Positions 1 to 64,000 of a stretch of 64,000 nt of DNA are shown here, in pieces. The notes below the pieces were generated by a model. The model saw nothing but the letters and a program-made list of their open reading frames with translations. It was not told the origin of the DNA and did not search any database. This DNA comes from Octopus sinensis (Eukaryota): the NCBI RefSeq assembly GCF_006345805.1, contig NC_043004.1, positions 50,840,001 to 50,904,000 of the forward strand. Reading direction: 5' to 3'. The stretch's first letter is position 1. Each line of letters begins with the position of its first letter. Position numbers and translations under genes: made by a program.

Positions 1-2902
1 GCTACATTCACCCATCTTTTTTTAAAACATTCACTAGACAAAACTTGCCTCTCTACTCTCACTTTTTTCTTCAAGTGATACTTGAAGAAGTTGATGAGAG
101 GTTGACCAGAGAGGAAAGTGTTTGTCTCTAATCCTTTCAGACGCGTCCACCAGATACATTCTTTCGCCATAGCCACAAGTATGATAAAAATAGCTCTTCC
201 TTCCCGTTTGAAGGAAGGAGGCGTGACGATATTAACGATAGACTCGGCTGATAAACCGACACGTCCCACACGTGACAGCAGTCGTTCGACATAAGCCCAC
301 AGGTGGGAAATTGCTGGACACTGCACGATTGCGTGCAGAGCGGTTTCGTCGCTCTGCCCGCATCTCGGGCAGGTCGGCCCCGTGTTTCTCGAGCCATGCC
401 TATAGAGCTTATCCCGAACGGGTAGCGCTTCTCGGTAGCACCGCCAGGCCAGGGATCTCTGGAAGTTGTCCATAGGTTCCGGGCCGAAAGTCGTTTGAAA
501 CAGGCGGGTCAGGTATTCCTCGTCGACGCCCAGGTTTGCCCCGAGCTCGTCGTCGTACCTCCCCTCCACTAATCCCCTATAGAATGCTTTGGTTGTGTTG
601 AAGTCACTCAAGGTCGACCCGGGACGGCAGAGTTGCTTGAGAGCAACGCGACACTCGCGGTGTCATTCGCCCTTCTTCGGCCTCTTTTTGATCCACGACT
701 GTAGTTCGGTCATGGAGACGAGTTGCGGGAATGCGTGCCTCACAAACGGCGACCACACCTGTTCACCGTCGTCTACATAGAGCCGGAGATGTCGCAGTCT
801 CAGCGCGTGTCTGCGCATCATCAACCACGGCATGCCCAGCCCTCCTTTTAACGGGTGTTGACAGCAAATGGATCGCCTGACCATCGGGACGCATCCTTTC
901 CACAAGAAGCGGAAGAGGATATGTTCTAGTTTGGTGATGGTAGGGTCGGGACAAGGTACGACGGTCAGGCGGTAGTAGATGATGGACGCGATGTACGCGT
1001 TCACCACCTCCGCCCGACCTTTTAGGGACAGTTTCCTCTCGGCCCATTGCTGGGCGAGAGTGACCACCCTACTCGTTATCTCGTTCCAGTTCTTCTCCAT
1101 TTGGAGGTCCGGACCGAACCAGACCCCGAGCAACTCAACCGGGCCGTCTGTCCAGCGTCCCACGACGGAGGTACTGGTGGACGGCATGGGATTGCTTCTC
1201 CAGGTGCCGAGCCGCAAGCCCACTGACTTTTCCCGGTTGATTTTTGCTCCTGTCACCGCTTCGTAGTCTTTCAGTGTCTCGCCGACCCGCTCGATGTGCT
1301 CGTGGCTTGACACTATGACGGTGACGTCGTCCGCGTATGCAGACACGCTCGTCCCGCATCCTAATTCTCGCGGGATGCCCCTCAGAGTCGCCAGCTTCCG
1401 CAGTAGTGGCTCAAGAGTCAATACGTATAGAAGCGCCGAGAGGGGGCATCCGTGACGGACCGAACGTGCAATGTCGAAGGGTCTCGATAGATGTCCATTT
1501 ACGCGAATTACCGAACGGATGCCTCTGTACAAGGCAGCTATCCAGCCGCGGAAGACGGGACCGAAACCAGCCGCTCTCAGGACTGCCTCCAAGTATCAAT
1601 GGTCTACCCTATCAAAGGCTTTCGATTGATCCAAGTTGATCAGGGCCCCACCCATGCCAGGTTCGTTAACTACCCTGTCCATGATGTAGCGCATCAGATG
1701 GAGGTTGTCATGGATGCTCCGGCCCGGCACGGCGCACGTTTGTGCGTTGTCGACCAGTTTCTCCATGACAAGCGCCAACCTCTTGGCTAACACCTTTGTC
1801 AAAATTTTCAGGTCTGCATTGAGCAGAGTGATTGGCCTAAAGTTATCTATAATGTTTCCCTTGTTTGGATCTTTCTTCAGCAGAGTTACAGCTCCTCGAC
1901 TCACAAAACCAGGTATGCTCCCGTTTTGCTGCCAGTTGCAGTATACCGCTGCCAAGACGTCTCCAAACAAGTCTGGCATACAATAGTAAAATTCGTAGGG
2001 TAGACCATCCAAACCCGGTGATTTGTCCCTCGAGCATTCTGCCATCGCTTCCCGCACTTCCGCCGCCGTGATGGCACCTTCGCAGCACCCTGCCTTTCTT
2101 GTCGAGAGTCGTGGCAGGCTATGTAGGTAGGCACTGAAGTCTACCCTACGTTCTTGCCCTCCACTCGTCCCGAACAGTCGGGCAAAATGCTGCTGAAAGG
2201 CCTCACACATTTTACTTGGCTCGAGCAATTCGCGCCCCTGTTCATCTACCAGTGACCGAATGGTGGCTTTGTTGCCCTGTTGCGCCTCTGCCACCCGGCC
2301 TCTCTCGCGGCTCCAACACCTTCGTTCCTTAGAGCACGCATCCTAGCTCTGACAGCACATCCTTCGTGTTTGGCGTTGAAGTGTTGGTCGAGGGCCAACC
2401 TCGCCGCCAAAACGTCGGATGCGATGCCGCTTCTAATTGCCTCTTCTAGCTTCTTAACTAGCTCACCCTCTACTCTATTTCTATCTATGGCTAGTGCTTT
2501 GCTGTACCTAATCGCTTCTGCTTTCACTGCTCTCTTGAGGGCAAACCACCATTTGTTGTTGATGATGGCTCCCGTCAAAGCCCTCTTTACTAGTGTGCTA
2601 ATCCGGTCTCTGAAAACTTGTCTGGACGGGAATGATACGTTCAGTTTCCAGTACCCAGGACCCTGTCTATGTGCCTTATCTAAGTCTAGCGTACACGTCA
2701 CCAATTTGTGATCCGTGTAGCTGAATTGTGGACATCCTAAGTTATCCTTGTCTACTGTCCTACACAGTATCCTATCTAGATATGATCTCGACGACCCACT
2801 GCGGTTGCTCCATGTCCACGTTGGTGCATTTGGGTGGTCGAGTCGGTACCTGTCAGACAGTTGGAATCGTCTGAGCAGGTCTCTGAGGCATTTGCATCCC
2901 CT
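1..2902 (-). mobile_element. Tx1/L1-clade non-LTR retrotransposon ORF2 (C-terminal APE, RT, CCHC knuckle), 5'-truncated and disrupted; runs off the left edge
   Basis: Minus-strand frames give APE end (TWTWSNRSGSSRSYLDRIL, YTDHKLV), RT motifs (SPGLDGLPYEFY, NFRPITLLNADLKILTK, DQSKAFDRVDH, GCPLSALLY, YADDVTV) and CPRCGQSDETALHAIVQC. In-frame stops at ~663 and ~1594, frameshift near 2280. The 5' end abuts (GATA)n at 2903. Confidence 0.92.
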
Positions 2903-2968
<66 letters not shown>

Positions 2969-3071
2969 TAGATAGATAGATAGATAGATAGATAGACAGA
3001 CAGGCAGACAGACAGATAGACAGATAGATAGGCAGACAAATAAATAGAGAGACAGAAAGACAGAAAGATAG
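2903..3071. repeat. (GATA)n/(GACA)n microsatellite
   Basis: Direct reading. Confidence 0.95.
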
Positions 3072-3855
3072 TGTAAGAATTAGCACTTCCTTCTCAAAGC
3101 TTGGATTCGAAATCAGACCCAAGAATCATTGGTCGTAAAATACCAATGCACAAAAAGGCGCGAAATCAGAATCTCTTTGTTCTGACAAAAAATGATGGAT
3201 CGTCTCCCTTCGACCTCTGACCCGAGCAGGTCAGGCGAAGTTTAACAGGACGACCAGCGACCTACTGTACGCAATAACACTCTTGCGGTATATCTATTTT
3301 TCTGGCTATTTGAGATGTTATAAATAGAACGGAGAAATAGGTATCTGGAGAGAAGCCGAACCAACGTTTAAGAGAACGTCACGCATTTATGAGGACGACG
3401 AAAGAATATTCAGAAAGGTGACTCTGTACTGCATGATTTACACACACACACACACACACACCATCAAACATATTCTGCTTTAATGTGTATCCTGTATTAT
3501 GCATTCCTTTAATATGTATTATTTGCAACCACTATTTAATATGCATTTTGTACAAGCGATGTGTAACATTGCTTACAAATTGATGTAGTGATAATAAATC
3601 TTTAATTTATTACAAAGCACTTATGTATTTATTAATACATCCACGCATCCACTACAATAGAGACACACATATTTGCTTGAATATGCGGTCATAAAACATT
3701 TTACTTAGTCACATGTTCGTTCACTGATTTCCTAAAAAATGTGACACTTCCTACATGTGTACGCCTACATTTTCTTTAAGAAAACTGTTATTTTTTTTAT
3801 TTAAATTGCAACACACTGATGACATTTAGTGCTCTCCTTACCCCTACTCCGCCTT

Positions 3856-3944
<89 letters not shown>

Positions 3945-4005
3945 TTCTTGTTGATTAGTCGGGTTTCATTTCACTATTATATAAACGTGTAATCTTCCTG
4001 TTACA
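3072..4005 (+). repeat. LTR copy 1 (TGTAA...TTACA), near-identical to 8185-9111
   Basis: Starts TGTAAG and ends GTTACA (5-bp terminal inverted repeat). Differs from copy 2 by a few SNPs/indels and microsatellite lengths. No PBS follows it. Confidence 0.8.
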
Positions 4006-4165
4006 ATTCGTCCGTCTCGTACAATCTATCTCACAGCCATACATTTTCCAGTCTTAACTCGCATTTAGAATGTGGCTTCCACAAAGATATTGCTTTAGTT
4101 TACCACTCTTTAAATAAACATTATATACATGCATAATACATACATACATACATACATACTACATG

Positions 4166-4239
<74 letters not shown>

Positions 4240-4240
4240 C

Positions 4241-4306
<66 letters not shown>

Positions 4307-4565
4307 GTACAGATCTGTATATATATGTATGTATGTAGGCGTAGGAGCGGCTGTGTGGTAAGTAGCTTGCTTACGAACAACATGGTCTCGGGTTCAGTCC
4401 CACTGCGTGGCACCTTGGGCAAGTGTCTTCTACAATAGCCTCGGGCCAACCAAAGCATTGTCAGTGGATTTGGTAGGCGGAAACTGAAAGAAGCCCGTCG
4501 TATATATATGTGTATGTGTGTGTATATATGTTTGTGTGTCTGTGTCTGTGTCTGTCACCCCCAAC

Positions 4566-7500
4566 GGAAGTCAGCATCATCCCAGTCTCCAACACTTCTG
4601 GAAAAAGAAAAGAGACATCAGTCTGTCTTCAGGCAGTCAACCATTCACCCATTCCAACCTACGGTGAACAGTCCCTAACATTAAACATAGGACTACGCCG
4701 CACATTTCAGTGGGTATTCGTCGTCGCTAAACTGCCGACCCCTATCTTAGGAGCCGATTTCCTGCATCATTTCGGTCTCCTGGTAGACATAAAGAACAGA
4801 CGACTTGTCGACACCACCACCAAGCTTACTGTGCGCGGTATAGCCGCTCGAATGGACACAGTCAGCCCAACTGTAATGCTTACGACAACGACTCGTCACA
4901 GTTCCATCCTGAATGATTATCCAGATGTCGCCCGGCCAGTTTTTCATAACCAGCCGATAAAGCACGACGTTACCCACCACATCAAAACCAGCGGTCCACC
5001 TATCGCTGCAAGGCCCAGAAGGTTACCACCTGATCGTCTCCAGGCCGTCAAGCGGGAATTCCAGCACATGCTCGACCTCGGAATCATCCGCGTTTCCAGC
5101 AGCAACTGGTCCTCGCCGATACACTGCGTCCCAAAAAAATCATCGACCGATTGGCGGGTTTGCGGCGATTATCGATCACTGAATAAAAGCACTATCAGTG
5201 ATGCCTATCCGGTGCCTTTTCTTCAGGACTTTTCGAGCTCGCTGCATGGAGCTCGCATCTTTTCAAAAATCGACCTGGTGCGAGCATACAACCAAATCCC
5301 AGTCGAACCTGCAGACATCTCAAAGACAGCAGTGACTACACCTTTCGGAATGTTTGAATTCCTGCGTATGCCTTTCGGTTTACGAACGCGGCACAGACAT
5401 TCCAAAGGTTTATCGACATGGTGACTAGAGGTTTGCCTTTCGTCTCTATGCCTACATAGACGACATACTCGTGGCCAGTAACTCGGACGAAGAGCATAAT
5501 CAACACCTTCACCTGCTATTCGAACGTTTACGTAAATTCGGAATTGTTATCAACCCTACCAAATGTTTGTTCGGAGTTGCTTCCCTCATTTTCTCGGCCA
5601 TATAGTCGATAAAAATGGAATTCGTCCCCTTCCCGAGAAAGTCAAGGCCATCGTGGATTTTCCACCACCCACATCTCTCCGCAAATTAAGGGAATATCTC
5701 GGTCTAGCGAATTTCTATCGACGGTTCGTGCCCCACCTCGCTGAAATAGCGCAACCGCTCACGGATTTGCTACGTCAGCGAACCTGCAAAAACGCAGATA
5801 TAGCTCTGACCGAAGATCAACTCGTTTCTTTCGCTGCCCTGAAAAAAGCGTTATCTAGCGCTACCATGTTGGTTTATCCAAAACCAGACGCCCCACGATG
5901 TTTACTCGTTGATGCATCCGATTCCGGAATCGGAGGTGTGCTACAACAGCTTGTTGACGGTATATGGCAACCGTTGTCTTTCTTTTCTAAGCGGTTAAAA
6001 CCCGCGGAAACCAAATACAGCACATTCAGTCGGGAATTATTGGCGGCATACCTGGCCGTTAAGCATTTCCGTCATATGCTAGAAGGTACCAATTTTGCCA
6101 TATATACCGACCACAAGCCATTAGTATACGCATTTAACACCAAACCGGATCGCCATTCGCCGAGAGAAATTCGTCACCTCGACTTCATATCGCAGTACAC
6201 GACGGATATACGCCACATCAAAGGGACGACCAACGTGGCAGCCGATGCACTTTCACGTGCGCAGATCAATGCTATCCACACCACGTCTACAATTGATCTG
6301 GCACGTATAGCAGCTGACCAGGAGAATGACGAAGAACTTCTAAAGCTCCGGAATTCGTCATCTCTGAAATTTCAGCATGTTCCACTACCATCATCCACAG
6401 CCCATATATGGTGTGATATTTCCACTGGTTACCAACGCCCTTATGTACCACAGAAATATCGTCGAGAAGTTTTCTCCGCTCTACATTCTCTGTCACATCC
6501 TGGTATTCGCTCCACTCAAAAGCTAATATCGACCCGTTTTGTGTGGACCAGTATCAACAAGGATATCAGAGAATGGACCAAGTGCTGTGTTGCGTGCCAA
6601 AAAGCGAAAATCCACCGGCACATAAAATCACCAATCGGTTCATTTTCGCAGCCCGATGCACGATTTCAGCACGTTCACATTGATATCGTTGGACCCCTGC
6701 CACCTTCGCAGAACTATTCATATCTGCTAACTTGCGTAGATAGGTTCTCGCGATGGCCCGAAGCCTGGCCCCTATCTGATATATCAGCAGAAACGGTCGC
6801 TAAAACGCTGATATCACAATGGGTTTCGCGTTTTGGCACACCCGCAACAATTACCACCGACAGAGGACGTCAGTTCGATTCCCACCTTTTCACCGAGCTG
6901 ACTCGTCTCCTCGGGTGTAAACACCCGCACTACAGCTTACCACCCTGCAGCAAATGGTATGGTGGAACGCTTTCACCGCCAACTCAAGGCATCTATAAAA
7001 GCAGCTCCAGACAGTTCTCACTGGTTGGAACATCTCCCTCTCATCCTCCTTGGAATTCGATCCACGATTAAGGAAGAACTGGGATATACTCCGGCCGAAC
7101 TCGTTTATGGCACAACACTCACCTTACCTGGGCAGATGATCGAACCTGTTTCACAAAACTTCCCTGACCCACAACAATATGTGCACCGATTACGAACATC
7201 CATGTCGCAAGTATCACCCTCAGGCCCCAGACAACAGAACGTCGTTTCACGTGTCCCAAAAGATATCAACACATGGACTCATGTCTTCGTGAGGAATGAT
7301 GGGATACCCTCTCAACTTCGACCACCATATTCCGGGCCCTACAAGGTCATCAAAAGAGAACCCAAGTATTTCGTCCTCGATATTGGAGGTAAACGAAATA
7401 CGGTCTCGATTGATCGTTTAAAAAAAGCTTTCATCGAGGAGGACTTACATTCAGTCCCCTCTTTTCCTCAAACAGACTCGGCAACTCCAGCGAACACCAC

Positions 7501-7612
7501 AGATGCTGCACAACCCCGACACACCAAATCAGGAAGAACAGTTCGATGGCCAGCAAGGTTCGTGCAAGTTTTTCGGGTAAGTTCTGAACTCCTAACGTAT
7601 CCATCTTCCTAA
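4566..7612 (+). pseudogene. pol: Ty3/Gypsy pol (PR-RT-RNaseH-integrase), CsRn1/Kabuki/Boudicca-like, frameshifted, starts mid-protease; gag absent
   Basis: ILGADFL; [46 protein letters not shown] (~5450); [20 protein letters not shown]; HSLSHPG...CVAC; [31 protein letters not shown]. Domain order is Gypsy-type. Frameshifts near 5390, 5450, 5580, 6920. Confidence 0.95.
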
Positions 7613-8171
7613 TGAACACATAACTGCATCACCCACCCAGAGAAATCAAAGAACATTTGTGTACGTAAAGAAAAAAAAAATGAAAACAAAAACTGTCTGT
7701 ATGAACTTTTACGGAACATTTCAAAATCGAACTTTGCCGATGAACATTTCTTTCATTTTTGCATGTACATATTTTTTGTTTTCTTTTCAAAATGTTTGCT
7801 TTCTCATAAATATATTTTTTTGCTAACTGTATATCCACACACATTTACAAATCTTGTTCTCCTGCGTGCTATCACTCGATTTTTTTTTTCTCCACTGAAA
7901 GATACCTTGTCTCTATTAGACCTCTAGTAGGTCGAGTAATCAATAGACGCACATCTCTTTCAACGTGCCAACATAATTCTGCCTGGGCACATATACATAT
8001 TGCCCACCATATAGCACATACAAATTGTAAACCTTTCATCCATATTTTTATCGTTCAATGTGTAAAAAAAAATTTTTTTCTACATGCACACAATCAAAAA
8101 AAAAAAAATAAAATAAAAATAATAATAATAATACATTTCCAATATCGTTCGATCTCTGTGGCTTTCTCACT

Positions 8172-8184
8172 AGAAGGTGGGTAG
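8172..8184 (+). other. Polypurine tract of the Gypsy element
   Basis: AGAAGGTGGGTAG immediately 5' of LTR copy 2. Confidence 0.75.
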
Positions 8185-8969
8185 TGTAAGAATTAGCACT
8201 TCCTTCTCAAAGCTTGGATTCGAAATCAGACCCAAGAATCATTGGTCGTAAAATACCAATGCACAAAAAGGCGCGAAATCAGAATCTCTTTGTTCTGACA
8301 AAAAATGATGGATCGTCTCCCTTCGACCTCTGACCCGAGCAGGTTAGGCGAAGTTTAACAGGACGACCAGCGACCTACTGTACGCAATAACACTCTTGCG
8401 GTATATCTATTTTTCTGGCTATTTGAGATGTTATAAATAGAACGGAGAAATAGGTATCTGGAGAGAAGCCGAACCAACGTTTAAGAGAACGTCACGCATT
8501 TATGAGGAACGACGAAAGAATATTCAGAAAGGTGACTCTGTACTGCATGATTTACACACACACACACACACACACCATCAAACATATTCTGCTTTAATGT
8601 GTATCCTGTATTATGCATTCCTTTAATATGTATTATTTGCAACCACTATTTAATATGCATTTTGTACAAGCGATGTGTAACATTGCTTACAAATTGATGT
8701 AGTGATAATAAATCTTTAATTTATTACAAAGCACTTATGTATTTATTAATACATCCACGCATCCACTACAATAGAGACACACATATTTGCTTGAATATGC
8801 GGTCATAAAACATTTTACTTAGTCACATGTTCGTTCACTGATTTCCTAAAAAATGTGACACTTCCTACATGTGTACGCCTACATTTTCTTTAAGAAAACT
8901 GTTATTTTTTTTATTTAAATTGCAACACACTGATGACATTTAGTGCTCTCCTTACCCCTACTCCGCCTT

Positions 8970-9050
<81 letters not shown>

Positions 9051-9111
9051 TTCTTGTTGATTAGTCGGGTTTCATTTCACTATTATATAAACGTGTAATC
9101 TTCCTGTTACA
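8185..9111 (+). repeat. 3' LTR of the Gypsy element (contains (CA)n and (CTAT)n)
   Basis: Follows pol and PPT; TGTAA...TTACA termini; duplicate at 3072-4005. Confidence 0.85.
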
Positions 9112-9284
9112 ATTCGTCCGTCTCGTACAATCTATCTCACAGCCATACATTTTCCAGTCTTAACTCGCATTTAGAATGTGGCTTCCACAAAGATATTGCT
9201 TTAGTTTACCACTCTTTAAATAAACATTATATACATGCATAATACATACATACATACATACATACATACATACATACATACATG

Positions 9285-9344
<60 letters not shown>

Positions 9345-9345
9345 C

Positions 9346-9395
<50 letters not shown>

Positions 9396-9425
9396 GTACA
9401 GATCTGTATATATATATGTATGTAT

Positions 9426-9837
9426 GTAGGCGTAGGAGCGGCTGTGTGGTAAGTAGCTTGCTTACGAACAACATGGTCTCGGGTTCAGTCCCACTGCGTG
9501 GCACCTTGGGCAAGTGTCTTCTACAATAGCCTCGGGCCAACCAAAGCATTGTCAGTGGATTTGGTAGGCGGAAACTGAAAGAAGCCCGTCGTATATATAT
9601 GTGTATGTGTGTGTATATATGTTTGTGTGTCTGTGTCTGTGTCTGTCACCCCCAACATAGCTTGACAACCGATGCTGGTGTGTTTATGTCCCCGTAACTT
9701 AGCGATTCGGTAATAGAGACCGATAGAATAAGTACTAGGCTTACAAAGAATAAGTCTTGGGATTGATTTGCTCGACTAAAGGCGGTGCTCCAGCATGGCC
9801 ACAGTCAAATGACTGAAACAAGTAAAAGAGTAAAAGA

Positions 9838-9839
<2 letters not shown>
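9426..9839 (+). mobile_element. tRNA-derived SINE family A (bipartite, central (TA)n(TG)n, AAAAGAGT tail), full copy
   Basis: Head GGCGTAGGAGCGGCTGTGTGGTAAG...GGGTTCAGTCCC (A/B-box-like); 3' half ends ATGACTGAAACAAGTAAAAGAGTAAAAGA. More than 20 whole or half copies in the window. Confidence 0.9.
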
Positions 9840-9868
<29 letters not shown>

Positions 9869-10280
9869 TGTGTGTGTGTGTGGTGTGTGTGTGTGTGGTG
9901 TGTGTGTGTGTGTGTGTGTTAGGGTGCATGGCTTAGTGGTTAGGGTGTTACACTCACGATCTAGCGATCGTGATTTCAATTCCTAGACTGCGAGGTACGT
10001 TGTGTTCTTGAGCAAAACACTTCATCTAACGTTGCTGAGCGATCACTTCGACACCTGATGAGTGGTACACCGTGCACCTGTTCAAACAACGTCGATTGAT
10101 GGAGAGAGTGAGAGGATGCGGCATGAAAATATGCTCAATGCTCATAAGTCGTTTCTGATTATAGTCATTATGTATGTATGTATGTATGTATGTATGTATG
10201 TATGTATGTCTATGTATGTATGTATGTATGTATGTATGTATGTATGTATGTATGTATGTATGTATGTATGTCTATGTATG

Positions 10281-10314
<34 letters not shown>

Positions 10315-10341
10315 TGTATGTATGTATGTATATATAGAGTG

Positions 10342-10975
10342 TCCTAGCTACAAGATCATGTCTCATCAGTAGATAATATCGTGATGACACTTCTGGACAA
10401 CTGCCTATGATATGGAGTCATCTTCAGTGTGAACTCCACAAAATCTGCATCGGTTGACACATTTTACGGCTTTTCCTGCATCTCTATTCCTTTTGTGAAT
10501 CAGGTATTTGGTTGATATTTCCTGTTCCTGGATTGCAAACGCATACCCTTCAAAGTAGGAGCTAATAATCCGGCTATTCGTCTATGATAAACTGCTTTCA
10601 TGATCGATGTTGCTACCATCACGGAGCTTTTTACTAACCAGCTCATATAGGCTCATCCTTTCATCTGATATGTTGCGTTTGAGTCGTGCAACTTCTTTGG
10701 GCATGTATTCTATGTTATCAAACAAAGATTGTTGCTCAAGGAGCTGCCTTCCAAGTCTTATGATCTTATCAGCTTCATGTATGCAAACTTGGTCAAGGGA
10801 TGCTCTTCGACATTTGGTGGTTAAAAGATGTTGCCGAAGGGATATAATACAACATCCAAAGGTATTTTGGATTAATGTTAAGCTTCTGCCGCCTTGTTTT
10901 CGTCTTAGGTAGAAGCGGTCTACGTCACTGTTTATGTAGAAAACGTGTGTGCTTGTTAGTATTTTTAGCTTTAGA
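10342..10975 (-). mobile_element. R4/Dong-like RLE LINE fragment (RT thumb to CCHC)
   Basis: DVDRFYLRRKQGGRSL and MSSRYYLLMRHDLVARTLY; homologous to 39385-40497. Confidence 0.8.
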
Positions 10976-10979
10976 TTCA

Positions 10980-13250
10980 AAGAATCATGAGGTTATTTAA
11001 GCTCTGCAGCGCACGAGGTGGTATGCCTTCCAACAGATAAGTCCAGCAGGATACAGATAGACAGCTTGCCGAACTACATCCAGGCAGTGCAACCTCACAT
11101 GGCCAATATGAAAGTAACAACTTTGCAGGCGCATGAGGAAAGAGAAAAAGATCCTCAACGCCCACATGATGATGTGGACAATTGTTCTTGGCCCTCAGAA
11201 ACGCACGGCCAACAATTTCCAAGCCCGGAACAACGATATCCCGACGCTGTATGGACTTCGCAAGAACCACAAAATTACCACTGATCCTGTAGCGGGACCA
11301 CCAACAAAACCAGTCTGTGAAGCGAACATCGCTAGCAACCACAGGATATCCTACTTCCTCTCAGTGATCATACGCCCCATAATCCGGATGTCACCTGACG
11401 TTTGTGACAGCACAGAAGATCTCCTCAGCAGGATCAACAACTGTAACAACACCTGCGACAGGATGTATAGTGGGTTGCTTGGACGTGGTATCCCTATACC
11501 CATCTTTCGACGTGGATTTTGCGTGGAGATGATCAACGAGAGCGAAGTGGAGTTCCGCAATGTCAATACCAAGAAACTGGGCTTCCTACTTAGACTGACA
11601 CATGACAATGAATATCTAGACAAACATGGCCTTAGAATTTTCTGCCCCAGTAGACGTTTAAGAGGTAGACCACTCACAATTCTATGTCTAAGAAGACCCC
11701 TATAGAGAGATGGAGCGGATGGACCAGAACCATACGAACGCCCGCAAACGAATATCAAGTAAAGAAAATGATCGCACATGCACTAAGAGCTAGTATAAGA
11801 GTTACCCTAAAAGGCCACACATTTAAGTTTAACAACAAAATATATGCCCGGGTTAGTATCGCCGGTGATGTAGCCAACCTTTTTATGGTGTGGTGGGACA
11901 GAAAGCTTAAAGAATGCCTGACACAGAACTCCATACTCATGAACATGTACTCTCGCTATGTCGATGATATCAACGTAGTGGTAAAGGCACCCCTAGAAGA
12001 GAGTACTCTTGAAAAAGAAATAGAAACTAATACTATGGAGATCATCCAGCAAATAGCTAACTCCATCCACCAGAGTATTAAGGTCATGATAGACTACCCT
12101 ACGAAACACCTTTGAAAGGACTAAAAAGAAAATAGGGACGGCCAACTCATGGTATGATAGCTACAAATATCAGAGTGCCATGTTCGTCGACACCACCCCT
12201 AGAGGCGAACTGGTATACCGCTTTAGAAGGGCCCTAGACAAACTTAGTTAAGAATTAAGGTTGTAGAAAGGCCAGGCAACCTTATCAAATCCGTAATCGG
12301 TAGAACCTACCCTTTTAGAAGAATACCTGTACTGATAGGAACTGTACTGTATGTAGATTTAGCGCAGAAACAAACTGTAAAGCCAGGAATATAGTCTATA
12401 AGATTTACAGATGGGCGGTGCAGTAACAAGACAACGACGTATGTAGGGGAAACAACACGGAGCATAGGAGAGGGGGTAAATGAGTATTGTAGGAAACTTA
12501 AGGAAAAAACGAGCTCATCGGTTCTATAACAGCACACCGAGTAGAAACACGGGGACTCGTTCAACAACATAGAAGTTAAAATCATGTCCACACATAGAAC
12601 AGACGCTACGCTTAGACAAATTACAGAAGCTACACACATAATAGAATATAAACCTAGCCTGAATAGGAAACTAGAATGGAACACTAGCACACACCCCAAC
12701 ACACCACAACCTATGACAGAATAAGATCCCCATAAACTGATAACAATATGAATATAATATAATACAATACACAGATAAACAATTGGAATTAAATAACTAT
12801 ATACATGAATAAAATAAATTAAATTAAATTAAATACAAAAAAGAAAGAAAATAAAAAAAATAAGTAGGTATAAACACACGAAGAAAATAAATAAAAACAA
12901 ATCAAACGAACGGGTATAAACATAGGATACTGATAATACAGGCATATTCCCCCCCCCGCACACACACTAAACATAGACACACACAGGGGTATAAGCATGC
13001 GCAAATAAAGAGACATGCAATAGAAATACAAAATGACTGAACATTAGTAAGGAAAGACAGAAAAAAAGAAAGAAGAAAGCAAAGGACCACTGATGAGGTC
13101 ACAGAAGTGTCACGAAAGAACTCTGGCCGAAATACGATTAATATAAAATAAAGCTGAAGCAAATGAACAACAAATATATACTGCGTGTGTTTTTATTGGC
13201 TAAACTGGCAACATGACCATCCCCAAATACAACAATATTTGTTTCAGCAC
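10980..13250 (+). mobile_element. Penelope-like element (RT plus GIY-YIG endonuclease), decayed
   Basis: PTDKSS, IPTLYGLRKNHK, GPPTKPVC, DSTEDLLSRI, GDVANLFMVWWD, YSRYVDDINVV; GIY-YIG motifs NIVYKIY (~12385) and TYVGETTRSIGE (~12440). Hammerhead core CTGATGA...GAAA at 13090-13132. Confidence 0.88.
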
Positions 13251-13291
13251 GAATTCACATCAGGAATCTTACGGCGAAACGAATATATAAA

Positions 13292-13343
<52 letters not shown>

Positions 13344-13427
13344 ATATAATATATATATATATATAATATATATATATACATATATATACATATATATATA
13401 TACATACATACATACATAAATACACAC

Positions 13428-13460
<33 letters not shown>

Positions 13461-13588
13461 ATATTATATATATATATTACATATATATATATATACATAC
13501 ATATATATATACACATATATATATACATATATATATATACATATATATACATATATATATACATACATACATACATACATACATAAAT

Positions 13589-13628
<40 letters not shown>

Positions 13629-13943
13629 GAATATATATATGTATATATATGAATATATATATATATATATATGTGTATTTGTATATATATATGTATGTAT
13701 ATATGTGTGTCTCTGTATCTCTGTTTGTCCTCCCACCGTTTGACAATCGGTGATCGTATGCTTACGTCCCTGTAATCAAGCGGTTCGGCAAAAGAGAATG
13801 ATAGAATAAGTACCAGGTTTTCAAAAAAAAAAAAAAAATCCTGGAGTCGATTTGCTCGATTAAAAACCCTTCAAGGGGGTGCCCCAGCATGGCCGCATTC
13901 AAATGACTGAAACAAGTAAAAGATAAAAGACAACAGATAAATC

Positions 13944-15640
13944 GGTAATTTTTTTTTTGTGTAACACCCGCACGATCTTCACTAAGAAGAAAAAAATCGA
14001 ATTTTTGTGCGTGGATTCAAGTGCCCTGACATCCTAATATGCTGCAAATCCCTTATTTTGGTTCGGAAAAAGAGGGGTGGGGCGAGGTGGGGACACCCTC
14101 CATCCAGGATTCATTGGAAAATTTTCGTTGAATGAATTCCTGTGACCTCCTAATGTGCTACAAAACCCACATTAATATAACTAAGTCTTATCTTTGGGCT
14201 TCCTGTAAGGTTTGTAAATAGTCCTATTTATATGCACATATAAATAGGCGCAGGAGTGGCTGTGTGGTAAGCAGCTTGCTTACAAACCACATGGTTCCGG
14301 GTTCAGTCCCACTGCGTGGCACCTTGGGCAAGTGCCTTCTACTATAGTCTCGGGTCGACCAAAGCCTTGTGAGTGGATTTGGTAGACGGAAACTGAAAGA
14401 AGCCCGTCGTATATATGTATATGTCCCCGTTACTTAGCGGTTCGGCAAAAGAGACCGATAGAATAAGGGCTTACAAAAAGAATAAGTCCCGGGGTCGAGT
14501 TGCTCGATTAAAAGGCGGTGCTCCAGCATGGCCGCAGTCAAATGACTGAAACAAGTAAAAGAGTAAAAGAATATATAGGCGCATGTGTGGGTGTGTAATG
14601 TATGAGTTTCACGTGAGTGTGTGTGTGTGAGTATATGCATATAGGCGTATGTACGCGGGTGTGCGTGTGCGCATGTGTATGTATGTACATGCACGTTGAC
14701 GCGATTTCTATGAGCCTTTTTAGTTCCTTACTTTCTCCCCTTCGCCCCCCCCTCATCCTTATTTAACGGTCATTCTAATAGCTCCTTTGTCTTAATAACG
14801 GTCAATTACATAGTAATTTCCCTTTGTTTAACGGTCATTTTTATAGCATTTTTTGATTGCCTCAATAACTGACGAGATGCCGGAGCAGTTTTCCGCCCCG
14901 ACATCCGAAACTCGGAGTATTCTTATGGCAACTGAATAATTGTCACATACTGTATATTACAAATAAATTCCTCTATTTACATAAATATCGAGGTTTCATT
15001 CATTTTTGTTGTCTTACCATTACCATTACTAATAATATATAAAAGGGTTTTGTAGCATATTAGGAGGTCACAAGAATTCATTCAATGAAAAAAAAAAATT
15101 CCAATGGTTCCGGGATGGGGGGGGACCCTTCGTCCCACCCCCTTTTTTCCGAACCAAAATAAGGGATTTGCAGCATATTAGGAGGTCAGGGTACTTGATT
15201 CCACCAAAAAATCCGATTATTTTTCCTTAGTGAAAATCGTGGTGGTGAAAAGTTCAATGGGTGTGGGGTGGGGTGAAATTTCCGAGGCTTCCACCTTACT
15301 CCACCCCGTTTTTCGGACCCCAAAAAGGGATTTGGTGTGTGTGTTTGTGCCCCTAGCATTGCTTGACAACCGATGCTGGTGTGTTTACTTCCCCGTCACT
15401 TAGCGGTTCGGCAAAAAAGACCAATAGAATAAGTACTGGGCTTACAAAGAATAAGTCCCGAGGTCGATTTGCTCGACTAAAGGCGGTGCTCCAGCATGGC
15501 CGCAGTCAAATGACTGAAACAAGTAAAAGAGTAAAAGAGTAAAGGGTAATATTGGAAGGTCAGGGTACTTGATTCCATGCAAAAAATCCGAGTTTTTTTT
15601 TTTCGTGAAAATCGTGCGAGTGTTACACAAAGAAATTACT
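13944..15640. mobile_element. Non-autonomous long-TIR DNA transposon (Merlin-like termini) with nested SINE pieces
   Basis: Left arm ~13944-14205 is inverted at ~15040-15245 and 15548-15640. Termini GGTAATTT/AAATTACT. Identical 8-bp flanks GATAAATC at 13936-13943 and 15641-15648. Confidence 0.7.
14863..14928 (+). ncRNA. Hammerhead-ribozyme-like motif (type I, imperfect stem I) in a Penelope-type terminal remnant
   Basis: CTGACGA-GATG...CATC-C-GAAA-CTCGGAG-TA; stem I weak. Confidence 0.5.
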
Positions 15641-16633
15641 GATAAATCTACCAAAGTTGTTATCAAATTAACAACCAACGCCACCCCCAAATATAATAAA
15701 TAAATAAATCGATAAAAATAATAAATACAGGAGCGAAATGTAGCCTTCTCCGCTCCGTTATCTTCTCTTTGGTTTCGGAAATCGGTGGTGAGTGCCGTTT
15801 CGTCTGCGTTACGTTGTGAGTTCAAATTCCGCCTAGGTCGACTTTGCCTTTCATCCTTTCGCGGTCGATAAATTAAGTACCAGTTACGCACTGGGGTAGA
15901 TGTAATCGACTTAATACCTATGTCTGTCCTTGTTTGTCCCCTCTGTGTTTAGCCCCTTGTGGGTAATAAAGAAATAGGTATTCGCTTTTTTATTTTTGAT
16001 TTAAAAAAAATATCTTTTATTGTTTATTTGTTTGTCGTTCGATTGCGGCCTTTTACCGAACTGTTTAATTTACAGGGAAGTGAATAAACCAACACCGGTG
16101 ATCAAGGGGGTGTTAGGGACAAAACACACATATACATGCACGCTTACACGCACGCACGCGCGCACGTGCAAACAGACATACACACGTGCGCGTGACGTAC
16201 TTCGATACAGTTTCCGTCGATCGAATTCCCTCACAAGGCCTTTGGTCGGCCCGAGGCTATGGCAGAAGACACTTTCTCAAGGTTCCGCGCAGTGGGACGA
16301 AATCAGAACTTCGTAGATGCTGAGAGAGCTTCCTATACACACATGCATGTCAATAGATGGGGAAGAAGAACGTCTGAAACTCAGCCAGCTTCTTCTTCTC
16401 TTGTTTTTCTCAACATAATTGTAATCTACATCATCGACGACGTATCACAGCGAAATTTCATTGAAAAATATGCATGCTTTCAGGAAGTTATCAGTCAACC
16501 GATTCGCGGGGCATTAATCTGTAGATATGCCTATATGAGTGCGTGGGTATTGTAACATTAGCTAATAAGAGTGAGCGGCGAAGAGAAAGAGGGAGGGAGG
16601 AGAGACACAGTGTGTGCGTGTGTGTGTGTGTGC

Positions 16634-16669
<36 letters not shown>

Positions 16670-16713
16670 AGCAGTATCAACGTCAACTATATCAAATGAA
16701 CAGATATAGTTAG

Positions 16714-16730
16714 TAGCTATAGTGATTGTC
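16714..16730 (+). promoter_or_regulatory. Conserved upstream element TAGCTATAGTGRTTGTC at -46..-30 of tRNA-Met (also 17062-17078, 18147-18163, 18498-18514)
   Basis: Same motif at exactly the same distance before all four tRNA genes, although the intervening spacers differ. Confidence 0.6.
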
Positions 16731-16759
16731 ATCATTAACAAGTGACTTTGTTGCCAACT

Positions 16760-16854
16760 GCCTCGGTAGCGCAGTAGGCAGCGCGTCAGTCTCATAATCC
16801 TGATCTAGCAATCGAGTAATCTGAAGGTCGTGAGTTCGATCCTCACCTGGGGCA
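16760..16854 (+). tRNA. trnM-CAT: tRNA-Met(CAT) elongator, 22-nt intron at 16797-16818
   Basis: Cloverleaf: GCCTCGG/CTGGGGC acceptor, GCGC D stem, TCAGT-CTCATA|A-TCTGA anticodon arm with U31-U39 as in eukaryotic elongator Met, GTGAG-TTCGATC-CTCAC T arm; 73 nt after intron removal; T-run terminator follows. Confidence 0.95.
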
Positions 16855-17107
16855 CAACTTTTTTTTTCTAAAAATAATTTTTTTTTTTTTTTTAAATTTA
16901 AATATATTGTGTGTATATTATATACAACTAATCAGAAATTATGATTTTTACGTAGTCATATAGCAAATTGTAAGAATGAGTAGAGGGGACGGAGTGAAGA
17001 GACAGAGTTTTTGCGTGTGTGTTATGAATATAGGCGGGCAGGAATTATCGACAACAACTTTTAGCTATAGTGGTTGTCTTCCTAAACAAAGACACCTGTC
17101 GTTAACT

Positions 17108-17202
17108 GCCTCGGTAGCGCAGTAGGCAGCGCGTCAGTCTCATAATCCTAATCTAACAGCCGAGTAATCTGAAGGTCGTGAGTTCGATCCTCACCTGGGG
17201 CA
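17108..17202 (+). tRNA. trnM-CAT: tRNA-Met(CAT) elongator, 22-nt intron at 17145-17166
   Basis: Exons identical to copy 1; intron ATCCTAATCTAACAGCCGAGTA; T-run terminator. Confidence 0.95.
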
Positions 17203-17719
17203 AGCTTTTTTTAAAATTTAAAGGTAATTTTTTTTTATGTTTCTTTTTATCTATGGACAGTTTACTGTCCTTTATATGATTATCTTTCCGCCATAAATGT
17301 GTTGTGTGTGTGTGTCCGTGCATGTCTTTGGGTTGTGTTTGTCCCCCACCCCAATTGATAACCGGTGTTGGTGTGTTAGAGCAAGTCGATTTACATCCAC
17401 CCTACTATTCAGCTGGTACATATTTTATCGTACCCAAAAGGATGAAAGACAAAGTTGACCCAAATCGGAATTTCATGAAATGCCGCTAAGCATTTTGCCC
17501 GGTGCGGTGTCGATTCTGCCAAGCTTGCCGCCTTTTATTTAGAGCTAATATCGGTATTGTATACAAATAAGCAGTTGTTGTGATTATATGTGCGTGTGAC
17601 TATATATTATAACAGTGGGGGAGAGAAAGAGACAGGGTGTGTGAGTGTGTGTGTGCGAGTGTGGGTGTGTATGTATGCGCGCGTGTGTTGCATATTGCAT
17701 AAATGCTGTCAGCAACAAC

Positions 17720-18128
17720 AGGCGTAGGAGAGGCTGTGTGGTAAGTAGCTTGCTTACCAACCACATGGTTCCGGGTTCAGTCCCACTGCGTGGCACCTTG
17801 GGCATGCGTCTTCTGCTATAGCCTCGGGCCGACCAAAGCCTTGTGAGTGGATTTAGTAAACGGAAACTGAAAGAAGCCCGTCGTATATATGTATATATAT
17901 ATATATGTGTGTGTTTGTGTTTGTCCCCCCCCCCCAACATCGCTTGACAACCGATGGTGGTGTGTTTACGTCCCCGTAACTTAGCGGTTCGGCAAAAGAG
18001 ACCCTTCGAATAAGTACTAGGCCTACAAAGAATAAGTCCTGGGTCGATGTGCTCGACTAAAGGTGGTGCTCCAGCATGGCCACAGTCACATGACTGAAAC
18101 AAGTAAAAGAGTAAAAGAGTAAAGAGTA
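17720..18128 (+). mobile_element. SINE family A, full copy between the two tRNA pairs
   Basis: Same head, central microsatellite and tail as 9426-9839. Confidence 0.9.
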
Positions 18129-18192
18129 ACAACGACTTGTGCTGAGTAGCTATAGTGATTGTCTTCCTAAACAAATACTCCGACGCTTAGTT

Positions 18193-18287
18193 GCCTCGGT
18201 AGCGCAGTAGGCAGCGCGTCAGTCTCATAATCCTAATCTAGCAATCGAGTAATCTGAAGGTCGTGAGTTCGATCCTCACCTGGGGCA
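18193..18287 (+). tRNA. trnM-CAT: tRNA-Met(CAT) elongator, 22-nt intron at 18230-18251
   Basis: Exons identical; intron ATCCTAATCTAGCAATCGAGTA; T-run terminator. Confidence 0.95.
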
Positions 18288-18543
18288 CAACATTTTTTTC
18301 TTTTTTCTAAAAATAAATTTTTTTTTTTAAATTTAAATATATTGTGTGTATATTATATACAACTAATCAGTAGTTATGATTTTACGTAGTCATATAGCAA
18401 ATTGTAAGAATGAGTAGAGGGGACGGAGTGAAGAGACAGAGTTTTTGCGTGTGTGTGTTATGAATATATGCGGGCAGGAATTATCGACGACAACTTTTAG
18501 CTATAGTGGTTGTCTTCCTAAACAAAGACACCTGTCGTTAACT

Positions 18544-18638
18544 GCCTCGGTAGCGCAGTAGGCAGCGCGTCAGTCTCATAATCCTGATCTAACACCCGAG
18601 TAATCTGAAGGTCGTGAGTTCGATCCTCACCTGGGGCA
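18544..18638 (+). tRNA. trnM-CAT: tRNA-Met(CAT) elongator, 22-nt intron at 18581-18602
   Basis: Exons identical; intron ATCCTGATCTAACACCCGAGTA; T-run terminator. Confidence 0.95.
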
Positions 18639-18899
18639 ACCTTTTTTTTAAATTTAAAGGTAATTTTTTTTTGTTTCTTTTTATCTGAAGACAGTTTACT
18701 GTCCTTTATATGATTATCTTTCCGCCATAAATGTGTTGTGTGTGTGTGTCCGTGCATGTCTTTGGGTTGTGTTTGTCCCCCACCCCAATTGATAACCGGT
18801 GTTGGTGTGTTTACGTCCATATAGGTAAAAGAGCTGATAGAATAAGTACCAAACTTTAAAATAAGTACTAAGATCGATTTGTTCGATTGAAAAAAATTA

Positions 18900-19295
18900 T
18901 ACTTGACCATAACCAGTGGAGCATGTCCCTCAGTAGCTGACGATATGTGCATCTCTGATCACGAGCAGGAATAGTGGGTGGGGCGTATTATAACCATTGG
19001 TTGAGAGGAATTCTTTGGGGCTTGAACAATTCACACCTGGAAACATGGATGTTTCGTTCATCATCCTGAAACAAACCTTCTGGGCGGGATGAGATATTCG
19101 ACCTGAAGTTATCTGCTGTTTATCTTGATATGAGTCCACCATGTCGCACATATATGTTGTGATGCATGTGCTTGGTGTGGCTTTATCAGACGGGTAGTCA
19201 TGATGGGTATATTAGGCTTCGTATATTTGTATACCGCAGCATCACTTCAATGGCCTGCGCTGCTCTCTCACCCAATAGCAACAATAATAATAATG
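18900..19295 (+). repeat. Unclassified interspersed repeat ending in (AAT)n (second copy ~31540-31955); probable retroelement 3' end
   Basis: Two diverged copies share GAGCATGTCC...GCTGACGATATGTGCATCTCTGATCAC...CTGCTCTCTCAC and an AAT tail. Confidence 0.6.
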
Positions 19296-19299
19296 GTGG

Positions 19300-20010
19300 C
19301 AAATTTTGCCACAAGGGCAGCAATTTTGGAGGAGGGGATAAGTCAATTACATCAACCCCAGTGTTCAAATGATGTTTATTTTATCGACCCCAAAAGGACG
19401 AAAAGCAAAGTCGACCTCGATGGAATTCGAACTCAGAGCGTAAAGACGGACGAATAATCATTTCTACTAAAAGCACAATGCCTGCAATTTGGTGGGAAGG
19501 GACTAGTTGATTACATCAACACAATACTTAATTTATCAGCCCCAAAAGAATGAAAGTCAAAGTCGACCTCAGCAGAATTTGAATTCAGAATGTAAAACCG
19601 CGTAGTTTTTTACTCGGTGCCATAACGATTCTGCCAGCTCAGTCCTTTCTATTATAAGCACAAGGCCAGAAATTTGTGGGGAGAGGGTAAGTCGATTACA
19701 TCAACCCCATTGTTCAACTTGTACTTATTCCGAAAGGGATGAAAGGCAAAGCCGATTTCGGCGATATTTGAATTCAGAACGTAATGCCTGAAGAAATGTT
19801 GCTCAACATTTTCTTCGGCATGCTAATAATTCTGCCAGCTCGTCATCTTTAGTTTCAAATTTTGAACTAGGCCAGCAATTTTAGAGGAGGATGCAGGTCG
19901 ATTACATCGACCGCATTGCTCGACTGATACTTATTTTATTGACCCCCGAAAGGATAAACGACCAAGTCGACTTCGGCGGAATTTGAAATCATAACGCAAA
20001 GAGCGTAGCG
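19300..20010 (-). mobile_element. Cluster of about four degenerate SINE family B copies in the same orientation
   Basis: Repeated GATTACATC(A/G)ACC...GAAAGGATGAAAGGCAAAGTCGACCTCGGCGGAATTTGAA-like core. Confidence 0.7.
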
Positions 20011-20039
20011 GCTCTTTGATAGACGAAATTATGTGAAGA

Positions 20040-20290
20040 ATGACCAGCCAAAACCTAAAATCGACTGAGAGAAAACTATCCCTGGAAAGGTTGATAGAAA
20101 TCGTGAACGCATACATCAATACCGTTATATATGTTTCCGTGACCGTCATGCCTTTCTCCCACATTTTTCGGATCAGTTTGGGGCGTCTGGATTTTTGCAT
20201 CATGTGGAAGGGATACCTTCCACTGGTCAGGTGGTCCATCTGTTGACAGCATCCTCTGTGCGGAGAGTTTATCACAAATAGCCCTACCAC
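20040..20290 (+). mobile_element. Diverged Tx1-clade ORF2 fragment
   Basis: TERKLSLERLIEIVNAYINTVIY...MWKGYLPLVRWSIC*QHPL aligns by eye to AERKLSLKGRAEVVNAYIASIIY...LWKGCVPMVRRSICCQHPL of the element at 1-2902. Confidence 0.75.
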
Positions 20291-20400
20291 TCTTCAGTTT
20301 CAAAGAACTGGGAATTTCCCCACTTTGCTGCCATTTGTAGGAGACGTCTGTCAAGAAAAAAACCTTGCTCAATCGTAGTTTTGGTTTGGATCAATATTTT

Positions 20401-20432
<32 letters not shown>

Positions 20433-21008
20433 TGTATGTCAGGTTGCTCTTGGGTGCCATTGGTAACATGTAACCCAGTACAACCTGTTGCGTGGTCGGG
20501 TCGTCGGTTACTAAACTGGGAACCCCATCAGGCTTGCTTGGTGAGGAGGGTGATTGTTGGACACACTGCAGGACGAAGAATAAGACCTTTCAAAAGGCAG
20601 AAGAGCTCATGAATAGTCAACGGCTACCCTATATGATGTGTACATGTGTACGTATGCATGTATGTATGTGCGGAGATGTGGAAATACCTGGATTGGTATC
20701 CAGGGGCGTGGTGGGCCCACTGGGAGCCGGAGGCTACCTCTGTTGTTGTCACAACATCTCCCTAGGAGAGGGATACTCTGAGTGAAAACCTGCGACACTG
20801 ACAATATTCAATAATGTAGACTAGTTCTTCTTTTCGAGTTTATGTTGTCCGTGTTATGAGAGTGGGATTGGATTCGTGCAAAATCTTTTCCCACTATAAA
20901 AAAAAATCATCATGCACAGGTATCGCTTGAAAAAATGGAAAGACTTACTACAAAAATGGCTGGTCGTAACCTTCGCATACATGGGACTTTCGATGAGGCG
21001 TTAGCATT

Positions 21009-21462
21009 ATTAGCCTAATTTCTCAACTCTGATAATTAAGCAGTGTGTTACATATCCCAGGGCTCCAGTAATTACGGGTATGAACCTAACCTTGTAATCT
21101 GGATAGAGTAACTGCAGATGTCTCAATAGCTCATCGTAAACATTCTCTTTTTCACTGATCTTCAGCTTTATGTTAGCATCCGATGGGCAGCTAATTTCAA
21201 CAACTGTACATAGTTTCTCTTCTCTATTCCAAATCATTATATCAGGCCTGTTGTGTTTACATTTTATTGAGGTCTTCACTGGGACATTCCACCAGTACTC
21301 CTTTTTATTATTAGTGGCTATGGTTTCTACCGCACTGTGGGTTCTTATTTATTTGTCCTCGAGGTTATCCTTCCGATGGATTTCATTATAGAGTGTTCAA
21401 GGTGCATCATGTCTCATCGGTAGATTATACCGTAATGACATTTTCGTACAACTGCTTATAAG
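21009..21462 (-). mobile_element. R4/Dong-like RLE LINE fragment (restriction-like endonuclease)
   Basis: RPDIMIWNREEKLCTVVEISCPSDANIKLKISEKENVY (PD-(D/E)xK-like); 5' junction in (CATA)n on the element strand. Confidence 0.82.
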
Positions 21463-22452
21463 TATGTATGTATGTATGTATGTATGTATGTATGTATGTA
21501 TGTATGTATGTATGTATGTATGTATGTATGTAGTATGTATGTATGTATGTGTGTGTGTATGTATGTATGATGTATGTATGTATGTATGTATGTATGTATG
21601 TATGTATGTATGTGTGTGTGTATGTATGTATGATGTATGTATGTATGTATGTATGTATGTATGTATGTATGTATGTCCTACGTTTGACTTTAAACTGGGG
21701 GCCGTGTACAGGGCTTTCAGGCTTGTGATAAATGTGGAACCACCTCTTAACCATTATTGTTTCCAAGTCTACTCTGATCCGGACCCCTTGATATGGGTTA
21801 GCTAGTAAATGTCCCCTATTTCTCGTTAGGAGAAGAAAAAACATGTTTTTTAAAAAAAAAACCTGAAATACAGTTGGTTCCGGCCGTCTCAACATTTCAT
21901 CCGTCTTTACATTCCGATTTTCACTGACCCTGAGAGGATGTCCTTTGCAAACCCATCTTTGAGGGTCAATGAAATAAGTATCGGTTGGCTAGCTCCTCTC
22001 CCAGATTTGAAGACCTTCTACTTATAACAGAAAGGATTATTATTATACAGAAGGCATCGACTGGAAGCTCTTTTTTTTTTCTTACTTTCAACTTTTGCTT
22101 CAATAATTTCTAATCAAATCTTGTTGAAGTAATTTTGTTTTTCAAGGTTGAATCAATTGACTTCAGCTCCTGCTTAGAAGTTTCGCGGCGCAGGCGAGAC
22201 TCTGTGGTAAGAAGCTTACTTCCCAACCATATGGTTCCGGGTTCAGTCCCACTGAGTGGCATCTTGGGCAAGTGTCTTCTGCTATAGCCTCGGGCTGACC
22301 AAAGCCTTGTGACTGTATTTGGCAGTCGGAAACTGAAAGACGCCCGTCATGTGTGTGAGTGTGTCTGTGTATATATATATGTGTATGTATGTATGTATGT
22401 ATGTATGTATGTATGTATGTGTGTGTGTGAGTGTCTTTGTGTCTGTGTTCAA

Positions 22453-22493
<41 letters not shown>

Positions 22494-22885
22494 AGTGTGC
22501 GTGTTTGTGTGTGTGTGTGTGTGTGTGTGCTCGCGTACGTGTGTGTGTGCTCGCGTACGTATGTGTGTGTATGCATGTGTGATATATATATATATATATG
22601 TGTGTGTGTTATATATATATATCAATAATAATAAAAGGGTTAAATTAATTAATTAATTAATTAAAGGGTAAAATCAATTCATTAATGTATGTATTATGTA
22701 TGTATGTATATATGTATGTGCGTGTGGATGGACGAACGGACGTACGTATGTATGTATGTATGTATGTATGTATGTATGTATGTATGGATGGATGGATGGA
22801 TGGATGGATGTGTGTGTGTGTGTGTGTGTGATGCTAGATCGCGTACATATTTAATCCTAACACTCTCAAATTTATATCTCGAAAT

Positions 22886-22947
22886 GCTACACTGAAGATG
22901 AGAAATAAGTAAATATAACTACTTTAACCTCGAAACGCGTATGTAGC
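22886..22947 (+). ncRNA. Type I hammerhead ribozyme motif, all core residues present
   Basis: GCTACA-CTGAAGA-T-GAG..(AAGTA/TACTT)..CTC-GAAA-CGCG-TA|TGTAGC: 6-bp stem I, G-C-closed stem II, palindromic ACGCGT stem III, GUA cleavage triplet. Confidence 0.72.
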
Positions 22948-23139
22948 TAATCTTGAGTCGCGTTGATTCGTTATTTTTTCTTATTTTCTACGTAAAAATA
23001 AAAAGTATGTTACTGTTTGGGAGATTTTTATGGTATCGGAAAAGGCATTTTAACTCTAATTTCTAAATTCGGTGCGTGGTGAAGCAATTAGCAGACACCC
23101 CTGATTATAATTATGTTTATAATTATAGAATATTTGCAT

Positions 23140-23216
<77 letters not shown>

Positions 23217-23226
23217 ATATATATAT

Positions 23227-23284
<58 letters not shown>

Positions 23285-23313
<29 letters not shown>

Positions 23314-23640
23314 GATAGGGGTTGTGAGTGTAACCCTCTATGGGATAACATATCAATATACTGCCAGTAAAGCACCCAGAAATGCTAATACATAAATGCT
23401 AAGAATTGCATATATTGTATAATTTGGGCGAAGGTAAAATGTTTTACCTCAAATTCATGATACAAAATAAGAAAATGGAGGAATACACCTTAATCAATCA
23501 TCAACTACCAGATAATACCCATTCACATAATTTATTAACCAACTACATAGGAACATCAAGATCAAACACAATAATACAGAACAAAACAGTACACATCAAT
23601 GAGTAATATGATACCATAAGTACAATACGTATAAATAAAT
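23285..23640. repeat. Unclassified repeat family (second copy ~30470-30895), possibly a Penelope-type terminal repeat
   Basis: Shared GATAGGGGTT(G/A)TGAGTGTAACCC...GGGCGAAGGTAAAATGTTTTACC...AAAATAAGAAAATGGAGGAATA. Confidence 0.6.
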
Positions 23641-23895
23641 ATATACATATATATAGCTTTCACCTTTTAATTTTACTTGTTCCAGTCATTTTACTGTGGG
23701 CAAGCTGGGGGCATCACCTTGAAGGGTTTTAGTCGAACAAATTGGCCCCAGGACTTCATTTTATTTTTTTAGCCTAGTACTTATCCTATCGGTCACTTTT
23801 GCCGAATCGCTAAATTACGGGTACATAAACACATCAACGCTGGTTGTCAAGCGGTGGTGAGGGACAAACAGACACAAAGGCACGTACGCACATAA

Positions 23896-23940
<45 letters not shown>

Positions 23941-24733
23941 ACACACACACACACACACACACGCACACACGCATATGTACATCCATTCATCCATCCATCC
24001 ATCCATCCATCCATCCATCCATCCATCCATCCATCCGTCCGTCCGTCAGTCCATCCATCCATCCATCCATCCATACATACATACATACATACATACATAC
24101 ATACATACATACACACATGTATATACGACGGGCTTCTTTCAGGTTCCGTCTATCAAATCCACTCACACGGCTTTAGTAGGCCCAAGGTGTTACATAGTAG
24201 GGCTGAACCCGGAACCAAGTGGTTGGGAAGTAAAATTCTTACTACACACACACACACAGACACACTCACACACACACACAAAGTCTACTCTGTGAGCATA
24301 AATGATGATGACGTTAACGAATGTGATTCATTGATTGGTTTGGTCATTTGATTTTCATTTGGTTTTTGTTTATTTAATCAAATAATCCATTTTTGTATAC
24401 ACCCAATTAATTATATATATCGCATGGGTGTGTGTGTGTGTGTGTGTGTTGTTTTTCTTGTTATTGCCTTTGTTATGTCAAGCTGTTTGTGGCATGATTG
24501 AACACAACAAAAACAAAAACAAAAACTAAACACACGACAAGCTACAAACTATTTGACACAACAGAAAGAGGACAAACACGATAACAACAACAGCGACAAC
24601 AACCTGTAACTAGTCACGGTGTTGTGGACGGACCCCGACTCCCCACTTTCCTTACGTCACTGAAAGTGGACAAACGCATTGCAATCAAATAAAGAAACTG
24701 TGTCAGTTCGCAACGGTAATAGTTGATAGTAAA

Positions 24734-24968
24734 GGCGGTGAGCTGGCAGAAACGTTAGCATGCCGGGCGAAATGCGTAGCCGTATTTCGTCTGCCGCTAC
24801 ATTCTGAGTTCAAATTCCGCCGAGGTCGACTTTGCCTTTCATCCTTTCTGGGGCGATAAATTAAGTACCAGTTACGCACTGGGGTCGATATAATCGATTT
24901 AATCCGTTTGTCTGTCCTCGTTTGTCCCCTCTGTGTTTAGCCCCTTGTGGGTAGTAAAGAAATAGGTA
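24734..24968 (+). mobile_element. tRNA-derived SINE family B, near-full copy (others at ~15780+, 27700-, 28231-, 37454+, 47880-, 48150-, 55600+, 59290+)
   Basis: GGCGGTGAGCTGGCAGAAACGTTAG...GAGTTCAAATTCCGCC (A/B boxes) followed by a shared body ending GTAGTAAAGAAATAGGT. Confidence 0.85.
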
Positions 24969-25234
24969 ATAGTCGATGGCGTTGATCGTCCGTATTGATT
25001 ACTGTGTTAATTTAATATCGTTACTATTTTTATACCCGACGTGTACAACTCACGTCATAACACACTGTAATGTTAATTCTTTCTTTCTTTTTTTTTTTTT
25101 TGCTGTGTGCTATTCGAATTTTGTGCTTTAGCATTCAGACTACTTGATCAAATGTAATGCTTATTTGTACACATTGTGTTGTATTAATCCTGCTTTATAT
25201 TGTATCTATGAGATTTTAATGATGTGACTCTTTA

Positions 25235-25636
25235 CTCTTTTACTCTTTTACGTGTTTCAGTCATTTGACTGCGGCCATGCTGGAGCACCGCCTTTAGTCG
25301 AGCAACTCGACCCCGGGACTTATTCTTTGTAAGCCTAGTACTTATTCTATAGGTCTCTTTTTGCCGAACCGCTAAGTGACGGGGACATAAACACACCAGC
25401 ATCGGTTGTCAAGCAATGCTAGGGGGACAGTCACAGACACACAAACATACACGCACACATATATATATATATACATATATACGACGGGCTTCTTTCAGTT
25501 TCCGTCTACCAAATCCACTCACAAGGCTTTGGTCGGCCCGAGGCTATAGCAGAAGACAATTGCCCAAGGTGCCACGCAGTGGGACTGAACCCGGAACCAT
25601 GTGGTTGGTAGGCAAGCTACTTACCACACAGCCACT
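25235..25636 (-). mobile_element. SINE family A, full copy (others at 35205-35652 and 51505-51915, both minus)
   Basis: Reverse complement of 9426-9839. Confidence 0.9.
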
Positions 25637-25979
25637 GTTTATTTTTAGAATGATATTGTAGGGAACGTGTAAGAAGCCAGATATGACCAGTGTAAACGTA
25701 ACATAGGTATAATATCTGGGCCTGGTATGGCGTGTTTGAATGCTAAAGGGTCAAATAGTATTTGAGAGAGAAATCTCTGACTGTGATTATGTATTGCTGG
25801 TACGTAGACAACGCAAATTTTGCGACTGGAAGGAAATCTCACAAAAATGTACACGGGAATCAGAAGAGAGCATCATGTGGAGCATTCAGTTCATAACTAA
25901 TTTCATTAGAATATCAAGATGACAACGATTTGTCCGTTCAAATATTCAAAATAATCAGGAGCGTAGCCAGGTTCGAAAT

Positions 25980-26281
25980 CAATGGTCCTCAACCGTTTCT
26001 TATCCATGGACTCCTTAGATTATTATTTAACTTTGGTGGACCCCATCACCACTCGAAGTTTAAAAATGTATTTTATAGATACTTCTTTCAAAATTCCTGT
26101 TTTGCATTTCGTACATTAACTTGTGTAGGTTGAATTATGTAAAATGTTTGAGAAAGAAATCTTGCTATTTCTTGGAATGGATACATCAAAAGCTACCCCA
26201 CTCCAAAAAAAAAAAAAAAAAAAAAAAAGAAATCTTATATGGACCCCCAGGAGTCATACGGACCCCGGTTGAAAACTAGTG
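25980..26281. mobile_element. Degenerate hAT (Charlie-like) MITE
   Basis: CAATGGTCCTCAACCG at left and CGGTTGAAAACTAGTG at right resemble Charlie-type TIRs; GGACCCC subterminal motifs; no clear TSD. Confidence 0.45.
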
Positions 26282-28831
26282 TTCAACAGTTAGGGGAGCA
26301 AGCACGTAAAAAAGGCGTCGTGATACATACCAAACAATTTTTAATTCATTGATCATATATTTTATAAAAGGCCCCAATTTTGAAAAGATGTGCTCGCGAG
26401 TAACCGCAGTTGCCCTTGATCTCCTAATAATAGATCTCGCGTTCAAGATATCGAACTCTAATGGGGAAACCATAGGTAATAAAATACAACTCGTCTACTT
26501 GCATTATATGAAACCCATGGTCCGCTGAGGTTTCTCTGTAACAGAGTGTATATAAATAAACACCCTGAGAGCAAATCTTGTGAGAGTGTTGAACTAGGTA
26601 TCTGTAGCATGTATCAACTCTGTGAATTACAAAAGTATATTCAAGATCTCGTCCACCGCATGCGATCCTTCGGATCAGAATCAGAACACAAAAGAAGCAA
26701 GGAAAAGTCTGAAACTGTTACCCACAAGTGAAGCATGTGCGCTAGGCATCAGAATAAATCCAGCATCAGATTACAATACATATTCTTATACTCTTATACT
26801 TGTTTCAGTCATTTGACTGCGGCCATGCTGGAGCACCGCCCTGAAGGTATTTAGTCGAACAAATCAACCTCAGGACTTATTTTTCAAGCCTAGTACGTAT
26901 TCTATCGGTCCTTTTTTGCCGAACAGCAAAGTTACAGAGACATAAACACACCAACAGACAGTGATGGAAGGGACAAACACAGACACAAAGACACATACAC
27001 ATAAATATACACACGCACACGCATACACGCACACACACACAAACACAGACACAAACACACATATACTTTTATTCTTTTACGTGTTTCAGTCATTTGACTG
27101 CGGCCATACTGGAGTACCGCCTTTAGTTGAGCAAATTGACCCCAGGGCTTATTCTCTGCAAGCCTAGTACTTATTGCATCGGTCTATTTTGCCGAACCGC
27201 TAAGTTACGGGGGACATAAACACACCAACATCGGATGTCAAGCGACGGTGGGGGGACAAACACAGACTGACCGCTAACTCCACAAGTTTTTTTTATTCTC
27301 TCTCTGTTTATTTCCTCGTGTTCCTTTCTGTTGAAGAGCGTAGGCTCGAAACGTAAAAGACTTTCTCACCTTCCCGAGCGTTAAACTAATACACTTGTTT
27401 GTTGTTTATACACCTGTCTTCGTCTTTTGTTTTTCTGTAAATTTCAACTATATATAAGATGGGCTTCTTTCAGTTTCCATTTACCAAATCCACTCACAAG
27501 GGTTTGGTCGTCCCGAGGCTATAGTAAAAGACACCTGCCCAAGATGCCACGCAGTGGGACTGAACTCGGAACCATGTGGTTTGGAAACAAGCTTTATCAG
27601 TCGGATATACCGATTCTATCTTCAAAAGAAACCCGTCAGTAAAATTTGTTACGTCTCATTAAAGATGTGGTAAACCGCATAGAGATGCATATTCTTTCTA
27701 CTTTTGGCACAAGACCCGAAATTTGGGAGGAGGGGGGCCACTTGATTATATCGACCACAGTGCTTAACTGGTACTTAATTTATCGACCCCAAAAGGATGA
27801 AAGGCAAAGTCGACCTCGGCGGAATTTGAACTCAGAAGGTAACGGCAGACGAAATGCCGCTAAGCATTTCGCCCGGCATGCTAACGTTTCTGCCATCATG
27901 CCGCCTTTGGCTTGCTTACGTTTCTGCCAGCTCGACGCCTTTATGTGTAGAAGAATATTGCAGGAATTCTGACATAGCTTATTTTAGAAGCCAGCCTGCA
28001 ATTTAGGTGAAAAACTAGAAGATCGTTGGTGTGAATATAACGAAAAAAAAAAGGAGAAAAAAAGAAAGAAAGAAAAGGAAACAACGGTAGTAGTCAACCT
28101 ATATACTAAAGATAGACATGGCGGTTCGATAGACAACACTGTGGTAAAAATTATTTCATTGCACTTAGACTATGCAACACTTAGACAAGTTATAGATGTT
28201 ATGCGCACACTAGAGCAGAAAGCTAACCTATTTCTTTACTACCCACAAGGAGCTAAACACAGAGAGGACAGACAGACGGATTAAGTCGATTATATCGACC
28301 CCAGTGCGTAACTGGTACTTAATTTATCGACCCCGAAAGGATGAAAGGCAAAGTCGACCTCGGCGGAATTTGAACTCAGAACGTAACGGTAGACGAAATA
28401 CGGCTACGCATTTCGCCCGGGGTGCTAACGTTTCTGCCAGCTCGCCGCCTTAGCGGAAAGCTAACCTACTACATTCATCCAGCTGAAAAATAGAAAATGA
28501 AATGACAATAATTCTATGCGACCACGATCCAGATAAATTAGCTCTAATAGAACGATGAGAACATATAACTATAAACAACAACGCCACGATGGAAATTAAC
28601 ATAATTTAATAGAACATAGTTATAATATAGAAAAAGCAAATATCAGAATGACACGTCTTTATGTATATGGATATTTATATACCTGTCGACGTGTATTTAT
28701 ACATACATAAAGGAGTACATGTGTGTGTGTGTATGTATGTGTATGTGTTTGTATACATAAATTACATACATACACAAACACACTCACACACGCATATATT
28801 TGGAGCTACATGTATGCACATGCGCAAGTTT

Positions 28832-28903
<72 letters not shown>

Positions 28904-28975
28904 GCGCGCGTGCGTGTCCAAAGATGAATATGGTATTTATGAGACGCAGGCACGAAGCCAAGTAGTTGAAAGCCG

Positions 28976-29036
28976 GTATGTATGTATGTATGTATGTATG
29001 TATGTATGTATGTATGTATGTATGTATGTATGTATG

Positions 29037-29068
<32 letters not shown>

Positions 29069-29082
29069 TGTATGTATGTATG

Positions 29083-29114
<32 letters not shown>

Positions 29115-29196
29115 TGTATGTATGTATGTGTATGTATGTATGTATGTATGTATGTGTGTGTGTGTATGTATGTATGTATGTATGTATGTATGTATG

Positions 29197-29228
<32 letters not shown>

Positions 29229-29456
29229 TGTATATGTATGTATGTATGTATGTATGTATATGTATGTATGTATGTGTATGTATGTATGTATGTGTATGTA
29301 TGTATGTATGTATGTATGTATGTGTGTGTGTGTATGTATGTATGTATGTATGTATGTATGTATGTATGTATGTATGTGTGTATGTATGTATGTATGTATG
29401 TATGTATGTATGTATGTATGTATGTATGTATGTGTATGTATGTATGAATGTATGTA

Positions 29457-29487
<31 letters not shown>

Positions 29488-29576
29488 ATGTATGTATGTA
29501 TGTATGTATGTATGTGTGTGTGTGTATGTATGTATGTGTGTATGTGTGTGTGTGTGTGTTTGTGTGTGTGTGGACG

Positions 29577-29627
<51 letters not shown>
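28976..29627. repeat. Long (TATG)n/(TG)n/(TA)n microsatellite (similar arrays at 10170-10330, 21463-21675, 32990-33180, 38005-38305, 41565-42290, 54085-54250)
   Basis: Direct reading; source of the MYVC/HTYI pseudo-ORFs. Confidence 0.97.
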
Positions 29628-29629
<2 letters not shown>

Positions 29630-30396
29630 GGAAATGAGTAGACAGACAGCCGACAATTGATGAAGGGTCGTTCTTTGTGTTACTTGTTCTGTTTTCCATA
29701 TATATATATGCATATATACATAGATATATGTACATACCTAATATATATGTATATATACATCTATGCATGGGTACAGGACATCAAAAAAATGTGGACAGAA
29801 TGAGAAACGAGAACATAAAAATCAAAAACATAGAAAACGAACCTTTTTATTTTTCGAACAACGAAAAACTAACAAACAGTGAAACGAGACATGCACCAAA
29901 AAGAACATTCCCTTCATCAGTTGTTCCCTGTTTTATCTACTACGCGTTTCGAAGGTAAGGACAAGACGCGACTGCATAAAAAAAGTCCTTACCGCTAAGC
30001 AAATTAAATAAAATTTAGGATTTTTTTGCGGGGGTGAAAATGGGTACAAAAACAGGATAGTGAAAACAAAACAGTAAAAACTAACGGCGAGGGTTGTCAA
30101 GCCAAGACGATGTGAAGTAGTGAACGCTAGAAAAACGAGCTTTGAGAAAAGACAGATAAAAGCACGTCTTATCTTAAGGAAGGAAGTGGAAGAAAGAGAG
30201 AATGGTCGTTAGTCATGTGTGATCAACGAGAGAGTCAAGGAGGAAGAGCGAGAGAGAGAGAGAGAGTGGAGAACGGTGAAAGGGGAAAGGAGAAGAATAG
30301 GGAAGGGTAGGAGAGAAAAACAGAAAGGAAGAAAACAAGAGAGGGAGATAGAAAAGAGATAGAATAAGAGTGCGCATCGTGATTATTAAGATAATG

Positions 30397-30432
<36 letters not shown>

Positions 30433-30960
30433 ATATATATATAATATATATAATTTAAAAGTACAGAGTGAGATAGGGGTTATGAGTGTAACCCACTATG
30501 GGATATCAGTTATCCAATATACTGCCAGTGAAGTACCCAAAAAGCTAATACATAAATGCTTACAATTGCAATGCAGTTAGTTCATTTATCGTATTAGATG
30601 GGCGAAGGTAAAATGTTTTACCCCAAATTCATAATACAAAATAAGAAAATGGAGGAATAGATTCCTTTCAATCATCAACTTACAGATAATACCAATTCAT
30701 ATAATTTATTAACTAATTAAATAGGAACATCCAAATCCAACAGAATAAAACAATATACATCAATAAGTAAGATAATACCATAAAAATAATACATATAAAA
30801 TGGATCTTACAGCTGTTTCAGCCTGTAGATAAAGGTATCTCATTGTGCCTATATTAGTCAGATGTATTGAGGTAATATGCAGTTAAAAATGAGTTATATA
30901 TATATATATATATATAATATATATATATATATATTATATATATCAAGACCTCGTCAGAGA

Positions 30961-31390
30961 TTATAAAGTACAATTATGAAGATATAAAATGCAAATATAT
31001 ACATGTTCCATACCTCTACCTGACCAGTTTTGCTTAGGTAGTTTCTGCACCTCCCGTATTGAGACTTCGTCTTCTTCTAAACCTGCCAGGACGGCCGCCA
31101 CTAACCAGGAAATGGATATTTCTGGTGGCACATTCACCCCCCTAATCTTAGCAAGACGATGGCCGCGATAGCTGGGGATTATGAAAAAGTTGTCATTCTT
31201 CAAAGTGGTTCTGGAATTACATTTGGCTTCTACTTCCGTCACAAATCTCACCTGAATGGTTCCATATTTCTTTCCTCGGGTGATGTGTGTCTTCTGTTCC
31301 CACACGCACCCAAGGTATTTTTATACTTCGCTCTCGAGAGCATTTCCCACCCGCTGAGACTTGACTTCGATGCAGCGGCATGTGACCGTG
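30961..31390 (-). mobile_element. Probable LINE ORF1 (RRM-like) fragment
   Basis: Non-repetitive frame GKKYGTIQVRFVTEVEAK...FFIIPSYRGHRLAKIRGVNVPPEISISWLVAAVL resembles L1/Tx1-type ORF1 segments; by-eye similarity only. Confidence 0.4.
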
Positions 31391-33547
31391 CATCATGCGA
31401 TATCTTCTATCACGTCCGATGGAGCTACACTTCTCTCATCTCTGTTGCTGTTGTTGTTCTCTTTGAATAATAATAATGTTTTGTCTTGATATAAAAGATG
31501 GGCTACAACAAATATTCTGCTCAATACCACAGTTTTGCTTGTCAGTTGTTTGACCATAATCAGTTGAGCATGTCCTTTAGTGGCTGACGATATGTGCATC
31601 TCTGATCACTAGAAGAAGTAGTGGGAGAGCATCCTAACATCATGTCCTGAGAGGTTTGAATAATTCACCTCCGGAAATAGGTGTTTCATTCAACAGCCTT
31701 AAACAACCCTTATTCGGGGCGTTTTGAGCGGGATGGGCTACTTGACCTGAAGAAATTCTAATTGGGCCCTATATGCAAGCTCATGAACTGTTACTCTTGA
31801 TATGAGATTACCATGTCGCGCACATATGGTTGTGATGTATGTGCCTGGTGTACCCTTATTGGACGGGTAGTCATAATGGGTGTATTTGACTTCGTATATT
31901 TTACCTAAGTGTCACTTTGATGGCATGCGCTGCTCTCTCACTCAATAATAATAACAGCTTTGAATTTAGGCACATGACCGGCGATTTTGAGTTTGGCATG
32001 TATTTAAAATCTTTTAGTCAGAAAAAAAGGCAGTACCCATGACCTTTTAAAGGGCCTCCGAGAATTGAGGGAGTGAAGGAAAGAGGAAAGTTTCCTCAAA
32101 CTGGTAACATAGCTCGAGTGCTAGCAACAGAGTGGTCTCCGTTCAAAGGCACCCAAGGGGCAGTCGTAGTGTTAAACTGGACGACGAATAAAGTCTAATT
32201 CAGGACTATTGAACACGGTATTCATTCAGAGCTAAATAAATTGATAGAGAGTAAGAGAGAGCTAGAGTGAAGGAGGAGGAGGAACAAAAAGAGAGGGGGG
32301 AAAGAGAGTTAAGGTGTGTTATGCAAAAGTCTGCCTCCGGTTTAGTTCTAAATACAGACAGAATGATAAGAGATGGATATAGATTTTGTTGAAAATAGAT
32401 GAATGTAGTATCCCAGCATGGCCGCAGTTCAGTGACTGAAACAAGTAAACAATTAAAAAAACAGGAATGTCCTCGAATATTCTGGAAATATCGATCTTTT
32501 GTCATTGGTCTGCACTGGCTGTTTAAAACTTGTTTGTACTTTGTCGAAGAAGCTGTATGTGCGCGCGCACATGTGTGTGTGTGTGTGAGTGTGTGTGTAT
32601 ATGTGTGCATGTGTGTAAGTTTCCGTCTATATATGGATGCGATTGTACATGTGTGTGTGTGTGTGTGTATGTGTGCATGTGTGTAAGTGTGCGTCTGTAT
32701 ATGGATGCGATTGTACATGTGTGTGTATGTAAAAATGTGTGTGCATTCGCGTGGGGATGGGCGCTTTTGTATGTTAGAGTTTATATATGCGTGTGAGTGA
32801 ACGCGTAAGTTTAAAGATGTGTGTGTATGTGTGTGTGTGCATAAGTGCAGATGTGTGTGTGTGTATGTATGTGAGAGTATTTATGTGTATCGATGTGTGT
32901 GTAGTATGCGTGATAGTGTGTCTATGTCTGTGTACATTTATATACAGCTTTCTATGCACGTTTGTATGTGAGAGAATTCGTGTTATATGTATGTATATGT
33001 GTATGTATGTATGTATGTATGTATGCATGTATGTATGTATGTATGTGTGTATGTATGTGTGTATGTATGTATGTGTGTATGTATGTATGTGTGTATGTAT
33101 GTATGTATGTATGGTTGGATGTATGGATGGATGGATGGATGGATGGATGGATGGATGGATGGATGGATGGATGGATGGATGTATCTATATATGTGTGCAA
33201 GTATATGCATCAATGCGTCTATGAGTGTGACTTTTTGTACTAATGTGTCTACGAGCTTGAGTGATTCTCGATAAATCGATAGCTGATTCAATATCGATTA
33301 CTTTGGCCCACAAGCCACTAGCTTTCAGCAGGTTATCAACAGCTTTCGAATAAACATACATAAAACGTATGTACAGAAGAACATATATGCACAGATATGC
33401 ATGAACACACATATACATACATACATACATACATACATACATAGACAGACAGATTAAACACATAAATGTGAAACAAGGTGGAAAAAAGAGTACACAAATA
33501 CCAGTGGTAGAGTAATATGCTTTATTTAAAGCAGCAGAAAATTCAAC

Positions 33548-33595
33548 AAAATCTGTTACTCTGAGTTTCTCGTTGCCGTTCATCAGACAGTTTTT
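33548..33595 (-). ncRNA. Hammerhead-ribozyme-like motif (type I, non-canonical stem II closure)
   Basis: Minus strand AAAAACTGT-CTGATGA-ACGGCAACGA-GAAA-CTCAGAG-TA|ACAGATTTT. Confidence 0.55.
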
Positions 33596-34501
33596 GTTAG
33601 AATGGAACCGATATATCAATTCAATCCAGACTCTTACAAACGCTACACCTTTAAAAAATGGACTTGTTTGATTGGCCCTTTAGAAATAACGATCAATCTT
33701 CGAGCGATAAACAAAAAATGAGCTCAAAAATATATATGTATATATATATAAAAAAATTATAAAAATTATAAAATTCGAGGAAATAACCTTACATTGAATA
33801 AAATACATATTGACGTTAATGAAGGAAATATAATTAATACATAGAAATTAAAATGCATTATAAATATTACACTGCAATACATATTCATATTAAAGTGTAC
33901 ATATATAGATCAACATACACAGAAGGATGCGTGCAAACGCCATACATATACAGACGTATAAATATAAATCTAAAATATACACACAAATGCATGCATACAT
34001 ATGTATACGCAATCTATCTCGCACGCAATTTAAAATCATGGATGCTAATGTAGCGTTCCTTAAAGTAAGTGAGGGGGACGTAAAGTTATATGCACCAGTA
34101 TCAGTTAGAGAAAAAACGAAAGAAAGGAAGAGAGAGAAAAGGAACGAAGAAAGGGGAAGGAAAAAAGAAAAAGGAGAGGTGGGGAAAAAACGAAATAAGA
34201 AAAATTATGTATACAAGCTATGTAACCACGTTATTGACATATATATAGAGACAAGTATACAAACACACAAGTTCAAATGGATACATACACATACAGTCGT
34301 GTATGTGTGTGCTTAAGCACAAAAAATCTGCATAGCGCGAAACAAATCCATCGTCGCGTTTACATACTAGTCCAAGAGTCAAAATCAAAATTTCAAAAAT
34401 CAAAAATACAAAATATATACTCTATCCATATGGTATATTTATATTTGACATTTTAAATTTGGTTGCGTGTCTACATAAGTTCATCAGCTTACTTCTTTGA
34501 T

Positions 34502-34610
<109 letters not shown>

Positions 34611-35171
34611 GGAGAGATATATAACTAAATAGATATAGAACTAAACAGACAAATATATAAACAAATAGATAGATAGACAGATGGAAATCCCGCAAATAAA
34701 GCGAGTAATATTATGAAGCAAATAGGAGTCAAACAAGTAATACATGAAAATGGTCAAACACAAGTGAGGGAAGAAAGCGTAAAAATATGAAGTGAAATAT
34801 AAGTAATAGAATAATGTGTACAATGAAAAAACTAGAAAAGAGTAAAATATTATGAGTTATACTCTTTATCAAAGAGAGGGGGGAAAAGGGGTTAGGTAAC
34901 ATCTTTAGGTCTGTCATGATTCCTAGGATGCATAGGGCCAAAGCTTAACACAATTTCCATGGCGTATAGGTCACTGAGATTACAACACTCCCACTTTCCG
35001 AACGTGTCATTGGTCTCTCGCAGGGTTATTTCGATGTCTGTTTACATTGCAGGCCTAGTATAAGAAGAGCTTGTAAGAACATAAGGTAAATTGAAGCAGC
35101 TCCTGTCAGCACAACAATAAAGATTCTTCTTGTAGTGTGTTTCAGCTATATTTGTAGTTTTGCATTCGTTG

Positions 35172-35211
<40 letters not shown>

Positions 35212-35438
35212 TCTTTTACTCTTTTACTTGTTTCAGTCATTTGACTGCGGCCATGCTGGAGCACCGCCTTTAGTCGAGCAAATCGAGCCCGGGACTTATT
35301 CTTTGTAAGCCCAGTACTTATTCTATCGGTCTCTTTTGCCGAACCGCTAAATGACGGGGACGTAAACACACCAGCATCGGTTGTCAAGCAATGCTAGGGG
35401 GACAAACACAGACACACAAACACAGACACACAAACACA

Positions 35439-35485
<47 letters not shown>

Positions 35486-36589
35486 TACGACAGGCTTCTT
35501 TCAGTTTCCGTCTACCAAATCCACTCACAAGGCATTGGTCGGCCCGGGGCTATAGCAGAAGACACTTGCCCAAGATGCCACGCAATGGGACTGAACCCAG
35601 AAGCATGTGGTTGGTTAGCAAGCTACTTACCACACAGCCACTCCTGCGCCTATTTATTTGTTTAAAATATTCAGATTATCTTGCAAATACCGTTTAGTAA
35701 CTTAATGTTTGTTGCGTGCGCATGTCAATATGTAGGAGCCTTTATGCATCATTGTTTAGTTTATATGTGTTTGTGTGTGTGTGTGAGAATGTGTGCGTGC
35801 GTGTGTGTCTGTGTGTGCGTGTCTGTGTGCGCGCGCGTGTGTGTGTGTATGCGTGTGTGTCTGTATGTTTGTCCCTCACCGACGCTTGACAGCCGGTGTT
35901 GGTGTGCTTACATCCTCATAACTTACCGGTTCGGCAAAAGAGACAGATAGAATTAGTATCAAGCTTTAAAAAGGAATGGACGAGTCTAGAACATGTTCTC
36001 CCCTTGGACAATACCCCACTCAGGACAACTACCCGTGAGGACAACAGATGATAATTTAAAAGTTCATAATACATTGGAGAGGGTTTAATTAACCAAGGGA
36101 GTAATTGTCCTGATACAGAGTGGACTGGAGCAACGTGAAATAAAATGTCTTGCTCAAGGACTCAACGCGTCACCGGCAATTGAAGTCACAACCTTACCAT
36201 CGCGAACCGAATAACCCAATCACTAAGTCACGCGTCTTCACATAATTAACATATTATAGTAATAATTATATTATATATGGTAATGTTTATTAAAATAAAA
36301 TGAGACTTTTTCAGGCACAGGGAAGTCATTAACTCGCAATGTATGAAGTAAATTTACGACTTTGTCGTCATGAATTTCTTTTTATCGCTTCTCTTTTAAA
36401 AACTTATGCATAGACGCAGGAGTGGCTGTGTGGTAAGTAGCTCGCTTACCAACCACCACATGGTTCCGGGTTCAGCCCCACAGCATGGCACCTTGGGCAA
36501 GTGTATTCTACTATAGCCTCGGGCCGACCAAAGCCTTGTGAGTGGATTTGGTAGACGGAAATTGAAGCCCGTCGTAAATATATATATAT

Positions 36590-36900
36590 ATATATATATA
36601 AGAATGAATGTTTTTATATATAATGAACGTGAAATACAGGAAGGGACGAACACGGAACACAGACAAATCATTCGAAGCCTTCAATCTTCAGTCAGACACC
36701 GAATCATCATAGCAAATTTCGGCTGTTCAATTCTGATATTTGCTCCAACTCGGCCAGCCCCAAGAAAAAAAACTAAGCTGTAAGCATTAGATTTCTTGGT
36801 AGAAGACAGGAATGTGAACGCACAAGACGGATGTGAATACAAGAGACGAAAACGAAATTGAAAACAGTAATGAAAAAACAAAACATATATAACGGTGGTT
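36590..36900 (-). repeat. Unclassified repeat inserted in the central microsatellite of a family A SINE; homolog on the plus strand at ~40525-40830
   Basis: Shared GGAGCAA...CAGCCGAAATT...GATGAT(T/C)CGGT...GACTGA(A/T)GA...GGCTTCGAATG core. Confidence 0.55.
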
Positions 36901-36912
36901 GTCATACGACTT

Positions 36913-36963
<51 letters not shown>

Positions 36964-38372
36964 CACCCCACCCCCAACATCGCTTGACAACCGATGCTGG
37001 TCTGTTTACGTCCTCATAACTTAGAGGTTCGACAAAAGAGTTCCGATAGAATAAGTACTAGGCTTACAAAGAGTAAGTCCTGGGGTCGATTTGCTCGACT
37101 AAAGGCGGTGCTCCAGCATGGTCGCAGTCAAATGACTGAAACAAGTAAAAGAGTAAAAGGGTAAACCATTTTTGGAGTAAAATTTATAAATCCTTACCCA
37201 TGTTTAGTTTAATCGGAATACCTCACTTACCACTTAAGTGGGGCACTAAGCATAAAAACTACTTAGAAGAGAGCGATACAATAGAAAAAAGGGTCAAGAA
37301 CCACAAACCTAACGGAATTGAATGATATTTATAATTCTTCTTTTATATACTGTATATCTCAACTGTAACTGAAATGTGTGTGCGTGCGTGTGTGTGTGTG
37401 TGTGTGTGTGTGAGTGAGTGTGTGTGTCAGTATGTGTGTGTCAGTATGTGTGAGGCGACGAGCTGGCAGAACCGTTAGCACCCCGGGCGAAATGCTTAGC
37501 AGTATTTTGTCTGCCGTTACGTTCTGAGTTCAAATTCCGCCAAGGTCGACTTTGCCTTTCATCCTTTCGGGGTCGATTAAATAAGTACCAGTTACGCACT
37601 GGGTCCATGTAATCGACTTAATCTGTTTGTCTCCTCTGTGTTTAGCCCCTTGTGGGTAGTAAAGAAATAAGTATGTGTGAGTATGTGTGTGTGTGTATGT
37701 GAGAGTGTGTGTGAGTGCACGTGTGTGTGAGTGAGTATGTGTTTGTGTGTGAGTATGTGTGAGTGTGTGTGTGTGTCTGTGTAACTATACAGAATATACA
37801 AGGAACTTTCATCAACTGACGTAATATAAATAGGTATGTACTTTGAGAGCTCAGTTGTATAATTATGTATGAAATATTTAATAATTTTTCTTTTATATAT
37901 AGTATATCTATCTCAACTGTATTCGAATTGTGTATGTGTGTTCGTGTTTGTATGTATAAGTATATAGATATGCATACATGCATGTGTGTATGCGCGCGCT
38001 TGCATATGTATGTATGTATGTATGTACGTACGTATGTATGTATGTATGTACGTACGTATGTATGTATGTATGTATGTATGTATGTATGTATGTATGTATG
38101 TATGTATGTATGTATGTATGTACGTATGTATGTATGTATGTACGTACGTATGTATGTATGTATGTATGTATGTATGTATGTATGTATGTATGTATGTATG
38201 TATGTATGTATGTACGTATGTATGTATGTATGTATGTATGTGTGTGTGTGTGTACGTATGTATGTATGTATATATGTATGTATGTATGTACGTATGTATG
38301 TATGTATATACAAACGAGAATCTTATATTAAAAAATATAAATTTATAACAGTTCTTTCCTTCTGTAAGCATG

Positions 38373-38417
<45 letters not shown>

Positions 38418-39136
38418 CCGTGCACGCACACACCCAGTCGCGTGCAAACACGCCTCACACACAGTGTTAAATATTTTCTCCTCATAAATTCCATATAACA
38501 CTTAACATATTTTAAGCATAAAAACATTATAAAAGTCAATCCCTTTACAAAATACCCTGAACTATCTTAAGCTATTGTTTTCAATTTTGACCTTATTACG
38601 ACCTTTCTCCAATAAACCTTCTCATTCCCACCATTTTTTTCATCCTCCGCTCCATTCTCTCCCCACTTTTCCCTATCACCAGTCCTTCTATTGACCTATT
38701 TGTTAAACCAATTTCTTGATCTTTAACCATTTACTTAAATTACTACCTCAAATGAAATGTGATGTATAGTACATATACTGCTAGTGGGGAAATGAATCGC
38801 TGCTGTCTCCACCGGTCGAGCGTCTATCACTGACAAGACCAACGAAGGTCGAAATCATGTGATCTGGTGGTCTTGGTGCTGGAGGAAGCGGAGATTTGTC
38901 TCCCTGCTAGCGATATAAACAAGGGCACATTTTGCACCAAGAGTTTCTGTCATAGTAACTACCACAGTATACTTTGTTCTAAGAGAACATCCACGTTGAA
39001 GTGGGGATAAATATTACCTTAAAGTATATGCACTGTCAATAGGCCAGTTCTTGCAGTATTTGTCCTGGGATATCATTACTTGTGGACTTGCTACATTAGA
39101 AACACAATATCGGAGGGAGGGAGGGAGGGAGGGAGG

Positions 39137-39209
<73 letters not shown>

Positions 39210-39384
39210 GACGAGACTTGGAAACAGCTTGCTTGTTCAAATGCAGTCGGTCGAAGACACCCCCGCCCCGCATACGAGAAGAGATTAAAAGTTCCAGGAC
39301 TCACCAGGAGAAAATGTGCACCATTTCGGAGTGGACTTCCTCTCGACGGCTTTACAGTGCACCAGTTCCGCTTCCCCCGCTTCC

Positions 39385-40497
39385 GCTTACTGATGTGAAC
39401 CGAAAGACCCCGAAACGTCCCAACAAGGCGGCAGTGGCTTAACATCGATCCAAAATGTTTTGAATGTCGCATCGTATCCGTTCGGCAACATCTTTTAACT
39501 ACCAAGTGTAGAAGTGCATCCCTTCACCAAATTTGCGTACATGAGGTTGATAACGTCTTAAGAATTGGAAGGCAACTCTTTGAACAACATTCTTTATCTG
39601 ATAACCTAGAATTCATGCCCAAAGAAATTTCACGACTCTGCCGCAATGTATCATCAGATGAAACGATGAGCGTATATGAGCAGAAGATTGCATGGATATG
39701 TTAGTAGAAAGCTCCGTAATGATAGTAACATCGATCATGAAAGCAGTTTATCATGGACCAGTAGCCGGATTACTACCAGACACTTTGAAGGCGTATATGT
39801 TTGCAATCCAAGAAAAGGAAATATCAACAAATACCTGATGCACAAAAGGGATAGAGATGCAGGAAAAGCCGTAAAATGTGTCAACCGGTGCAGACTTTGT
39901 GGAGTTCACACTGAAGATATCACCCTCATCATAAGCGGCTGTCCAAAAATGTCATCACGATATTATCTACCGATAAGACATGACGTTGTAGCTAGGACAC
40001 TCTATAATGAAATCTGTCGGAAGGATAATCCCGAGGACAAATAAATAAAAATCCACAATGGTAGAGACCATAGCCACTCATAATTAAAAGGAATATTGGT
40101 GGAATGTACTAATGAAGACCTCAATAAAATGTAAGCACAGCAGACCTAATATGATGATTTGGGGTAAGAGAAGATAAGCTGTGCACAGTTGTGGAAATTA
40201 GTTGTCCAGCAAATGTTAACATAAAGCTGAAGATCAGTGAAAAAGAGAACACCTATGCTGAACTATTGAGAAATCTGCAGTTACTCTATCCAGATTACAA
40301 GTTCAGGTCTATATCTGTAATTATAGGGGACCTGAGACATGTAACACACTGCCTAAATACCAGTCTTGAGAAATTAGGCTTCTCAAACTGTAAAAATCTG
40401 TAAAACTTTCCAGTTTATCATTTAAATATATATGAGCATGTTTAGATATACAACAATATGCATGAGAAGACATACATAAAACATAAATCTGCACATA
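39385..40497 (+). mobile_element. R4/Dong-like RLE LINE 3' part (thumb, CCHC, RLE, 3' UTR)
   Basis: CRLCGVHTEDITLIISGCPKMSSRYYLPIRHDVVARTLY; VEISCPANVNIKLKISEKENTY; 3' UTR ends in (CATA)n. Confidence 0.85.
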
Positions 40498-41176
40498 CAT
40501 ACATACATACATACATACATACCATTATTGTTTTTACGTTTTTGTATTCTTATTCGTGCTTTCCTTATTGTTTTCACGTATTTTTGTATTTTTATTCGTG
40601 TACATCGTCCGTTTTCCGTCCTTGTGTTGTATACGCTTGGCTTAGATTTCCCTTGGGGACTGCCCAGGTCGGAGCAATCTCAAGATTAATCAGCCGAAAT
40701 TGCGAAGATGATCCGGTTCTTGACTGATGACTGAGGGCTTCGAATGTCCCGTCCTGTGGTTCTTGTGTCGTCTTCTAGGTGTTTCACGTTCTTGTCCCAG
40801 TTTGTAAAAATTTTTTACTTTTTATATACATACATACATAGCCTGTTGTTGATGTTGAAATTCCAATGAAGGAGCCTTGGATCTAGGTTAGAAACTGATT
40901 CTTTCTCTATTGGCAAGAAATTATGCTCATTTCGAAATCTAGTCAACTGAAGAGTAATTCGAAACATGCTCTGTGATACTCATCAGTCGGCTTTAACGAT
41001 AGGATCCCATTCACACTTTCAATGTTTCAATTTTCTAAACATCCGTTTTTACTGTTTGCATTGGAGCTCTCTTCCCTATTTCTGATCAATTACATGTGCT
41101 TCCCACCGTTTGTGTGAATAATCTCAGTTAATCGAAGTTATCAATACAACAGACTCTACATACGCACTCGTGTGTG

Positions 41177-41210
<34 letters not shown>

Positions 41211-41244
41211 CGCGTACGTGCGTGCGTGCGCGTGTGTGTATGTG

Positions 41245-41275
<31 letters not shown>

Positions 41276-42112
41276 CCGCGTGTGTTCGTGTCTGTGAGTC
41301 TGTGTCAGTGTGTGTGTCTGTGTGTATCTGGTTTCGTGTGTCTGTGTGTGTTTGCGTGTCAGTTTCCATGTGTTTTCTCAGCGACACCGCTTTAAAAAAC
41401 CGGTGTACTGTGTTTACATCCCTTAAATTAGCGATGCGACAAGAATGACTTCAATAAACTATGAATCAAACCAAGCACCGGGATCGATATAATCGAGGCA
41501 GAGCTCTCCAATGCAAAGAGTGAAAGTGGATGAATATAAGCATAAATGCAGAGAAATGTATATTCGTATGTATGTATGTATGTATGTATGTATGTATGTA
41601 TGTATGTATGTATGTATGTATGTGTGTATGTATGCATGTATGTATGTATGTATGTATGAATGTATGTATGTATGTATGAATGTATGTAAGTATGTATGTA
41701 TGTATGTATCATGTATGTATGTATGTATGCATGCATGTATGTATGTATGTATGTATGTATGTATGTATGTATGTGTGTATGTATGTATGTATGTATGTGT
41801 GTATGTATGTATGTATTATGTGTGTATGTATGTATGTATGTATGTATGTGTGTATGTATGTATGTATGTGTGTATGTATGTATGCATGTATGTATGTATG
41901 TATGTATGTATGTATGTATGTATGTATGAATGTATGTATGTATGTATGTATATATGTATGTATGTGTGTATGTATGTATGTATGTATGTATGTATGTATG
42001 TATACATGCATGTATGTATATATGCATGCATGTATGCATGCATGCATGCATGTATGTATGTGTGAATGTATGTATGTATGTATGTATGTATATATGTATG
42101 TATGTATGTATG

Positions 42113-42178
<66 letters not shown>

Positions 42179-42243
42179 TGTATGTATGTATGTATGTATT
42201 ATGTATGTATGTATGTATGTATATATGTATGTATGTATGTATG

Positions 42244-42290
<47 letters not shown>

Positions 42291-42293
42291 GTA

Positions 42294-43097
42294 CGTGGTC
42301 TGATGAATAAGTATCCGGATTGTTGCTATTGTAACGAAGAGTGAAGCTGCTTCGCACAAAATGACCTTGCCCTCTGCTGCGCATGCGCAGTAAATTTTAA
42401 CGTTGTAGCTCATTTCCGCTTTTTATAGCAGTGCTTGAGAGGAAGGTGTGTAGCGTGACATCACCGCATTGACCATGACAGAGAAGGTTGAGCAGAGAAT
42501 CTGTACCAAAATTTGCCAACGCGAAGTTTTCAAAAAGTTTTCATCGTTCTCGACACAATCAAGAAGATCTTGTGCAACTGAAACCCGAGTGGTCAGCTGA
42601 AAGCAGTTTTGGCCGAAACTTGGCAGACATGCGTCTCATACTCAAATCTTCAGTGATAATAGACTGAACTGAACCGTAACTAATCTGCACATCCTCTAAT
42701 AACTCACGGATGGGGATTCGACGATTTCCCCTCGCAGCTGCACGCACATCTGTGATGTTTTTCACAGTTCTACTGGTTGTCAGTCATCCAGAACGTTCGT
42801 CAATATCGATATTTTTCGGCCATCTTGGAAGCGTCTGAACCACCCGTACACTTGTGTGCGGCTCATACACTCTTCTCCATACACTTTCTGTAACTTTGCG
42901 CAGGCCTCTGAGCAGGTATCGCCATGACAACTTTCTCTGTCATGGTCAATGCCACGATCACACGCTACACATCTTCACTCCAAGCACTGCTGTAAACAGA
43001 GCAGAGTTCAAGGACCGTCTTCACCAATCGTCTTCACTCTGCATGTTTTAGCTTCGTTACTATGGCAACTGTTCGGATACGTATTGATCAAACCTCG
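42294..43097. mobile_element. Mariner derivative built from two inverted 5' ends, TA-flanked
   Basis: TIR-like CGTGGTCTGATGAATAAGTATCCG / CGAGGTTTGATCAATACGTATCCG with TA outside both. Plus arm encodes MTEKVEQRICTK; minus arm encodes NRRIPIRELLEDVQISYGSVQSIITEDLSMRRMSAKF (mariner HTH region). Confidence 0.8.
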
Positions 43098-43099
43098 TA

Positions 43100-43446
43100 T
43101 GTATGTATATGTGCAAATTTGTATGAATTGTTTTATATATGTATCCTCATACATATAGTTGCATATTTAGTCATGCTCATATATACAAAAATAATAAACT
43201 TCTGGAAAGTTTTACAGATTTATACAGTTCCATTGATGACTTCGATCTGTAGTCTTCGAATTAGCTTTCTTTTATCTGGTTTTGAGAAGTCTAATTTCTC
43301 AAGACTGGTATTTAAGCAATATGTTACATATTCCAGTGCCCAATTTATTACAGGTATAAGCCTGAACTTGTAATCTGGATAGAGTAGGTGTAGATTCCTC
43401 AATAGTTAAGTATAAATATTTTCTTTTTCGCTGATCTTTTGCTTTG
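43100..43446 (-). mobile_element. R4/Dong-like LINE short 3' fragment embedded in (CATA)n
   Basis: LLYPDYKFRLIPVINWALEYV plus a 3' UTR matching 40400-40497; (CATA)n on both sides on the element strand. Confidence 0.8.
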
Positions 43447-43812
43447 TGTATGTATGTATGTATGTATGTATGTATGTATGTATCAGAGTGTAACTGCGTG
43501 TATACTTGTATATATATATACGGAGTATGGAATGGAGTATGGAAAATCCGGGCTATATCTTTCATAGCGAGCGGAACCTCAGAGGTGGTAAAATCCAAGT
43601 GAGGTGTATACCGCCGCCTACTCTTCAGGTCTACCGTGGAATGCAAAAAGAACTTTTTTTCAGTTCATAGTTCTTCGATAAAGAAAACAAGTCCGCAACC
43701 TTACATCTCAATAAACCACTATTGTACCTGAAACTTGTTTTTTATATTCACCACAGAATGCTCGAAGTTAGCTTTCTTCCGGCACCTCGATCCTTGTATC
43801 TTACATGTGTGT

Positions 43813-43851
<39 letters not shown>

Positions 43852-46505
43852 CTACACACACACAAACATACGTTTATGTGCGTCTACACACACACACATA
43901 CGCACAAATATATATGTAGGTATATATATATGTGTGTGCGTGAGTGTATGCCTACACACACAGACACACATACACATATATATGCCTACGTATATATTTG
44001 TGCGTATGTGTGTGTAGACGCACATAAACGTGTGTGTGTGTGTAGGCTTACACACACACATATATATGCATACATATATATTTGTGTATCTGTGTGTGTG
44101 TGTGTGTGTGTGTGTAGACGCACATAAACGTACGTACACACATAAAATGCACAAAAACACGCGCACGCAAAAACATACACTCGTTCGCGCACAAACGCAC
44201 ACATATACACGTGCACGCGCGTACGAACATCCATATTAAGTAGTACAATGAAGGTTTCTCGAAATAGTTGCTTTGACTAATGCATCACCACCATCAGCAC
44301 CACCATCACTGCCAACAACAATAAACAGTAACAAAGCCAAAATATCTGCTATGGAACGACACCACCTACACTTCCACCCTAAAGAGAAAACTAAAAAGAT
44401 ATTTAAAAGAAAAACAAGCAATAAAACACAGCAGGCAGACGTAAAAAGGATTAATGGCGGAACGACAACGGCATCTGTAACATTAACATCAACAACGACA
44501 ACGACATCTATGATAATAGTAATTAAAGCAATAAAAGAATCTTTGAATGTCAGAGTTCTGTAGTTCGTTCTTGGAGTTCGACGGATCGAATTGATAGTTG
44601 GGTAGATCTTTGCTATGTGTTTGATGAGAGATGAATCTGTCTGAAGCATTATTGAAATTACTATGTCGTCTGCTATTGATTCAGTAAGTTTTTAGCTATG
44701 TCGGCTGGTCTATGGCCGGTTTAAAGAGCATTGTTTGACACTGAGTAAATAAGTTCACTGAAATAGAATGAGTTGAAGTGCCATGCGGGAGAAGGAGATG
44801 GGTGGAGAAGAACGGAAGGAAATGAGAACTAACGAGACATCATCTATGTGATCGATCGATAGATTGATTAATGGATGGATCAGCGAGAAATGGCAGTCAA
44901 AGCGCCCACACAATATATTGCAAAAGACGGACATATTGGATAATCTAATCCTAGACATGCTTGATACACCATGTGTGAATGAAAGATGGGATGTTGAATT
45001 AACAACACTACACTAATAAGGCTACCACCACCGCCAACAATACTAAGAGGACTACACCACCAACACTGCATCAACAACACCTCCACAAGTACTTATAGCA
45101 CAACAGCACCACCACCACCACCAACGGCAGCATTATCACAACACGACTCAAACACCACCAACGATAACAACACGAAATCAATAATACTACGATAACAACA
45201 GTGCCACGCCACCACCGCCGCCGCCGCCGCTAACAACTACAACAACACTAAACCAACAAACTCTGAAGCAACAGTTCTACTAACAACATCAACAACAACA
45301 ACAACAGTTCCACCACATTCAAAACCATTAACAACAGCAATACTACCTCCACCAACAATACCACCACCACTACCACCGCCACTAACAACAACGTGATACT
45401 ATAAATAATGAATCGAGGACAGAATCACTACCAAATCGCTCGATCTGCTAGAAACATCAGCGAAATTCTCCCCAAATCCCAGCTTCCCTTAAAAAAATGG
45501 AAAAGACATTGGATAATGTAATTAGTTATAGACGTTATCTGCTAGAAATTTTAGTGATGGTCATGGCTAGAATACTTTTTATAAAGGTTGTGCTGGGTTT
45601 ATGCAATATGAGTAGATACAGCTATGGTGTGTATTATATTACCCCCACCCCGCCACCGCTTGACGACCAAAATTGGTGTATTTGTGTCCCCGTAACATAA
45701 CGGTTCGGCAAAATGAACGATAAAATAAGTACCAGGCTTGAAAAAAAAAGTACTGGGGTCGATTCATTCGACGAAAAATTCAAGGTGGTATCCCATCATG
45801 GCCGCAGTTTAATGAATGAAACCAGAACAAGATTAAAGACAGATAAATTGATAGACACATTGCGTTTCGTTTTTCATGTCGATGTTTTTGTAAGCTTTTT
45901 TGTTTTCCTTAACGTGGCATTTTACTTCTATGAAAAGGAAAAAAAAAAACCCCAAAAAACTATCTTCCCATTTTAATGGTTTGCAAATAATCAAATAAAA
46001 AATACGGAATATATATATTTGTCCATTTTACTAAACAGTGATTCATTTAAAATAAATTAATTACCCACGTGTTTTCCCCTGTAACGGTCTCAGCTATTAC
46101 AAAGGGGATCACCGTTTTTTATACAATACGATGCAGAATTAGAAATTTGAAATAAAATTTTTAAAATACGAGAAAAAAATGCATCGAATTTACATATTTC
46201 ATTTGTTTTTATTTAATACGAAGTTCTTTAAAAAGTTTTAAACTTTGGCAATTATTAATTACTTTAATCCGGAGAAAAGAATGAAAGTTTTTTTAATCCG
46301 ATTAAAATAATTATTTCTTAAATTGACAGTAGGAGAAATTCTCAAATCAAACAGTTAATGGCCCGGGGGTTTAAAGAATCGTGTAACAAGTTACAAATTG
46401 GATCTCACAAAGGGCTTCACTTTGCGGCAGTATCTCTATTTGATAATAGCCGATGTAAAAGTTGGTTGGTTACTTGCTTGCTTGATTTCTCCAGTCACAG
46501 TTTAT

Positions 46506-46539
<34 letters not shown>

Positions 46540-46716
46540 ATATATGATATATATATATATATATATAAAGAGAGAGAGAGAGAGAGATGGGAAGTGTAAA
46601 ATAGAGATACACACTTGTAATGATAATTAGCACTCGAAACCGCGTCAGTCTTGTAAAGGACGTTGTAATGGCCACGACATATCAGGTAATCTTAGCTTAC
46701 ATTTCAGCCAACTGTA

Positions 46717-47226
46717 TTTCAGGTGCGTTCGTACGATCGCAGGATTCGAATGGATATTTCCACGCAGTTTCACGCCAAAACATGATCATAAATGGGGCAC
46801 GCAGTGAGAATTAACGTTGGATTAAAGAGAATCACCCCCCCCCCCCACCATAAACACAGGACATTCTCATCTCTCTCCTCTCACCAGTACGAACATATAA
46901 CAATTTCAGCTCTTGCCAAACGCACCTAAACACACTTTTGATATTCCACAATGCATCCTTCGGCAAGTAACCTTTGTAACGTCATTATGAAAGTAAATGT
47001 GATTCACTAAGACTGAATGTTGTAGTTGATTTTATATGGGAAACGACAGGCAGCCGGAAGAAATATTCAATTCCCAGATAATCAAGATACCAATATTGTT
47101 ATCGGCATTTCATATTACTATATAGCATGAGTCGACCCATGCTATATACTAATATGATCATGTTTTGGCGTGAAACTGCGTGGAAATTTCCATTCGAATC
47201 CTGCGATCGTACGAATGCACCTGAAA
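46717..47226. mobile_element. MITE with ~75-bp TIRs
   Basis: 46716-46790 vs 47153-47227 inverted, two mismatches; TGTA lies outside both ends (candidate 4-bp TSD). Confidence 0.75.
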
Positions 47227-48885
47227 TGTATACATATACACACACACGCATATATATATACTGGTAAAGTTACTCAGGTGCGCATGTGTGTTTGAAAGTG
47301 TGTTTATGTGAGTGTGCTTAATGAATGTATGAATGTATGAGTGTATGTGGTTTTGAATGTGTATTTGTGTGACTACATGTGAAACAGTTAGTTCCTGGAA
47401 TCTCATCCAGGAATTGAAACCGCATCCTGAATGTTTCTGCAGGCTTCTTTCGTTTGTTCTTCGGATTTGCACTCGAATTTTACGAGTCATTTAGTAATGT
47501 CTTAAACCCTCTTGGATCAAGATAAGTTCAGCCTAGATAACCTATGAAATATCCTTTATTTGCTGTGACCTAGTTAGCTGATGAATTGTTATAAATACGG
47601 AGCGCTTACAGAATTCATCATTTCTTACTCATTCTCTGTTTGACGCAGAGATAACTTGCTTGTGCTTCTTTCACCAGCGTTGTCAAAAAGTTTAGATGGT
47701 GTCTCCCCTCTTAGTGTTTGTCACAAAATCAGCATTTTCCTTTTACCCTTCACAACTTTCAGAGAAGCAGAATCTCTTACTTTCTGTCTTTCATTTTCCT
47801 TCGGCCTTGTACTAGCAGACGACAAATACCACAGATACCAATACGATGGCCAACAGAACCAATCTTTATATATTTCTTTCTACTATAGGCACAAAAGGGA
47901 CTCGTCGGTTACATTGAGCCAAGTGAGCAACTGGTACTTATTTCATCGACCCTGAAAGGATGAAAGTTAAAGTCGACCTTGACGGAATTTCAGTTCAAAA
48001 CACTAAGACGAACGAAATGCCGCTAAGCATATCGTCCGTTTTTACGTTTCTGCTCGCTCGCCACCTTCAAGTTTTCATAGATTCTTTCTAAAACAGGCAC
48101 AAGTCCTGGAATCTGGAGAAGGAGGCTAGTCGATTACAATTTGGGGGAGGAGGCTAGTCGATTGGTTTCAAATTTTGGCACAAGGCCTGCAAGTTCGAGG
48201 AAGGGGGCAAGTCGATTACATCAACCCCAGCGCTAAATTGGTACTTAGTTTATCAACCCCTTCAGGATGAAAAGCAGAGGCGGCCTTGGCGGAACTTGAA
48301 CTCAGAACGTAAAGACGGACGAAATGCCGCCAAGCATTCTGCTCGGCATGCAAACGATACAGCCAGCTCACTGTCTTCAGCCTTTAGACATCAACGACTC
48401 GAAGTAGTTTTGTATCTTATAACGGTAAACAAAGGCCAGTTTAACAGTTATCTTATTATTCTGTCTCTTATTTCATGGACACTGAAATAGCCAAATGTAT
48501 CCGCTACATATGTAAGAAAGTGAGCGAACGTTCGTGTACGTATGTGTGTGTGTGTTTCTTTTATTCCTTTACTTGTTTCAATCATTTGACTCCGGCCATG
48601 CTGGAGTACTGCCTTTAGTCGAACAAATCGACCCCAGGACTTATTCTTTGGAAGCCCAGTATTTATTTTATCGGCCTCTTATGGGGACGTAAACACACCA
48701 ACATCGGATGTCAAGCGACGGTGGGGGGAGAAACACAGATTGACCGGTAACTCCACAAGTTTTCTTATTCTCACTCTGTTTATTTCCTCGTGTTCCTTTC
48801 TGTGGAAGAGTGTAGGCTCGAAACGGTGTCAAGAGATGGTGGGGGACAAACACAGACACACAAATACGCACACACACATATATAT

Positions 48886-48942
<57 letters not shown>

Positions 48943-49014
48943 ATACGACGGTCTTCTTTCAATTACTGCCTACCAAATCCACTTACAAGGCTTTTGTCAG
49001 ACCGTGGCTATAGT

Positions 49015-49397
49015 GGGAGCACTCCGTCGGTTACGACGATGAGGGTTCCGGTTGATCCGAATCAACGGAACAGCCTGCTCGTGAAATTAACGTGTAAGTG
49101 GCTGAGCACTCCACAGACACGTGTACCCTTAACGTAGTTCTCGAGGATATTCAGCGTGACACAGAGAGTGACAAGGCCGGCCCTTTGAAATACAGGTACA
49201 ACAGAACCAGGAAGTAAGAGTGAGAGAAAGTTGTGGTGAAAGAGTACAGCAGGGATCACCACCATCCCTGCCGGAGCCTCGTGGAGCTTTAGGTGTTTTC
49301 GCTCAATAAACACTCACAACGCCCGGTCTGGGAATCGAAACCGCGATCCTACGACCGCGAGTCCGCTGCCCTAACCACTGGGCCATTGCGCCTCCAC
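49015..49397 (-). mobile_element. tRNA-derived SINE family C, inserted into a family A SINE, 9-bp TSD GGCTATAGT
   Basis: TSD at 49006-49014 and 49398-49406; near-identical copies at 53363-53760 (+) and 56108-56498 (-). Confidence 0.9.
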
Positions 49398-50439
49398 GGC
49401 TATAGTAGAAGACACTTGCCCAAGGTGCCACACAGTGGAACTGAAACCGGAACCATGTGGTTGGGAAGCAAGCTTCTTACCACGCAGCCACTCCTGAGCC
49501 TATGGAGTGTTTGTATTTTTAATTTTTGGGGGAGGGGGGAATGTTTTCTTGTTTTGGGGAGGGGTAATGTGTTTGTATTTTGTTGTTCTTTTTGTACATT
49601 AACCAGAAGAGAATGGTTAGTAGGGTTCATAACCTTTGAAAAAAGGATCCCAAGCATGTAGCATTAACGAGAGTCATGTTTAGTTTCAACATCATTAAAT
49701 CGATGTCTGTCGGAATGAAATGCGATCAGGAAGAAAATTCCAGAATGAGTATGCGGGTGTGTATGTGCGCATACGTGCATGTGTCTGTGTGCACATGCGT
49801 GTGCGTGTATTATAACCTGCTTTGAACTCATGTGTATTTTCATTCATTGTTCGAAGTCCCAATTGTAGCTAACTAAATGAATTATGAAACTTTATAGCCC
49901 GGCATGAATCAAAAGCACATCCTAAATTCAGTCTTCGCGCGCACGCACACACACACACACACTCACACACACATACACACACACACTGTTTTTGTTATGG
50001 TGAGACAAGAATAGAAATAGTATTGGTCAATAAGTGACTTGACATGTGATGTATGACGTCAGTCGGATATGGCCGACATCTGCTGCAACTGTCAGATTTT
50101 ACTTTTACATCTCTTACGAAGCGCAGCAAGCAACATAATCAACGACTCGCCCAAGAAACCTCTATGTGCTCACTCTACATGCTAGAAACAGCAACCAAAT
50201 TTCTCTCAATTATGTCTACTGTTATTTTTGTTTAGGAAACGTTGGATAATGCAGTCTTAGGTATGCTGTTTTACCGTTTTACTTGTTTCAGTCGTTTGAC
50301 TGCGGCCGTGCTGGAGAATCGCCTTTAGTCGAGCAAATCGACCCCAGGACTTACTCTCAGGATCCAGTCTGATTCAGAAGATCTACGACCATGTATGCTC
50401 CAATAGTTACCATCTTGTTTTATATTCAAAAATAGTTAC

Positions 50440-50735
50440 GATGACGAGTGTTCCAGTTGATCCGATCAACAGAACAGCCTGCTCGTGAAATTAACGTGCA
50501 AGTGGCTGAGCACTCCACAGACACCTGTACTCTTAAAGTAGTTCTCAGGGCGATTCAATGTCACAGAGAGTGTGACAAGGCTAGCCCATGAAATACAGGT
50601 ACTACTCATTTTTGCCAGCTGAGTGGACTGGAGCAACATGAAATAAAATGTCTTGCTCAAGGACACAACGCATCGCCGGGAATTGAACTCGCGACTTTCC
50701 GATCGTGAGCTGAATACTCTAGCCACTAAGCCACG
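50440..50735 (-). mobile_element. tRNA-derived SINE (family D) sharing its 3' tail with family C
   Basis: Core GTGTCCTTGAGCAAGACATTTTATTTCATGTTGCTCCAGTCCACTCAGCTGG; tail CACGTTAATTTCACGAGCAGGCTGTTC..GTTGATCGGATCAAC as in family C. Confidence 0.75.
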
Positions 50736-50926
50736 AGCCTTCACATTCAAACATAGTATACCCGGGACAACAATAATCGAGGCTCCTTTACTTAAAGAGG
50801 CAATCTTTAGAAGAAAGTATACGAGAGATGAAACTATTTATTCAACAATTTCCGTGAAAATATTTTATTTCTTAAATTTTTTCAAGCTGAATCGCTTATG
50901 TTTATGCATTTTCTTTGTGTGTGTAT

Positions 50927-51005
<79 letters not shown>

Positions 51006-51034
51006 TATGTATATATATATATATATGTATAATA

Positions 51035-51097
<63 letters not shown>

Positions 51098-51346
51098 CTA
51101 TATATATATATATATATATATATAATACTATTTATTTAAAGAGCACAATACATGTCTGTAAGTGCTACTAATAATTTCATATGTTGAGAAGTATCTTAAA
51201 CATATTCACCAGGCACAAATCACATATAACGAACTATTAGTATCACTTAAAGATATGTATTGTGTCCTTTAAATAATTAATATTTATGTCTCACCAGATG
51301 GAGTAGTTTTTTTTGTTGAATTTTCTATCACGAAACAGTACATTAT

Positions 51347-51415
<69 letters not shown>

Positions 51416-52473
51416 ATAAAGAAAGACCTCGTACCCGCAAAAGTAAACAAGAGAGACAGAGACACGCAGAAACAAGGAAAATGCCCCTTGTATTTGAATA
51501 CTATACTCTTTACTCTTTTACTTGTTTCAGTCATTTGACTGCGGCCATGCTGGAGCACCGCCTTTAATCGAGCAAATCGACCCCGGGACTTATTCTTTTG
51601 TAAGCCCAGTACTTATTCTATCGGTGTCTTTTGCCGAACCGCTAAGTAACGGGGACGTAAACACACCAGCATCGGTTGTCAAGCAATGCTAGGGGAACAA
51701 ACACAGACACACAAACATACACGAACACACACATATCTATATACATATATACGACGGGCTTCTTTCAGTTTCCGTCTACCAAATCCACTCACAAGGCTTT
51801 GGTCGGCCCGGGGCTATAGCAGAAGACGCTTGCCCAAGGTGCCACGCAGTGGGACTGAACCCGGAACCATGTGGTTGGTTAGCAAGCTACTTACCACACA
51901 GCCACTCCTGCGCCTATGCAAATATTCTTTAAAAAAACTTTCTTTTAATTTTTCCAAAATTTAATTGTTTTCCATACTTACAGTTGAAAAAGTATCAATG
52001 ACTGAAACCGGTCCTGAAATGTTTTTTATAAAATAATTTGAGCATTTTCTACCTTGACTTTTTTTCAATGTATATATATATATGTGAGTGTGTGTGTGTT
52101 ATCTATTTATCCATTATAGAATAAAAGGATAAAATCACGTTAATGATTTTTATCAGGTAGTCAGCATGAAATAAAAATTTATCGGTAATTTATATATCAA
52201 ATTAATAATTATAATATACCACGACGCTTGAACCTTTTTGAAATGTTTGAACTTTCTGTTTTTTCTCATTGTTTTCTTTTAATCTGTATTTTATTACTTT
52301 GCCCGTCTCTCTCCTTTTCTTTTCCTTTTTGTCTTCTCTTCTTCTCTCCTTTTCTTTCCGTTTCTTCTTTTTTCTTCTTTCTCTTTTTTTCCTTTTTCTT
52401 CTCCTGCCTTTTGGATTTTCTTCTCACGCCTCTTGAAATTTTAAAAGTTTTATACTCCGTACGTCATTACTTT

Positions 52474-52519
<46 letters not shown>

Positions 52520-52589
52520 TCTCTCTATCTCTCTTTCTCTCTCTCTCTCTTCTCTCTCTCTCTCTTTCTCTCTCTCTCTTTCTCCTTTT

Positions 52590-52825
52590 GCAAGCATGCC
52601 CGATTATAGTTTTGTGTTATCAAGGTTCTTGTCTACCTGCGATAGCTTTGTATCGTCAGCACGGCTGGTGAGAATGGTTGACTGTATAACCGAAGGCTTA
52701 TCTGAGAGAGCTGTCACAAACAGCAGCGGTACCAGAGTTCCATAAGAGACTCCGCTACGAATAAATGTCTCCTAGGGGTATGTGTGTGTGTGTGAGAGAG
52801 AGAGAGAGACAGACAGACAGAGAGG

Positions 52826-52899
<74 letters not shown>

Positions 52900-53260
52900 T
52901 GTTAGTTGCAACTGCTTAACTCCTGCTTTTTTAAAAGTCCATGTAGCCACTCCCCGAAATCTCCAACTCTATTGGATCGCGCAGTTTGTGACTTATCATT
53001 TCGTGATCAACTTTTTCTCAAAGCCTCCGTAAAGTCCACACGATTCCCATCCGCACGTGAATGATTGAGCTGTTGTTTCAGTACTCAGTCGTTTAATAAC
53101 TGTTGTAGCTGTGAGCGAAGACAGTTCCTTCCTGTACGGAAGCCCTGTTACATGACAGGGAACAAGAACAGGAACAGCTTCCGCCTTCTGAGAATGCATT
53201 GATGAGTTCCATTACTTTGCAGATGTGCGAGGTTAGAGAGAAACACCAGCAATAAATACA
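52590..53260 (-). mobile_element. Decayed CR1-clade RT fragment split by a (GA)n array
   Basis: SLTSHICKVME, VDFTEA..KVDHEMISHKLRD..GEWLHG, SGVSYGTLVPLLF, ADDTKLSQ, read across frameshifts. Confidence 0.7.
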
Positions 53261-53362
53261 TACACATACACGCACACGCGCGCAAACACACACAGACATA
53301 CACACACACACACACTCACACGTTTATGTATTTGCTTTGCAAAATTCCTGATGTGAAATCGT

Positions 53363-53760
53363 GTGGAGGCGCAATGGCCCAGTGGTTAGGGCAGCGGACT
53401 CGCGGTCGTAGGATCGCGGTCGTAGGATCGCGGTTTCGATTCCCAGACCGGGCGTTGTGAGTGTTTATTGAGCGAAAACACCTAAAGCTCCACGAGGCTC
53501 CGGCAGGGATGGTGGTGATCCCTGCTGTACTCTTTCACCACAACTTTCTCTCACTCTTACTTCCTGTTTCTGTTGTACCTGTATTTCAAAGGGCCGGCCT
53601 TGTCACTCTCTGTGTCACGCTGAATATCCCCGAGAACTACGTTAAGGGTACACGTGTCTGTGGAGTACTCAGCCACTTACACGTTAATTTTACGAACAGG
53701 CTGTTCCGTTGATCGGATCAACCGGAACCCTCGTCGTCGTAACCGACGGAGTGCTTCCAT
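53363..53760 (+). mobile_element. SINE family C copy with an internal 14-bp tandem duplication
   Basis: CGCGGTCGTAGGAT duplicated in the tRNA-like head. Confidence 0.9.
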
Positions 53761-55047
53761 TGTTATATATATAGAGAGAGACTGCCCGTAACCCGTTTGG
53801 TCACCGGGAAAGTCAGTTTCGTTATTTCGCATGCTTTCAACGAATGTGACATCGAAATCAGGCGTAAACGGCTCTTTTCCTCCAGAAAAGGAAAGATTTG
53901 GCTGTTATTTCTTGCACGCCCTGCTCCCACGTAACAGGTATATCGGATCCTTTAGCGCAAATAGCTGTTACGTAGTAGCAGGACGTGCTAGAAACAGCAG
54001 CCAAATCTTGGAGGTGAGATAACGTTGAATACACTCAACATTAAACAAAAACTATTTCACACCGAGGTTACGAAGTTCATGAATTATGTATGTATGTATG
54101 TATGTATGTATGTATGTATGTATGTATGTATGTATGTATGTATGTATGTATGTATGTATGTATGTATGTATGTATGTATGTATGTATGTATGTATGTATG
54201 TATGTATGTATGTATGTATGTATGTATGTATGTATGTATGCATGTATGTATGTGTGCATGTATGTGTGAATGTATGTGTGCATGTATGTGTGCATGTATG
54301 CATGTGCGTTTGCAGAAGTGTACATGCGTATGTATATATATATATACGCATATATGTATGTATGTATGTATGCATGCATGCATGCATGTATGTATGTATG
54401 TGAACATTTACGTATATAAATGTGTAGACGTGTCTGCGTGTGTGTATATGTGTATGCATATATAAACGTATGTTTGTGTACTTAAAATGTGTGCCTGTTC
54501 AAGTTGTATATATGACTGTTACTTTGTCGAAAGTTGCATGTATGTATATTTACTATAAAAAAAGAAATCGTATTTTTTCGTTGTCAAATCAGTCTGATCA
54601 ATAGGCTGGGATTTCTTCTTTGCCAGGATGAAGTTGAATTCGGAACATTTTCACATTTATCACCGTTTTGGGTATTTATACCCCAAACCCCGAATATCCC
54701 AATAACTACTGCTCCAATTTATACGAAACTTGTTTCATTCCGTTCCTATTAACATTTCAGGGTAATCTTAATTCATAGTATTTTCTCATTATACGCCAGT
54801 TTGCCTGGGTAACATTGCAAGCAAGATTGAAACTGACTTTTAATGTATTATATATATATATATATATATATATAAGGAATAAGTTGAAAATTTACCGGTG
54901 CGTGTGTTTAATTATAAGGCAAATAAAGAAAATGACTCTTCCCAGACACAAGAATATATATATATATATATATATATGTGACCTCGTGAGTACCGCTAGC
55001 GATTTTTTTCCTCCGTCTTCCCTTCTCGGGATCTTTCCTTCTCCTAT

Positions 55048-55082
55048 GTTTCTGACGAAGAGCTCCGCTCGAAACGTTAAAC
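55048..55082 (+). ncRNA. Minimal type I hammerhead ribozyme motif in a Penelope-type terminal remnant (~54975-55180)
   Basis: GTTT-CTGACGA-A-GAGC-TCC-GCTC-GAAA-CG-TT|AAAC; stem III is the palindrome AACGTT. Confidence 0.68.
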
Positions 55083-55180
55083 CCTCCTTCTTCCCTTCTT
55101 TCCTGAGCGTCCAATAATACTTTATTTGTTCCACGTCCTCGCGTTGTTGTGTTTTTTTTTGTGTTTTCTTGTTTGGATTA

Positions 55181-55231
<51 letters not shown>

Positions 55232-56107
55232 TATATATAACAGTGAAGAGTGTATATACATATATATATATGACTTGGAGTTGATGTTTTTAAGATGCTT
55301 AATCTGACGATGACAAAATCATGAGTGTGGTGACAGTAAAGTAAAGATAGGGCAAGCTTTTGGAGAGCAATCATTTATAATGACTATAAGGAGAAGAGTA
55401 AAGGAGGCTGGCCTAATGGCTCACGATCATAACATCGTAGGTTCAATTCTTGGCCTGGATGACGAATTCTGTCCTTGAGCAAGGCACTTCATTTCACATT
55501 GCTTTAGTCAACTTAGCTGAAAATGTATACCAGTCGGGTGCTGGTGCAGCTCTCTTCTCTCCACCCACACCAAAGTTGTCACATCCTGGATGTGCTGCTG
55601 GGTCAACAGTGGGAATGCTTGGATGCTGGACAAAACGCTTGGCAGCATTTCGTCTGCCACTAAGTTCTGAGTTCAAATTCCGCCGAGATTGACTTTACCT
55701 TCAATCCTTTCGGGATCGATAAAATAAGTTCTGTAGAGCCTTGCTCGTGAATTCAAAACCGACGAACTGTAGACAAGGATCTTCTCTGCGGAAAAGCTAT
55801 CGAGCTGGTCCTTCAAGGTTAGGTGGCAAAAGAGACCGAGTACAAATGGCCGATCGTACTCTCTCTCCCCCTCTCTCCCCCTCTCTTTCTCTCTCTCATA
55901 CACAATGTAGATGTTTAACGCGGCATAAACGATACTTCGACACATTCTTGTTATTTTTATGCATAGCTTATTTTTATGTATAACTTAACAAAAGCTATAA
56001 TAATCGACTAACTTCTCCTCCCACCAAAATTTCAGGGCTTGCTCCTATAGAAGAAATAATTATTATTGTAATGTTTTTGAAATATATTCTTGGGGGTTGT
56101 GGGTAAT

Positions 56108-56498
56108 GGATGGAAGCACTCCGTCGGTTACGACGATGCGGGTTCCGGTTGATCCGAATCAACGGAACAGCCTGCTCGTGAAATTAACGTGTAAGTGGCT
56201 GAGCACTCCACAGACACGTGTACCCTTAACGTAGTTCTCATGGATATTCAGCGTGACACAGAGAGTGACAAGGCCGGCCCCTTGAAATACAGGTACAACA
56301 GAAACAGGAAGTAAGAGTGAGAGAAAGTTGTGGTGAAAGAGTACAGCAGGGATCACCACCATCCCCTGCCGGAGCCTCGTGGAGCTTTTTAGGTTTTTTC
56401 GCTCAATAAACACTCACAACGCCCGGTCTGGGAATCGAAACCGCATTCCTATGACCGCGAGTCCGCTGCCCTAACCACTGGGTCATTGCGCCTCCACG
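56108..56498 (-). mobile_element. SINE family C copy, 9-bp TSD GTGGGTAAT
   Basis: TSD at 56099-56107 and 56499-56507. Confidence 0.9.
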
Positions 56499-57619
56499 GT
56501 GGGTAATACGTACTCAATCAATAATAGCTAGAGGAGACATAAAACGCGGACTTCCTTTTCTACTTGGGTTTGGAGGAAGGAGTAGGGTCCTTGGCCTACG
56601 TGAACACATCTGTGAATACAAAGAGTTATGTAAATATATATTTAGCAACGTTGTGAAACTGGTCCCATGATGGCCTTTTTGGCAGCTTGCGATGACGATG
56701 TAACAGATCGTTTATATTGGTACCTAACAATTTATCAACAGCGGCTAACCTGTCCATCCTGATATGCTGAACATAAGTAGCAAAATACTACTTAAATGTA
56801 AACAGGCATGTTGCCTTGACAACAGTTCGTTTACAGAAAGTTACACGGTTGAAAGCCGCGGAAAATAATTACTAGTGTACCAGTAGAGCGTGACTTACGT
56901 ATCTTTTGGCGATTTTTCGCTTGAGAAACATGTAAATGCAGGATTCAAAATGACAAAAAGAAAGAAAGAAAGAAAGAAAGAAAGAAAAGAAAAAAGGAAA
57001 AGAAAAACAAAAAAACTGAAGTCAGGTATATGCAAAATAAACTTGGTTATCCTTAATGAGCGAAACGAGAATTGTAAATGCTTAAAAGTAGGTTATAAAC
57101 ATCATCATTATAGATTTCTGTCAAGTTGGTAGAATCATTAAAACGTCAGAAAAAATACTTTGCAGCATTTTCGCCAGCTCTTTACATCCTCATCTCCAAT
57201 CCACCGAGGTCAACTTTGTTATTCATCTCTCCTAGTGAATAAAATAAAGTACAAGTCAAGAAGTGGGCTCGGTGACATCAACTAATCTTCTTCCCTCAAA
57301 ATTGCTAACCAAACTAGAAATCCTATTATTTGCGGACAAATAACATAGATGTACCTCACTTATAAAAGTTGCCTCAGGACATATAAGATTTGATATTAAT
57401 CGATGAAGAATAAAAAGTTTACATGTAAATTTCGATTTAAACAGCAATTTAGAATTATCAAATGCAAAATACTTAAAAATGTACTAATATAGACCCAACA
57501 CGAATGGCCACATTTGCGGGAGTGTAGGCTATGACTAATAGTACAAGTGCGCTGCGCACTTGTCAATTCTTTCCAATCTACCTATACATTGGTCTGAAAG
57601 CCTCCTCCGAAGTTTGAAG

Positions 57620-59240
57620 GAAATTTACTGCTTTCTAAAAGACCTCATAACACTAGATTGCATTTAGTTGCTGCAAAGATATAATCTCACTCGTGCTCGG
57701 AACGTCCGAACTACAGAAGCTTAAACATGTTTCAGTTTCCAACAACACCGTCAGTCGATGAATCACTGAGATATCTGATATTATTTTGTCTCAGGTCATC
57801 CCAAAGATTAAAAATATCAATGTTTAACAATGTCGCCATCCAAAATGATGAAACCACTGACGTGTGTATGTATGTTAAGTGCATAACAAGAGCCTGGAAG
57901 ATGAATTCCTTTTTTTGCAAAACCCCTCAACACCCGAACCACTGCAAACAATATATTCCAGAAAGTGGATCAATTCTTTAACACGCGTGGCATAAACTGG
58001 GAGCACGTTGTTACCGTCGGTGCTCCAGCATTGCTTGGTTGCCGCTCTGGCTTTTAGACAATGGTGAAGGAGAAGTCTTCAAACACAACTGGTACGCATT
58101 GTACACTTCGTCAAACATTGATAGTTAAAACAATGCCCGACCATTTAAAGAATGTTTTGAATGGTGTAGTCAAAGCGGTAAATTTTATCAAAGCCAATGC
58201 ACTAAGCTTGCGTCTTTTTGTTGACTTGTACAAGGACAATGGCTCAGACTTTAAAACGATTTGACTGTACTCGCATGTAAGGTGGTTGTCCAAGAGGTAG
58301 ATACTGAAAAGTCTTCGTTCTATGATAAGAGATACACGAATTTCTTCGTGGTGCTAAAAAAGAACAGCACAGACCAATACTCGGTTCCTTATATGTCTCC
58401 TTTTTAGTCGACATTTTTTCATCAACTAATTCTGTTAACTTAGTGATACAAGGAAAGGACATCATCGCTGTCCACTGTCATGAAAAAATGACTGCATTTA
58501 AAATGAAGCTCCATTTGTGGCATTCTAAATTGGAATGTGAACATTTTGCACCGTTTCCGAACCTCAATACTTTCTTTGATGAAGATGACCTTCGAGTTGA
58601 TGCTGACATCCTCGACATAATGAAACAGTATGTCTTAATTCTTCAGGCTGAAATTCAAAGATACTTCCCCGACCTACAAAAATTCGAAAAAGTTCATCAT
58701 TTCATCACCAATTCCTCTGCAATCTCTGTTGTTGACATTCTGTCGGAAGATTACGTCATTCAAGATCAGTTCATCGACTTGCTGAATGATGGAGGTGCAA
58801 AAAATCCCTTCCGTAACATGTGTTGCAGTAAATTCTGAATTGAAATGACGCAATCTTATCCGGATGTCGCGAAATTGGCCTTCAAATTCATCGTTCCATT
58901 CGCAACAACGTACGAGTGTGAGACGGCTTTTGCAACTTTACTCGCAAATAAAACAAAGGCTCGCAATGAACTGGATGTTGCGCATGACTTGAGGATAGCA
59001 TTATCAAAAACGCATCCTAATACTGAGGACATATTACAGGCCAAACAAGTTCACTCCTCTCATTGAAATTTTTTTATTTTATCAGTAAAATTTTATCTCA
59101 CGAAAAATTATTTTATACAAGGTCAGTTTACTTTGTTCGTCTTCTCTGAGTTTTTTTTTCCATTTTGGGGCAGGGTTGAGGGGTCCACCAAGCCACGAAA
59201 AAATGGGAGGGACAAAAATTTTGGAAAGTTTGGGAACCAA
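57620..59240 (+). mobile_element. hAT (Buster/Charlie-like) transposase pseudogene and 3' end
   Basis: VSNNTVSR, AIQNDETTDV, THCTLRQTL..KT, VVKAVNFIK, VRWLSKR, FATTYECETAFATL...RNELDVAHDLRIALS; 3' AAAGTTTGGGAACC resembles a Charlie TIR. Many stops and frameshifts. Confidence 0.88.
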
Positions 59241-59839
59241 GGGAATCATTGCATACCCATGCCAGAAAAATATTTTACAGTATTTCTTCCGACTGTTTCC
59301 ATACTGAGTTCAAATCCCGCCGAGGTCAACTTTACCTTTCATTCTTTCGAAATCGATAGAACAAAATACTAGTCAAATACTAGGGTCGATGATATCGACT
59401 AAACTCCTTTTCCCCCAAAATAAGAAGCCGTGTGCCTCATCAGTAACCGTCACCGCGGCATCTCAAAGTCTCTCTACACCGGTGAATTGCGTGTTATGAA
59501 GACACATCGTCTAGAGGGAGATATTCTCCAATGACATAAAACAACAGCGATCAGGTATTCACGTTCGAATCTGCCAGAAGGTACTGAAAATAAATAGTTG
59601 TTATTTTTATGATAGATTTTTGTCTTTGTTTTTCAACTGCATCATTTAGTCAATTTCTGAAGATAGCAAAGAAGAAAATATAACATATGCCTGTGTGGTA
59701 AGAAGCTTGCTTCCCAACCACATGGTTTCGGGTTCAGTCCCACTGCATGACACCTTGGGCAAGTGTCTTCAACTATAGCCTCGGGCCGACTAAAGCCTTG
59801 TGAGTAGATTTGATGGATGGAAACTGAAAGAAGCCTGTC

Positions 59840-59936
<97 letters not shown>

Positions 59937-60146
59937 TTTGTTTGTCCCTCACCAACGCTTGAAAACCAATGTTGGGGAGACAAACACAGACACACAAACA
60001 TATACATACACATACATACACACATACATTCATACACACACACACACACACACACATATTAATGTTTATTTTCATGTTCAGTTATAATAAAAACAATTTC
60101 AGAGTACTCTAATGAACTACTCTATATTTTGTAACGTACAAATTTA

Positions 60147-60259
60147 TAATTCTTATACAAGGACGTTGCTGACAGTGACTTCGAAGTTCTCGTAAGCCAT
60201 CGTTCAGCGATGGCTGAAACTTCGAAGGCACTGTCAATAACATTCTTGTATAAGAATTA
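60147..60259. repeat. 113-bp near-perfect hairpin (TA-bounded MITE or hairpin RNA)
   Basis: Outer arms TAATTCTTATACAAG/CTTGTATAAGAATTA are perfect; inner TGACAGTG, CTTCGAAGTT and AGCCATCG stems; 5-nt loop. Confidence 0.75.
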
Positions 60260-60949
60260 CACACACACACACACATAGAATAAATAAAATTGCATGTAAA
60301 AACAATTGCAGATGGATAACTCATAAAAGTAAACAAATATATTATTTGAAAATTTAAAGAACTCCGCTCATAAATTCATAAGATTCTTTTCTGTAAACTT
60401 TCAAATAATATTCTTGTTTAACAAATTGTTTAGAATCTCGTTTTTCTGCGTGCACCGCATGAATTAGTATCTGTTTGGCAGACATAAGCATACATCAGCA
60501 AATAATTTTCTGGAACCATGTGGTTGGTAAACAAGCTACTTACCACACAGCCACTCCTGCGCCTTTTGTTTATTTTCTGAATGGAGTTACCAACTTACAT
60601 TTACTTTTACATTTGTCTTTATTTAAATCTCTAATTTTCTGCGACGCTACCATCTTAAGAACTAAATGAGGCAATTGAGAAATAAGCACATACAAGCGCG
60701 CGCACCACGTATGTATATATGATGGACACTCCTGTTGAGATTATTTTTTAAAAAAATAGACAGTGAGAGAGAGAGAAAGAAAATAAAACAACTTCAAAAA
60801 TAAAAAAAGCTGCATTTGTTTGCGATGGATGCGTGAATATGATTTGAGTCCTGGTATGGATTTTGCTATGAAGTCACAATGGGAACACTGATGATTTTGA
60901 TTTTCCCTGGGATTGGGCATGTGTCTGTTAGTTGGGGAATAAAATTCCT

Positions 60950-61480
60950 TTACAGTTCTGTTTCCTCAGCTCAAATTGTTTTGATGCACATTTTATGCCA
61001 TGCAGATCGATCTGGGCAATGACTTTTCCAAGATGTCAAGTTCAGCTGTAGAGACTTTACTGACTGCTTTACTGACAGGTCGTCCTCCTTTACTACGGAA
61101 ACCTATTTGTTGGCCATACAAAAGAATTTTCGGAATGCGGTCATCTTTCATTCGAACAACATGCCCTATTCATCTGCAATGAATTCTTAGCAGCATACTT
61201 TTTATACTGGAGATATCACATTTTTCTAAGATTTTGACATTTGATACATTTTATGTTGCAAATATTGCACAGAGAGTACATGTCAAATGCTTCCAGTTTC
61301 ATTATATGTCCGTAATACGGAGTTTATGCTTCTGCGTCATACAAAAGTGTGCGCAAAATACAAGATTTGTATGCACTTATCTTTGTTTATAGACGGACAC
61401 CGAGTTCATTCCACAAACGGTGGGAACATTTTCCAAAAGCATTTGATGCCTTAGATATTATAAAACTGATTTCGTTATCA
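60950..61480 (-). mobile_element. Decayed RTE-clade LINE C-terminal fragment
   Basis: Across frameshifts: KLEAFDM..L, LQMN..HVVRMKD.RIPKILLYG...KGGRP. Confidence 0.55.
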
Positions 61481-61606
61481 AAAGTTTACTGTACTTTCAA
61501 GATATTTAAATGACCTAACACATTTGAGTCAGGTCATTTGTGTATGTGTATGTGTGTATGTGTGTGTGTGCGTATATGGTATACATAATAATACATATAT
61601 ATATAT

Positions 61607-62710
61607 CATCATCATCATCATCATCGTTTAACGTCCGTTCTCCATGCTAGCATGGTTGGACGGTTCGACCGGGGATCTGGGAAGCCAAAATGCTGCACCA
61701 GGCTCCGGTCTTATCTGGCAATGTTTCTACAGCTGGATGCCCTTCCTAACGCCAACCACTCCGTGAGTGTAGTGGGTGCTTTTTACGTGCCACCTGCACT
61801 GGTGCCAGGCGAGGCTGGCATTGGCCACGGTCGGGTTGGTGCATTTTACGTGCCACCTGCACGGAAGCAAGTCGAGGCGGCACTGGCTTCGGCCACGATT
61901 CGGATGGTGCTTTTTACGTGCCACCGACACGGAAGCCAGTCGAGGCGGCGCTGGCATCGGCCACGATTCGGATAGTGCTTTTTACGTATCTCCAGTCCAG
62001 GGGTCCTGGCATCTGCCGGGTGCTAGTCATAGGATTGGTTCAATTTCGATTCCGATTTCGATTTCACTTGCCCCAACAGGTCTTCGCAAGCGACGACAGG
62101 CGTAGGTGCCTGTCGTCGGATGAGGTTCGATATCGACTTCGCTTGCCTCAACAGGTCTTTGTGTGTCCAAGGGAGGAAAGGCATGCATAAGTGGGCTGGA
62201 CTCACTTGTCCTGCCTGGTCTTTTCACGCACAGCTTATTTCCAAAGGTCTCGGTCGCTGGTCATTTCCTCAGTGAGACCTAAAGTTCGAAGGTCGTGCTT
62301 CACCACCTCGTCCCAAGTTTTCCTGGGTCTACCTCTTCCACTGGTTCCCTCCACTGCTAGGTATTGGCACTTTTTTACACACCTATCTTCATCCATTCTC
62401 GCCACATGACCATACCAGCGCAATCGTCTCTCTTGCACACCACAACTGATGCTCCTTAGGTCAACATTTCTCTCAGGGTACTAACGCTCTGTCGAGCATG
62501 CACACTGACATTACACATCCATCGGAGCATACTGGCTTCATTTCTCGCGAGCTTACGCATGTCCTCAGCAGTCACGGCCCATGTTTCACTGCCATGTAGC
62601 ATGGCTGTTCGTACACATGCATCATACAGTCTGCCTTTTACTCTGAGCGAGAGGCCTTTAGTCACCAACAGAGGTAAGAGCTCCCTAAACTTTGCCCAGG
62701 CTATTCTACC
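61607..62710 (-). mobile_element. RTE-clade LINE 3' end with structured 3' UTR and (GAT)n tail
   Basis: KGRLYDACVRTAMLHGSETW, RRLRWYGHVARMDE, GRGRPRKTWDEVVKHDL; (CAT)n on the plus strand at ~61607-61625. Confidence 0.9.
61775..61988. repeat. 63/68/68-bp tandem repeat in the RTE 3' UTR
   Basis: Units start 61775, 61838, 61906 and 61974 (partial), each beginning GGTGC(T/A)TTTTACGTGCCACC. Confidence 0.85.
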
Positions 62711-62892
62711 CCCATATATATATATAATATATATATATATATATACATATATTTCTCTCCGCCATCTTTAGCAGGTCAACTAAAAGGGAGCTGAGAGATT
62801 CCCACGCCATTATCCTTCTCTTCTCCACTTTTGCCCGACCCCACCTTGAATACTGCTGTCCACTGTGGTCTCCCTACAAGAAACAAAATATT

Positions 62893-63450
62893 ATGAGAAT
62901 TGAAGCTCTCCAAAAGTCAATTACAAAAAAGATAGATGGCATGTCAGACCTCGACTACTGGGGTAGACTAGAAAAGCTGAAACTGTATTCACTCCAACGA
63001 CGCCGTAAACGCTACATTATCTGTATGATGTGGAAAATATTCCATCAGCACTGTCTGAATGATGTTGGCATCACCTTCAAAATACATCCAAGGCTTGGAC
63101 CACGTGCCATCCGTCCACAACAAAAATGTAAATCGCATCTCATAACAACAATACGGCACAATTATTTCACCTCAATTGGACCCGCTCTCTTCAACATTAC
63201 ACCAGGACACGTCAAAACAGAAACTGGCCACACAAAATCCAAGAAGTCTTTGTACAAATTCCTTCAAACAGTCCCGGACAAACCACCCACACCCGGATAT
63301 GTCTCCGCAAACAATAACTCTCTGCTCGAATGGGCCTTGCTGCCAAAATCCTGAATTGAAAGACTTCGCCAGGTGGTGCTATTAAGTTAAACATGGCCTA
63401 GGCCAATACTGGTCAAAACCTTTCTAAGTTATTCTAAGTTATTCTAAGTT
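62893..63450 (+). mobile_element. CR1-clade LINE 3' end with (TTCTAAGTTA)n tail
   Basis: YWGRLEKLKLYSLQRRRKRY...GPALFN; 10-bp tandem tail at 63422-63450. Confidence 0.85.
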
Positions 63451-64000
63451 ACATGCATATATATGTATATTCGAGAAGAGAGGGGGACGAGGGATGGGGG
63501 AGAGAAGAGAGGGTAGGGGGAGGAGGAGGAGGGGAGAGAGGATATATATATATATGTATTATATATATATATATATACATAAATATATATATGAACATGC
63601 ATATATATGTATATTCAGATATATATATATATATCCTCTCTCCCCTCCTCCTCCCGCCTCCCCTCCTTCTCTCCCCCATCCCCCGTCCCCCTCTCTTCTC
63701 TCCTCTCCTCTCTCTCCTCATATACCCACCTTCCCCTCCCCCTAAACTCACCCACACACCCATCCCCACATTTCCACACCCACATATACATACACACACA
63801 CATCCAGACCACCAGCCCTCTTTCACACGCACATATATACTCTCTTATACACACACGCACCTTTGTGTTGGGGGTACCTTCGTATTGGAAGTCACTTGAC
63901 CCTCTTATCTTCCCTACTGTCCCTCTCGCGTCTGACCACTGTCCGAAGTCAGAACGCATTTTTTTTCTCTCCTTGTTTTTTTCTGTGTATTTTACTGTCG

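What the first reader, a model, noticed from the sequence alone, without database searches (positions are those of the whole stretch)
16760..18638. Four intact elongator tRNA-Met(CAT) genes, each with a 22-nt canonical intron
Seen: four identical 73-nt exon sets, each split after position 37 by a 22-nt intron and followed by an oligo-T terminator. All four introns end in CGAGTA, so C32-U33-C34 can pair with GAG and C32 faces the antepenultimate intron G (the anticodon-intron pair used by TSEN), while the intron middles vary. Established: in well-studied animals tRNA introns sit mainly in Tyr, Leu(CAA), Ile(UAU) and Arg(UCU); intron-bearing elongator Met is characteristic of plants. Inference: a lineage-specific intron gain that makes elongator Met supply depend on tRNA splicing. 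Invariant exons with variable introns argue for selection rather than SINE-like decay.
Basis: partly seen in the sequence, partly recalled or inferred. Interest (0 to 1): 0.8.

Follow-up and report, generated by a model that had tools for sequence, protein, structure and literature searches.

The report
Octopus elongator tRNA-Met genes with introns
Four working-looking octopus genes for the methionine tRNA each carry a short intron, and the same intron turns up in snails, corals and many other marine animals, so it is an old, overlooked feature and not an octopus invention.

Summary
Four tRNA-Met(CAT) genes lie on the + strand at 16760-16854, 17108-17202, 18193-18287 and 18544-18638. Their 73-nt exons are identical, each has a 22-nt intron after position 37 ending in CGAGTA, and each is followed by a run of 7-9 T. 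They are elongator type and look functional.

The window comes from Octopus sinensis or a very close relative.

The interpretation of a lineage-specific intron gain is not supported. A pattern scan found at least 120 metagenome contigs (137 gene copies, 96 different introns of 13-35 nt) with the same kind of gene interrupted at the same place. One such contig is from a stony coral, judged by its histone H1. A separately found assembly contig is from a Gigantopelta-like gastropod, judged by a 95% identical neighbouring HYPK gene.

The introns share their ends: AUC at the 5' end and G-A-G at -5 to -3. No intronless elongator Met gene occurs in about 0.68 Mb of fetched loci.

The intron therefore probably predates the split of cnidarians and bilaterians and was lost in vertebrates, flies and nematodes. 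The conserved AUC copies the first three bases of exon 2. That fits pairing of a box C/D guide for Cm34 across the exon-intron junction, as reported for plants and archaea, but this was not tested.

The parts
16760..16854 (+). tRNA-Met(CAT) elongator gene c1 (A-type): exon 1 16760-16796, intron 16797-16818 (ATCCTGATCTAGCAATCGAGTA), exon 2 16819-16854
   Evidence: ARAGORN -i; Rfam tRNA 51.9 bits
17108..17202 (+). tRNA-Met(CAT) elongator gene c2 (B-type): exon 1 17108-17144, intron 17145-17166 (ATCCTAATCTAACAGCCGAGTA), exon 2 17167-17202
   Evidence: the canonical pre-tRNA fold is the minimum-energy fold once the tRNA body is constrained
18193..18287 (+). tRNA-Met(CAT) elongator gene c3 (A-type, recent duplicate of c1): exon 1 18193-18229, intron 18230-18251 (ATCCTAATCTAGCAATCGAGTA), exon 2 18252-18287
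18544..18638 (+). tRNA-Met(CAT) elongator gene c4 (B-type, recent duplicate of c2): exon 1 18544-18580, intron 18581-18602 (ATCCTGATCTAACACCCGAGTA), exon 2 18603-18638
16859..16867 (+). T9 run, RNA polymerase III terminator of c1. The equivalents are 17206-17212 (T7, c2), 18293-18299 (T7, c3) and 18642-18649 (T8, c4)
16714..16733 (+). Conserved upstream box TAGCTATAGTGRTTGTCWTC, starting 46 nt before each gene; also at 17062-17081, 18147-18166 and 18498-18517. It is shared by A- and B-type genes although the rest of their flanks has diverged. Possibly an upstream promoter element (inference)
   Evidence: 4 matches in the window, all at the four genes; 0.03 expected by chance
16700..17382 (+). 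Two-gene module 1 (c1 + spacer + c2 + about 180 bp). It recurs at about 18133-18818 as module 2 with 96-98% identity
17720..18129 (+). tRNA-derived SINE copy lying between the two modules. It is not part of the tRNA-Met genes
   Evidence: Its 32-nt core at 17764-17795 recurs 12 times in the window; its tail repeat also occurs at 15500-15549

Best explanation
These are four functional, RNA polymerase III-transcribed genes for cytoplasmic elongator tRNA-Met in an octopus genome. Transcription uses the internal A box (TAGCGCAGTAGG) and B box (GAGTTCGATCC) and stops at the downstream T-run. The 95-nt precursor folds as a cloverleaf in which C32-U33-C34 pair with the intron's G-A-G at -5 to -3. This gives the anticodon-intron pair C32:G(-3) and leaves the 3' splice site in a small loop. 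The tRNA splicing endonuclease (TSEN) removes the 22-nt intron between positions 37 and 38, and the RTCB ligase joins the halves into a 73-nt tRNA. The array arose in two steps: an old duplication into A- and B-type genes, then a recent duplication of the A+B module. The intron is not an octopus or cephalopod novelty. It belongs to an old, widespread intron family in animal elongator Met genes, with ends AUC...GAG-N-N and lengths of 13-24 nt (two non-animal-looking genes reach 35 nt). The family is present at least in cephalopods, a gastropod and stony corals, and was probably lost in vertebrates, insects and nematodes. Shown here: gene structure, conservation, distribution. Inferred: transcription, splicing, single ancient origin. 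The conserved 5' AUC copies A38-U39-C40. It may let the box C/D guide that methylates C34 pair with the precursor across the exon-intron junction; this is a hypothesis.
For: Gene calls and scores. Elongator features read from the sequence: G1:C72, T54, C60, and no run of three G:C pairs in the anticodon stem. In contrast, all 14 intronless tRNA-Met genes in the related loci have the initiator form AGCAG...GGGCCCATAACCC...GATCGAAAC. A-type versus B-type genes: exons 73/73 identical; intron 18/22; upstream -50..-1 36 of 49 aligned bases; downstream 67 of 86 aligned bases plus 28 gaps. The canonical fold scores -24.2 kcal/mol and is the body-constrained optimum for c2 and c3. Distribution: 1 hit in a bacterial assembly that is probably host contamination, and at least 120 metagenome contigs. 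These hold 137 copies, of which 134 are complete and give 106 distinct precursors and 96 distinct introns. Position +1 is A in 94/96, +2 is T in 94/96, +3 is C in 86/96, -3 is G in 94/96, -4 is A in 86/96 and -5 is G in 70/96. A run of four or more T follows within 20 nt in 132/134 copies. Acceptor-stem pairs 5:68 and 7:66 change on both sides, and 99.3% of cells are paired. Coral origin of L038: all named histone H1 hits at 73-90% local identity are scleractinians; the only other named hit, a shrimp, is 48% identical. Gastropod origin of L131: the tRNA lies about 120 bp from a HYPK gene 95% identical to that of Gigantopelta aegis. No intronless elongator Met gene among 151 tRNA-Met calls in 134 loci. 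Introns of Tyr-GTA, Ile-TAT and Gly-GCC on the same contigs do not copy their own exon 2 (0-1 of 3 bases identical in the well-parsed cases), so the AUC is specific to elongator Met. In plants and archaea the first bases of the elongator Met intron take part in the duplex with the Cm34 guide (bioRxiv 10.1101/2023.06.22.546166).
Against: There are no expression, splicing or modification data. Only three lineages are tied to a named taxon; most metagenome contigs are unplaced, and a few clearly come from non-animals (L034 and L056 carry very long uninterrupted ORFs). The loci were selected for intron-bearing genes, so the absence of intronless copies is biased. In c1 and c4 a G at intron position +6 allows a competing stem (G26-G30 with intron positions +4 to +8) that is predicted to be 2.3-3.5 kcal/mol more stable than the canonical fold. 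This might reduce their splicing. No box C/D guide was found, and the Rfam scan of the window gives only the four tRNAs at gathering score. The shared intron ends could also reflect common constraints instead of common descent.
Confidence: 0.75

Rival explanations
1. One reading: the intron was gained recently in the cephalopod or octopus lineage, making this an unusual lineage-specific dependence of elongator Met supply on tRNA splicing.
For: Published surveys of GtRNAdb report animal tRNA introns essentially only in Tyr, Ile(UAU), Leu(CAA) and Arg(UCU). I found no paper describing elongator Met introns in invertebrates.
Against: An intron at the same position with the same end motifs occurs in a Gigantopelta-like gastropod, in a scleractinian coral contig and in about ten further acceptor-stem classes from several dozen samples. 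One metagenome contig (L012) has exons identical to the octopus ones but a different, 24-nt intron, plus a second tandem copy.
Confidence: 0.05
2. Several independent gains: elongator Met genes acquired introns repeatedly in different animal lineages by the same mechanism, for example a local duplication starting at A38. That would explain why introns begin like exon 2, and TSEN requirements would then shape the 3' GAG.
For: In the coral class the 13-nt intron ATCTGAATTAGAA starts with a 7-nt copy of exon 2 (ATCTGAA), as a tandem duplication would give. Intron lengths and middles differ completely between classes. The two non-animal-looking genes (L032, L034) keep the 3' GAG but not the 5' AUC, so the 3' motif is a general requirement.
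Against: It needs many parallel events at one site in one tRNA. AUC is kept even where bases +4 and +5 no longer resemble exon 2, which points to constraint on an old sequence. Other intron-bearing tRNAs on the same contigs show no such copying. Every elongator Met copy seen has the intron.
Confidence: 0.15
3. The four copies are dead or silent genes: tRNA genes disabled by a 22-nt insertion, or SINE-like tRNA-derived repeats. On this view the real elongator Met tRNA comes from intronless genes elsewhere.
For: Only 64 kb of the genome was examined. The region is packed with tRNA-derived SINEs, with 12 core matches. c1 and c4 are predicted to misfold.
Against: Exons are 73/73 identical between A- and B-type genes whose flanks are only about 73-78% identical. 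The cloverleaf is complete and scores 51.9 bits. Every copy has a terminator and a conserved upstream box. There is no SINE body or tail attached. The anticodon-intron pairing motif is kept in all four genes and in 94/96 related introns.
Confidence: 0.05

Closest known systems
Plant nuclear elongator tRNA-Met genes with a canonical intron (for example Arabidopsis eMet-CAU, 11 intron-bearing genes)
   Same: Same isoacceptor and, as far as the cited papers say, the same canonical intron site in the anticodon loop. The intron is short. Its 5' end is reported to take part in pairing with the box C/D guide for Cm34. tM(CAU) introns are listed as typical of plants and fungi.
   Different: The exon sequences here are of the animal type; my recollection is 70/73 identity to human elongator Met, which I did not check with a tool. 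Arabidopsis also has intronless elongator Met genes that cannot pair with the guide. Whether the animal and plant introns are homologous was not tested.
The standard metazoan intron-bearing tRNAs: Tyr-GUA, Ile-UAU, Leu-CAA, and Arg-UCU in vertebrates
   Same: Canonical 37/38 position, short length, anticodon-intron pair, and presumably the same TSEN/RTCB pathway. Tyr-GTA (11/11), Ile-TAT (5/5) and Leu-CAA (2/2; at least one of these two is an ARAGORN mis-parse of an elongator Met gene) carry introns on the same metagenome contigs.
   Different: A different isoacceptor, one that two 2025 surveys describe as essentially intronless in animals. The elongator Met intron begins with a copy of exon 2's first three bases, which the Tyr, Ile and Gly introns on the same contigs do not.
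Archaeal elongator tRNA-Met and tRNA-Trp introns linked to box C/D-guided 2'-O-methylation of C34
   Same: An intron next to the anticodon of a tRNA whose C34 is ribose-methylated by a guide RNP. The guide pairs across the exon-intron junction.
   Different: Archaeal introns sit in a strict bulge-helix-bulge motif. Here only a 3-bp anticodon-intron helix forms: A35 faces C(-6) and there is no inner helix (sequence). No guide RNA was identified here.
Human elongator tRNA-Met-CAT, Cm34 guided by SNORD97/SCARNA97
   Same: Nearly identical mature tRNA; the anticodon arm and T arm are identical by my recollection. It is the same target site for the guide.
   Different: The human genes have no intron.

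Membership tests
Eukaryotic nuclear elongator tRNA-Met gene | Complete cloverleaf scoring above the curated tRNA threshold, with anticodon CAT | tested here: met
   Rfam RF00005 51.9 bits against 29, model positions 1-71 of 71, for all four genes. ARAGORN calls tRNA-Met(cat).
Eukaryotic nuclear elongator tRNA-Met gene | Elongator and not initiator: G1:C72 (initiators have A1:U72), T54 and a pyrimidine at 60 (initiators have A54 and A60), no three consecutive G:C pairs at the bottom of the anticodon stem | tested here: met
   Read from the sequence: G1...C72, T-loop TTCGATC, anticodon stem TCAG(T)/(T)CTGA. The initiator genes found in related loci have AGCAG..., GGGCCCATAACCC and GATCGAAAC.
Eukaryotic nuclear elongator tRNA-Met gene | Internal pol III promoter (A and B boxes) and an oligo-T terminator | tested here: met
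   A box TAGCGCAGTAGG at positions 8-19, B box GAGTTCGATCC, and T7-T9 runs starting 4-6 nt downstream. The consensus comparison is from memory of TRGCNNAGTGG and GGTTCGANNCC.
Eukaryotic nuclear elongator tRNA-Met gene | Transcribed, processed, charged with methionine | not testable with these tools
   No RNA data are available.
Canonical protein-spliced tRNA intron (TSEN substrate) | Intron between positions 37 and 38, preceded by a purine at 37 | tested here: met
   A37 precedes the intron. Placement is ambiguous by up to 3 nt because of the ATC/ATC repeat, but only 37/38 gives the anticodon-intron pair.
Canonical protein-spliced tRNA intron (TSEN substrate) | Anticodon-intron base pair: nucleotide 32 pairs with intron nucleotide -3, and the 3' splice site is unpaired | tested here: met
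   C32:G(-3), U33:A(-4) and C34:G(-5) in all four genes. The predicted fold leaves the last two intron bases (-2, -1) plus A38 and U39 unpaired. G at -3 occurs in 94/96 related introns.
Canonical protein-spliced tRNA intron (TSEN substrate) | The precursor adopts the splicing-competent fold | tested here: inconclusive
   It is the body-constrained optimum for c2 and c3 (-24.2 kcal/mol). For c1 and c4 a competing stem is 2.3-3.5 kcal/mol better. Thermodynamic prediction ignores tertiary structure and bound proteins.
Canonical protein-spliced tRNA intron (TSEN substrate) | Intron removal observed | not testable with these tools
   No RNA data are available.
Archaeal-type bulge-helix-bulge intron | 3-nt bulge, 4-bp helix, 3-nt bulge, with an inner helix inside the intron | tested here: not met
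   The central helix has only 3 bp (A35 faces C at -6), and +2/+3 (U, C) cannot pair with -7/-8 (sequence).
tRNA-derived SINE or tRNA pseudogene | Decayed cloverleaf, a tRNA-unrelated body and simple-repeat tail, many dispersed diverged copies | tested here: not met
   The exons are identical and intact, and the sequence ends at a terminator. The exon strings occur only at these four sites in the window. The true SINE in this window has a different head and 12 diverged copies.
Elongator Met precursors targeted by a box C/D guide across the exon-intron junction (plants, archaea) | A guide RNA whose antisense element pairs with nucleotides about 30-37 plus the first intron bases, placing C34 at the fifth pair from box D/D' | not testable with these tools
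   No guide gene lies in the window, and the octopus genome could not be searched. Indirect support: the intron 5' AUC equals A38-U39-C40 in 86-94 of 96 introns and is specific to elongator Met.

The most novel reading that the evidence does not exclude
The elongator Met intron is ancestral to animals, and perhaps homologous to the plant, fungal and archaeal elongator Met introns. On this reading it is kept because Cm34 is installed on the precursor: the conserved intron start AUC extends the duplex with a SNORD97-family box C/D guide to about 11 bp (G30 to intron +3). Vertebrates, insects and nematodes could lose the intron because the mature sequence A38-U39-C40 offers the guide the same pairing. 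That would give a concrete, testable function for a tRNA intron in animals and would correct the textbook list of animal intron-bearing tRNAs.
Probability: 0.2. Interest if true: 0.65.

Novelty: new member of a known kind. Interest (0 to 1): 0.4.

Why it matters
Two recent surveys state that animal tRNA introns are essentially confined to Tyr, Ile(UAU), Leu(CAA) and Arg(UCU). Both rest on GtRNAdb; my recollection, not checked here, is that its animal genomes are mostly vertebrates, flies and nematodes. The data here show that this list is incomplete. Molluscs (octopus and a gastropod), stony corals and many unplaced marine eukaryotes interrupt their elongator Met genes, and in the sequence examined they do so in every copy. 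This changes the picture from a plant and fungal peculiarity to a probably ancient intron lost in the model animals. It means that in these animals all internal AUG decoding may depend on TSEN and RTCB. The elongator Met-specific conservation of the intron's first three bases also gives a direct handle on the open question of what tRNA introns are for. For this window alone, though, the finding is an ordinary, well-formed tRNA gene cluster.

Tried and rejected
1. ARAGORN in default mode does not recognise the intron and mislabels the genes; the intron option was needed.
2. The viral contig scan gave nothing.
3. Five literature searches found no paper describing elongator Met introns in invertebrates, and a search for the 'CRYPA' SUP05 assembly found nothing.
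4. A search with the transposon pol ORF did not identify the organism; the best hit was 63% identical, with a broad spread across animals.
5. I first took L129 (O. sinensis CM016878.1) to be the window's own locus. BLAST showed it is only another copy of the same LTR retrotransposon, 98.96% identical over 4.2 kb. The exact genomic position of the window is therefore not established.
6. I looked for the coral tRNA next to histone H1 in the named Orbicella faveolata and Desmophyllum pertusum assemblies. There is no tRNA within 10 kb of those H1 paralogues.
7. Cluster look-ups of neighbouring ORFs on L122, L130, L132, L133 and L134 gave no named relatives.
8. I considered an intron-internal hairpin or a bulge-helix-bulge motif as the reason for the conserved ends. 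Positions -7 and -8 are not complementary to +2 and +3, so I rejected this.
9. I considered that copying of exon 2 by the intron start is a generic property of tRNA introns. Tyr, Ile and Gly introns on the same contigs do not show it, so I rejected this.
10. From memory I suspect the Ga0056xxx and Ga0209xxx contigs (class GCCTAGG) come from gutless marine worm metagenomes. I could not verify this and do not rely on it.
Full report
OBSERVATION. The region holds four tRNA-Met(CAT) genes on the + strand at 16760-16854 (c1), 17108-17202 (c2), 18193-18287 (c3) and 18544-18638 (c4). ARAGORN run with introns allowed reports each as tRNA-Met(cat) with a 22-nt intron starting at gene position 38. In default mode the same program reports only three genes, all mislabelled. 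Rfam's tRNA model matches all four end to end at 51.9 bits, against a gathering score of 29, with a 24-nt insertion in the anticodon loop. The 37-nt exon 1 and the 36-nt exon 2 are each present four times as exact strings and nowhere else in the window. The introns are ATCCTGATCTAGCAATCGAGTA, ATCCTAATCTAACAGCCGAGTA, ATCCTAATCTAGCAATCGAGTA and ATCCTGATCTAACACCCGAGTA. All end in CGAGTA, and positions 6, 12, 15 and 16 vary. T-runs of 9, 7, 7 and 8 start 4-6 nt after the genes. Every factual statement in the finding is therefore correct.

WHAT KIND OF GENES. They are elongator and not initiator genes. They have G1:C72, the T-loop TTCGATC (T54, C60) and the anticodon stem TCAG(T)/(T)CTGA. The intronless tRNA-Met genes I later found in related loci have the classic initiator form: AGCAG..., GGGCCCATAACCC and GATCGAAAC. 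The A box (TAGCGCAGTAGG) and B box (GAGTTCGATCC) are intact.

ARRAY STRUCTURE. The four genes are not independent. A module of roughly 0.7 kb (c1, a 253-bp spacer, c2 and about 180 bp beyond) recurs about 1,434 bp downstream at 96-98% identity, and a tRNA-derived SINE lies between the two modules. Within a module, the A-type gene (c1, c3) and the B-type gene (c2, c4) are an older duplication. Their exons are 73/73 identical and their introns 18/22. The 50 bp upstream match at 36 of 49 aligned bases, and the 100 bp downstream match at 67 of 86 aligned bases with 28 gaps. Zero exon changes against roughly 25% flank divergence means purifying selection or gene conversion. A 20-nt box, TAGCTATAGTGRTTGTCWTC, starts 46 nt upstream of each gene and occurs only there in the window (4 matches, 0.03 expected by chance). 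It may be an upstream promoter element; that is inference.

PRECURSOR STRUCTURE. The canonical precursor fold consists of the cloverleaf body, a 4-bp anticodon stem, and C32-U33-C34 paired with the intron's G-A-G, with the last two intron bases plus A38 and U39 unpaired. It scores -24.2 kcal/mol in all four genes. It is the optimum for c2 and c3 once the tRNA body is constrained. In c1 and c4 the G at intron position 6 creates a 5-bp competing stem between G26-G30 and intron positions 4-8. That stem is 2.3-3.5 kcal/mol more stable and dominates the predicted ensemble. Whether this matters in vivo is unknown. The motif is the relaxed eukaryotic type and not an archaeal bulge-helix-bulge, because A35 faces C(-6) and there is no inner helix. 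Both the intron and exon 2 start with ATC, so the excised 22 nt could formally be placed anywhere from 37/38 to 40/41. Only 37/38 puts G at -3 opposite C32.

ORGANISM. The window ORF 6959-7612 is an exact match to a protein in NCBI, and its 90%-identity cluster contains only Octopus sinensis proteins. The Octopus sinensis assembly GCA_006345805.1 holds a copy of the same LTR retrotransposon that is 98.96% identical over 4.2 kb. That copy is a different insertion and not the window's own locus. The window is therefore from O. sinensis or a very close relative, and its exact position is not placed.

IS THE INTRON LINEAGE-SPECIFIC? A 2025 PNAS analysis of GtRNAdb (576 eukaryotic genomes) places tM(CAU) introns in plants and fungi (PMC12168002). 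[quoted passage not shown] I then scanned public collections for the animal-type elongator Met anticodon arm and T arm separated by an insert: GTCAGTCTCATA N{6,36} TCTGAAGGTCGTGAGTTCGA. Viral contigs gave nothing. The bacterial and archaeal genome set gave one low-coverage contig in a SUP05 symbiont assembly, probably host DNA.

WHAT THE RELATED LOCI SHOW. The fetched contigs carry 137 gene copies, of which 134 are complete. These fall into about ten recurrent acceptor-stem classes, 106 distinct precursors and 96 distinct introns of 13-35 nt, from several dozen samples. A run of four or more T follows within 20 nt in 132 of 134 copies. Across the recurrent classes the acceptor stem shows changes on both sides at pairs 5:68 (CG, AU, UG) and 7:66 (GC, UA, AU, CG), with 99.3% of cells paired. 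The anticodon and T arms were fixed by the search pattern and so say nothing. One contig, L012, has exons identical to the octopus genes but a 24-nt intron, plus a second tandem copy with compensated T-stem changes.

TAXONOMY OF THE RELATED LOCI. Three anchors could be established.
- The window itself is octopus.
- L038 belongs to the class with acceptor stem GCCTCGTT and introns of 13-14 nt (26 copies with the main exon sequence). It carries a histone H1 gene. Apart from one shrimp protein at 48% identity, every named hit is from a scleractinian coral, at 73-90% local identity: Orbicella faveolata 88%, and also Desmophyllum, Montipora, Pocillopora and Porites.
- A search with the peptide read across the minus strand of c4 found 21 spurious ORFs that span intron-bearing elongator Met genes. 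One of them lies on a 786-kb assembly contig (L131), where the tRNA (19-nt intron ATCACAAATACATAGAGCA) sits about 120 bp from a HYPK gene 95% identical to that of the deep-sea gastropod Gigantopelta aegis.
The intron is thus present in two molluscan classes and in a cnidarian. A few contigs are clearly not animal (L034 and L056 have very long uninterrupted ORFs), and most remain unplaced.

SHARED ANATOMY OF THE INTRONS. In the 96 distinct introns, +1 is A in 94, +2 is T in 94 and +3 is C in 86. Position -3 is G in 94, -4 is A in 86 and -5 is G in 70. The 3' G-A-G is the partner of C32-U33-C34 and is the expected requirement for the anticodon-intron pair. It is kept even in the two non-animal-looking genes with 35-nt introns. 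The 5' AUC is not an expected requirement of the splicing enzyme. It equals the first three bases of exon 2 (A38-U39-C40). In the coral class the copy extends to seven bases (ATCTGAA). On the same contigs the introns of Tyr-GTA, Ile-TAT and Gly-GCC genes share only 0-1 of their first three bases with their own exon 2. The copying is therefore specific to elongator Met.

DO THESE ORGANISMS HAVE INTRONLESS ELONGATOR MET GENES? ARAGORN found 151 tRNA-Met genes in about 0.68 Mb across 134 fetched loci. All 14 without an intron are initiators, and every elongator copy has the intron. As a check, Tyr-GTA (11/11) and Ile-TAT (5/5) carry their expected introns. Leu-CAA is also 2/2, but at least one of those two calls is a mis-parse of an elongator Met gene. 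The loci were selected for intron-bearing genes, so this is suggestive only. For the octopus genome the question stays open.

MECHANISM. The best-supported reading is the ordinary one. Pol III transcribes the gene, TSEN cleaves at 37/38 and at the 3' site, guided by the mature domain and by the C32:G(-3) pair, and RTCB ligates the halves. These steps are inferred from the known pathway and were not shown here. For the conserved AUC I propose, as a hypothesis, pairing with the box C/D guide that methylates C34. In human cells SNORD97/SNORD133 guide Cm34 of elongator Met. The same study reports that in Arabidopsis and archaea the first bases of the elongator Met intron take part in the guide duplex, and that intronless Arabidopsis elongator Met genes cannot pair with the guide (10.1101/2023.06.22.546166; archaeal background in PMC7994747). 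With the standard geometry (my knowledge), the methylated base is the fifth pair from box D/D'. The duplex would then run from G30 through A37 into the intron. An intron that begins AUC gives the guide the same 11 contiguous pairs as the mature tRNA, which would explain both the conservation and its sharp end after +3. No guide gene is in the window, so this is untested.

COMPARISON AND NOVELTY. Functionally and structurally this is a canonical eukaryotic tRNA intron in a tRNA already known to carry one in plants, fungi and archaea. What is new relative to the papers I could read is its presence, apparently in all copies, in molluscs and corals. With it comes the implication that the intron is old in animals and was lost in the model lineages. 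Automated genome annotation may well already record these genes, so I rate it a new member of a known kind, of moderate interest. The window itself is an ordinary tRNA gene cluster.

LIMITS. There are no RNA data. Only three taxonomic anchors exist. The metagenome scan was truncated and could not be repeated for intronless genes. I did not recover the human elongator Met sequence with a tool, so statements about identity to it are from memory.

Noticed in passing
window 16802, 17150, 18235, 18586 (intron position 6): G/A difference at intron position 6: G in c1 and c4, A in c2 and c3. This pattern cuts across the duplication history (c1~c3, c2~c4), so it needs a recurrent mutation or gene conversion. 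The G allele creates a predicted competing stem that is 2.3-3.5 kcal/mol more stable than the splicing-competent fold.
   Followed up: partly
window 16714-16733, 17062-17081, 18147-18166, 18498-18517: A 20-nt box, TAGCTATAGTGRTTGTCWTC, starts 46 nt upstream of each tRNA-Met gene and occurs nowhere else in the window. It is conserved between A- and B-type genes whose other flanks have diverged. It may be an upstream pol III control element.
   Followed up: partly
window 3069-8771: An LTR retrotransposon of the Ty3/gypsy kind. Its LTRs of about 590 bp lie at 3069-3657 and 8185-8770. The pol region is split over three ORFs (4510-5424 RT; 5563-7071 RNase H and integrase; 6959-7612), so the reading frame is interrupted at about 5424-5563 and about 6959-7071. 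A copy 98.96% identical lies in the O. sinensis assembly, and its last ORF is annotated as a protein in NCBI.
   Followed up: partly
window 663-2704 (- strand): A LINE-type reverse transcriptase split into at least two ORFs (RVT_1 hits in 663-1592 and 1596-2294). It is a degraded non-LTR retrotransposon.
   Followed up: no
window, 12 sites (e.g. 4381, 9472, 14290, 17764, 22230, 25570, 27545, 51840): The core of a tRNA-derived SINE (CATGGTTCCGGGTTCAGTCCCACTGCGTGGCA) occurs 12 times in 64 kb on both strands. One copy sits between the two tRNA-Met modules. Long (TG)n and TACA/TATG-type microsatellite arrays fill much of 21-55 kb.
   Followed up: no
L112 (ERZ1046148 NODE-3015), 1-7204: A marine metagenome contig with 41 tRNA genes in 7.2 kb, arranged as a repeat unit of about 5.4 kb at high coverage (78x). 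It includes an elongator Met gene with a 20-nt intron, which ARAGORN mislabels as Tyr(ata), an intronless initiator, and Gly-GCC and Tyr-GTA genes with introns. The organism is unknown.
   Followed up: no
L009, L016, L017, L073, L112 (water-column class): tRNA-Gly(GCC) genes with canonical introns of 14-18 nt ending GCAGAN/GCAGTG occur in the same unplaced organisms that carry the ATGAA...GGAGTG elongator Met intron. This is another intron outside the textbook animal set.
   Followed up: no
L011, L031, L049, L074, L077, L109, L117 and others (coral class): The 13-nt coral intron ATCTGAATTAGAA begins with a 7-nt copy of exon 2 (ATCTGAA). The precursor can therefore form a complete mature-like anticodon stem-loop using intron bases, and the excised 13 nt could be placed at any of eight positions. 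Some variants (ATCTGATATCAGAA) are near-perfect palindromes.
   Followed up: partly
L001 (FXLX01000321.1), 1-1007: A 1-kb contig at 0.55x coverage in an 'uncultured SUP05 cluster bacterium isolate CRYPA' assembly carries an animal-type elongator Met gene with a 17-nt intron and a decayed second copy. This is almost certainly host DNA in a symbiont genome bin. An identical gene lies on metagenome contig L040.
   Followed up: partly
L012 (Ga0233405_10001936), 230-640 (- strand): Two tandem elongator Met genes. One has exons identical to the octopus genes. The other has compensated T-stem changes (GTCGAGAG...CCTCTC). Their introns are 24 and 23 nt, and the genes sit next to Arg-TCT, Leu-TAA and Gly-CCC genes. 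The organism is unknown.
   Followed up: no
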